Assembly (NCBI GenBank): GCA_026770705.1
Contig: JANJGN010000012.1
Coordinates: 95,914,001 to 95,978,000 of the forward strand
Direction: 5' to 3'
From: Isurus oxyrinchus
Lineage: Eukaryota
Length of the DNA stretch: 64,000 nt
A program made the position numbers and the translations under genes. Positions 1 through 64,000 of this stretch are shown here, piece after piece (the stretch's first letter is position 1; each line of letters opens with the position of its first letter). The notes under the pieces are model-generated. The model searched no databases, had not been told where the DNA came from, and saw only the letters and a program-made list of their open reading frames with translations.

Positions 1-3000
1 GAAGCGATGTCCGCTGCACTCTTCAAATTGCAAGGCATGATGGAGGAGTCTGCCTGTCTTCAGGCTGAGGTGATACCTCTGGCATGCCAACGCACCGAAG
101 TCAACACTGGCAGGATGGCAGCTGCCATGGAGACCTTGTTACAGGATGTGACTTCTGCACTGTTATGCGGGCTGAACTCCATCGCCAATGCCATAGCTGG
201 CCTTCAATAGTGCGTACACTAGAGGGATGCCAGACAGCCCGATTTCACTCCAGCTACCCCTTCTCCTCCAGGAGTTAGCCAGGGGCAATTGGACACCCAT
301 AGGGAGGAGGATCAGCAGGTGGTCCCCTGCGGTCATCGATCCAGGTGACCCTGGGAGTGTCCGGCTCATCAAATCCCCTCTTCCTGTGATTTCCGCAGAT
401 CCAGCTCCACAGGCCGAGGAGGGTGCCACTGCTACAGTTGAACCCCTAAAGAGGGCCGGGGCCCACCAGGTCTCGGCCTTCCAGAGGATGCCTGCCAAAG
501 TCATCACAGACAGGACGTAGCAGTCATCAGGCTGCCTCCACCTCCACTGTGTATGTCCGGGGTGTAGTTGCACAGCCTGGGCATGGCTGTTAATCACTTG
601 TACATAACGTTCACTATTGTAAATAAATTCCCAAGAATCTCTCCTTGCCAATGGCCCCTTGTCCTGATGAGCAGTATTTGTGTCACTCAGATCTAAAACT
701 TTTTTGCACAAAATAAAGGCAGGTGTCTCAGTCCAAGGCCTCTTCCCTGTGCTTTGTGCAGCCTTACACTCTCTGGACACATTACTGATGCCTGCACCTC
801 GATGGTGCTGGTCATTGCTGCCAGAATGTTGCAGATGGGCATCACAGAGTTCCATCATTCCCTCTGTATGCTCTCAGCACCTTTAAGGTGGGGCTGGCCG
901 CTACCTTTTTAACATCTGTGACCAGTGCTGCTGTGCTCCTGAAGGGGTCAGGTGCAGAAGTTGGACAAAGAATCAGGTGTATTTACAGTTTCATTGCTGC
1001 ATCTCCATTATATGAGCCTGATCACAGAGCACAAACGAGCTGCCTTCGGACAGACGGGAGTCAGATATTCTCAGAGGCTACATGAAGATCTATGGAGTGT
1101 CCTCCTGCATGTAGTCATCATCATCCTGCAATCGAGCGACTGTTAGGTCTTCCACTGCATCTCCATGATAAGGGCATTATCAAAGAGGGAATGTGTGCTA
1201 TCATAAGCCAGCTAGGAGTTAAACGTTCATTGATGCAATGTGAGGATCTATGGTGTCTCCTCACTGCATGTCGTCATCATCCTTCACAAATCTAGCAGCT
1301 GTGAGGGACTCCTGAGCACACCCGCCTCGTCTGGCCAGTGTGATGGCCTCATCACCATCATTGTTGGCGTTGAGGACCTCTTCACACTCATCACCATCCA
1401 TGTCCTCCTCTTCAGAAGAGATCTCCATTCCCTGCATCTCCCATTCAGCCAGCTCCTCTCCCCATTGCAGCACCAGGTTGTAAAGGGCACAGCAAGTGAC
1501 AACGCTGTGTGGACTATATTGCAGGGCTCCACCAGACCAGTCCAGGCACTGGAACCTCATCTTCAGCATTCCAGTGGTCTGCTCCACCAATTGCAAGCTG
1601 CAGCCTGAGCCTCATTATAGCGTCGCTCTGCTGCAGTCTGAGGCCGCCGCACGGGTGTCATCAGCCACGTCCTCTGCGGGTAGCCCTTGTCCCCCAGGAG
1701 CCAACCCTGCAGCCTTCTAGGATCCTGGAAGATGTCAGGGATCTGTGACTGACTGAGAATGTAGGAGTCATGGACACCCCCTGGAAACCGTGCGCAGACC
1801 TGCAGGATGCGTTTGTGGTGGTCGCACACCAGCTGCATGTTCAGCGAATGGAAGTCCTAGTGGTTGACCCCTTGTTGCGATGGAGATCTGAGTGCCACAT
1901 GAGTGCAGTTGATCGCACCCTTCACCAGTGCAAAATCCAAGATCTGGGCAAATCCAATCGCTCTTGCATCCTCACTCTCTTGGTCCCGGGCAAAATGCAC
2001 AAAGTTGTGTACCATCCTGAACATGGCATCCATAACCTCATGGATGCATTTGTGGGTGGAGGCTTGTGAGATCCCACAGAAGTCACCTGTGGAGCCCTGG
2101 CATAAAAATTGAGCGCCACGGTCACTTTCACGGCCACTGGCAGTGGATGCCCTCCATGTCCTCATTGCACCAAATCCTGCAGCAGCTGGCAGATGTGACC
2201 AGCCAGGTCCTTAGCAGTCTTCGGCAATACTGGTTCTTGGTCATCTGTGGGAATGAAAGACGGCATCTATAGACCCTAGGTCTAGCTAGGCGCAGAAGTG
2301 GCGTGTGCAGGAGCTCCAGCTGCCCCTTCTTCCTGAGGGTGCTGTTGCTCCCTCTGCCCAGCCAGGTACCTCCGTCACTCTCTTCTCTGTCATCTCTGCT
2401 CTGTACACCACAAGGTATAACAACTAGTTCATCAGGCTCCATGATCCTCATGTTGTACTCCTGCAGGATGAAAGAGGGAGACACTTGGGTTAGCTTGAGT
2501 ATACTAAGAACCTCTCTTAGTTAAGCCTGAAAGCTCCTTAATGTATCCCGGAGAGACCTGGCTACCACTTGGATGGCCAGAGTTTAGTGCACTGCATGGC
2601 TGCACGAAACCCTCTACCTCACTCCACCTGACCGATTGGCAGCAGCCTTGCCCATTGGACTGCACGCTGTGCTCTCAGCTCAGACGCAAGCATTCTCCTA
2701 ACTCGCACTGCAAGGCTGCACTGTTAGCTTGAACCATGGGGGAGACTGGTCCAAACCGGGATGATAACATTGCAAGGGGCTGTGAGCGCCTCCACCAGTG
2801 ACTGCTCCGTGGCCAGTTTTAGCAAGGAGATTGTACAACGTGCCCAGTCGTCCAACTGTTCTGTGGTCCACTAAAACACTCATTAGTTTGCAGTCTTTGC
2901 CCAAGGGGTGAAAAGTTCTGGAGCACTTGGTGGCATTTTCATGTTTGAGTGGACAGATAAGCTAGAGACCTGACTCCACACATGTCAATGTGGCTGCATC

Positions 3001-3542
3001 TGAACTGTCTTCAGCTGCAGAGGAATGGTCACTTTATACAAGGTTTCCCTAATGATTGTCTGCTTCCCTGCCCCACACCCTACATGTGCTTGTGCACTAC
3101 CTTCAACCAGAGGGCAGCTCTTGCCCCGACCACCCCCCATCCCCCCACCTCCCCTCTCCAACGCGCCTCGAAGTCCAACAGGCGCCCTCGGTGAGCATTG
3201 CACAATGTTACTGTGTACTCACCTCTGAGTTCCCCTCAAAGTGCAGCCCACCAAGTACACACCTTATATATGCTGTTGTGAAACACCCACCAATGTGGGT
3301 GGACGATCCAGCGGGTCGGGGTGGGGTGATGAGTCTGGCGGGCTGGCCTTATAACGACATGCAAATGTATTACAGTGAGGTTCCCGATGTCCGAAGGGGG
3401 GAAATGCAGCCTGCCATTGACGGGCTGAGCGGACGATGGCAAACTGGTCTCTCAACGTTGTGAAACCAATTTCTGGCCTTCTCGCCATATTATCCGCTCA
3501 CAACGCCGAGCCCAATGTCAGCCAGCATGGAAAATTCCACCC
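1..3542. mobile_element. Decayed PIF/Harbinger DNA transposon (left part outside window)
   Basis: HARBI1-like transposase on - strand, 3' part of partner gene on + strand (1-~560, shares GCCAAAGTCATCACAG with 32296), terminal GGAAAATTCCACCC at 3529-3542 resembling the TIR at 30300. Confidence 0.8.
1261..2460 (-). pseudogene. Harbinger DDE transposase (HARBI1-like), frameshifted
   Basis: ORF pieces [87 protein letters not shown], acidic tail; splice acceptor TCTTTCATCCTGCAG on - strand ending at 2461. Confidence 0.9.
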
Positions 3543-3744
3543 AATGTGTCACAATGCACAACAGTAACATCATGACATAATTTTTATGTGCATGCCCAGG
3601 ATGTGGCATATCCTGTTAAACCAAGCTATATCCGCCCCCCATCCCCAGTTTGTGGGATGTCAATCAAAGCATATGAGGGAAACCTATCTCAATTGTTAAT
3701 CTGCAGTTGCTTCTTCATCAAAATGTGTGAAAAAATGGGGGAGG

Positions 3745-4136
3745 GAGCAGTGTAGTGATAGTGTCACTGTGCGAGTAATCCAGGAGCGTAAGCTAATGCT
3801 CTGGGGACACAGGTTCAAACCCCATCATGACAGCTGCTAGAATTGAAATTCAATTAATAAAATATAACATCTGGAATTGAAAGCTCATCTCAGGAATGAT
3901 AACCATGAAACGATCATTGATTGTTGTAATAACCCATCTGGTTCACTAATGCCTTTTAGGGAAGGAAATCTGCCATCCTTACCTGGTCTGGCCTACATGT
4001 GGCTCCAAACCCACTGCAATGTGGGTGACTCTTAACTGCCGTCTGAAATGGCCTAGCAAGTTACCCAGTTCAAGGCAATTCACAATGTGCAACAAATGCT
4101 GTCCTTGCCAGCGACAGCCACATCCCATGAAAGAAT
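3745..4136 (+). mobile_element. tRNA-derived SINE with LINE-derived 3' tail
   Basis: A-box-like GTGTAGTGA and B-box-like GGTTCAAACCC; tail ...CAAATGCTGTCCTTGCCAGCGACAGCCACATCCCATGAAAGAA resembles the LINE 3' end at 47835-47905. Confidence 0.7.
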
Positions 4137-4437
4137 TTCTTTTTTAAATGGTTACGCCATGGGGAACTTTAGCGTGAGATAAGGTGGGAACTGTGGTATG
4201 AAATATGGCTGGCTGTGCAAGCCCTGAAGGTCTTTGGCATAAAATGTGTTCAGAACTGTTATAAATGGCATGATTGTGATTGTATTTCTGTTTCTAACAG
4301 GAAGTTCAGTTATATTTGCTTAAGTGAAATGCTCTGTAATACATACTGGTGATCACCTTGAATCTCAGTATATGATCTAAATCACATTGAATATGTTGCT
4401 ATTGGGAGCACCTCCCCTTGTTTTCATTCTCCTGTAG

Positions 4438-4582
4438 GTATGTCTGAAGTTCTACGAGTATGAGTTCATGGAGCTGGCCTGTCAGTGCCCTGCTGTAGTC
4501 TGCTGTCGATGTGCTCCGACACAGAAAGCTCAAATCATACGCTTGTTGCAGCAGAGGACTCGCAAATTGACATGTGCAGTAG
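4438..4582 (+). CDS. ATP9A: ATP9A coding exon (P-domain region)
   Basis: AG|[49 protein letters not shown]|GT; 145 bp, ends phase 1; closely matches recalled vertebrate ATP9A. Confidence 0.95.
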
Positions 4583-4999
4583 GTGAGAAACCACAAACTA
4601 CTTGTATTATTGATGTTTTACACTATAGTCTAGATGTTTAGACAGTGAATGTCAAACCACTTGAAAAAAATACTATTGTACTGTGTTCATTCTCTATCTC
4701 TTGTTTTCTTTCTTGCTTTCTTTGTAACACTCTCCCCTCCTTCCTACCACATTCTGTGTTTTATTGTGCACCATACTGTAGTTTGTGACTAGTTAGAAGG
4801 CCTAATCTTCTAGGATTAAGCTCATTTTGTAACTCAGCAGTTGGCTAATTATACCTCTTTATGTCATGGGTTAGTTTTGATCAATTGTATAAATCATTTG
4901 CAGCAAAATCCCACAGTACCAGACTGTTTGGTAAACCAGAAATTCAATAGTGCTAAAATTATAGCTTGAAAAGCAGCTTGGACTGAATAAAACATGAGC

Positions 5000-5330
5000 T
5001 AGGCCACAACTAGAGCACTGTGTACAATTCTGGTCACTGAATTACAGGAAGGATGTGATCGCAATAGAGAGGGTACAAAGAGTTTTATGGGGATGTTGCT
5101 AGAAATGGGGAATTTTAGTCATGATGAAGGATTGGAAAGGGTGGGGTTATTTCCTGAGGAACAAAGGAGGTCGAGGGAAGATGTGTAAAATTAGATGTTA
5201 AAAAGCACTGATTTCCTTTTGCAGAGAGGTCCGTTACCAGGGGCATAGTTTTAAAGTAATTGGCAGAAGGATTTGAAGGCAGTTGAGAATGTTTTCACCC
5301 AGAGTATGGTGGGTATCTAGAACTCAGGAA
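5000..5330 (+). mobile_element. CR1 LINE ORF2 C-terminal fragment
   Basis: RPQLEHCVQFWS..RKDVIAIERVQR motif, degraded. Confidence 0.7.
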
Positions 5331-6385
5331 CCTAGGACTGGATTTTATAGCTCACCACCCTTCCCCACCCCCCCACCCCCAACCACCACCCATCCCCCCC
5401 CACCACCACCCATCCCCCAACCCCAGGTTAGAAAAGTCAGTTGCAAGCCAACATAGTTTAAAAAAAGACTGCCCCACAGCAATAACATGGATAGGAAGTG
5501 CCGTCCTCGAGAGCTTCCAGCCAATCGGATTGGCTGGTAGCTCTAGCATTCCCAGCTGTGCCAGAACTCAGTAGTAGATGCTGACAGGACTGGAAACAGG
5601 GTACAGGAAGAGAGAAATGGATCCTAGACTCTGGTAAGTCCAGGAATTTTGGGCAGGGAGGCCTCGAGCACCTTAGGGAGGGGGGTTGGGCCTGGGCTTT
5701 GGAAGCCAACTGGGGAGGCACAAAGTAGGGGGCTGAGGGTATCATCTTGGAAGTTATCCTCAATGCACACAAAGCATCCCCAAAGGATGTACCCCCCTCT
5801 CCCCCCCCCCACCTCATTCCCACTTTTTCGTCTCGGTGGAAAAATTGGCTCCCCACTTGCACCTGCCTGTTCACGTCAACCGCATTATGATGTGGACAGC
5901 GTCATGTTTAGGCCTGTTAATGATTTTTGTTTAAAATGGCTCCCTGGTGCCAGGGTCAATTTTACCAAATGCGGCAGAGCACACTGAGGGCAGGGGGAAG
6001 GGTGAATAGCCAGCAGTCGTGGTCCACATTGGCACCAGTGACTTAGATGAAAAGAGGGATGTGGTCCGGCAGTCAGAATTTAGGGAGGTAGGTATAACAT
6101 TAGCAAGCAGGACCTCAAAAGTAATAATCTCTGGATTTATTCCTGGTACCATGCCCAAATGAGCATAGATATAGGTAGATATGGCCACGTGGAAGTATGA
6201 TGATGTGGCTATACTAGAGACCTAGCTCAAAGAAGGGCAGTACAGGGTATTAAATATTCATGGATGCAAGATGTTCAGGAAAGATAGGAACGGGGAAGAG
6301 GTGGCAGTATTGATTAAGGAGAACATTGAAGTGTTGGAGAAAGAGGATGTCGCAGAGGGGCCAAGGATAGAATCAGTTTGGCTAG

Positions 6386-6693
6386 TGTATGATGATGTAA
6401 GTGCCTGCATGCCATTGTGATGTAAAGGTGCTTGAGAGAGCAAGGGTTAATGTGTGATTGGAGAATAGTACTGTCCATTGTATGATGTATAGAGTCACAT
6501 GGTACTAGACTCAGAGAACACATTCTAGAAACAGCTGGTGATGGTGGCAATTGGTGACAGTTGTCAGTAGCACCATGCATGCCATTAACTGGGATCTTTA
6601 CATAGTTAAAGATTAACAGTAAATGGTTTATGTTTAAACATACAAGCCTCAAGATCTCATCATTGAGACATCTAATGAATCCATAACACAACA
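6386..6693 (+). repeat. 5' LTR
   Basis: TGTATGATG...CACAACA; direct repeat of 10062-10355, lacking the first TGT. Confidence 0.9.
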
Positions 6694-7793
6694 TGGTGAC
6701 CAACGGTGGAACACAGCAAGGTGATCAGTGGTGGAACACAACATGGTGATCAGTGATGATAAGAAAGGTGGCACTTTAAATGATTAACCCAAAACAGTAT
6801 CCCAAGATATTGAAAACTAAAATCAACTGAAGCCAAGCTAGAGCGACATGGGCTTAAGAAGAAAAATTGAAACTGTTGAAGAAGATTCACTACAGACCTT
6901 GAAGTTGGGGAATGCACCACAGTGAGTGGAAATCCATTGCAAGATCCTTGAGTGATGTAGAGCAAAAAAAACTGCTTGGATCACAAGACGGGTGAGCAAC
7001 CAGAAAAAACTTGCAAGATGCTGAGCAACGCTGAGTAAGACAGTTAGATCACAAGATGGTACACAAAACTACAAAAATTGCAAGACCCTGAGAGATGCAA
7101 TGTGAAAAGTACTGAATAGCTCATGAGATGGTGAGCAAAAAAAGCTGTACTTATATTAAAAAATTCAGCACATCCATAGAGAAGCTGGAAGATAGCTGCA
7201 AAGTAAAAAAAAGTTAAATTTAAAAAACAGACTGGCAGAACAAAAGAAGACCCTGCAGAGTTTAAAAAAAGAGACCTGCAGAGTTTAAGAAAGACGAATC
7301 ACCCTGAAATTGGTTTTGCCACTCAGAGGAGCAAGTTGCTGCAGTTTTAAAAGTTTTTACAAAAAGGAAATGATTGCGAGGGAAGTCTTTTCAGTCGGGA
7401 AAAGTAGTTTTCCAGTAAAAAAAAAATAGAATTACTGTTGTTTTGAAGATTTTAAAAAATGGCACTGAGATTAAAATAAAAGGAAAAAAACCTGCAGAGT
7501 TTGGAAAGGGAATACCTTTTCAGATGGATCCCTAGGCTTCTTGTTAAAGAAAAAGAGCTTCTGCAGTGTCAACAGTCTTGAAAGTTTAAACATTTTTTGA
7601 AAAGGCCTGATAAAGTAGGGGAAAAACACATAGGAAAAAACCAGCAGCTGCAGAGACAGCTTGAGTAAAAAAAAAGTTGAGTAAAAAGAAATGGTTACTG
7701 TACACAGTCTTAAAGAGGCAACGACATTTAAAGCGGTAACTACAGGGAAAAAAAGACAGCTATGGACAGCAAATTAGAAGAACCAGATTCATT

Positions 7794-8051
7794 TTGACTA
7801 AGGAAAGGGTTAACCAGACCAAAGAGGAGGAGCCTTGGAGAAGACAATTTTTAGTTTACAGGAGACTTACAGCATTAAATAAGGAATCAGGAGAAGTACA
7901 AGTTGACAACTTTTTATTGGTCTTTGGTTCATTTGCTGGTGAAGTACCCCACATCCAACATATAGATCAATACTCAACAAAATTTGGTGAAGTATTAGAA
8001 GGCTTTGACAGATATTTTAAACTCCCAAGTTGTAGAGAGCACCAACTCTAG
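7794..8051 (+). pseudogene. Gypsy gag N-terminal remnant
   Basis: WRRQFLVYRRLTALNKESGEVQVDNFLLVFG...FGEVLEGFDRYFK resembles the gag start of Gypsy/K02A2.6-type elements. Confidence 0.65.
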
Positions 8052-8329
8052 AAGTTTAGTTCACCCCAATAAAGCGCCAAGGGCAACAAGAGATCCCAGA
8101 AAGAGGGTAACTCCCAATAAAGTGCCGAGGGTAACAAAAGACTCCAGAGCAAGAACAACAGAAGACCCCAGAGTGAGGGAGACAATATTCAAGTAAACTA
8201 CAAGATGGTTGCCAACCATAGCAGTGCAATGAAATGCATCAGCTGAAGAGTTTAGTGCAGAAGAAAGAAATGGCTGAGAAGCAACTGAAAAGCTTAAAAA
8301 TAGAACTTTATTTGAAAATGCTGACATAG

Positions 8330-9350
8330 TGCCGAACCTGAAACAGCAGGTGTGTGTGCAGAGTGAGCAGATGGCTGTGAATGAAGGAAAGCTATCTGAG
8401 GTAACTTAAAAGAAGCAAAACATGCAAGAAGTAAATGAAGGTGTTCTACAGGAAAATGTTTACATTTTTAGAGCTGAACTGGAAGATTTGAAGAGTAAGA
8501 TTCAAACTGAATATATACCTCTGACAATGCATGATAAACTGAAGTCGTCAATGAACCAAGCTTTTCAAGACCTGAACAAACAAATTTCAGACATGACACA
8601 AAAGTACCAGGAGAAAATAATGACCCTCAATTCCACAGTTACAAATCAAAGTGGGAGTTGGGAAAACTCAACCAGATGTACAGCCAGGCAAAACAGTAGG
8701 TAGAAAAGGTATGCAAAGAAGTTGCAACTCTGAAAGACTCCTTGCAGAATCAATATGTAGCCATGGAAAAACACGAGAAGCTATAAAGGATGTTGAATAT
8801 TACTTCAGAAAAAGCAGCATTAGAACTATCAGCATCAACAAAACAATGCACTGAAGCCCAGAGTAAGTTGGCACAAGGTCAACAAGAAAATAAATGGTTG
8901 AAAGGACAGTTAATTGTCCTTCAAGGTCAAATGCAAAAGAAATGCATAACCATTCAGCAACATGAAATGAAGACTGTCTTAAACAGTAGAATGGAAGCAC
9001 AGCAGAAAAAAACTCAAGGAGACTCTTGAATTACAGGAAAGCTCACAATGAAGCAAGCAAGCTTTGCAAAGAAAAGGAAAACCTGTTGAAGAATCTTCAC
9101 ACGCCATAAGAATTGCTTCAGACAAAGATTGTTCCTCAAGAAAATTTCAAAGAAAAGCAAAAATGAACTTAAAGTCACTCTGAACAAACTGAAGAGCCGG
9201 CTGACAGAGAAGAGTCAGCAATATTCCATATTCCAGGAGGAAGTTGAAAGCTACAAGAAACAGACTGAAGAGCTGAAGAGGCAGTTGAATGAAAACAAGG
9301 CATTGAAAGAAAAAGCTATAGAACTTTCCAAACTGCACAACCATGAATAA
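8330..9350 (+). pseudogene. UACA-like (UACA/RAI14/ANKRD24 family) coiled-coil fragment captured in the LTR element
   Basis: Across frameshifts and stops: TEYIPLTMHDKLKSSMNQAFQDLNKQISDMTQKYQEK; LQNQYVAMEKHEKL; KKCITIQQHE; LKSRLTEKSQQYSIFQEEVESYKKQTEELKRQL, in the same order as similar motifs in recalled human UACA. Confidence 0.6.
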
Positions 9351-9737
9351 CTCAATTACAGAACTGAAACAAGTTAAGACTTCACCGGAGAGCGGACCAA
9401 CAGTGAAACCGAAATGTAAGGCAAGGACAAAGTTATGCTGCAGACAAGGAAAGAGAAGGCAGAAATAAGATCATAAAAAGTAAATCCAATACTGAAGCAC
9501 AATGAACTCAGAGAAGAAAAGCACTGGATGTCTCAGATGTACTAAGAACTATTGAGCTGAATGAAAAGGTTCATAAGCTTGTAAAACAGTCTGAAAATAA
9601 AACAGCAAACAAGTGTTTGGCTGAAATTGTGAAACAAGTGGAAATGAAGGTTCCATTTGCGAAACATACATGGCCAGCAAGGACACGGCAGATGCCACAG
9701 TAAATGAAAATTCGAGTCCACTCTAGGACTGAACGGA

Positions 9738-9955
9738 GTGCACATTCCCTTCGGAAGGAGCGGGACAAATCCACAGTGTCCTATAAAAGCAGGCGGGTTG
9801 TTAATAAAGAGAAACGCAACTCGAAGGAATGCGAAAAATGAAGCAAATGGAAATAACCAAGTACCAGAAACACAGAGTACTGCTACCATTCATCCAAATG
9901 TGACAGACCAAGATATGGAAGAACTGTCAAGCCTCTAGACTGTCTGAATTTATAA
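9738..9955 (+). pseudogene. Gypsy pol/integrase C-terminal remnant
   Basis: RYGRTVKPLDCLNL* at 9911-9955 resembles the common Gypsy pol end (TRSGR.VKPP.RLNL*). Confidence 0.6.
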
Positions 9956-10061
9956 AGTCAGAGACTTGAGGCGGGGGAGAAGGGATAGCAAGTAGAGATT
10001 ATATTGTAAATAGTTATACTCCACTGGAAGGGAGGAAAGTTTTTTCTTTTAAGAAGGGCAA

Positions 10062-10355
10062 TGTTGTATGATGTTGTATGTGCCTGCATGCCATTGTGAT
10101 GTAAAGGTGCTCGGCAGAGCGAGGGTGAACGTGTGACTGGGAATAGCACCGACCACTGTATGAAGTATAGAATCACATGGCATTAGACTCAGAGAGAACA
10201 TTCTAGAAGCAGCTGGTGGCAGTTGGTAGCAGCACCATGCATGCCATTAACTGGGATCTTTACATAGTTAAAGATTAACAATAAATGGTTCATGTTTAAA
10301 CATACAAGTCTCCATATCTCATCATTGAAACATCAAACAAATCCATAGCACAACA
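10062..10355 (+). repeat. 3' LTR
   Basis: TGTTGT...ACAACA termini, preceded by T-run and purine tract. Confidence 0.9.
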
Positions 10356-12879
10356 GCTAGAGCTAAGGAATAAAATGGTGTAATTACATTGCTCGGTGTA
10401 TTCTATAGGCCACCAATTAGTGGGAACAAATTTGCAAGTGATTTACAGGAAGGTGCGAAAATTATAAAGTAGTTATAATGGGGGACTTTAGTTATCCAAA
10501 TATGGATTAGGATAGCAGTAGCGTAAAGGGCAGAGAGGCAAGGGTTCCTAGAGTGTGTTCAGGAAAATTTTCTACAGCAGTATGTCTCCAGTCCAACCAG
10601 AAAGGAGGCGCTGCTGGACATGGATCTTGGGATTGAGGTGGGCCAAGTGTCAATAATGGAATATGTAGGGGACAGTGGTCATGACATCATAAGGTTTAGG
10701 TTGGCTATGAAAAAGGACAGGGAACAATTCGAAGTAAAAATAATTAAGTGGGGGAAAGCCAACTTCTGTGGGGGAAGAATGGATCTGGACCAGATAAATT
10801 GGAATCAGAGATTGTCAGGCAAAACTGTACTGAACGATGGGCTACTTTTAAAGAAGATGTAGTTTGGCTGTAATCAAAGTCTATTCTCACGAAATGGAAA
10901 GGCAGGGCAACAGATCCAGAGTTCCCTGAATGACGAAGAGATAGAGATTAAGAAGCAGAAAAAGCGTGCTTACTGACAAATGTCAGGTGGCTAATACAAC
11001 CAAAAACCATGCTGAATATAGAAGATTCAGAGGAGAATTAAAATCAGTAAAAGAAACAAAGAATATGAGAAGAGACTGGCAGCTAACAAAAGAGAATCCA
11101 AAAGTCTTCTATAAGAATATAAATAGTAAAATGATGATAAAAGGAGGAGTGGGTCCAATTAGGAACCAAAAATGGGATTTACGCATGGTGGCAGGGTGTA
11201 TAAATAAAGTTTCAAATGAATACTTTTGCATCTGTCTCGACCAAGGAATAAGATGCTACCCAAGTCTTGTTCAAAGAGGAGGTAGTTCAGATATTTGAAG
11301 TGTTTAAAATTGATGAGGAGGAGGTATTGAATAGGTTTGACTAGAATTGATGAAGCACCAGGACCTTGGATGAGATATATTCAAGGACACTGAGGGAAAT
11401 AAGAATGGAAATTGCAGAGGCACTGGCCATAATTTTCTAGTCTTCCTTAGACTCAGAGAACTGGAGAATTCCAAATGCAATTCTTGTTCAAAAAAGGGTG
11501 CAAAGATAAGTCCAGCAACTACAGGCCAGTTGGTTTATCCTCAGTGGTGTGGAAGTTTCTAGAAATGATAGTTTGGGACAAAATTAATAGCCACTTGGGC
11601 AAATGTGGGTTAATTAAAGAAAGCTAGCACAGATTTGTTGAGGGAAAATTGTGTTTAACTAACTTTTTTGAGTTTATTGATGAGGTAACAAAGAAGGTTG
11701 ATGAGGGTAATGCTGTTTATTTGTACATGGACTTGCAAAAGGCATTTGTTAAAGTGCTGCACAACAGACTTGTGACGAAGTTAGAGCTCATGGGATAAAA
11801 GGGACAGTAGCAACATGGATATGAACTTGGCTGAGTGACAGAAAGCAGAGTAGTGGTCAATTGATGTTTTTTAGTCTGGAGGAAGGTTTATAGTGGAGTT
11901 CCTTGGGGTCAGTGTTAGGAGATATGCTTGGTTTCAAAATTTGCAGATGATACAAAATTTGGAAGTATTGTGAACTGTGGGGAGGATTGTCTAGAGCTTC
12001 AAAAGGAAATAGGCAAGTTGGTGGAATGGGCGGACAAATGGCAGATGAAATATAATGCAGAGAATTGTGAAGTGATTCATTTTGGTAGGAAGAATGTGGA
12101 GAGGCAATATAAAATAAAGGCCATAATTCTAAAAGGGTGCAGGAGCAGAAGGTCTCTGTGTTTATGTCCATAAGTCATTGTTGGCAGGACAAGTTGGGAG
12201 CATGGTTAATAAAGCATGCAGCATCCTGCGCTTTATCAATAGGGATATAGAGTACACAAATAAGGAAGCTATGTTAAGCTTGTATAAAATGTTGGTTTGG
12301 GCTGAACTGGAGTATTGCATCCAGTTTTGGGTGCCACACTTTAGAAATGATGTGAAGGCATTAGAGAGAGTGCAGAAAAGATTCAAAAGAATGGTTCCAT
12401 GGATGAGGAACATCAGTTACATTAATAGATTGGAGAAGTTGGGACTGCTCTCCTTGGAGAAGAGAAGGTTCAGAGGAGATTCGATAGAAATATTCAAAAT
12501 CTTGAAGGGTCTGGATAGAGTAGATAGGGAAAAAATGTTTCCATTGGTGGAAGGATCAAAAACTAGAGAACACAAATTTAAGGTAATTGACAAAACAAGC
12601 AATAGTGACTTGAGGAAAAACTTTTTCATGCAGCGAGTGTTTAGGACCTGGAATAAACTGCGTGAGACTGTGGTGAAGAAGGCAGGCTCAATTGAGGCAT
12701 TCGGGAGGGACTTGGATTATTGCCTGAAAAGGAAGAATGTGCAGTGCTATTAGGAGAAGGCAGGGGAATAACACTAGGTCAATAGCTCCCTCAGAGGGCC
12801 AGTACAGACACAACAGGTCAAATGATCTCCTTCTTCTGTGCTGTATCCATTCTCTGATTCTGAAATGATCCCCTATTGA

Positions 12880-13980
12880 ACTATGCTCCACTTCATCCTC
12901 TAGAACTAAATTAGCACAGCATCCCTCATTGGACTGGGAACATTCTTTGCAAGAAAGTTCTCTTGTACACATTTCAGGAATTCCCCTCTCTCTTTGCCCT
13001 TCATCCTGTTACTATCCAGTTTATCTTAGAATCATTGAAGTTCCACTTTATCAATACTCAGTTCTTGCATCTTTCTATTATTTGTCTGCAAATCTAATCT
13101 TCTATCTCCTTCCTACATTTTGGTGGCTTGAAGAATAATTCCAGTAGCAGAATAACTTTTCTACCGTTCCTTGATTTTAACCAAATAGATATACTGCAGG
13201 GTTTTCCCCTCGGCAATTTGGGGGCAGGGCCCGCTCGCCGAGGGGAAAATGACGCAGGACGATGTCATCCCGGTCCACTTAAATCTTCAGGAAGGCGGGC
13301 GGACAGCTGATTTCGTGAAATCAGCTGTCCACCGGCCGACCTGTCAATGGCCAATTAAGGCCATTGACAGGCGAATTAACCTTGTTAAAGACCCTGCCCA
13401 TCCAAGCTTAAGGCTGGCGGGCAGGTCAGGAGCCCCAGTGAGCTCCAGATTATTCATGAAACTTCATCCACTGGCGGGATGAAGTTTTATGTCCGTTTTT
13501 TAAAAAATTTAATAAACTTTGTGTTTCTTATTAACATGTTCCATCTCGTGTGACATTGTCACATGAGGGGGACATGTTAATAAGTTTAATATTTCTCTAT
13601 TTTTAGACTTTTCTTACCTGTCAATAAACTCCCTGAGACAGCACTTTGCCTCAGGGAGCAGTGTGTTCTTTCGTGCGCATATGCGAAAGAGCGGCACTTT
13701 GACAGATGGGGATTCCCTCCCCCTCCCTGCATAGGAAGCTCACAGCACTTCCTGTTGGGAAGGCTGCGGGGCGGGCCTTAATTGGCTCACCCACTCAAAA
13801 TGGCGGCGGGCCTCGCTTCGGCGGTTGGAGTCAGCTGCTGGCCTGCCGCCGAGCCAGTGGGGCCCGCTCACCCACCAAGGGCAAAATTCTGCCAATGGTC
13901 TTTGACTCCTGAACTACACTATCCCTCTCCAATGCTATAATGGCTTGTTTGATCAATACTGCCACACACCCCTCTTATTC
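12880..13980 (-). mobile_element. CR1 endonuclease fragment interrupted by a MITE
   Basis: Minus-strand GVAVLIKQAIIALERDS..SKT / SIWLKSRNGRKV on either side of the MITE. Confidence 0.6.
13196..13893. mobile_element. Harbinger-type MITE (~700 bp, CpG-rich, central palindrome)
   Basis: Ends GCAGGGTTTTCCCC / GGGCAAAATTCTGCC; related to 41003-41538 and 49803-50478. Confidence 0.75.
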
Positions 13981-14664
13981 CATGCATCTTTGCATTAAAT
14001 CACACTTACTCACTCTAACAGTTTATGATCATTTACATTAGGTCATGAAGTCCTTATCTTATCTTGAAATATAATCAGTCAAAATGCAGACTGGTACCAA
14101 AGTGCTGTTCCATAGATCAGTTCAAGTTTAGTCATAACAAGCTCCGTTTTTCACCTTGCTACCATACATCAATACAGAAGTGTCCACTGTTGTTGGTGAC
14201 CTTGTGTTTACAATTTTTTAGGAGGTGTTGTTCCTAAAGATAGCTTGAAATAAAGTCCAAATATCAAAACAATGAGGGAAAATCAGATAAAGCCTGAAAA
14301 CGGATGTGATGATCAAACACACGATGAACTCAGGCTTGTCCATGCAAACTTTGTGCTGCTTGCTCATTATGATTGCAGCATGCAGCCAGCGCTATGCACG
14401 CTGCTGAGTGACTGCATGCCTGAGTAGGGTGTGGAAAGCAGGGTAGCAGGAGTTCTAGCTAGCCTGCTCTATTTAAAGCAAGCCTTCGGCACTTGAAGGT
14501 GATGTAAATTTTGGATTGAGCAGGTGCTGAAATTCGTTACAAAAGTGAATTGGACCTGGGAAAGAGCTGAGGGTAGTGGAGATGGATTCAGTTGTGGCTT
14601 TCAAAAGGAAATTGGATAAGCACTTGATGTTAAAATAAAATATAGGGTTACATGGAAACAACAA

Positions 14665-17600
14665 GGGAACTAAAACAAAAATAGCTGGAAAAACTTAGCA
14701 AGTCTGACAGCATCTGCGGAGAGGAACACAGTTGACGTTTCGAGTCCGTATGACTCTTCATCAGAACTAAGGAAATAGAGAAATGAGATGAAGTATAAGC
14801 TGGTAGAGGGGGGGTGGGACAGGTAGAGTTGGATAGAGGGCCAGTGATAGGTGGAGGCAAAGAAGAGATTGCCAAAGATGTCATAGACAAAAGGACAAAA
14901 GGGTGTTGATGGTGGTGATATTATCTAAGGAATGTGCTAATGGGGACATTAAGGGTAGCAAGCAGGACAAGCAAGTGGCAGATGGCCCTAGTGGGGGTCG
15001 GGTGGCGGGAAGGGAGCAAAATAGGCTAAAAGGTGTAGATAAAACAATAGATTGAAATAAATTTAAAAATAGGCGGGAAAAGAAAAATATATTTTTTTAA
15101 AATTATAAATTATTGGAAAAGCGGGGATCGGAAAGGAGTGGGGATGGAGGAGAGAGTTCGTGATCTGAAGTTGTTGAACTTAATATGAAGTCCAGAAGGC
15201 TGTAAAGAGCCTAGTCGGAAGATGAGGTGCTGTTCCTCCAGTTTACATTGAGCTTCACAGGAACATTGCAGCAGGCCACGGACGGACATGTGGGCATGAG
15301 AGCAGGGTGGTGTGTTGAAATGGCAAGCGACAGGGAGGTCTGGGTCATGCAAAGCGGCCACCCAGTTTGTGTTTGGTCTCTCCAGTGTAGAGGAGACTGC
15401 ATTGGGAGCAGCAAATGCAGTAGACTAAATTGAGGGAAGTGCAAGTGTCGTGCTGCTTCACTTGAAAGGAGTGTTTGGGCCCTTGGACGGTGAGGAGGGG
15501 GAAAGTAAAGGGACAGGAGTTGCACCTTCTGCGGATGCATGAGAAGGTGCCGTGGGAGGGAGTTGAGGTGTAGGGGGTGATGGAGGAGCGGACCAGGGTG
15601 TCATGAAGGGAACGATCCCTGCAGAAAGCCACCAGGGGGTGTGAAGGGAAGATGTGTTTGTTGGTGGCATCATGCTGGAGTTGGCAGAAATGGCGGAGCA
15701 TGATCCTTTGAATGCGTAGGCTGGTGGGGTGAGAAGTGAGGACAAGGGGGACCCTATCATGGTTCTGGGAGGGAGAGGAAGGTGTGAGGGCAGATGCGCA
15801 GGAGATGGGCTGGACACGGTTGAGGGCCCTGTCAGCTGCCGTGGATGGAAAACCTCAGTTAAGGAAGAAGGAAGACATGTTGGAGGAACTGTTTTTGAAA
15901 GTGTCATCATCAGAACAGATGCAATGGAGGCGAAGGAACTGGGAGAATGGGATGGAGTCCTTACAGGAAGCGGGGTGTGAGGAGCTGTAGTCGAGGTAGC
16001 TGTGGGAGTCGGTGGATTTGTAATGGATATTGGTGGACAGTCTATCACCAGAAATTGAGACAGAGAGGTCAAGGAAGGGAAGGGAAGTGTCAGAGATGGA
16101 CCATGTGAAAATGATGGAGGGGTGGAAATTGGAAGCAAAATTAATAAATTTTTCCAGACGATAGCATTAAGCGGCACCGAAGCAGTCATCGATGTACCAG
16201 AGAAAGAGTTGTGGGAGGGGGCCTGAGTAGGACTGGAACAAGGAATGTTCCACATACCCCATAAAGAGACAGACATAGCTGGGGTCCATGCGGGTACCCA
16301 TAGCCACACCTTTTATTTGGAGGAAGTGAGAGGAGTTAAAGGAGAAATTGTTCAGTGTGAGAACAAGTTCAGCCAGACGGAGGAGAGTAGTGGTGGATGG
16401 GGATTGTTCGGGCCTCTGTTTGAGGAAGAAGCTGAGAGCCCTCAGACCATCCTGGTGGGGGATGGAGATGTAGAGGGATTGGACGTCCATGGTGAAGAGG
16501 AGGCGGTTGGTGCCAGGGAACTGGAAATTGTTGATATGATGTAGAGCATGAGAGGAATCACAGATGTAGGTGGGAAGAGACAAGGGGAGAGGGAATGGTG
16601 TCAAGATAGCAAGCAATGAGTTCCGTGGGGCAGGAACAGGCTGACATGATCGGTCTGCCAGGACAGTCCTGTTTATGTATTTGAGTAGGAGGTAGAAGCG
16701 GGCCGTCCAAGGTTGGGAGACTATGAGGTTGGAAGCTGTGGAGGGAAGATCTCCAGAGGAGATGAGGTCAGTGACAGTCCTGGAAACAATGGCTTGATGT
16801 TCAGCGGTGGGGTCATGGTCCAGGGAGAGGTAGGAGGAAGTGTCAGCGAGTAGCCGCCCAGCCTCTGCAAGGTAGAGGTCAGTGACCAGACAACAACAGC
16901 ACCACCCTTGTCAGCAGGTTTGATGACAAAGTCAGAGTTGGACCTGAGAGAACGGAGTGCGACAGGTTCAGAAAGAGACAGGTTAGAGTGGGTGAGAGGA
17001 GCAGAGAAATTGAGACGACTGCTGTCACGCCGACAGTTCTCAATGAAAAGATCAAGAACAGGTAAGAATCCAGAGGGAGGGTTCCAGGTGGAGGGAGAAT
17101 ATTGGAGCTGGGTAAAAGGATCCATTGAACGGGGAGAGGACTCCTGCCCAAAGAAGTGAGCATGGAGATGAAGGCGGCAGAAGAAGAGTTCAGCATCGTG
17201 CCGTTCCCGAAATTCATGGAGATGAGGGTGTAAGGATATGAAACTGAGTCCTTTGCTGAGCACTGAACATTTCGCATCAGAGAGGGGAAGGTCAGGGGAT
17301 ATGGTGAATACACGGCCGGGGCTGGGATTGGAAGACCGGATGAGGTCAGGCGGATGGGCAGGGGTGGAGGATCCTGGATGGGCGTTGGTGTTGATGAGTT
17401 GTTGGAGCTTGCGTTCCTTTGCACCTGAAAGAAAGAGAAGTTTCTTGTTGAGGTGTCGGATGAGACAAAGAATAAAATGAAACTGGGGGCAAGGACAGCT
17501 TAGAGATAGGGTGCGGCGGTGCTGCTTCAAGGAGAGGTCGAGTGTGTTCATATGGCGGTGCATGGCACTGAGTGTGGATCTCAGGATGCGACGAGAACAG

Positions 17601-17838
17601 CAGTCCGAGGAGCGTTGTATGTCCTGGAGGTACCTGTAATTCTGGGTGGGTTCGAAACATGAGGGATGGAACATCAGTTGAAATTCAAGTGGGATAAGAG
17701 GGAGACGGATTTAGTCACTGAGGATGGAAATATGGCTGTGAAATCGAGTTTTAGTAAACACCTTGTCAAACACTAGGAGAGAATTGGAAAGCAATGAAGG
17801 TGAACAGGGCAAAAGAGACAAGCGGAAATCCTGTCACA
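14665..17838 (-). mobile_element. Penelope-like retroelement, near-full-length ORF (RT + GIY-YIG), frameshifted
   Basis: IKPADKGGAVVVW, TMDVQSLY.SIPH, GVAMGTRM.PSY, YIDDCF (RT); CTSLNLVYCICCSQCSLLYTGET..LGGRF (GIY-YIG); non-coding tail to ~14665. Confidence 0.9.
14730..14768 (-). ncRNA. Minimal type-I hammerhead ribozyme motif, canonical core
   Basis: Minus strand AGTT-CTGATGA-A-GAGTC-atacg-GACTC-GAAAC-GTC-AACT: stem I AGTT/AACT, stem II GAGTC/GACTC, palindromic ACGT in place of stem III, GUC cleavage triplet. Confidence 0.75.
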
Positions 17839-17936
17839 GAGAATGGAACTAACTAAATTGCTTGTGCAGAGAGCCAGTGTGGACCCGCCATGCTGAATGA
17901 TCTCCTTCTGTGCTGTAACCATTCTATGATTCTCTG

Positions 17937-20900
17937 AACGTGGCAGAAAGCGAGCTTTAAGGTTCTTTGACCCAGCACCTTGAAGCAAGAGGTTCACATG
18001 ATGAGATAGGTCCTCTATCCACATGGGACCAAAAGGCCCTCTGAACAAATTCTGAGAAGGCAATAGAAGCAGATTGCTGTTGCAGTCAATGACAGGAGCA
18101 CAATGCCAAGGGTCTGGGTGCAGCACTGGGAGATATTCAATGATGTCACACAAGTGACTGTATCTTTAGACGGTACATTCCACAAACTGCAGTAGCAGCT
18201 TCACACACTGCTCAATGCACCAGAGCCCCATCTCTCACTCATTAATCCCTAGCAACCACTTCATACCTCACATTCATAGTTTCACCTCATCCTCACACAC
18301 CCAAGACAGCTGCAAGTTTCACACCCTCATCTTAATGCACATGATGTCAGCTATTCAACCACAACAGGCACATCACTCAAACACACTCACTGACACACCT
18401 TCCTCTCTCATGTCAGACAATGTTGTGCATGATGGAAGATAGCGGTGGGGACAGGTATGGCTCCGTATCCTCACTTCGATGGAGGAGACTGTGTTGGTCA
18501 TCATTCGCACATCTATGACTGAGAGTATAGACAGTGGTGGGGCTAACAGGACTTGGAAGGTGACTATTCTTACCTGATCCTCTTTCCCATATCCCATTTC
18601 CCTCTTCTTTCTACAACATCTCCTAATTCCCAAGCTGCAGATGGTGTAAGTGTGCACTTCTTGTCCACCCAGTCCCCTCCTTCCTTCACCAGGACCTTAC
18701 TCTTCTGCCTTGATCCTTTCCAGTACCCAGGAACTGTCACCTGGACAGAGGCAGTGGTGCAGGAGCAACAAGTGCAAGAGGAGGAAGAGACTGATAATGA
18801 TGATGATACATCATCACTCGATCTCACGCTGACAGCCACCAGCTCAGCTACTGACACTGCACACTTTCAGATGGTAGCAAAGACTGGATCCGATGTGGTG
18901 AGTCAGTGGGCATGAGTGGCTTACAGCCAAGACAGGAAAAAAGGTTTTGCAGGTGTCATCTCCCCAGAGGGTGAGATCACACAAGTTCTACTGCAGAAGA
19001 CTCAAATGAGGAATTTGATGGGGTGGCATACAGGAGATTGGCTGATGGGCTTACAATGTGAAATGGTTGTTGTATTGCCAGGCCTGTTAGAAAGATCGTT
19101 GTTACTATCAAAGAACATGAAGGGGCCAGCACCAACTTGGCACAGGGCTTTGCACAGAGCTTGGAATCCATCCTTTGCACGTGGAACTGGTGGCCAACTC
19201 TATAAGAACGTTTGTGGACCCAACCGTGATGCAGCATCTGATGCCCAATGTCTTATCTCTCATTGCAGCACAAACGTCTGAATGATATATAGACTCTGAC
19301 TGAAATCATGCAACCTCAGCTTGTGGCCATGCAGGTTCAGACTTCAAGATGGCTGCAGATACCAGTGCGCAAAAGGGCTTGCAGGGTCTCACAACAATCC
19401 GGCAATCTGTCCTCCAGTTTGCTGTTGCCTGTCCGCTAGCCCCAGACTGCTACCATATATTCCAAAATGGTACGGCTGAAGCTGGGTCTTTTAGGCACAG
19501 AGGTGCTTGAGGTCATAAGCAAGACCATTTACAGGCTCCTTTACTGAAAGTCAGCAGCCTTCCACTAGCCATACAGCAGCCACTGGTGTAAGACTGGGAG
19601 CACTAGGCCAGGCAAAAGCACTAAGGGAATGCACAAGGATGATTTAGTTCAATTCTGCATGGAATATTGGATGATTTGTTTGATAAAGTTGGTTTGGAAT
19701 GTTTGTTTTGTGGAGACTTGTATTTCAGCATTGTGGTCAAGAGGACAGTGTGTTGTCAGTATCTGAGGGAAGGTCAGGATGAATGTTGGTGAATGGGGCT
19801 GCTGACTTTCAGTAAAGGAGCCTAAAGATGGTCTTGCAGATGACCTCAAGCAGCTCTGGGCCTCAAAGACCTGGCTTCAGACTGTACCATCTCAGAATAG
19901 ACATTGCATTCCAAGGCAGGTGCACTACCAAGCAAGACCATCTTCAGCCTCCTTTACTGAAAGTCAGCAGCCCCATTCACCAACATTCATCCTGACCTTC
20001 CCTCAGATACTGACAACACACTGTACTGTCCTCTTGACTACAATGCTGAAATACAAGTCTCCATAAAACAAACATTCCAAACCAACTTTATCAAACAAAT
20101 CATCCAATATCCCATGCAGAACTGAACTAAATCATCCTTCTGCATTCCCTTAGTGCTTTTGCCTGGCCTAGTGCTCATAGATTATCTTACCCCAGTGGCT
20201 GTTGTCCTGTAATGGAATGTCAGTCACCTTCTTTATACAGCAGAGGTTGGCAAAGTGGGAGATGTTACAGATGTTGCCTGCTCCAGTCTGTAAGGGCCCT
20301 GACACTAAGAAATTCATGGCCACCTCACCTTAACAGCCATTGGCAGCACTGTCCTAGCCCTGCTGTATGGCTGCAAGTCTGTCAGCAAGAGGTGTCAGAT
20401 CTCAGTGAGCACATCCTTTATAAAAGACAGATGTCATGCACACTATTCCTCAGTGAGGTTGAGTCAGAGAAATTCTCCCTGAAGACTCTGGGTGGATAAG
20501 GCCTCCTGCTGAGACACCCCCTCCCCCTTCATCCCCTTTTTCTTTCTCCTCCCTCTGTGTTGCATTTGCTCAATCTCCCTGACGTGCTGTAGTCCAAGGG
20601 GAATGGTAAGCACCTGCCACCAACGCAAGTGATCTGACCAGAACCAAGACCTTCTCCTTATGAAGCACCACTCTCTGCAGACTAAACCAACTTTATGCTG
20701 CATTAGAAAGCTCACAACACTCCTACAAATTCAGACAGAGCCAGCAGAAATCACTCAGCAACTAACTAGAAAGTGGTTGATTACTCCTTTAAATAGCACT
20801 GGTGGGAAGTCCTTCCTGCTGTTGAATGTATGTTTAACTCTGTGTGTTTAAGCGGGGGTTTTAGGTAGTGTATTGAAGTTGAAAATAGTCAAATCAGCGC

Positions 20901-21103
20901 TACAATCTTGACTGATGTCGCATTTTGCCTCCTCTGCATACTTCTGGCGCTCGGTCCTAACACCCGCACTAACGCCCTCACCAAATGGTGTCTGGCCTGG
21001 GCCGCACTGGAGGTGTGCTCACAGACTGCACACTATTTTGCATTCAAAACAGCACCCATAATGTCAAACATATGGGGGTTGCATACAGCTGAATTTTGCA
21101 GCC
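17937..21103. mobile_element. Old Harbinger element remnant (Myb/SANT gene on +, transposase N-terminus on -)
   Basis: Myb/SANT-like VLYPHGTKRPSEQILRRQ..IAVAVNDRSTMPRVWVQHWEIFNDV at ~17940-18155; minus-strand RRPYPPRVFRE..LPMAVKV..AMNF..GNICNIS at ~20205-20515; putative end AATTTTGCAGCC at 21103. Confidence 0.7.
19467..20201. repeat. Nested inverted duplication
   Basis: 19577-19837 is inverted at 19932-20201; 19467-19559 is inverted at 19797-19890. Confidence 0.9.
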
Positions 21104-21399
21104 AACATGTCTATTGTGAGACAAAGCTGTAAATTTTTTGATTCATGGGACCATTATTTTTAGTGTAAAAATAATTGAACTGTTAACCTCTTTGTTTATT
21201 TTGCAACCTAGAGGAATGTCCCATGTAAGCATTGGCCAAAGGCAGAACCTGCAGCCTCACTGCCATTTAACAGCGCCACCATCTGACTACAAGATGCACA
21301 CTAATGCATCAAACACACATCCAACAGTAAACACAGATCCACCAATACAAAAAGATTGTGCTTTTACCTAGGTTCTTTATAACTATTTTTCTCCCCTTC

Positions 21400-21810
21400 T
21401 TTCCTGGAATTGTGACTTCTGCTTGGTTACAATGCCTCAGTTGCTGCCAGCCCTCCGATACCTCACCAAGGTGGCCATTCGTCATGTATAAAGCTGGAAC
21501 ACGTGTTAGTAGGACATTCCTTTGGGTGGGATGAGAAGGAACAGTGGATCGCAATTGAGCCCAATCCTATCAGCAGCAGGCTTCTGCACGGAAGCTCTTT
21601 GCAGCAGTGGGTGGGGCAGGATGGGAGTCACTGACGGGATCATAATCAAGAGTGGGAGCCATAATTGATTTCCAGCCACTGCTCAATTCAATAACTCAGG
21701 ACCAATAACACTAATTATATTACTCCTAATGTCTCCCCCAGCTGAGATCAGTTAACTCCGTGTAGACTCAAGATTAAAACTGTGATTGTTCTGTTCTGTG
21801 TGACAAAATC
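21400..21810 (-). mobile_element. Ancient LF-SINE-like remnant
   Basis: Recalled motifs CCAGCTGAGATCAGTTAACTC, AAGGTGGCCATTC, GAGCCCAATCCT; similar remnant at ~44040-44240. Confidence 0.4.
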
Positions 21811-22289
21811 ATATGAGTTAGGAGTGTACAAGAGGAATGAAACACATCATCAGATATAACATTTCCTTAACTGAAAGCTAGGTGACGCTGTTGCATAATA
21901 CAAAATGACTATTTATGAAGGAACTGAATGTGCTTGGCATCACTGATTTAAGTAGGATTAATTATCCCTAGATTCTAATAAAAAAATACTATTCTCCCAA
22001 TTTTCCCAAATATGAGAGAGCCAGCAGTAGAAGTCGGTGGGTATATGTAAAGTATTTACATTGAATAATTCTGTATTTGAGACATTGTTCATGGTAAATT
22101 GCTAACCTAAATTTTCCATATGTCTAGGATAATTTGCATAAATTCACAAGCTTCCAGAGTGGAAAGTGCCTCTGACTTGGCACTTGCCAGTTGCTGGATT
22201 TGCAGCAATGTGTTGCTGACTGACGCAGCTTAAAGCAGCAGCCATTGTTATGTACAAGGCAGCTTCTTTTGCAAACATATCTTCAGACT

Positions 22290-22480
22290 GTGCTGAAGAG
22301 GCAAACACATGTTTTCTCCAATGGAGCAAGCAAGGCAGAGCTTCTCTTTAAGAAGATCCACAGGCAAGCTGCTTTACAAAAATGGCAGGAGGTGGCAACC
22401 AATGTAATTGCCAACAGCAAAAGCGTGTAACTGGAGGCAACATAGGAAGAAGATTAATGATCTTACTGGATTAGTGAAGC
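22290..22480 (+). pseudogene. Myb/SANT-like (Harbinger partner gene) fragment
   Basis: RQAALQKWQEVATNVIANS..WRQHRKKINDL. Confidence 0.55.
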
Positions 22481-23447
22481 TGGGAGAGTCAACTATGATC
22501 TTCCATTAATTCAGTGTTCTAAGCACCTCAGAATTACACTGCTCCCTCATCTAGTTTAAATTATTTTCTATGCTTGCCCTGGAGGCTCATTATGTACAGG
22601 ATACACAACAACGGCCTTCTTCTGGAAGTGTTTGTTTACTCATACTCTTTCATGGATTTGAGCCGAAGTAATCATACTTCAAAATTGCCGTATGATGCAT
22701 GTTTGACATTATAGCCAACTTGAGCTGAACTCTGGCACTTGGTTATGATTGACTAATTATCATTATAAACATTTTTTTCTACACCAGTTGCAGGAAAAGA
22801 CATCTCATTACCAAAGTGAAAAATAGCAGGAAGTCTTCCCAATGTTCTTGGACTAATCATATATGAGGAGGGAGCCCTGCAAATCCAGGGGACAGAAACT
22901 ATATAGGGTGCTTGAGCTGGTGAAATAAGATTGGCCTAATTTGCGATTTGAGTGGGACTGGTGATGAAAATGTTGGTTTGGTAGGGAGTCCTTTGTAAGA
23001 GGAGAGGGAAAGGAAGAATGGCTATTTGAAGAGATACTGTGCTTGTGGAAACAAGGAGTGATACTTTCATGTCAGAGGGGAGACCATTTATATTTTTATT
23101 TTCAGAGCAAATTAAAACAGAATGTGGGGCTGTAAATTTTCCATTTACTTTAATGACCAGAAATGTCTTTGCGTTGTCTGTGGTACATATGTTGTACTAC
23201 CACAGCAAGTGGTGCATTATTCACTGAGCTATACCTGAGGGTGATTAGGTGATTGCAGTAGTGAAAATAATATAGTGTTTGCAATTGTCTTAAGTGCCAT
23301 CTAGCCTGTCCTGATAAAAAGTAGGATTAACATGAATTCAGTACTGTACCACGTAGAAACTAAGAAGAGTGCTGTGCGTAATATGGGAACCTGTGTCTGT
23401 CAAATTTAAAACACGCTTGAAATTTAGACATGCATATTTCATTGCAG

Positions 23448-23512
23448 GTGATGGAGGAAACGATGTTAGTATGATCCAGGCTGCTGACTGTGGAGTGGGG
23501 ATTGAAGGCAAG
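23448..23512 (+). CDS. ATP9A: ATP9A coding exon (GDGGND hinge motif)
   Basis: AG|(G)[21 protein letters not shown]|GTAAG; 65 bp. Confidence 0.95.
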
Positions 23513-23760
23513 GTAAGGGTATTGGGATTTGGAAACACATCAGTGTGTTTAGCTTTTCTCACGTTCTCAGCTGTTCTGTTCATGTTCTGCCCTGGTTATG
23601 CTGGTTAATCTAAGTCAAATTAGCTCCAAGTAAAGATTTACAAACCGATTTGCCATGAGCAGATGTGAACAAGATCCAACTCATGGGCTGGATTCACACC
23701 CGCACTTATTCAGGCATATAGGGTTGGTTACATACCTGATGTGGTCTCACCCCACTTACA

Positions 23761-23905
23761 GGCCGGAATTTTCCAGCTCCTCATGCCGGAGGGATCTTCC
23801 GTTCCTGCTGATGTGAATGGAGATTTCAGTGGGTCGCCATCCCTGCTGCAGGGGAACCCAACATGTTGGTGGGCGGGTGGAAGGGGAGGCTGGAAAATTC
23901 TGGCC
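23761..23905. mobile_element. Short Harbinger-type MITE
   Basis: TIR GGCCGGAATTTTCCAGC / GCTGGAAAATTCTGGCC (16/17 match), 3-bp TSD ACA. Confidence 0.85.
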
Positions 23906-25433
23906 ACAGTTTTGGATTGTGCCCGGGTCCACATACCTGCTTCCTGACCACAAATTGATCAGTTGCCACAGCATCTTACATTATGACTTATTTTGTGTAC
24001 AAGATAAGTTACATCATCAACAGACAGTGCACCTCGTAAAGTAATTTATGGTATAAAATACTTTGAGAAGTTTAAATTTGCCAAGTTACTGTAAGAAAAG
24101 ATTTTAGGTAAGCCCGTAGACAGAGCACAGTAAAGTTCAATATGGAGTTGCTCTGTTAAAACTGCTTTTAATCATCAATGGTGGTGTCCACTCTCAATGC
24201 CACAGGTCTTGTTTAGCTGGCTGATTCTCAATTTTAGTGAATCCAAGCAAATATACCTTTAGGTTGCAGATGGGAGCCAGCATCTCTATTGTAGGGACCC
24301 AGCACCCTATCGTGTGCTGCCTGCGAGTATCTAACCATGGTAAGTGCGGCAACACCACAAAATTAAACTGAGTCAGGGGTTTCCAAGATTGTTATGAGGG
24401 AACAAGAAGGCTGAATCTGGATAGCATATCCAGAAGTGTCAGCTTTGTAAAACAAAGGCTAGTGTGGTTTATGTATATAAAAAATATTTCAAGGTTTCAA
24501 TGTGTGGATGAATTGTGTCGTGCTTACAATTTGTAGCTTCAAAAAAAACTCAGGTTTCTGAGGGAGATGTCAACCAGAAGGATTAAGTATTTTCAAAGCA
24601 AAAGGTTACAGTCCAGAGAGACTGAGAGGCCACAGGAAACAGGAATTAAGTGACAAAGAGTGATCACTGGAGACCACTTTCAAGGAGAAAGGAGATGTAT
24701 AATTTTTAACTGGCAGATATGTGTAAGCAAAGGCATCTCCCTTCGGAAATCCGAGGAAAACTTAAAGAAAAACTGTTGAAACCAGTTCAGTGCATATTTA
24801 TTCTGACAGTGTTTAGGCTCTGTGGAAATAGATCAAAAAATAGGCTGGAAGTAAAACCACTGAAGCCAAAAGATCTTCACAAATTCTTCATTTTCCTTAG
24901 CAACTTTACAAACTAGATCATAAGATAAAGTAAGTGTGAATTACACTAAGCACTGTTTAATATAATTAGTTAAGCATGTCACACTGATTGATACATTAGC
25001 TCCTTGTCAGCCAATACTTTCAGAAATAATGCTAACTGGAGTAGATTTACATTTACATTAACTGTTTTATCTGGTGTGATATAAATGTCTCCTTACAGTA
25101 ACTGTGTTCCTCTTGTACCGTTAAAATTCTGGCAGATTGCAAGCATGACCATGGCTTAGACTTGGATTTAAGCCATGGAAAGAGGTGGCATAGTGTCTAA
25201 GAACACTGTCCTTTCATCTCTGTCACTTACGATTGAACCTAGTCTACACTGGTCGAGTGAGACTGTTCAGTCACCTTCTTTCACTGCCTTGATCATCTGA
25301 AAATTTGCCATTATTTTCTTTGTGTCCCAACAGGTAAATATGTTCGTCAGAAGCTATGCTTTAAAGTTTGCAATTTAAGATAAAACTCACACTGCTAAAC
25401 AAAGTCGCATGTCTTTTGTTTGAACCCCTTTAG

Positions 25434-25589
25434 GAAGGCAAGCAGGCATCTTTGGCGTCAGATTTCTCTATAACTCAGTTCAAACACCTTGGCAGGTTGC
25501 TGATGGTTCATGGACGCAACAGCTACAAGAGATCAGCTGCTCTTAGCCAGTTTGTGATCCACAGGAGCCTGTGTATCAGTACCATGCAG
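25434..25589 (+). CDS. ATP9A: ATP9A coding exon
   Basis: [52 protein letters not shown]; 156 bp, AG/GT. Confidence 0.95.
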
Positions 25590-28500
25590 GTAACCTAACC
25601 ACCATGTTCTTAGAAACAAATTTTTAAATGATAACAAAGAAGATGTGAAAAGTGACAGGATTACACAGGCAGCAAAATAATGCTGGAAACACGTACCAAG
25701 TTAGCAGATCAGTCATCATCTGTAACACGAAGCAACATTTTGAACCTTAATCACTTTTTAATATATAGAATATATAATTTCACAAAATACTTCACAATAA
25801 GGGTAGCATGTATGATTGTTCTTTGCCTTCCTAACTCCCTTCCCCCACCCTCCACCCTCATCCCTGCTTCCCTCTGTCCCCCTTGGAATACCACAAGAGA
25901 AAGTTGAGCGAAGTGAGAGAGCATAGTCAAGGGGCAAGTTTTCATCAACCAAATTTAATCTATCTATCTTCAGAAACCATTTTTATTTTTGTTGAGAGAA
26001 GACAATAATACATTCCAATCCCAGAAGTGGCTTCTTGGTGGACTTCAGAGTAATAGCACACAAACTTCACAGTCTAGAAGGTAGCAGCTTCAATTGTCTG
26101 ATTGTGCTGACTTAGCTGGTTGAACAAGTATAGCAGTGGTCCTGTAACAGTAGGTTTCAATGTTCCTGATGTTGAGAGGGAAGAAATCAGACAGGGTTCC
26201 TGCAACTAATCAGCATCCTTATTGCATTTTGTTTTACCAACGTTTCTCCAATTCTTGTAGAGAAAGTTTCTATGTTATACAGGCTTATACAGGGTGGAAT
26301 CATCTTCTCATATTAGAGGTCCCAATGGCAGGACCGGAAGTGCACAGCATTTCTGTTCAGAAGTGGAGCAGCTGGCCACGTGCAATTGCGCAGTAGCCAG
26401 CCAATTAGATATGTGGAGTCGAGGACCCCAGCCAATCATGCAGCGGGAATGGGCAGGAAGCTGCTGGCCCAGCCATTACCTCACGAGGTCATAGGTCCGG
26501 GCGCTATGTTTGAATAGCTCCTGGGCAGGTATCCAACAGCACTTTGTGAGGAGTTTGTAATCTCTAAATCTGCTGTGACACCAACCCCACACACTTTGGA
26601 TCTGTCACCTCCCTGGATCCCTGGAACTGGAATTGATCATTCTGCAACTCCCCCTTTGTCCATTTTGACATTCCCTCCATCATCCTCGACACTCACTCCA
26701 TCACCCTCACCCTGATTTTGGTGACCCTCAACCCATTCCCCCACCACCCTTGACCAACTATCATTCACCCTACAGCTTTGCCACTGCATCCTTCCCACAC
26801 CCCTCCCCATCACCAATGGCCAGCCCCTGGCACATAGGAACTGCCCCTTGTTACACTCAACCTGCCATCTGTCATCCTTGGCCGTCCTTCTATTATCTTT
26901 AACCTGTGACTTTCAGAACGTCACTATTGAACTTCCTTGTATAACCCTTGATTCCCTCACACTCATGCTTGACCTACCATCTGTAGACATTGACCTTCCC
27001 TGTGTGGTCCAGCTTCCTCCCTCTGTCTCCCATGAGCCTCCATTGAGCTGACACTTACCTCCCTCCCCAGTCAGCTGTGCCCCGTTCCCCTTTCATAGCC
27101 ACCCCCTCCCCCACTCCCTTTCACAGCCACCCCCCCCACCCAGTAAGCCATTTGCTGTTCCCCTTTCGCAGCTGCCTCCGATCTCAATACATCAATTCCT
27201 CCTCGCTTCTGGTTCAACAAAGCTCCCCATGTGTGAAAAGTAGCTCCAACTCAGTTCAAATCCACCTGGAAGACTACCTTGCCTACTGCATGCTACCTTT
27301 AACCAGTTATGAATCTGAAGGCACACGTTTGTCATTGGCTGCATACTTAATTCCAAAGGTACAATTTAAACTGGCGCAGTTGTGTTTTAATAAGCATGCT
27401 TGACACACCAATGCATTAAAAAGTTTCTGCCGCTTGCTGTCAGGAAGCATAATCCACCCTCAATCCATTGCCAACTTATAGCCAACTCTCAAACTGCCAT
27501 TGGGAAGTAACATTTTGCCTTGTGCTCAATTAAATGCCACCCCCACTCCCCAACACCCCCCAACCCCATTTCCTGCTCCCGGGAGCGTCATAAGATTCTG
27601 CCCATAAATTGGGGCAGTTCTCTATTACATTAGAAATAGAGGATGCCTTGGGTGTGCAATGGGGGAGATTACAAGGGGAATTATTCTGTGGCAAATAAAA
27701 TGTTGTTAGCAAGTAAAAATATTCATGTGTCCTGTAACGAGATTTTTGATTTACTTTCAATTACGACAAACTTATTTTCTTGTGCCTATTATTGGATTCA
27801 CATGAAATTGCTGTTTTAGCAGTCATTGATTTGAAATATTGCTTAATTTTACCAACTGCAAGGTGAGCTATAAAATGGGAATGAAGTTTTTTTGCACATC
27901 AAAGTTTTATAGTTTGGCTAGGAGCATGCGTGTATTTAAGAACATATAAATGGTATTGTTTTGAGTTTCTGCTTATAGTACAAAAATAGCAACTATCAGG
28001 TTTTCATTTTAAGTGGAATTTAAATTGTTGTTATGAGTTTATTGCAGCTGCTACAGTGGTATTTATACATATCAGATAGATTTATGCTGATTTTTAATAG
28101 GTGAACAGCTCCATAAGCAAAGGCTCTGCCACCTGCCAGTACCCAGGAATTCCATCAAAGTGTGTTTCTAAAAATTATTTTTTATTATTTTTCCCCCAAC
28201 CTCTACCATGCAGTGTTAGGCAAGCCACGAGCTGGAAAAATCATTACATTGCACAGGAGCTTGTTACAAACCTTGCACAAGATAGTTTGATGGCCTTGTA
28301 AAAGTGTAGCAAAACAGTCCTAAATTTTGAAGAAGAAAAAACAATTTATTTTATGTGCCATTATACAGATTGATGTTAGACTTGGATTTACGCCACCTTT
28401 GGTTATTGTTACATAAATGATACCGGTCTACTAAAAGACCACATCACAAATAATGCAGGGGGGTAGAAGGTAAAGATATTTGTTCTCTTTCTTGATCTAC

Positions 28501-28922
28501 AAGAATAACATGCACTTCAACAATAGTATAACATAAGTGAATGGTTAATGGAATTATGGACATTGGCAGTTGATGATACAAGGTTAGAGTTTTCTTTTAA
28601 ATATTGGCAGCAGTGACCTTCTCTTCATTACCCTTATCTGGTGGGAAGGACAGGGAGATTTGCAGTCTCTCCCACTACCAGCCTTGAGTCCAGTTACTGG
28701 GACATATTGAGCTGAAGTATTTTCACCCTCCTTGGAGCCAGGCACAAACCTCAGCAATTTGGCTTAAGTCAGAAGTTGTGATGTGGAAGGTCACCGTGGT
28801 GACTCCATTGCACCACTGGTCCAACAATATTTTCTGTAATTGTCTGTTTCAAAAGAGTATGTCCTACTTTGATGCCAGTTAAAATAGTTCCATTTGTTAA
28901 CTAACTCTATATCTTTCCACAG

Positions 28923-28987
28923 GCTGTTTTTTCTTCAGTATTTTACTTTGCTTCCATTCCTCTATACCAAGGTTTCCTTGTTATTGG
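28923..28987 (+). CDS. ATP9A: ATP9A coding exon
   Basis: AVFSSVFYFASIPLYQGFLVI-G; 65 bp, AG/GTAAGT. Confidence 0.95.
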
Positions 28988-30224
28988 GTAAGTAAGTTAT
29001 GTATATTTTTAGTTCCATGCTAATTATTGTAAATAATACTTTTAGCTTTGTTAAAGAGTAAAGAATCATCTCTCAGAGAAAATCTGAATTGGTCTCTGGA
29101 GTATAGTATGAAAAGTGGTATGTGTGTGAATAAACAACAAATTATTACCTCAATTGACCTCTTAAAAGAAAATTGTTACTTTCTTCCTAACCCCCATGTG
29201 CATTAGTGAATAAAATGAAAATTTATAAGTGTTTGACTTGATTCAGAAGTTTTATGAGATTAACATTAATGCCCTTTTTTATAACATATAGAGTAAAATG
29301 TTATGGGTTCTCCATTTAGCTGGTTCCTGATACCAGCTGGTTTCCCTTAGGAAAGTTTCCACAAAAGGGAGAAAATTGAAGGGCAGGTTGAGATGTATCC
29401 CTCCAGGTATTGGGAAATGCTATGTTGATCAGGGTGGGGGGTGGGGAGTAACTGAAGGGAAGCTGAAAACAGTTCTTTAAAAGCAAATGATACTTGATTT
29501 GGTAGTTGAAATCTGAGCAGCTATTTACTGTGGTTTTCATCACAATGAACAGTTTGAATGACAGTTTTTAAATTCTAGTTAACTTGCTTTGGCATACGGT
29601 ATTTTAAAATTAAAGATAAATGCAGAACTCCATTATTCAGAGTAAGTCAGATGTTACACTAATTGGTAAGGAATGCAGTACCATCATTTAATGCATATAT
29701 TATGATGTGTCACTTTAAGGCCATTAAGTCTAATTGTAAAGTCAACAGACCCTCAGAGTTGATGTGTTATTTGCTCATGAAACTTTGCAAATTACCTTTG
29801 TCACTATTTGGCTCCAGCTCAGAAGCACACTATAACTGTAGATTGTTTAACATATGTAACCAACTCTGACACAGAAATAATAGTATCCACATGCATATCA
29901 TCCATGAACAGCACCGCAGTAAATTCTTGAATACATCAACATTGTCTGTGGTGTTGCTCATGACTGATCTGCTGCTTTAAAGAACAGCAGTGTAATACCA
30001 TAGAAATGAGAATGTATTATTCTGCTAACATGAATCAGTGTTGCTTCATGACTTCATATACTAATTGTTAAATAAACAGTGCCTGAATGGTCCTTCAGAG
30101 TTTAATCCAAGAACTTTGGGATTGGAATGTGCTTTGGAATACTCTTGTTAATTTCAAACTATGGCTTAGCATGTGTCATTTTAAAATTATTTCTACTTCA
30201 TGCTGTGAGTCAGAATTTAGGATG

Positions 30225-30299
30225 AAATAAAAACACAAAATGCTGGAAACACTCAGCAAGTCTGGCAGCATATATGGAGAGCTAACGAAATGGAGTTAA
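30225..30299 (-). mobile_element. Penelope-like tail fragment truncated by the Harbinger insertion
   Basis: ATGCTGGAAACACTCAGCAAGTCTGGCAGCAT...GAGTTAA directly followed by the Harbinger TIR. Confidence 0.6.
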
Positions 30300-30627
30300 G
30301 GGATGGAATTTTCCGTCCTGGAGTAGAAGTTTGGCGGCAGGAGTGGAAGTGAGCATAGGAGATTTGGCCACACATGATCGCCCAGTGGTCAGCTGGTTAG
30401 CTATGCATGCAGGAGGAACACAGAGAATCTTGCTGCAGGTTTGGGCAGGAAATTGTCACGCCCGTTGTTACCTCACAGAGTTGAAGGATCAGGCACCGTA
30501 TTTAAAAGGCACTGGACGGGCATTCATTCCCTGCAAGCCAGTAGCATCACTTTGGCTCTTGTACTACAGCCAAATTTTCTGACCCTGTCCCCCCGCCAGC
30601 TCCCCCACTGCTAACTTGCAATTCAGG

Positions 30628-32380
30628 ATGTCTTAGAGCAGACAAGCGGCCCCACAGTTTAGCAAAGCCTCACTGCAGGTTCTCCTCCAAGCTGTCCGGG
30701 AAAGACGGGAGGTCCTGTTTCCCAGGCATGGCAGCAGGAGGCCCCGCCATCAGACTAAGGCAGCCTGGGCGGAAGTAGTAGCGCAGGTCAGCGCCAGTGG
30801 GGCCCACTCCAGAACCTGGGTCCAGTGCTAAGAAAGGATGAATGGTCTGCAGCGTTCTGCACAGGTAAGTGACATCACCTGGTCACTGCAAAGTGACACT
30901 CGAGTGCATCAGGCAGTGAAAATGTGCAAATGCGGAGAGATGTCAGATCAGAGGATTCCGTGCAGGCCTCAGCAGCAGGTGGAGTATGTGGACTGAATGT
31001 GCTGTGAATGTTGTATCAATTGCAGGACAGCGTGGTTGCTAATCACTTAATCACACTGGAGAAGGCTCAGGAGCTGGCATAGGCATGCATGCTCATAAAT
31101 TGCTCATGCACCCAATTGGGATGATATGCCAATCCTTCTGTATGTCTGCAGGAAAAAAATGCGCACAAATGACAGGAGCGCAACATGACATTAAAAACCC
31201 TCACCCACTTCAAGGAAGTGGTCACCAACTTGCCAGGGAGGACCGGGACCATGCACGCACAGATGGAGAGACCAGAGTTTTGCAGCAATCCAGTGAGAAG
31301 GACTCCAAGTTCTGCTGACAAATGGACATACAAGACTTAAGACCTGAAACATTGTTCAGAGAAGGGAGTGTGCATAACCATCAGCTGATTCTTCTGTTCT
31401 CCATCACAAGCACTTGCAGCAAGTTCAAGACCAGGAAGACGAGGCCGCCTACCCCAGCTCTATCTCCACCTCCAACTCCACGTCCACCTCGAGCAACCCC
31501 TCTTGAGGCTGATGACTCAGAATCCTTGGAGGGTGCACCATCACAATGTTTACCTGTACCCTCCACTGATGCAGATACATTCTCCTCAGTGCGTGCATGT
31601 TCTAGATTATGCTCAGGGTCACAGTCTGGTGAGCACATCACAGATGTGCCCATAGCTGGTGGGGGATGTGACAGCCGAGGTCTCTGACACTGGGAGGATT
31701 ACTGGAGACCAGGCCCATGCTGAGCACCATGCAGGTGATGAGCCCCATGGCTAGGCCATAAGCGGACATGATGGAGATGCAGAGATAGGCAGGGGAACGT
31801 TAGGCAGAGATGTCAAAGGCCATGCACAGACTGGACTGAAGGCTCGAGGAGCCTGTCCATGTTATGAGCACTACCATGGCTCCAGAATGTGAGGCTTCCT
31901 CCATGGAGAGGGTGGAACTGTCTTGGAGATCCAGGTCCAGCAGAATACTTGGTGGGTGCCAGATATACGCTCAGACCTATACTCCATCTAGCTATGGATA
32001 CAGTGCAGCAGTGGCTGGACAGAAGGGGGACAAGGCACTCGACCTCCCTCCAAGTGCCTTTTCACAGGGAGCAAGGGAGGTGCCATTGTGCACTGACAGG
32101 GAGGGTGAGCTCCAGCAAGGCACCCCAGGGGCATCCTAAGACATTCCAAGGGTGCCCTGCATCTCCACCACCTCCCTTCTGACAGTGACCCCCATCGCCC
32201 CCAGCAAGTCAGGCCGAGGAGGGTGCACCTGCACTTGTGCAGGAGGCCCTTAGCAGGCAGGAACACCCTAGACCTCGGATCACCAGTGGACGACCGCCAA
32301 AGTCATCACAGGCAACAGGGCGTGTCAGGGCTGTACACAGGCATAGTGGTAGGAAAAGAAAAATTAAGAAATTGTAATGG
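30628..32380 (+). pseudogene. Spliced Myb/SANT-like DNA-binding gene of the Harbinger element
   Basis: Exon 30628-30864 APQFSKASLQVLLQAVRERREVLFP..KAAWAEVVAQVSA..RTWVQC*ERMN|GTAAGT; acceptor TCTGCAG ending 31151; in-frame stops. Confidence 0.75.
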
Positions 32381-33450
32381 CACAAAGGTGGACAGGTGTC
32401 TAATCACTGTATATATGAAACACACGGGTGTGTGTATGTATATATGTTTAATTGCACTTTATTCATGTAAGTTGTATTTTCATTATGCTGCTATTTGTTG
32501 CAATAGTCTCATTTACCTAAGGGCGTTGCACTTCATTCCTGATTAGTCTTGGATGATATGGGCCTGTGGATACACCATTTATTGTGTCACATTGTCAGTA
32601 GTGGCATCTCTGAATATACAGGCATGTGTGAGATTGAAACTCGAGCATCAGTTGTAAAGTTGCAGCCTTGGAACGCAACTGACAACCCATCAGGTAGTGT
32701 TCACCTGATCATCATCCCTCTGAGGCTGCTGTCTGAGGAGCGTCTGCAGCTGAGTCATTCTGTGCCTTGCTGGTGTCCACGTGACAGTTCTTTGGAGAAT
32801 GCATCAAGTGAGACATGAAAATATCTCCACCAAATTAACAGTGCATGTGGCTTCCAATGTTCCGTGCATGTGGGTTTGCTTGAGCCAAGGGGCTGCAGCA
32901 TTTTCATGGTCACAGGAATATGCAGTGTTATACAGGCAGCATTGGACTGCTGCTGGCACTGATGCCACAATGTTGTCAGAGAAGCACATTTTTCACCAAT
33001 GTGATGTTTCATTTCTGAGTGGCCCATACACAGGATCACAATACCAGCAGGTTTAATGTGAATACATAAAATTTAATGCAGCCAACAGAATATAAGAGCA
33101 ATGAAATGAAACCAAAACGCCTGTGCCCACTTGGGAACCCGCCCTCACAGAGGATTAAAACCCACAGCGTAGTAGACATGTGTCAGTGCCTCACTCGGCC
33201 TGGAATCTGGCGGCGATAAGATCGTCAAGGGCCTGTCTGCCATGATGCACCATTGTCTTGGCTTCTGCCGCTGCATCTGCAACATCCACTCTCTCATCAG
33301 CAGCATCGTCTTTCCCTTCCTCCTCCATCAGAGGAGACATCTGACTCCTCCATCACCCCCTCTGCAAAATAACCCCCCCCCGCCCCTTTAATGAGCGAGG
33401 ATGTGCAGCATGCAACAAACCACAATGACCGTGGACACACTTTCTGGTGA

Positions 33451-35122
33451 CCTCTACCTTGCGGAGGCTGAGCGTCAACTCGCAGACACTTCCTCCTACC
33501 TCTCCCTGGACCATGACCCCACCACTGAACATCAAGCCATTGCTTCCAGGACTGTCACTGACTTCATCTCCTCTGGGGATCTCCCTCCCACAGCTTCCAA
33601 CCTGATAGTCGCCCAACCTCGGACGGCCCGCTTCTATCTCCTACCCAAAATCCACAAACAGAACTGCCCCGGTAGACCGATTGTCTCAGCTTGCTCCTGC
33701 CCCACGGAACTCATTTCTCGTTATCTTGACTCCCTTCTCTCTCCCCTTGTCCAGTCCCTTCCCACCTACATCCGTGATTCCTCTGACACCTTACGTCACA
33801 TCAACAATTTCCAGTTCCCTGGTCCCAACCACTTCCTCTTCACCATGGACGTCCAATCCCTCGACACCTCCATCCGTTGATAGGGCCCTCAACCGTGTCC
33901 AGCCCATCTCCTGCGCATCCGCCCTCACGCCTTCTCCTCCCTCCCAGAAACATGATAGGGTCCCCCTTGTCCTCACTTATCACCCCACCAGCCTCTGCAT
34001 TCAAAGGATCATCCTCCGCCATTTCCGCCAACTCCAGCATGATGCCACCACCAAACACATCTTCCCTTCACCCCCCCATCGGCATTCCATAGGGATCGGT
34101 CTCTCCGGGACACCCTGGTCCACTCCTCCATCACCCCCTACTCCTCAACCCCCTCCTATGGCACCACCCCATGCCCACACAAAAGATGCAACATCTGCCC
34201 CTTCACTTCCTCTTTCCTCACCGTCCAAGGACCCAAACACTCCTTTCAAGTGAAGCAGCATTTCACTTGCATTTCCCCCAACTTAGTCTACTGCATTCGT
34301 TGCTCCCAATGTGGTCTCCTCTACATTGGAGAGACCAAACGTAAACTGGGCGACCGCTTTGCAGAACACCTGCGGTCTGTCTGCAAGAATGACCCAAACC
34401 TCCCTGTCGCTTGCCATTTTAACACTCCACCCTGCTCTCTTGCCCACATGTCTGTCCTTGGCTTGCTGCATTGTTCCAGTGAAGCCCAACGCAAACTGGA
34501 GGAACAACACCTCATCTTCCAACTAGGCACTTTACAGCCTTCCAGACTGAATATTGAATTCAACAACTTTAGGTCGTGAGCTCCCTCCCCCATCCCCACC
34601 CCCTTTCTGTTTCCCCCTTCCTTTTTTTTCCAATAAATTATATAGATTTTCCTTTTCCCACCTATTTCCATTATTTTTTTAAAAAATTTTAAAATCTTTT
34701 ATGCTTTCCCCACCCCCACTAGAGCTATACCTTGAATGCCCTACCATCCATTCTTAATTAGCACATTCGTTTAGATAATATCACCAACTTTAACTTTAAC
34801 ACTTATGTGTTCTTTTGTTCTATTGTTGTTAACATCTTTTGATGATCTGCTTCTATCACTGCTTGTTTGTCCCTACAACCACACCCCCACTCCTCCACTT
34901 CTCTCTCTCTCTCTCTCTCCGCCCCCCCACACACACCTTAAACCAGCTTTTATTTCAACTCTTTCTTGGACTCGAACTCAAGTTCTGGCGAAGGGTCATG
35001 AGGACTCGAAACGTCAACTCTTTTCTTCTCCGCCGATGCTGCCAGACCTGCTGAGTTTTTCCAGGTAATTCTGTTTTTGTTTTTGTTTTGGATTTCCAGC
35101 ATCCGCAGTTTTTTTGTTTTTA
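33451..35122 (+). mobile_element. Young Penelope-like element, 5'-truncated, with internal RT deletion
   Basis: FYLLPKIHK..PGRPIVS (RT), GIY-YIG NLVYCIRCSQCGLLYIGETKRKLGDRFAEH; TSD TTCTGGTGA at 33442-33450 and 35123-35131; deletion junction near 33873. Confidence 0.9.
34981..35019 (+). ncRNA. Minimal hammerhead motif, variant core CUGGCGA
   Basis: AGTT-CTGGCGA-AGGGTC-atgag-GACTC-GAAAC-GTC-AACT. Confidence 0.55.
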
Positions 35123-36891
35123 TTCTGGTGAGTACTGGCATTCTTTACCAGAGCAGTTAAGCAGCATTTCTAGCTGTCCTGTCGTCTCCTGTATTGTTGG
35201 CCTTGTTGAGGCATGGCGGCATTGTACCTCTCCTCGGCAGCATTTTGCGTGTTCTGCACTGGTGTCATCAGCCAGGCCCTCTGAGTATCCCCTGTTACCA
35301 CTGAGAAGGCCTTCAGTCGATGAGGTGGAACAAACACTTGTGACACTTCGAGTTGTTCAGAATGTAGACATTGTGAGAGCTCCCTGGGTAGTGTGCACAC
35401 ACCTAAAGGATTGTTTTTTTGTGATCACATACCAGCTGTACATTCAAAGACTGAAACCCCTTTCTGTTGATGAAGGCAGTGGGCGGATCCCAGGGGGCTC
35501 TCAGCACCGCATATGTGATGTCAGTTGCCTCTTGCTCTTTTGGGAATCCTGCGATTGCAGCAAATCCCACTGTTCTGGCTGCCTGGCTATTGGGGTCCGT
35601 ACTGAATTTCACAAAACCATGTGCCCTGCTGAAGAGGCCATCTGTCACTTCCTGGATGCATTTGTGCATGAAAGGCTGGGATATTCTGCACATGCCCCCA
35701 CTGGAGCCTTGGAAAGAGCTAATGGCACGGAAGTTCAATGCCACTGTCACTTTTAAGGCTACCAGCATTGAATGGCCCCCCAGTCCTCATGGACGCAGAT
35801 CTTCATGGAGCAGCTGGAACATGAGAGTTACCACATCCTGAGACATCCTAAGCTGCCTCCGGCATTGCCCCTCAGACACCTGCAGGTAGCTGTAGTGCCT
35901 ACGATATATACAGTCCTGGGCCAGTGCTCGCCTTTGCACTGGCTCCTGGCTGCCAGTATCCTGCGCTTCTTGAGCCTGTGCTGCTCTGGCTGTTGCTGCG
36001 CCTAGCTCTGGGTCACCCTCTGTCAATTCCTCCTCAGCTGGACCATAGCTAGTAGAAGTGCAGTGTTGCCTGGAGCCAGCATCATTTAGGCCTGAAGTGA
36101 CCTGTGAACAAATTGCAATGATCCATCTAGTCAGCATATTCTTTGAAGCTCTCCCACCAAGCCTGAGTATTTCAGGCAATGGGATGCCTGTACCTACCAT
36201 CGGTCACCCCTGCTCCATCCCGCCATAGTGAAGCCCATCCCACCATGGTGAAGCCCATCCTGTAGGACCACAGATAAGTTTGCCTCTCATTCATACATTC
36301 ATGTGCATAACCAGGGTAATGAAAACCATGTCTGTGCATTCTCCCTCAAATAATTCTGGGCTTCCCTCCATTGCCCTCGAGACACATTTGAAAGACCCTT
36401 GCCTTACCATTATAGACATACCATCTTATTGTCAGCCATGACCATCTGACCGGGACCCTCAAGGTTCTAAAATTAAACATTGTTGTTATCTCACCAACCC
36501 GGATCCTGGGGAGCTCACCCCTGCCTCCATTCTTCCCTCTGTTCTTCTCCTCCTGTCCACCCCATCTTGGTTAAATTGAGTTGCCATTCAGCGCAGACTT
36601 TACTGCAGCTCCAGACATTGCTGGGATCCTGATGTTATGAGACCCATGTGTCAAGGAGCAAACCTGCTGCCATGTGGGCCTCACCATAGAGTGGAGAACA
36701 CACCTGAGCATGGTTCTCATGCATTTGACTCCTGAACATACTGCCATTCTTTCAATGTCACAGGATCAATAGCTCTGAATTCCTTTCCATCAGTACAAGA
36801 ACTGCAGTGGGAGTAATTCCGCCATAATTACATCAAGGCAACAAGGGGTTGGCAAAAGATCCAGCCTTCCCAGTAGCATCACATTCTAAGG

Positions 36892-37680
36892 CAGGGGTGG
36901 CCAAACTTTCCGAACCTTAGAGCCATACACGATAATCTTCAGACCTTCAAGAGCCGCAAGACATGGACAACCTTTACAGACACATTGTCATTACTATTGT
37001 ACACACTTCAGTGAGGAAATATATTTAACAAAAATGTAATTGCAAATAATATGAAAAGAATATGTACACCAGAACAAATGTATTTATTTATCTTTATGTT
37101 TTCTCTTAAACTTCAATAACAATAAAGTACGTATACCACATTTTGCTTAAATTAAATTCCACCTTATAAAACTATTATATGGTAATATCCCTTAAGTAAG
37201 ATGATACTTACAGTTATCAGGGCTAATCACTGCTACAGATAGAGGCCTTGGGAGTCTCCATCCTGGATTCAAGATACAGGCAGAGGCCGCAAGTTCAATG
37301 GTCAACGATGGGAGGGTGGGTTAGGGAAAGAGAGAGACCACTCCAAAATGGTGCAGATCGAGTCATGTGGCAGTACACAGCAGGAATCTCAAGACGGCAC
37401 TGATTTGGGGACTGAATCAATCCTGGACTCGCTGACCAACGGACCAAATTCGAGATGAGCCGAAACAAATTATTGATCTTACTTGTAACCCTCCTCCCTC
37501 TCCTCCATGCTGTCTGCACCCCAGTTCTCTCCCCCTATGAAGATGTGTGTGGCTGAGGCTGCTGTGGCCGTTTACCTCCCTCCAATGCATGGTTTAAAGG
37601 GTTCCATAACACAAGGAATGAACCGCACTCTGTATGAAAAAGAGCCCCATGCAGCTGGTGCGCTGTAGTTTGTCACCCCT
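36892..37680. mobile_element. hAT (Charlie-like) non-autonomous element
   Basis: Ends CAGGGGTGGCCAAAC / GTTTGTCACCCCT; 8-bp TSD TTCTAAGG (36884-36891, 37681-37688). Confidence 0.85.
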
Positions 37681-37795
37681 TTCTAAGGTCATAAGAAATC
37701 ATGTTAAAAAAAAATCATAAGGCCTTAGTTATTATGTCAAAGGAGAATGGTAATTTGTGCAGATGAAAAGTAATATTTTGTATCTGTCTCCACAG

Positions 37796-37904
37796 GTATT
37801 CAACAATTTATACAATGTTTCCAGTGTTCTCTCTCGTTCTGGACAAGGATGTGAAATCAGAAGTTGCAATGCTCTATCCAGAACTATACAAAGATCTTAC
37901 CAAG
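37796..37904 (+). CDS. ATP9A: ATP9A coding exon
   Basis: (G)[36 protein letters not shown]; 109 bp, AG/GT. Confidence 0.95.
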
Positions 37905-38049
37905 GTACATGATGGAATAATTCTCTTTGTGTAAATTTCCTGTACAACATACATTTATATTATTTCAGTTTCATTTTTAGAATTTTGTAAAATCCAGATA
38001 AATATATTTAGACTTGCACCTGTTATGTATCTACATTTATAAATGTATA

Positions 38050-38945
38050 TGAAGTCTTCTTGAATCGCTGCAGTCCATGTGGTGTAGTTACACCCACAGT
38101 GCTATTGGGGAGGGAGCTTCAGAATTTTGACCCAGTAACAATGAAGGAACAGTGATTTGGCTCCAAGTCAGGATGGTGAGTGACTTGGAGGGGAGCTTGC
38201 AGGTGGTGGTGTTCCCAAGTATCTGCTGCCCTTGTCCTTCTAGGTGGTAGAGGTCGCCTGTTTGGAAGATGCTGTCGAAGGAGCCTTGGTGAGTTGCAGC
38301 AACTCAGGGATTCAGCGTTGATAATGCCATTGAATGTCAAGGGGAGATGGTTAGATTCTCTCTTGTTGCAGATGGTCATTGCCTGGCACTTGTGTGACAC
38401 AAATGTTACTTACCACTTATCAAGCCTGAATATTGTCCATGTCTTACTGCACATGGGCACGGACTGCTTCAGTATCTGAGGAGTCGTGAATGGTTCTGAA
38501 CATTGTGCAATCATCAGCAAACATCCCCACTTCTGGAGAGAAGGGCACTGATCATGCAGCTGAAGATGTTTGGGCCGAGGACACTACCCTGAGGAACGCC
38601 TGCAGTGATGTCCTGGGACTGAGATGATTGACCTGCAACAACCACTAGCATCTTCCTTTGTGCTAGGTATGACTCCAACCAGCGGAGAGTTTTCACCCTG
38701 ATTCCCATTGACTCCAGTTTTGCTAGGGCTTCTTGATGCCACACTCAATCAAATGCTGCCTTGATGTCAAGGGCAGTCATTCACCTCACCTGTTAAGTTC
38801 ACCTCTTTTGTCCATGTTTGAACCAGGGCTGTAATGAGATCAGGAGCTGAGTGGCGCAGGTGGACCCCAAACTGAGCGTCAGTGAGCAAGTTATTGCTAA
38901 GCAAGTGCTGCTTGATAGCACTGTTGATGACACCTCCCATCACCT
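38050..38945 (-). mobile_element. LINE RT fragment (CR1/L2 group), internally deleted
   Basis: WHQEALAKLESMGI..WLESYL..AGVPQGSVLGP; same family as 47265-47905. Confidence 0.8.
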
Positions 38946-41002
38946 TGCTGAAATTAATATAATAGGATTATTTGAGTCAGAGTCATTTAAAGATTATATT
39001 CAATATTTTTATCTTGATACTATAAAAAAATTTTGCATCTATGTTGTGCCTTTCATGACATCAGGAAGCCCCAGAGCTCTGTACAACCAGTATTTTTGAA
39101 TTGTAGTCCCACTTGTTGGAGAGAAGGGCTTTTGTCACCATTGTGAAGCCTTTTTCAAAACCGTTTACTAATGCAGGGGCATACAATGCATTCATATCGC
39201 TGCTCACTGCTGGAATTGTGAAAATGTTTCTAATTTAAAATTGTACCCATCAGTTTGAAGAATGTTAGTGTTGGGGCCTGGAATATTCCTCATTTTCTAT
39301 GCACAGTGTCATCAACAAACACTCCCAAATTCAGGTACAGCACGGGTTAGGTACAGAGGAATATTTCAACTTTGCCAACCTAATAATGTATCAAAGCCCC
39401 GATAGAGTTGCTATGTTTCACCATTTGGATATATCTATTTCCTGCAACCATCCTGTGGCTTCTCGGAATGAGGTGGATGATTTTAGCAGCAAATCACGTG
39501 ATTTCAACCATAGTTTGAATGCATAATTCAGGGGGAAATTTGAAAATTTCAATGCAGATTACAGCAGCCCATTGTCTTCTGCAACTCAGAAACCAACAAG
39601 GTGGTATGAGAATGGAGGCTTTAGAAACAGTGGGCACTGCTTTATAGATACAATGATTTGATGCATCTTGATAAAATTAAACAAAATGAAATAAATACAA
39701 GATCAAACTTGAATAGTGGGTTTGAATGTTTTATATACATTCTCAATGTCACACATATACCACAGTCCCTGGTATTCAACAAAACAACAGCTTGCATTTA
39801 CATGGTGCATTTAATGTAAAATAAACCTCAAGTTGCTTAACAAAGGACAGGATGGACACTCAGCACCAGTATAAGAGTTAGAAGAGGTGACTGAAGTCAT
39901 AATTGAAAAGAGAAGAATTTTAAAGGTTTTTATTTAAATTTAAAGGGAGAGGTGTTAAAGTGAAGGTTGATGTGGGGATAGTGTTAGGAATTCCAGAAGT
40001 GGCTGGACCTTCTGCCATCAACGGAGTGGTTGTTGGTGAGGGGACTCAGGAAGGCAAATTCAGAGGATGGAAAGGCCCAGAAATTCCCACCACTGAACAG
40101 TGTGCCGGTTTACCAGCATGGCCCTGCCTCCCAGCTGCTTTTAAGGAGGCCTGGTCAGAGTCAAGATGGCTACCTGCCCACAAGCAGTGGGTGGTAAATT
40201 TGAGATGATTAATGGACCTGTTAATGCCTCTCCATTATGCCAATTGGAATTTGCCAGCCAGCAAATGGGCCCCTGCAGTGGCTGAAATATGGCCAGAAAG
40301 GGTAGGCAGCCTCCCAGCATCAGGTTGAGGGGACTAGTGCTCTGTTTCACCCCTTACAGCATTGCGGGTGTACCTATACCACCACCTTCTTTAAGGCAAT
40401 TAGGGAGGTGCAATAGATGCTTGTGTACCAAGTGATGCCCACACTCTATGAAAGGAATTTTAAAATGCCATCGATCTCCCTCACAGCTGACTTAAAAATG
40501 GCTGCAGTCCACCCTTCCCCTCCAAAAAGGTAATGTGGCAGCTGTGGCCTTTTGTATGTGAAATATTTTAAAAATTCTAAGAGGACACATACATCTTCAG
40601 GTGTGTTCTCTCGCGCTTTCGCTCTCTCTCCCCCGCCTCTCTTTCTCCCCCCTCTCTCTTTCTCTCGCCCTCTCTCCCTTCTCTTTTCCCCCTCTCTCTC
40701 TTCCCTCCCCTCCTCCTCTACACTCCTCGCCGCTCCCCACCCCCAACTGCCTCAGTGAGCTCCAGTTTTCTCACCAGTGGAGGGCCTCCTATTGGCCCTT
40801 CAGCATCACTACCACCCACTCCCGCTCCTGGATCTGCATAATTGAATAGAGAGACCACCCTCTAGCCATTAATTGGCCAATCCAACAAAAATTCAGTTGG
40901 GCATGTGGCGTCCACGCTGTGTGGGGTCGGAACCTGGAAATGATCCCCATGTTGGAGTCTTGACTCCAAAACAAAATTTCTGCCCAAAGAGTCAGTCACT
41001 TT

Positions 41003-41538
41003 GGGCAGAATTTTGCCCTTGGATGGTGTGCGGGCCCCTCCAGCTCGGCAGTGGGCGGACAGCCAACCCCCGCCACCGAAACGGGGCCCGTCGGCATTTT
41101 GAGTGGGCAGGCCAATTAAGGCCCGCCCAGCGGTCTGCCCGACAGGAAGCGCTATGCACTTCCTGTGTGGAAGGAGGGATTCCCCATCTGTCAAAGTGCA
41201 CTCTTTTGTGCGTGCACGTGAAAGAGCGCACTGCTCCCTCAGACCAAGTGCTGTCTCGTGGAGATTACTGACAGGTAAAAAAAAACACCAAAAATAGAAA
41301 AATATTTAAATTATTAACATGTCCCCCTCATGTGCCAATGCCACATGAGATGGGACGTGTTATTAAGAAACACATTAACTTTATGAAACTTTTTAAAAAA
41401 CGGACATGAAACCTCATCCCGCCAGTGGATGAGGTTTCGTGTATTATCAGGAGCCCAGTGGGCTCCTGGCCTGCCCACCAGCCTTAAGGTTGGATCGACA
41501 GGTTCTTTAACAATCTTAATTAGCCTGTCAATGGCCTT
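41003..41538. mobile_element. Harbinger-type MITE, inverted truncated copy of 13196-13893
   Basis: Starts GGGCAGAATTTTGCCCTTGG; shares the central palindrome. Confidence 0.8.
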
Positions 41539-41689
41539 GCAGCATCAATGGAGAAGAGCAAAGTTGACATTTCGAGTCCTCATGACCCTTCAACAAACTG
41601 ATCGTGTAATTTGAACTAACAATATTTAGATTGCTAATCTAGTACCAAATCAACTATACACACTGTCCTGCAAACATTGATTTGAAATC

Positions 41690-41900
41690 TTGAGGTTGAA
41701 CAGTGAACCAGTTGGTAAGGACACAGGAGGTGATTGAACATGTCTTAATGCAGAAGAGAATGAAGATGAAGGAGTTTTGAATGAGTTTGCATTTGTGTTG
41801 GGTGGAATTCAGAAGGGTGACTTTGGAGCAGTCAAACTTTGAAGTAACAAAGATATGGATAAGAATGTCAGCAGTGATAGAGGTGATGTAGGGCTGAAAG
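41690..41900 (-). mobile_element. L2 LINE RT C-terminal remnant
   Basis: TADILIHIFVTSKFDCS..LIQN resembles L2 AE.LIHAFVTSRLDYCN. Confidence 0.6.
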
Positions 41901-42436
41901 TGGGTATTGTTGTGGAGCTGTGGATGTAAACAGTCCTGGTGCTGAATTGGAAATAATATTTGAAGCTCCATTCAGACCTAATTACAGATGCTTTTCTAAA
42001 TTAAAAAAGGCATTGTATGAATATGAGCTCATTGTTGATAATTATTGACTTATTCAGTGTGAGTTAGCAGCTGCAAGAGGGATAGAGTCGTACCAAGCAT
42101 TGGGACCTTTTGGTAGGGCAGAATACAATGGATTTGTGTTTATTTGTATATGGATTGAGTGCCTGTACTATTTGCCTCTGGGAAGGGGATCAGAGTTTTT
42201 GAGTAGCACCTTGCTATGATAAGGGATTAACCATACCAGCCCACAATGTTCTGGACCAAACAAATTTTATTCAAAAGTGCCATTGGTGGACTAACATTTA
42301 AAGCCCATTTCTAAATATGCCCCATTTCTATCTACTTCTATTATGTTATGGGGCAGGAACTGTTGTGGATGACAGCATTCTGCCAGTCTTTTCTCTTGTG
42401 ACCTCTGCATGGTGGCGACTAAGGGTAATAGAGGAA

Positions 42437-43622
42437 AAAAACAAAGAAAACTGCGGATGCTGGAAATCCAAAACAAAAACAGAATTACCTGGAAAAACTC
42501 AGCAGGTCTGGCAGCATTGGCGGAGAAGAAAAGAGTTGACGTTTCGAGTCCTCATGACCCTTCGACAGAACTTGATTTTGAGTCCAAGAAAGAGTTGAAA
42601 TATAAGCTGGTTTAAGGTGTGTGTGTGGGGGGGGCGGAGAGATAGAGAGAGAGAGAGGTGCTTGTGTAGACAAACAAGCAGTGATAGAAGCAGATCATCA
42701 AAAGATGTCAGCGACAATGGTACAAAAGAACACATAGGTGTTAAAGTTAAAGTTGGTGATATTATCTAAACGAATGTGCTAATTAAGAATGGATGGTAGG
42801 GCACTCAAGGTACAGCTCTAGTGGGGGTGGGGGGAGCATAAAAGATTTTAAAATATTTAAAAATAATGGAAATAGGTGGGAAAAGAAAAATCTATAAAAT
42901 TTATAGGGAAAAAAAAAGGAAAAAGGGGGAAACAGAAAGGGGGTGGGGATGGGGGAAGGAGCTCACGACCTAAAGTTGTTGAATTCAATATTCAGACCGG
43001 AAGGCTGTAAGGTGCCTAGTCGGAAGATGAAGTGTTGTTCCTCCAGTTTGCGTTGGGCTTCACTGGAACAATGCAGTAAGCCAAGGACAGACATGTGGGC
43101 AAGAGAGCAGGGTGGAGTGTTAAAATGGCAAGCGACAGGGAGGTTTGGGTCATTCTTGCGGACAGACCGCAGGTGTTCTGCAAAGCGGTCGCCCAGTTTA
43201 CGTTTGGTCTCTCCAATGTAGAGGAGACCACATTGGGAGCAACGAATGCAGTAGACTAAGTTGGAGGAAATGCAAGTGAAATGCTGCTTCACTTGAAAGG
43301 AGTGTTTGGGCCCTTGGACGGTGAGGAGAGAGGAAGTGAAGGGGCAGGTGTTACATCTTTTGCGTGGGCATGGGGTGGTGCCATAGGAGGGGGTTGAGGA
43401 GTAGGGGGTGATGGAGGAGTGGACCAGGGTGTCCCGGAGGGAGCGATCCCTACGGAATGCCGATAAGGGGGGTGAAGGGAAGATGTGTTTGGTGGTGGCA
43501 TCATGCTGGAGTTGGCGGAAATGGCGGAGGATGATCCTTTGAATGCGGAGGCTGGTGGGGTGATAAGTGAGGACAAGGGGGACCCTATCATGTTTCTGGG
43601 AGGGAGGAGAAGGCGTGAGGGC
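42437..43622 (-). mobile_element. Young Penelope-like element, 5'-truncated (GIY-YIG + tail)
   Basis: Closely similar to ~33925-35122; 14-bp TSD GGGTAATAGAGGAA at 42423-42436 and 43623-43636. Confidence 0.92.
42534..42572 (-). ncRNA. Minimal hammerhead motif, variant core CUGUCGA
   Basis: Minus strand AGTT-CTGTCGA-AGGGTC-atgag-GACTC-GAAAC-GTC-AACT. Confidence 0.55.
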
Positions 43623-45210
43623 GGGTAATAGAGGAAGTGCCTGTCTTCATTTTTGGCAGAATTTCATACACAATAAAAAAAGGATGTGGAAACTTGGCTC
43701 AAACAAATCTCAGCCCTAATTCTTCTCCTGCTCGCTCAAGTAGCACTGGAACTGTATCCCAAAATCAGCTGGGGTCACCTGATTGAGAATACAGGAAAGG
43801 GATCTAAGTGAGGAAAGTGAGCATGAGTTGGGCATGCCTTGGACTTGAACCGGTGTTCTATTGGATGACTACTACACCCAGCGGGCCTGATAAGTATCCT
43901 GTTTTTTTATCCACTTACCCCTCCACCTGGATCCCTGATGATGCCTCAGCCAAATGTCTCAATCCAAATGGCCAATTCTTAATCCGTGAATAAAATTGAT
44001 GAATGAACAGTGGAAGGGGAGTCATCACACCTTTATTTAATATTCACGTGCACTTTGCAAGCTGGCTAACTGGTTAATGAAAGGAGCAGGAACCTTTGCT
44101 GATTATTCTTCTCTCGCTTTATGGCTTGAGATACTACAATCAATGGTGGTGCGCTACCACTATTACCCTGGCTGATGTCAGCGAATTTTGTTCAGTTTAT
44201 GGATTATATCTAGGATATTCCTGGATTTTAAGGCTCTGTACCATGTCTACAGTGGGGGGGTGGTATTATTTACCAGTCTGGTTTGGCCTAGTGGTGTAGT
44301 GGTTATGGCAATCGGTCCTAAAAATTTGTGGTCACATGTAACTATCTCAGGATTACTAATCTCTCAGATCTGCTAACCGCAGCTCTTCTGCGATTGATGG
44401 TCAGTAGGTGGGATACTTTGTGGTTACCTGGTGACACAGAGAAAATTTCCATCTGGAAGAGAATCAGTTTATTGTCCAGCTCCACAATATCTGCTTTGAA
44501 CTTTTGTAAATATTTAAAAACATAAAAGCAGAAACAGTGCCAGGAGAACATTTTTAATGGGATAAAGCAATGGAAGTGTATTTCTAGACAATAGTGGTCT
44601 GCTGTATGTGTTAAGTAAACAATAAAATTAACTTCCATGAATGAAAAATGACTTTAGAGAAGTGATAGGCAAGGATCATGTCTGATTGCATCATAAATGT
44701 AGGGAAACTTTTTCTAGTGATTGAACCTGTTCCCCTTATTATTAAAGCCCATCAATGACTTCAGATAATGAAGCTTAAGAGGCATTTTAGCAGCACTGAA
44801 AACAAATGCTTCAGCAATTATGCGATGACTACAACATTGTATCTGTGCTGACAAATTTCAAAACTCCCAAGTCTAGCTTGACAAAGATACAATGGAAATT
44901 TATGCTGCAGCAGACACAGTTATAGCAACAGTTCCAGGAACTTGCTGCTGCTTAAAAACTCCAAATACGAGAATAACTATATAACTTGTTAACTGCGTCA
45001 ATTGATTAGTTTCCAAAGAAATCTAAATTAAGTCTGTTGGTGAAAATAACATTTTTAATTGCACATTTTAAAAAATGTAGGTTCTCTGTTATATAATACC
45101 TGCAGGAAGGGCTCTGTGTACTGAATGTTAAGATGTTGACTAGAAACTGAACTGTAACTGTAAGGTGCAGAAGTGTCTGCAAAATTGATTCTTTCCTTTC
45201 TCTATTTCAG

Positions 45211-45268
45211 GGTCGACCACTCTGTTTTAAAACCTTTTTGATTTGGGTTTTAATTAGTATATACCAAG
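45211..45268 (+). CDS. ATP9A: ATP9A coding exon
   Basis: GRPLCFKTFLIWVLISIYQ-G; 58 bp, AG/GT. Confidence 0.95.
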
Positions 45269-45304
45269 GTATGGAAATTACATTTTATTACAAGTGGGTG
45301 TGAA

Positions 45305-45705
45305 AAAGAAAAACTTCTATAGCGCTCTTCAGGACCTCAGGAATTTCCAAAGCGGTTATAGATAATTGTGTACCATTGACGTGCAGTCACTGTTGTAATA
45401 TAGGAAACTCAACAGGCAGTTTGCAGAAAGCGAGATCACGTTATTGTGATAATGACCAGATAAACGCTTTTAGTGATGTTGATTTGAGGGATAAATATTT
45501 GCCAGGACAGCCAAGAGAACTTCCCAGCTCTTCTTTGAATAGTGCCGTAATATTGTTTTACATCTACCTGAGAGAGTAAGCAGACCTCAGTTTAACATCT
45601 CATCCATAAGGTTTCACCAACAGTGCTGCACTCCCTCGGTATTGTACTGGAGTGTCAGCCGAGAGTGGGACTTCAGCCAATAATCTTCTAGCTCAAAGAC
45701 AGATT
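45305..45705 (-). mobile_element. Deu-domain SINE (SacSINE1/AmnSINE1-like)
   Basis: Recalled Deu motif GCACTCCCTCGGTATTGTACTGGAGTGTCAGCC and GAGGGATAAATATTTGCCAGGACA. Confidence 0.6.
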
Positions 45706-45790
45706 GTGCTCATGCAGGGTTATTTCACTTGTAAGTGCCTGTATCTCCATTCAAAAAAGAATGACCATATTTTTGCTTTGCTTTTTTCAG

Positions 45791-45994
45791 GTGGTATAAT
45801 AATGTATGGAGCTCTTCTGTTGTTTGACTCAGAGTTCGTACATGCAGTAGCCATTTCCTTTACCTCACTTATTCTCACTGAGTTACTGATGGTGGCGCTA
45901 ACTATCCAGACCTGGCACTGGCTCATGATTGTGGCAGAACTTCTCAGTCTCAGCTGCTACATTGCTTCCCTGGTCTTCTTGCACGAGTTTATTG
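45791..45994 (+). CDS. ATP9A: ATP9A coding exon (C-terminal TM helices)
   Basis: (G)[67 protein letters not shown]; 204 bp, AG/GT. Confidence 0.95.
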
Positions 45995-46279
45995 GTAGGT
46001 CAATGTCAAAACTTCACTGAATGTACAAACAGCACTTTTTATTCTTTTACCAATCTTGCCAATCAATCAATCAAGAAACATTCTCACCTTTCTTTTCCTG
46101 AATGTATTGATTCCTTGCAGTTTCACAGGGTGCCCTCTAGTACCTTGTCCAAATGGACATTATTCATGTTCATAAAATGATCATTAAATGGTAGAATTTT
46201 ATATTGAGTTTGAGAGTGAATTAGTTAAGTCTGAAACTAAGTTCTTCAATCAAAGCAAAGCAAACTGCGTAAGTATGAG

Positions 46280-47255
46280 GAGTGGCTAAGGAGAATGGGA
46301 GACTAGATTTTAAAAATACAATGGTAGATATGGCAAACATTTAAAGTATTACATCATAGTTCACAATGAACATACATTCCCTTAACAAATAAAGATCACA
46401 CTGGAAAAAATGGTCCAACTGTGGCTAACAAGAAATGAAAGATAGTGTTAGTTTAAAGGAAGAGGTTTATAATGTTGCCAACAGTAGTAAGCCTGAGGTT
46501 GTGAGGATTTTAAAAAGTAGCAAATGATAACCAATAAATTGAAAGAGAAAATAGGATATGAGAGTAAACTAGCTAGAGACATATCTATAGAATTTGCAAT
46601 CTGTATTTATGTAAGAAGAAAGTAAATGTGGAGAGTCAGGGAAATAAAGACATAGCAGAGACATTAAACAAATACTTTGTATCTGTCTTCACGTTGGAGA
46701 CAAAAATAATACTGGAGGTAGTTGAGAACCGAGGACAGAGTGAAAATTAGGAATTTTAAGGATATTAGTATAAGTAAAGAATTAGTACTAGAGAAATTAA
46801 TGGGATCAAAAGCTGACAAATCACCTTGACCTGATGGGCTACCCCTGGCTATAGGGACAGTGAATGCATTAATTTAGATTTTCCATAATCCTCTAATTTC
46901 TAGCACGGTCCCCAGGGATTAGAAGGTAGTAAACATGACCCCGCAACTCAAGCCGGGAGGGGGAGAGAATCCAGATCTATAGGCCAGTTAGCCTGACATT
47001 AGTAGGGAAAATATTAGAACCTATTATTACAGGACGATGACAAAGCACTTAAAATCATAATATTATTGTGCAGCACCAACTCGGATTTATGAAAATGAAA
47101 TCATCTTTGACAAACCTGTTAAAGTTTTTTGATGTAACTAATGGGATGGATAAGGGGGAACCAGTAGATTCAGTGTATTTGGATGTTCAAGAAGCATTCA
47201 ATAAGGTGGTGTACAAGAGGTTATTACACAAAATTAGGATTCATAGGATGGGTGT
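46280..47255 (+). mobile_element. CR1 ORF2 fragment
   Basis: KADKSP.PDG; QLGFMKMKSSLTNLLKFFD..MDKGEPVDSVYLD. Confidence 0.75.
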
Positions 47256-47264
47256 GTGGTATAA

Positions 47265-47905
47265 ATACTGTAGCCATTAGAGCAGGTCAGAGGCTGGGAA
47301 TTTTGGTGGTTAACTCACCTCCTGTCCCCAAAACCTGTTTACCTTCTACAAGGCACAAGTCAGGAGTATGATGGAATGCTCTCCACTTGGCTGAATGAGT
47401 GCAGCTCCCACAACACTTATGGAACGTGACACCATCCAGGAAAAAGCAGCATATCTTGGTATATATCTTGATACATGTGGATCAACTCCCCAACCACCAT
47501 CTGTCACATTCACATCCTCTATCACCAGCACATGGTGGCAGCAGTGTGTACCATCTACAAGATGCACTGCAGCAACTCACGAAGGTACCTTCAACAGCAC
47601 TTTCCAAGCAGGTGACCTCTACCACCTAAAAGAACTAGGGCAGCAGGTAGATGGGAACACCACGACCTGCAAGTTCCCCTCCAAACCACTCATCGTCCTG
47701 ACTTGGAAATATATCGCTGTTCCTTCACTGTTGCTGGGTCAAAATCCTGGAACTCCCTCCCTAACAGCACTCTGGGTGTACTTACACCACATGGACTTCA
47801 GTGCTTCAAGAAGGCCACTCATCCCTACCTTCTCAAGGGCAATAAAGGATGGGCAGTAAATGCTGGCTTACCTAGCAATGCTCACATCTGATGAATGAAT
47901 AAAAG
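47265..47905 (+). mobile_element. LINE 3' end (same family as 38050-38945)
   Basis: YKAQVRSMMECSPL..MSAAPTT; RCSFTVAGSKSWNSLP; tail ending TGAATGAATAAAA. Confidence 0.8.
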
Positions 47906-48914
47906 AAAAGGAAGACTGACTATGTAATCCATTGGTAAAAGAGAGAGAGTAGCACAGTTTGGTTGTTTCCCCAAAACTCAAATTATAGTGGAAAGCAGTT
48001 TGAAACTATTGCCACCCACACTAATGACTACTGGTGACCCTCAGAACAGTCGTTCACTGCTGTTGTCTCTAGCCACAGCTAATGCCTGTTGTTGTCTCCA
48101 TTATCATCAGCTATTTATAACAGGCCAAGACAAAATAAAATGAATGATGTTGCAGAATGTAACTGCCCAAATTTACCTATACACCGTAGTTGTGTTCGTA
48201 ACAAACATATGTACATATTTACAGCTAAAACTGTTAGCAAAAATTAAAACATTTGGTGGAGATGGAAAATTATTTTGGGTTTTCAGTTTCTATTCACTTT
48301 GCTGAAATTTTTAATTATTCAGTACTACCACAAGTGGATGCGGTTTCATTTTTTCATAGTTAGTGGAAAACAAAGTAATTGTGACGAACTGGTGTTTCAG
48401 TGGGAAATTTAACTTACCACAGACTGTTGTGGCATTGAAGCCATCGTACTAAGACCAAAGTGGCCTGGTATCTACGAACAGCAGCAATCTGATTGTGAGA
48501 AGATTAACTTGAAATGCATCTGTCTTGTGAGTGGGATGTTGTCATAGTGACATCACTGGCTGGCTGGAGGATGTGTGGGAACTGCTCTGTTCCTGGCTCC
48601 TCCACTTCCATACAGCTCTGGTGATATCATTTTGGTCGCACTCCTACTCTCCAGAAGCAGATGTTGTGCAGCTCGCTTTCTTTTTGTTGCAAAGTAACTG
48701 AATGTAGCCCATAGGTATGAGTTGAGATTAAACAAGATCTTCAGTTTTATTGAAAACCCGCTCCTTATTGCAGAAGCATTCCCTCAACTCAAGATACCAA
48801 AGAAATTGTTCAAGCAACAATGTTTCTATAAGTAACGTGGAAAAAAAAATTACTCAGTGCACTTGGATATTTGTTTTCCTCCTCCAAATTCCCATCTTTT
48901 GTTTACAAAAGCAA

Positions 48915-49640
48915 AATACGGCAGACACCGGAAATCTAAAATAAAATCAGAAATGCTGGAAATACTCAGCAGAGCTGGCAGCATTGTGGAGAGAGAAATA
49001 GAGTTAACATTTCAAAATGATAACCTTTCATTAGAATTAGTAAAGGGTAGAGATGTAACAGATTTAAGCCAAGTGCAGAGGAAGGGAAAGGGGAAGAGGG
49101 AAGAACCGGGAAGGTTTGTGATAGGTTGGAAGGCTTGTGATAAGGTGCATGACGGGAAGGATTCAATGATAAAAGGGATGATGGTGCAATACAAAAAGGA
49201 ATGGGATAATGGAACAAGTTGGATGAGATGTGTTTAGAAGAGGTGCAAGTGGGAAGGAAGAATTATTTCCAAGGGCCTCAGTTTCACCTTATTTTAATGA
49301 ATTTTGAGCCCAGCACAATGCTAAGGTTTTCCAACATCTTTGTCTCCATGCCCACTCCTTCAGCCAGATCTCCAGATCTTTTCATTGAGAACTGTCAACG
49401 TGATGTCGGTTGTCTTAATTTCTCTGCTCCCCTTACTCACTCTAATCTATCTGCCTCTCAACTTGCGACACTCTGTTTTCTGGCCCAATCCTAACATTAT
49501 CACTAAGCTTGCCGACGAGGATGATATTGTTATTTGTTGGCGTACTTTTGTTCTATTCACCCTACTCCCTTTCCCAGCCTCTATACTTGCTTTAAATCAG
49601 TCACATCTATAACCTTTTTCAGTTCTGATGAAAGGCCATC
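48915..49640. mobile_element. Old rearranged Penelope-like element with inverted tail copies
   Basis: Minus-strand tail 48915-49260, plus-strand DLFIENCQRDVGCLNFSAPLTHSNLS, and plus-strand tail ending AGTTCTGATGAAAGG. Confidence 0.65.
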
Positions 49641-49802
49641 GCCCATCCTTCCTTTATTGAATGCACTGATCCAGCTGGAATATAGAGATGCTGGTATTGC
49701 ACCAATATCTTGCCCAACTAGCCATTCTTCATGTCTGAAGCTAGAAATTGTCAGGTTATTTGACCATGGATGAATCACGGCCATGCTGAGATTTGTCCTC
49801 AT

Positions 49803-50478
49803 GTCGAGAATTTTACCTATGGCGGGTGGGCTGGGCGGGGGTGGGTGCAGAGCCGATCACCCACCCGCGATCAGCTGCGTGCCACCATTTTACGCGGGCG
49901 GGTCAATTAAAGCCCGCCCAGCGTTATGCGCGGCCAGTAGCGCTCAACGCTACCTGTGCGGGTAGTGGGGGGAGAGTTGGGGCCTGCGTTCTTTTGCACA
50001 TGCGATCAAAAGAGCGCAGCGATCTCCCTGAGTCATGGAGCTGCCTCGGGGAGATTGAATGGATTTGAAAACTTTTAAATAAATAAATTAAAAATTTATT
50101 TAAACATGTCCCCTCATGTGACAGTGTCACATGAGCTGGGGCACGTTTGTGAAGTTAGGAAAATTTATTTTTTTATTTTATAAAGCCTTCAAGAAACCTC
50201 ATCCTGCCTGTGCAAAGGTCGCTTGGGCTCTTCGCCTGCCCGCCAACCTTAAGGTTGTATGAGCAGTGTTCTTAACAACTTTAATTACTTTCTTATAGGC
50301 CTTAATAGCCTGTTGACAGTTCGGCGGGCGCACAATGGCCTCCGGTGCACACCCACCGAATGGAATATCAAAATGATGTGCGATGATGTCAGGACACATG
50401 CCCAAAATCATCGCGCATCATTTTACGCATCAGCGTGTTGGGCCCGCCCCTTGTACGCTGACGGCAATATTCTGACCC
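49803..50478. mobile_element. Harbinger-type MITE, related family
   Basis: Ends GTCGAGAATTTT / AATATTCTGACCC; central AACATGTCCCCTCATGTGACAGTGTCACATGAG palindrome. Confidence 0.7.
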
Positions 50479-51974
50479 ATGTATTTGGTTTCAAATATCA
50501 CAAGATATCTATAAGAAGTAAGCCTTCATGCTTACTGAGACTTGAGTTGAAGCTGCCCAAAATATATGTTATATTGGATCCTTGCTTCCAGCAGCCCAAG
50601 ATACTTTCACCCCTGAATCTGAGCTGGATTGACACTCACATCCCAGAAATAACAGAGCAGTACATAACTCATCATAACTAGTTGGTGAAGAGGTAGATAT
50701 TTATAAAGTACCTATTTGTCGGCAGTGATGTACAGATTCACAGATAAAAGATTCAGTAACAATGTTGATTTTCTATTTAATTTTTGCCCTATTTTGAAGT
50801 AATTTGTACTTCTGCCTCTTGAATGTCTCTGTGGTGCATGCCACTTGTAAGCCAAATGGATGGCCTGTAAACTACTCCTGGCTCTTTGCCTCTGGAGTCA
50901 TTGATCCAAGAAGTGCATGGAAGAGTGGCTAGAGTGATACACTCCATATGGAAACATCTGGACTCCTTGTGGTGTGAGAAATTGAAGACTCCAATCAGTG
51001 TTGTACAGAACTGATGCACTGAGCCATAATGTTACCAGTGTAGTGCTGATGCATTGTTTTATACTGGCTTGGAATTTCCAATTCAAATGATGGCGCAAGT
51101 GTTAGTGTTGACCATTACTGTGTGAAACTGACAGTATCTTCTGGCATATGCACAGGTAAATGCAAAACCAGAAGCTGCTGTCATTGATACCCTGCTCCCC
51201 AACAGGGTGCTCTGTTGCAGTCTTTGAAGGTGCTTTCAGCACAGAATCAATGGACGGTGTTTTCAGGTCCCGCCCACCCTGGGAATCGTCACAGATAGGA
51301 CCTGAAAATTCTGCCCAGTGATTTGATGTGAACTTTAACTTCTTACGCGTTATTCTCTCTGTAACATTCATTGAAATTGTCAAGTCTTGTTGAATAAGAG
51401 GTAACTGAGTTTTTAATGTCGTACTATATTGTAATTAATGCTGAACAACTTCTCTGGTACTGAAAAACTAATTGTAGAAGCCTGGAGTATCATTCTGTCC
51501 ATTTCAGGATAATTCCATAGATATTTTAAACGATTGAAATTTTTTCAGTTCCTAACTTAATCCCGTGTGTATGATGAAATATTCATTTTGCTCTCTAAAA
51601 TAATGAAAAAGTGAATGATAGTCAGTGCTCTTTGCTATTTGATTTGGTGTCTGAGAGAATTCTTCAACCTGCTTGGCTGTTCAGACTGTTTGGTGACTTC
51701 ACTGTTCCTGAATACCAGTGATCCCCTACAGATGGTACCAGAGTGAAATTGGTATTGTATTAGGGAAGATCAATATCACAAAGCCCACTAAATCTTTGTG
51801 GACAGCTTTATTTGAGGTCAGCATGAGTGCTGTCCCTAGCTTCAAAATCTGAGCCATTTTTTTACAATTCTGTCAGTTGAACCCAAGGAGTCTGTGCTCA
51901 ATACAATGTAGAACAAGAGTAAGACTGGAAGAGCATGGTATATAACTGATGCATTGCTTGCTTTTCTGTTGCAG

Positions 51975-52111
51975 ATGTCTACTTCATCATCACTTTATCC
52001 TTCCTGTGGAAAGTCACGGTAATCACTCTTGTCAGCTGCCTTCCCTTGTATGTACTGAAATACCTGAGAAGAAGATTCTCTCCACCGAGCTACTCCAAGC
52101 TTACCTCATAG
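51975..52111 (+). CDS. ATP9A: ATP9A last coding exon
   Basis: (D)[44 protein letters not shown]; TAG at 52109-52111; C-terminus matches recalled ATP9A. Confidence 0.96.
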
Positions 52112-52673
52112 ACACCGAGACCCGGATAATAATCCCAACCCATTAGGGATTCACATCCAACAATTTAAGAAATTTATTTGACAATTTCAAGTATGACTGA
52201 TGGACTAAAATGATAACTTTAACAGTCATGACCAACTGATGAATAACAATTGGCCAGTAGACACTGTCAGAGATACAGCCTACTTCTTCAGAGTCCTAAG
52301 ATTTAATCACAACCAGAGCCAAAAAGGGAATCATTGTACCTTTCAAAAGTGGGAGGCCGGTCAGAAAAAAGATCCATAACGAAAAAGGGATCACTAAACA
52401 CTCAAAACAAAGTGATTGAGCCACCGACACAAATATATGTGAAATTTGTCCCCCTTCAGTTATTGCCTTATTTTGTTTGTGACCTATTTCCACAGTTGTT
52501 CAGGCTTTTCAATTGTTGCTCTATTTTCATTTTCCTCCTTGTTTTCATCTTGGGTGCTTTCAACCATTTCATCTTGTTTTCACCCTAGTTACAGGATTCA
52601 AAGGTAGAGCATCATCCCATTTATTCAAACAGGTGCTAGAGTCCCCTTTTTAAGATAATGACTAAAACACAAT

Positions 52674-53615
52674 GACCCAGATCTTCCAGTCTCTGGATAG
52701 TTGGAAACTGGACATACCCCTCAGAGACTCTAAGGGATCCTTTAAAAGTCCCAATTCAATGACTTTGTGGGAATTGACCAGGAAGCTTGAGCTTCCAATG
52801 GGCACTTCCCTTGCTCCCCTGGACCCTCCAAAAAAAGTCTCCAACTCTTGAGTTAGAGACAGGGAGTTTGGATGGTTCCAGCTTACTTATCTAGATAGTT
52901 ACCTATGAAATATTAGACAAGTTAAAACTTATTCTAACACCTGGGTAGCTACAGAACTGACCCCCTCCGAATCACTCATTTTGACCCCCCCCCCCCCCCG
53001 CCAAACCCCCCCGACCTGACCTGATTAGCCCCGCCACCTGATTCCCCACCAACCCAATCTGACTAGCCCCCATCACTCCACTAATCCCCCCCCACACTGA
53101 TTTCCTCCCAATCCGACCTGACTAGCCCCCACCACCTGACTCCCCACCAACCTGACCTGAATAGCCCCCACCACCTGACTCTCCACACCCTGACTTGACT
53201 TGACTAACATCTGACTCCCTCCAACATGCCCCAACCCTGTGACTCACTCCTGGCCCAACCTGTTTAGCCCCCCACCACCTGACCGAACCTCACCAACCTA
53301 CCATCCTATCCCCTCACCTACTTACCTTCTCCTCTTAGCTTTTCAAAGAAGCTTTGGGACATTTAAACTCTCCAGTTACTAGAAGCCAGCAGCTGGTGCC
53401 GTAAAAGTGGGGGGTGTTGGGGGTGGGGGGGGGGGTGGTGGTTTGTTGGTGTTGTCTCTGCGGGAATTCTCTCTGCTCTCCCCAAGGTTTCCTGCACTGA
53501 GTTCTGCAAGGTCCTCCATCAGAAGATTTTCCTGAAAAATTGGAGAAAGGTGTTTTTTTTTTGTCAGATCAGGGTTGGAAATAGAAGTTCCGACCCTGAG
53601 CAGAAGATTCGGGCC
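52674..53615. mobile_element. TIR element (Harbinger-MITE-like) downstream of the ATP9A stop codon
   Basis: Ends GACCCAGATCTTC / GAAGATTCGGGCC; internal C-rich minisatellite. Confidence 0.55.
52985..53320 (+). repeat. C-rich imperfect tandem repeat (CCTGAC/TAGCCCCC units)
   Basis: Repeated ACCTGACTAGCCCCCACCACCTGACTCCCC-like units. Confidence 0.8.
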
Positions 53616-54489
53616 TCTGTTTCAATGTGAACTTGTTGATGCCTCTTTCTATGTGGATTGTGGTAATGAACACATAAGGGCATGTTCTTCATCCACTTCA
53701 GAACATATAGTTTATAAATGTGATGTATCATAGAGCTAATTTGCTTTTTAATTCATTATAAACACACCTGTGTTTTGACTGGGTCATAGCCTACATATGC
53801 ACTTTATAACCAATACAAGCTATCCTGTAGGAGATTAATAACCCAGAATGACTAACCATCTACATTTCTTAACCTGTGCTCAGAAGGATTTTTTCTAAGC
53901 TTCAATCAGTTCTGACATCTGATGCTTTGATGAATGAAACAAGGATGCTGACATAGACTAACAGTGTATCTGTAAAATAATTGCAAAGCCACATGCTTTT
54001 TTCATCTCATCTAATCATACTTTTAAATAATGGTAGCACCAAAATTGATAGTTTACTCCCTCCCCAACCCATGAGTGTTTGTTTTAAATCCTCTCTTCTT
54101 GACAGGATAAAAGAGAACTGTAAAGAGTAGGATAACTGTCCCAAGAGGTTGGAGTTTATTTAAATATTAATGTTAAAACATGTTTTTAATTGTACGTTAG
54201 GTAAAATGATAGAAGTACATACTGACCCTTTAAAGATGATACTGTGCCTTGGGAGGAATGGAGTGAAGAATGAGAATAGTCCAACCATAGTTTGTGACAT
54301 CATCTTCTCTGTCAGTAACATTGAACTTGATGTTGGCATGTGCAAGGGAAAAATATACATGTCAATTTTTTATTACATAGTGAAAACGTGTACATGTGAA
54401 TCACACTAATTAGTGCTGACTGTAAACATTTTACTTTTTTTTGTAGAAAAGAGCTTTATGGAATCGAACTGACTACTTTCTAACTAGAA

Positions 54490-54812
54490 CAGTGCTTCAC
54501 AAACTTTTTCCAACTGTGACCCCATTTGTTGCTTGAAAATTGGTGCGACCCTAAAGTGAGAGCAGTGTAGGGGTTGGCGGGGAGGGGGGTTGAGTTGTTG
54601 AGCAGGAGCCAATGGTTTTCCCCACAGCCATTTTGAAGACAGTGATGGATTCTTGGAGCTAGAAATCGTGCATGCATGTGTGTTGGAACCTCGGTGCCGA
54701 TCCCAGGACTGTCCCACAAGAGTCTCTGCTCGATAGTCGCCATTGCTGCCTTGGAGTTTGCAACCCCAAATAATCGTCCCTGAAGTCGTGACTCACAGTT
54801 TGGGATCCCCTG
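54490..54812. mobile_element. hAT (Charlie-like) MITE
   Basis: Ends CAGTGCTTCACAAACT / AGTTTGGGATCCCCTG; 8-bp TSD AACTAGAA (54482-54489, 54813-54820). Confidence 0.85.
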
Positions 54813-55658
54813 AACTAGAAGCAGCATTGATTTAATGATTTCCATTATCTTTACAATGGCTGCTGTATGATTGGACATTTGATTTCCAACATTGAACTCC
54901 TGGCTGTATAGCCCTGGATTCTATTTCTCTGAGGCCAATAAAGTTTACATGGAATTATAACTGTTTCCCAAAATGGGCAACATATGTATGTATGCCTTTA
55001 AAATGATGTGTATAAGTAATATGTCTGATCAAGGTCTAAAAGCTGTATTTATTGTGATGCTGACACTTTTTGAAGCTTTTGTGAATTTGGACAACCAAAT
55101 CTGAATGCTGTAAGATGAGTGATTTGTATTTGCAATATATTCCTGCATCCAGGACGAGCTCATACCTTCAACTGAAAGAAGGCATGGTGATTAAGGTGTT
55201 TTCTTTGTAATCCTTCTGATTGGAATTCCGGTCCCTTTGCTGATCAATGCTGGCAGCTCTTGACTGAATTGTCAATGTCCTGCAGCATCTTATTCTAGCT
55301 GGGACTATGAAAAATAACCACTTAATTGATTGGATAATGTAAATTCCTACTTGAACATCAGAGCTCAAAGCCCAGATGTCTATTTGAAGCATTTAAAGTC
55401 TAAACTGTATTTTACCCATTACCTGGGATCTGGAAGAGACAGTTATAATATCTTTCTGATCAAATTGGAACGGCTAAAAAGAGGTCATTATTTAAAATTA
55501 GCATTAGAGCTACAGTCACCCATACTGTGGGTTTCTCATTTTCCCTATGAAATCTGAAGAAGTACTTGGTAAAGAGAGATGGCTGAAACGTGAAGGCATT
55601 TCACCCAGTTGCTCTCATTGAAGGAATTGGTAGCTGGTTTCCAAACAGCACTGGCAGA

Positions 55659-56331
55659 GACCATGAATCTTGCATTCTGTGGCCGGGTGTGCGCCCAACC
55701 CGGACACATGTAAAATTGCGTGAAATGACATTGGGTGTGTGTCCCAATGTCATTGCACTCATGCGCAACATTACGGTCAGCTGGTGTGCGCGGGAGTTGA
55801 AAGCGCGCCTACCGACAATTAAGTGGGCAATTAAGCCCATTAAGGAGGCAATTGTCAGCAATTTTACACAATCTGTCCACTTTTACGGTTGGCAGATGGG
55901 CTAGACGGCTTTCACATTTTTACTACAAACTACATCCAGGGTGGGATGAAATGTCTGGGATTAAATAAAATAAGAGGGGTGATCTGCTATGTGGTCTGCT
56001 GCCAGGTACTTGCATTTACAATATTGTCACAGTTTGCAGCAGTTTATTGAGCTCATTTTATTTTTAAATTACTGCAACTCCCTGGGGAAGCTCCACAGCA
56101 GCTTTCAGGGAGCGCAAGCCCACACTCTCCCTTCTCTTGGTGCCCACCCTCTTCCTGCAACCCCCTCGGAAGCGCTGAGCCTTTCTCAATGCACATTTCA
56201 TGTTGGCTGGCTGTTAATTGGTCAGCCAGTGTGAAATTGTGTTTTGGAGTCAATTGCGGGTGGAAGCTCATTTTGCGTCTGCTTCCAGGCCCGCCGATCA
56301 TGCAAGCACAACGAACTCAAGATTCAGGCCC
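55659..56331. mobile_element. Harbinger-type MITE
   Basis: Ends CCATGAATCTTG / CAAGATTCAGGCC; left part is inverse-similar to 50260-50460. Confidence 0.65.
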
Positions 56332-57999
56332 TGGAGAAAGTTTGCAGTCTGCCTCATTGTCTAAAGGAAAAAGGTGTATGAAAAGGTGAGAAACAAACAA
56401 AAAACTGGGCAGAATAATAATGCGGGGCAAAAATGTAAAAATAGGCATCATCTGCCAGAGTACATTACCCTCGGTCCTACAGAATGATACACTTATTAAT
56501 TTCCTCAGCAGCTAAGATTTGTCTGTGGTAAAATGAAACCTATTTGTTTCCTGTTTATATTCCTAATTATGATTGAATCAAACATATCAAATCACTTGTG
56601 AAATGTGCTTTCTTGTTAATTCATTAATTACCTAATACATTTGGTGTAATTTCTACAATACCTCTTTTTCATGCTCTTGATTAACCTTCCTACTTGTCTA
56701 CTTTAAAAAAAGCAGTTTAATTTCCTTTGTAGCTCTGATTTTTTTTTAAACTTCCTTTAATCAGAGATTGCTGTCTAATTCACAGTGCCTTGTAGGTGAG
56801 CTTTACACTTTGTAAATGTTTCTACAGTCACTACATGTACCCTGGTTAATGGTTCAAAATCGATGCCACTCTTAAGACATTCCTTGGAAGCTTGATTCCT
56901 TTCATTAAAAATTACAAATGCATTATTCCTTTTCATTGACTGCCACCATATCATCCATGTTTTCCTCTCATTCTTTGCACATATGTCAGTTGCCTTGTGG
57001 TGAGAAAACCCTTTGGAAACTATCTGCCCAAGTCACCACCTTCATCAAAAATGTCTTGAAGGGTAATTGTACTTTTAATCAAGATTCTGGTCTCTGAAAT
57101 ATCCAGGTAGATCAGTTCTAGAAGAGGTGTTGAGGAAAGCAGTACTTATATGGACTTTGTTCCTATTTATAATCCATCTGGCCTGATGCCTTTTGTACCT
57201 GTGAATGTTGGCATAAAACTCAGACCCAGGCTGCTGCCATTGTCACTGTAGCCAGTCACTGAATGGGTGCTGGTACTGCTCAGGTATGACTGTCCCCTCT
57301 GAATTTCTTCTTCCGTGCTAAATGCCTACCTGATCATAACCTGTCCATGTTGAGTGTGAGGCTCAGCATCACCGTGCGGCCCTAAATGTGCAGACTTTCA
57401 CCTTGAATGCCATTGTTTCAGTAAATCCAACAGTAATCTTCAAATACACCAAATCCTCTGCTATGCAAGTAATTTCATTTGGACATGTAAGTCCAAAACA
57501 TTGAATGTCATGCTAGAAAGTTTCTGGGAGTGAGGAGAATGTGGATGGTGATGAGACATTCATCCTTAATTTTAGTACAAATTAAGAATGCACTAGCATC
57601 AACTGCTGCACAGAATTTGAATCATTTGGTAAATGCAGTTAAATTATGTTGTAAACACTATTGCTATGATCCCCTTGTACTGACCATAGAGATTAGACTA
57701 TCTTAATATGAAAGTTTTCTAGTTGGCTTACTACATTGAAAAGAAAATGGACAATCGTACCATCTGTGGGACATGGGGCTCTCTTCTAACAAGCTATACA
57801 GTAAAAAGATGTCTAATTGAGGTAATTCCTTTCCAGTTTGTTCAACACTAAACTGCCAAAATACATCAAGGGGAAAGATAAATAACAAGCATGAAAGATT
57901 GATCCTGAGAATATCTGTGAGGCAATCATGTCACCACTAATTTGAGCCAAGGCAAGATCTAACGAACAGACCATTTTTTCATCTGAGACAGGCAAGTAC

Positions 58000-58460
58000 A
58001 GTTACAGAATGGTGACAGCACAGAAGGAGGCTATTTGGCCCATTGTGTGTTGCTGGCTGTCTGAAGGAGCAATTCACCTAGTGCCACTACTCTACTCCCC
58101 ATAGCCATGCACATTGTTCCTTTTCAGATAACAATCAAATTCCCCCTTGGAAACCTCAATTGAAACTGCCTCCCACCACACTCTCAGTCAGTGTGTTTCA
58201 GGTTCTAACCACTCACTGTATGGAAAAAGCTTTTCCTCATGTCACCATTACTTTTGCCAGTTACCTTAAATCTGTGCCCTCTACTTTTCAGTCCAACTAC
58301 CAATAGGGACAGTTTCTCCCTATCTACTCTGTTCACAGACCCTTCATAATTTTGAATATCTCTATCAAATCTCTCAACTGTTTCTTCTCCAAGAAGAATA
58401 GTCCAACTTCTCTGATATATCTACGTAACTGAAGTTCCTAATCACTGGAGCCATTCTTGT
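58000..58460 (-). mobile_element. CR1 3' end fragment
   Basis: ACAGCACAGAAGGAGGCTATTTGGCCC 3' hairpin region followed by reversed ORF2 tail. Confidence 0.75.
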
Positions 58461-61400
58461 GATTCCTGTTTACCTGTCTTATTGCAGTACCTGCAAGGTT
58501 CAAAATAGGTGGTTTGATCAACCCTGTTCATTCAGGTTGGTGTTGCTTACTATGTACTAGTCCTTGGAACTTGCGGTTCCACATTTATGCTCCTTCACAG
58601 CCCCCATTAGCTGAACAGCCTTTGCATATTTGAGATATCAGAAGACTATCACATTTTAGTGAACAAAAAGGTCAACCAGAGTCAAAGTGCAAAGAGACAC
58701 AATGGACATCATTCACCAAAGAAAGATCAGGATCTCCTTTTTGCTATCATTAAAGCAACTTCTCTACAGGTTTTAAATAGAGTTGCAAAAATACATCTAC
58801 AACCTCGCAATGATACTGAACTAATAAGATAATTAATATCAAACTCTACCACTTAAGGGCACTGTTAAGTGAAATGCCTGTTGAGATTTGTAGACTATTG
58901 CTGTGTGATGTAAGTCATTAATTTGGGATCAGCCCTTCAAAAAATGCAACTATTTTTTGATTTAACTAGTTAAGTCACATTATCAATTGGCTAAAACCAG
59001 TTTAGCACATATTTAAATTAGAAAGAACTGGTAAGAGATTGTGGGACGGGGAAGATCAGGTAGAATAATGAAAACTTTTCTTAGTTACTCTTAAGAATTC
59101 TGAGGTCAACTTGCCTTTGGATTATAATCTATGGGAGATTTTAAAAATTATATTCTTTAAGAGATTTTAAAAATTAGTGAGTTATTTTCATGGTTAAGTT
59201 TTCTCAAATTTCTAAAGATTAAAATTGCAAAAGAAGTTGGCACTGATATTTTTCTATAAACCTTGAATTGATTGGCTGAATCATGAATATCATCTTGAAT
59301 GATTCTGCCTGTGTAATCTGAATCTACTACCTGTAGAGGTTGCAATTAGTTTCATCTGCTGTGTTTCGAGAAGATTGTTAGCCCAATCATGTTTGAAGGC
59401 AGTCCACTGTAAACCTCTTTGAACAGCAATTTAATAAACTGGCAATGTACAGGAGGGGAATGAGATTACAATCAACTCTGCAAGCTGCTTATATGCATGA
59501 AATGAGTGGTTTTTCCATGAGCAATAATGAAAGCAAAATAATGCATGCATTTAATATATCTACTTCCCTTAGAAAATGCAACATTTTTGGACTTGGTTAG
59601 TAGAACAGCCCTATGGATGGGTGCTATGGAAGGAAAAGTGAGTATTATGGTACCAGCAATTGCAATGGAAAATTGAGATATCATTTTGAGCAGATGGCCC
59701 AGGATTAAATAGTTTCTGGTACCACTCAGAAAATGAGTACTGAATTACCATCATGGATAGTTCCTGGTTATTTTTTTAATAGAAAATTACAAATGCAAAA
59801 TAATACTCGTGTATTGCAATAAAGAAGCCAGATCAACCACTATTTTTGTAAACATTTGCCCTTTTGCCTTTCACTGCCACTTTCTATAAATTCCAGATTG
59901 TGATCAGTCCAATACATACTAACCTACTCTGAGACTCTGGGCAAAATTTAAAAGAGACCACCAGAGTGGGCATGACAGCAGGGGAGCTGGGAGAATTGGG
60001 TGGGAGTGCCCGCATGGGGGGATTAGGGAAAATTTTCCCCAATTAAATTGGGGGTGGGAAAGGGCTGATGCGGAAATCCTGCCCGCTGGTCACCAATTAT
60101 CCCTGAGCTCATTGTAATTTAGTGTTGCCTCAGTGATTAAATGGGGGTCATATGGCTTTTCGATGCCTCCTGAAGGCAGCCCAGCAAATCCTTTTGGGCT
60201 TTGCCTGCAGCCTTGTGGGTGGGGCTGGGGTGATGAGAGGGCTCCCTTGTTCAAGGTTTCTGAGTGCTCAAAGAACCTGGCATTTGGAAGTGGCAGGATC
60301 ACTGAAGCCCACCTTTGCCTCCAACATCTCCCCCACCCCCCAACAACCTCCATCCCACCCCCACTTATCAGAATCCTTAGATCCAGCATTGATTCTTGGG
60401 CTGCCCCTGGGAACATTATTGGCAGTAGCCACTGCTCCCAGTGTTGCTGCTGGCAATGGAGAGCTGCTGGCCTGTTATTTGCTGACAGCTCTCAACAGGT
60501 GGGAGTTCTGCCCTCAGTGTCCTAAATCCCATGATGCTGGCCAGTTAAGTGCCTAAGTTGCATTGGACCTCCACAATGGAAGAGAGACTGGGTTGCCACC
60601 AGTTCTCCAAAAGGTGGGGGGCACCCCCATTTTGGGAACAGAATTGCAAACTCCGTCATCTTCCTTTCTCTGCATATTCCAGAATTCAATTATACTACAA
60701 TGCTAAAGAATCTGAAGATTTATTTTTGCAAACGATACTTGCAATGGAATAATATTAAGGGTGCATCAGTTATGCAGGGGTGCTGATTAATACTATATAT
60801 TAAGTTTCCATCTAAGTTATTGTTACTTGTCAGTGTATTGAACCTGACTAATGAAAAATATGAGCATCTCTTCTGAAGGTGCACAGGTAATGGAACTTGA
60901 TGTAAATTAAGAGTACTTGTATCTTTTGTTTTCACCCCATCCCTCCCTCTGGTGAATCTCTAGTTTCGATGGGCCAAATTTTATTTACTTAAGGATTACA
61001 TAATTTTATATCCTGCAAGCTTTGTAAAATATCCTAAATTATTCTTACAATTGGATTCTGTTGCTAGACTGGACTTTCCCTCATCTTTTGGGAACACCTT
61101 AATGGGTGCAGGTGCAATATTGTCAACAACTACTCCACATTATGGCTTTGTGGTGGAATTTCACATTAGTGGATCCCACCAAAATGAATTTGGCAATCTT
61201 GATCCAGAAGGGTTAATATTTCTGGCGCCAACAAATGGCTTAGCATTACTTTGAGAAACTGGATTCTAGTTGGCTGGTTCATTTGAGTTTGGTTGCCCCA
61301 TAATTCAGATCTAAGATTTTCCAAAGTTGCTTCATTAAAAATAAAACTGTTCAGTCCTCAAAGTGCTGATGTTATCTTACAAGTATGTTGTAGAGGGGAA

Positions 61401-61507
61401 ATGAAAATCTTGTGAATGTCGTGTTAATCCATATTATCGTTGGTGTCTGTGCTGTGGAGAATCTGCTCTCTTATGAGCAAAGTTTAATGGTACTGTATTA
61501 AATACAC

Positions 61508-61513
61508 AATAAA
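61508..61513 (+). terminator. Candidate distal poly(A) signal of ATP9A
   Basis: AATAAA with upstream TGTA and downstream GT/T-rich tract; alternatives at 54937 and 59818. Confidence 0.35.
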
Positions 61514-63629
61514 ATGTGGTTTTATGATATTTGTTTTAGCGGTATGTTTATACACACATCTGTAAGCTGGGCAGACTTTTAGATGAATAACCAACGCTTT
61601 GTAGCCTGGTCACTATAAAAATGTAATTGCTTTCCATGATGAGCTGTTATCCCAACCTCCTTCCTGCATCGACAGGACACAGTTGTTTCTGGGGTATGTA
61701 TTTGACCTAGCTTTTCCGCTATATCATTTTTTTGCTTAAAACTAACGTATGGCTTAACTATACTGCCAAGAACTGGTTCAGATAAACTGAGTTAATTCTG
61801 TGTGTATTTTTAGAACATTGTTTTGTGAAACAAGCTGGCATGGACATTTAACATATACTGCATGTTGTTATGCTGGAACAGGGTTGGGCATAATATGTCA
61901 GCTTGGAAAGTAACTAATGTTGTAAGCAGAGAACAAAGCATTTAAGACTTGCGCGTCACATAAATTATGAAAATAATTCACTATGCTGAAGACACACAAT
62001 TTGGGTCTAGTAGCAACATCCTAAAATACATTTTCTGTTCATCTTTGTGAATAAATAGCTGTTTGGTTTTATTTTTACTGCAAAATCGTCATCTACTTTC
62101 TACCCTAAAAAATAGGTTGACCTGACTAACTTGGTGTGTCAGTAATAATTCACTTTTGCATACTTTTTGGAGGGAAATTACTCAAATGCCTTTGATATTA
62201 CATTTCTAATTGCTGGAAACTTATATTTAAGCAGCACCTTATGTCTGAACATCAAACAGTGCTTCCTACTCTGATTTGTTTTTCTAAAGCATGTTGAGTG
62301 CCATTATTATACAAATGCAGCATTGATTCTATGCCTGCAACATGCCTGAAACAGCAATTATATGACTGCTGCTTTTTCGGTAGTGTTGCTTGAGGGAGGA
62401 ATGTTGGCCTCAATACTGGCAAACTGCCCTGCTCAACTGATGATTGAGTCAGATGGCAGTACGATATCTTTTGCTTTGGTTCCTGAAAGATGACCTGGAT
62501 TTTGCTGTTAGTGGTGAGGTGACAGTGCTTGCCACTAACATCAAAGAAAGTTCCCCAAAAAGATCGAGCGAAATGTGTGGCATGGATTCCACCTTTCCTG
62601 AAGTTCATTCTGATGTTCAGAAACAGTGCCTAAACAGCCAATCACATCGAAATATTCTCACAGGCACAAATTAGGGAAGTGAAAAGCACAGATTATACAT
62701 TCTTTTTAATCATTTTACAGAGTGCAAAATAATAATTGGAACATTCACATTGGATTAAGGTAGAATCTGAAAAATTATAAACAAACTTCAAAGAATAATT
62801 CTTATTATAAAAGTCGATGGAATTATTTTTGTCATCGAGACGTTAGTTTTAAGGGTTGGTCAACAGTAATTTATGACTTAGTACACTCTTGGGAACCCAA
62901 TTCACGTCACTCAACAAGATGTGATTTTTTTTAAGTGTTTTTAAAGCAAGACTAACTGTAAAAAAAAAAATAGAATTCATGTCAAATCAATTTCTAAAAT
63001 TTCCAACTGTGAGGATTTCAACAGAGCACTCTGGTGGAGCAGAGAATCATTGACTACAACTTCTAGATACTCTGCATGTGCGGATGCCAGTAGTTGCTGC
63101 CTGTTTCACCGAGTAATCATGGCTAACGCTAACCAGTTTTGGCATAATCTGCAAAGTCTGGGGCATTGCATTTTATAAGCAGTAAATACATCTGTATTTA
63201 ATTTTCTACTAGTTAATATTTAAAAATTGTGTGTGTTACTACATTGTATCCAATACAATGTTACCAGATTGTATACAATACATATGTCAAACTATTTGGA
63301 TATACAATTTATCTAACAGATAAAATATATTTATATGGTGTGTTTTACCACATGTCTCACCTATGCTGATTGGCCTGAATATTTCTGTGGGTGAAACATT
63401 TGCAACCAGATTTTTCAGTTTACCTGGTGGTCATAAAATCTACCTTTTGAAACAACAGATTTTTCTGCCTGGGCCAACCTGTTTTTAAGATTCTGATTAT
63501 TAATGTTCATGCTTTCATATCACTCTTGTGAATTTATTGTTTAAAATCAGCTGTATAATCCATCTTCTCAAAGGCCCCTTGGATCGAGCTGCTCTCAATA
63601 ACCCATTTGGGCATCACTGGAAAAAAGTC

Positions 63630-64000
63630 CTCATAGAATGGTACAGCATGGGGAAGGAGGCAGCTGCGGCTGCGCCAGCTCTGTGAATGGAACACAGGAG
63701 CAGAAGTAGGCCATTCAGCTTCTTGAGCCTGCTCTGCCATTCAACTAGATCATGGCTGTTTGTCTACCTCAATCCCCTTTTCCTGTGCTATCCCCATATC
63801 GCTTGATGACATTAGTATCTAGAAATCTATTGATCTCTGTCTTGAACTCTTGAACAGTGCAGTAATCCTTCAAAAGTACTTATAGTGCTTTGTGTAAGAC
63901 AGCCCTCTGGGTTAGAGAATTCTAAAGATCCATTGCTGTCTAAGTGAAGAAATTCCTCCTCATCTCAGTCTCAAATGGCTTGCCCCTTATTGTGAGACTG
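63630..64000 (-). mobile_element. CR1 3' end fragment(s)
   Basis: AGGAGCAGAAGTAGGCCATTCAGC..GAGCCTGCTCTGCCATTCAA..GATCATGGCTG, typical CR1 3'UTR. Confidence 0.75.

Follow-up and report, generated by a model that had tools for sequence, protein, structure and literature searches.

Host sequences in LTR elements

TR-GAG and similar non-autonomous LTR elements lack pol, retain the LTRs, primer site and purine tract, and depend on a helper; TR-GAG also keeps a full gag. The shark family described here falls outside this class, since of gag it retains no more than the N-terminus and a small later piece, and it carries host coding sequence in addition. It is also distinct from a domesticated Gag-derived host gene, as no single intact conserved locus was found among its 149 best non-host matches. 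Other LTR elements have captured host genes, and in one of these, maize Bs1, the donor genes are unrelated in structure, unlike the coils of the shark family. Bs1, as described by Tan et al. (2016, PMC5131818), resembles the shark family in holding three host genes in a hybrid frame between LTRs, with common switch points, and differs in being a plant element with one to five copies per genome.

The LTR-mediated retrocopies of the same paper (Tan et al. 2016, PMC5131818) have their internal ORFs replaced by partial mRNAs, draw on at least two parent genes (one mouse locus combines four genes and an Alu), and went through later rounds as non-autonomous elements, in all of which they resemble the shark family; they also have microsimilarity at their joints, a feature that may be shared. 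They are, however, young and of few copies, whereas the shark family has several subfamilies, 11,148 first-look candidates (a count of candidates and not of copies, as are the 4,165, 2,767 and 1,394 given below), four donors that belong to a single structural class and all lie in the gag frame, and a long active history. Crocodilian ERVs that captured KIT-ligand and nectin3, described by Chong et al. (2014, PMC4299795), are likewise vertebrate LTR elements with host mRNA, and similarly have in-frame indels, purifying selection and capture predating a species split. Those captures are single, near-whole genes carried as separate ORFs in retroviral elements, in nine and six copies, in contrast to the gag-fused mosaic that stands in place of pol in the shark element.

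Multi-gene capture by LTR elements is therefore already known, at low copy number, from maize Bs1, mouse and crocodilians. What appears new in the shark family is its scale (mass amplification), the single structural class of its donors, and an in-frame four-gene mosaic kept over a long time. A literature search that included the donor-gene names found no paper on the family; most subscription journals and Repbase/Dfam lay outside its scope, so a library entry may exist.

A decayed Gypsy-type element in the window

The window, the 64,000-nt stretch of DNA that was analysed, contains an element that, judged by its sequence, belongs to a non-autonomous Gypsy-type LTR retrotransposon family and has decayed. 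Its parts, with the evidence for each in brackets, are as follows.

6381–6385, no strand: 5' target-site duplication GCTAG (sequence)
6386–6693, plus strand: 5' LTR, TG..CA (sequence; 2,767 first-look genome candidates, best other copy 86%)
6694–6704, plus strand: primer-binding site, degenerate in the window (family form matches the tRNA-Leu(TAG) 3' end)
6705–7761, plus strand: non-coding leader (homologous piecewise among copies; helper-family leader shared by sister subfamilies)
7762–8024, plus strand: gag N-terminus, frameshift-broken in the window copy (profile of 10 natural pieces)
8025–8226, plus strand: short gag piece from just before the zinc knuckle (nhmmer against helper and gag-only loci)
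8227–8385, plus strand: EEA1 piece 1, three host exons, the middle one weak (DNA identity to host exons)
8386–9369, plus strand: UACA piece, host exon nt 859–2409 minus 102-nt and 450-nt deletions (protein and DNA matches)
9360–9459, plus strand: EEA1 piece 2, first 10 nt in common with the UACA end (76%, E 4e-14)
9461–9552, plus strand: ninein remnant (9461–9567 73%, E 4e-9 to host NIN exon)
9553–9658, plus strand: TPR remnant, ends of two exons (9583–9658 82%, E 1e-14)
9659–9955, plus strand: 3' pol tail, ending in the helper's last codons (69–82% to helper and gag-only loci)
about 10050–10061, plus strand: polypurine tract (sequence, family comparison)
10065–10355, plus strand: 3' LTR, family start likely 10062 (sequence; other copies)
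10356–10360, no strand: 3' target-site duplication GCTAG (sequence)

The paired LTRs start with TG, end with CA and are identical at 259 of 291 positions (89%, K2P 0.12), and the 5-bp GCTAG abuts the element on both sides. The sequence-only reading was right about the LTR pair, the target-site duplication and the purine tract. Other copies suggest that the family LTR begins 3 nt before 10065, at 10062. A 5-bp target duplication (4–5 of 5 matching) was found in 6 of the 16 element pairs tested, helper loci included. The primer-binding site claimed in that reading fits in its family form, but the window's own site is degenerate: a primer-site-like TGGTGAC.. begins at 6694, directly after the 5' LTR, and the commonest family site, TGGTGGCAGC, is the complement of the 3' end of host tRNA-Leu(TAG) (ARAGORN calls at three loci gave one Leu, one Trp and one without a call).

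The gag start is present, although its ATG lies at 7762, slightly upstream of the 7794 first proposed. The profile of the gag N-terminus matches Gypsy gag-pol proteins weakly (E 1e-3 and 1e-2) and helper loci strongly (E 2e-18). The short gag piece, with a 48-nt tandem repeat at 8065–8148, was matched in 20/20 helper or gag-only loci (nhmmer E 4e-17 to 8e-6), and the capsid core and zinc knuckle of gag are missing from the family. The pol end that had been noticed is present as well, its terminal codons lying at 9911–9955 with a terminal motif identical to that of helper locus L165. The reported absence of a protease, RT, RNase H or integrase core stands: Pfam finds no family in three frames of 6694–10064, and a Gypsy protease/RT query matched 0 of 99 copy cores versus 13 of 21 helper-type loci. 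An Rfam search of the window gave 0 matches. The window copy is dead: it holds many stops and several frameshifts, and near the cargo its sense strand stays free of stops for 103 codons at most.

The element is inserted in a LINE, which we take to be CR1-like; an endonuclease-like reading resumes past the site and is followed by an RT domain (RVT_1 E 5e-8).

Four host coiled-coil genes in the cargo

Host-derived DNA from four source genes occupies about 8227 to 9658, and the parts of the element follow in the order gag N-terminus, EEA1, UACA, EEA1, ninein, TPR, pol tail. All four donors are coiled-coil genes, located on four different host contigs. A UACA-like cargo had been placed at 8330–9350; UACA is correct, but these bounds were too narrow and it is one gene of four. 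Shark UACA residues 694–770 match window positions 8386–8619 (62%, E 3e-23) and residues 813–1026 match 8643–9281 (50%, E 1e-47), a match that survives SEG masking at E 4e-41. Among 807 candidates, a natural 191-residue frame of copy L002 matched only 5 shark UACA proteins (E 3e-44 to 2e-34). The proposed host-exon origin is borne out by 78–80% DNA identity of the UACA piece to a single 1,551-nt stretch, nt 859–2409, of a 2.7-kb exon of host UACA, a gene on contig C25 that is 99% identical to a named shark UACA.

The TPR piece of the sister subfamilies scores above the Pfam Nucleoprot-TPR cut-off, matches named TPR proteins and corresponds to nine exons in the host TPR gene (contig C16); a PDB search with the TPR-like piece gave no match. 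An alignment of nine natural ninein pieces matched six shark nineins (E 8e-14 to 2e-6), and these pieces also match a 271-nt stretch of a host NIN exon (contig C19). The host EEA1 locus (contig C13) was named by its FYVE exon, for which the best PDB match is EEA1 (1joc, E 4e-19). The EEA1 pieces are found in host exons 17–45 kb upstream of the FYVE exon (E 3e-22, 3e-17, 5e-7), which were assigned to its gene by position, strand and coil-coding frames; piece 1 matches host exons at 8227–8268 (86%) and 8320–8400 (78%). An Atlas search with the piece later identified as EEA1 returned generic coils only.

Since the EEA1 pieces flank UACA, UACA appears to have replaced a stretch of EEA1 cargo; a search for a cargo stage without UACA, using a 35-residue EEA1 query and so a weak test, matched the host only. 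All four donors occur in 72 of 105 copies and at least three in 98, and the window copy retains every one of them, though NIN and TPR are reduced to remnants. Copy L021 combines the UACA deletions of subfamily A, the window type, with full NIN and TPR pieces, so that the loss of NIN and TPR in that subfamily is secondary.

A match to an ordinary Gypsy ORF or to generic coils is ruled out, since the DNA matches one host locus for each of the four genes and the splice joints are exact. A processed pseudogene or segmental duplication is ruled out by the LTRs, the target duplication, the gag and pol ends, and the lack of poly(A) at the cargo ends in the window.

Capture through RNA and a helper family

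Retrovirus-style transduction, which had been proposed for UACA, is supported, but the proof of an RNA route comes from TPR, the UACA piece lying within one exon. All six TPR exon junctions tested are exact splices across introns of 0.8–8.5 kb, with a gap of 0 in 40/43, 9/9, 40/45, 41/42, 43/44 and 32/34 copies, so that capture took place via mRNA; one EEA1 splice joint is also intron-less. Template switching between co-packaged RNAs is the established capture route (PMC5131818). Five joints other than those to gag and pol have exact runs of microsimilarity of 10, 5, 5, 2 and 0 nt at the modal offset. The EEA1–NIN joint has a 10-nt shared word, but one that is 9 nt off, and EEA1 and UACA both read GKLS at their 5' junction. 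Breakpoints are shared among the 105 copies, with UACA starting at exon nt 859 in 46 and ending at 2409 in 52, which fits secondary retroposition; a common NIN end is found in 45 of 89 copies.

The same genome contains a helper gag-pol family (1,394 candidates) of about 5.2 kb from LTR to LTR. The helper loci L165 and L175 have RVT_1, then RT_RNaseH(_2), then rve, and no env; the rve match is weak and below the cut-off (E 8e-4). By its pol order of RT, RNase H and integrase, the helper is of the Gypsy type. Its LTR, leader and gag are 64–78% identical to those of subfamilies B and C, and its 3' tail is common to A, B and C, while the subfamily A LTR is more distant and matches over about 80 nt. 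Helper LTR pairs are of similar age to those of the subfamilies (median identity 0.85, n=4).

Family size, subfamilies and age

Querying with host UACA sequence that every subfamily has in common yielded the 11,148 first-look candidates, and the best 150, which were scored, all passed E 1e-45. Among the best 149 non-host matches there was no frame above 425 codons, even reading through stops. The cargo DNA query gave 4,165 first-look candidates, of which 40 were scored, the non-self ones being dispersed and 78–83% identical. The 29 copies fetched from this search are colinear with the window element, most with its LTR, and with the window copy and 75 copies from another search they make up the 105 copies studied, of which 0 are intact. 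Mobilisation as a non-autonomous family, an earlier suggestion, is borne out; the family is dispersed and old, and likely numbers thousands of copies.

Shared deletions define at least three subfamilies, A (the window type, 30 copies), B (28) and C (16, with a moved block); 31 of the 105 copies are unassigned and left out of these counts. Subfamily A is a single clade (support 1.0, stem 0.073 substitutions per site), and B and C lie near the root of the copy tree. LTR-pair identity is 0.89 in the window, with medians of 0.82 in B (n=4) and 0.84 in C (n=3), and no young copies were found, the best other LTR being 86%. In UACA columns, copies have the derived state at 10–13 of the 15–16 sites common to the host and Mustelus, and share 0–1 of 18–25 host-only and 1–2 of 22–28 Mustelus-only derived sites. 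This places capture after the Heterodontus split, at about the host–Mustelus split. A catshark predicted protein can be aligned to L051 over 127 residues (56%) with no gap at either TPR micro-deletion, which suggests the family in catshark also. Contigs of two other organisms match the window copy at about 96–98%, far above other copies, so the element likely entered this site before those splits; among their listed pieces none bridges the junction.

Conservation of the reading frame

The earlier thought that the element was once a gag–coiled-coil fusion is supported by the frame tests. At 18 of 18 resolved non-splice junctions the modal length keeps the gag frame. These comprise ten deletions, five in UACA (102, 450, 282, 126 and 210 nt), four in TPR and one in EEA1, together with eight joints: four between genes, three specific to subfamilies, and the one from gag to EEA1, whose support is thinnest (modal in 6/16 B and 3/13 C copies). 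The count leaves out deletion D2, the subfamily C joint from EEA1 to the moved block (2 versus 2 copies) and the subfamily A gag-to-cargo joint (12 values in 12 copies). Shared words among donor exons are in frame by chance in 54–73% of cases, and in 94% for 10-mers within UACA, so the junction count is weaker than a chance of 1/3 each would imply; at this level a chance of about 2e-4 to 6e-3 is left for all 18.

In subfamily B a single frame takes in the landmarks of the gag start, gag, EEA1, UACA, NIN and TPR, with four stop-rich, CpG-prone columns between them. Copy L057 has one natural frame from gag via EEA1 into UACA, and the window copy an unbroken frame from NIN to TPR (9506–9703). The subfamily A frame extends to the helper's last pol codons; the pol tail of subfamily B is out of frame in 9/9 copies, which counts against the explanation preferred below. 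Column-wise frames are one base off before TPR in A and after gag in C, but per-copy modal distances disagree, and we read these as alignment slips at A-runs.

A non-CpG stop is the commonest codon in 0 cargo columns, while stops make up 7.7% of private amino acid-changing substitutions (with 60 fixed changes, P 0.008). Small indels in single copies are frameshifting in 676 of 786 cases, and no small frameshift is fixed. On these comparisons the frame is strongly conserved, and the protein sequence moderately and in one part.

Amino acid constraint in the UACA piece

Replacement to silent changes (N/S) in the UACA piece number 59.5/40.5 between subfamilies versus 2164/679 among private changes (p 5e-4). 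The deficit has p 0.002 when polarised and is weaker when stratified by transitions and transversions (p 0.016, odds ratio 0.48). Unweighted dN/dS is 0.25–0.40 between subfamilies versus 0.72–0.73 private, and with transitions weighted 3 it is 0.38–0.61 versus 1.07–1.09, some intervals touching the control. Between subfamilies no such constraint is seen in the gag N-terminus (42.5/10.5), EEA1 (8/1), NIN (8.5/0.5) or TPR (8/3), the counts being small for the last three and larger for gag. By these counts, amino acid constraint is present only in the UACA piece, at about half the neutral ratio.

Re-capture from host UACA as the cause of the low ratio is disfavoured: lineage-specific N/S is 33/23 and only 1 of the 33 replacements matches outgroup sharks, although silent changes were unpolarised. 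Proline avoidance, which an unpolarised test had suggested (1/203 versus 143/3152), was dropped as host evolution was mixed in, and the polarised test was not significant (1 gain among element-derived changes versus 63/1,436 private). Silent divergence from the host (dS) is highest in the TPR piece, 0.33–0.52 versus 0.12–0.32 in UACA, which would allow TPR to be the first capture.

A possible role for the cargo product

The explanation that we prefer, at a probability of roughly 0.5, is that pol and most of gag were replaced by four host coil pieces, likely captured by template switching, and that the frame was likely kept because a Gag–rod product aided the replication of its own RNA. Host mRNAs would have been co-packaged in helper particles, in which serial template switching by reverse transcriptase would have captured the pieces, and the helper would have supplied capsid and enzymes. 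The UACA and NIN pieces are 41–44% A versus 31% in the helper. A-rich Lys/Glu/Gln codons would provide short, codon-phased shared words, so that one coil could easily be swapped for another, often in frame; UACA would have come in for about 60 codons of the EEA1 piece in this way. The predicted product, about 900 residues in subfamily B, would be a long dimerising rod acting in cis, which may bring the RNA being translated to the sites where helper Gag assembles; its lack of the capsid core and zinc knuckle counts against this. The swaps would then be filtered by selection for a frame that stayed open and coded for a rod, and the family likely needed one translated cargo frame in order to spread. 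Rod character rather than donor function would matter, since the subfamilies cut and reshuffled the pieces freely while the frame held. It is possible that donor mRNAs were located together with assembling particles; in human cells, for instance, the nascent ninein chain takes NIN mRNA to centrosomes (10.1101/2020.09.04.282038). More tentatively, and somewhat short of even odds, the element built its own structural protein by serial capture of coils from four unrelated host genes, EEA1, UACA, ninein and TPR, as a cis rod standing in for pol and most of gag, and thereby became one of the shark lineage's more abundant LTR families. The donor proteins themselves are endosomal (EEA1), centrosomal (ninein) and of the nuclear pore (TPR).

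A serious competitor, to which we give about one chance in three, is that an open frame alone mattered, shielding the RNA from nonsense-mediated decay or keeping it on ribosomes for packaging, with coil mRNAs as the easiest fillers. Frame conservation is strong throughout while amino acid constraint is missing in four of five parts, subfamily A spread despite dropping most of TPR and NIN, and the gag N-terminus differs between A and B by 26 replacement and 3 silent codons, all as expected if only the frame counted. There are, however, many short non-autonomous LTR elements that have no frame at all, and the replacement deficit in UACA persists after CpG removal, outgroup polarisation and the transition/transversion split. 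That there was no selection at all, in-frame joints being likely from microhomology of coil codons and a few master copies having spread before stops arose, is improbable. It would agree with the 54–94% of shared words in frame and with the position of B and C close to the root, but 18 in-frame joints of 18 at 0.62–0.73 each have a chance of about 2e-4 to 4e-3, and the 0.073 stem of A carries 47 element-derived replacements and zero fixed stops or frameshifts.

It is also unlikely, if slightly less so, that the fusion acted as a decoy for some host factor, such as a TPR fragment disturbing nuclear retention of unspliced element RNA. TPR depletion in human cells raises export of unspliced retroviral-type RNA, and L458 and M489 are named as the pore-anchoring residues (PMC3258255); the effect on export favours a decoy, as does the possible first capture of TPR, but the piece ends near residue 433, before those residues. 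Most of TPR was lost in subfamily A, there is no TPR constraint between B and C, and a decoy, working in trans, would give no advantage to its own RNA.

Implications

The family is a case of exon shuffling by and for a selfish element, in which thousands of copies record the joints and deletions that were tolerated, and its scale lets selection be measured. The question of whether a non-autonomous LTR element benefits from continued translation, and from which product, becomes testable. The copies also preserve ancestral states of four host genes. In practice, such copies enter shark annotations as spurious gene models labelled "hypothetical" or TPR-, UACA- or ninein-like. Two catshark entries (Scyliorhinus torazame GCB67842.1 and GCB68383.1) look like models of this kind.

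Gag-only relatives of the helper

The helper, the Gypsy-type gag-pol family that shares its LTR, gag and 3' end with the mosaic family, has a shorter sibling, a family ~2.85 kb long in which the LTR and the entire gag are those of the helper. Protease and RT matches were found at none of the eight loci of this family (L177-L184; for example G000:C25:34343000-34350000), and 18 of the 40 scored matches in the genome search with the helper family end at one and the same point. This gag-only family is similar to the plant TR-GAG. Two helper copies, L161 and L173, are both interrupted at almost one site by a long tandem array of ~50-nt units, starting from ~position 4530.

Repeats within the mosaic element

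The gag remnant of subfamily A, the type found in the window, carries an expanded 48-nt (16-codon) tandem repeat, a unit length that preserves the reading frame.

Repeats in subfamily A copies
window 8065-8148: 48-nt repeat of the gag remnant, two copies
L026:1138-1474 (another family copy): 48-nt repeat of the gag remnant, ~seven copies
window 6685-6759: 25-nt unit in three repeats, which carry sequence of the LTR end plus the primer site into the leader

Surroundings of the insertions

The insertion target of the window element is a LINE (RT match, E 5e-8), and the window also holds four stop-free frames of 227-329 codons.

Features around the window element
~5900-6385 and 10356-12600: LINE split by the element
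166-873, minus strand: stop-free frame
15461-17710, minus strand: stop-free frame
35055-35753, plus strand: stop-free frame
42966-43646, minus strand: stop-free frame

The frames at 15461-17710 and 42966-43646 resemble pieces of Penelope-type retroelements. At L057, a mosaic-family copy lies ~1.2 kb from a 291-codon frame (L057:506-1378, minus strand), which resembles a serpin exon. Two predicted "hypothetical proteins" of the catshark Scyliorhinus torazame, GCB67842.1 and GCB68383.1, appear to be gene models built on mosaic-family copies.
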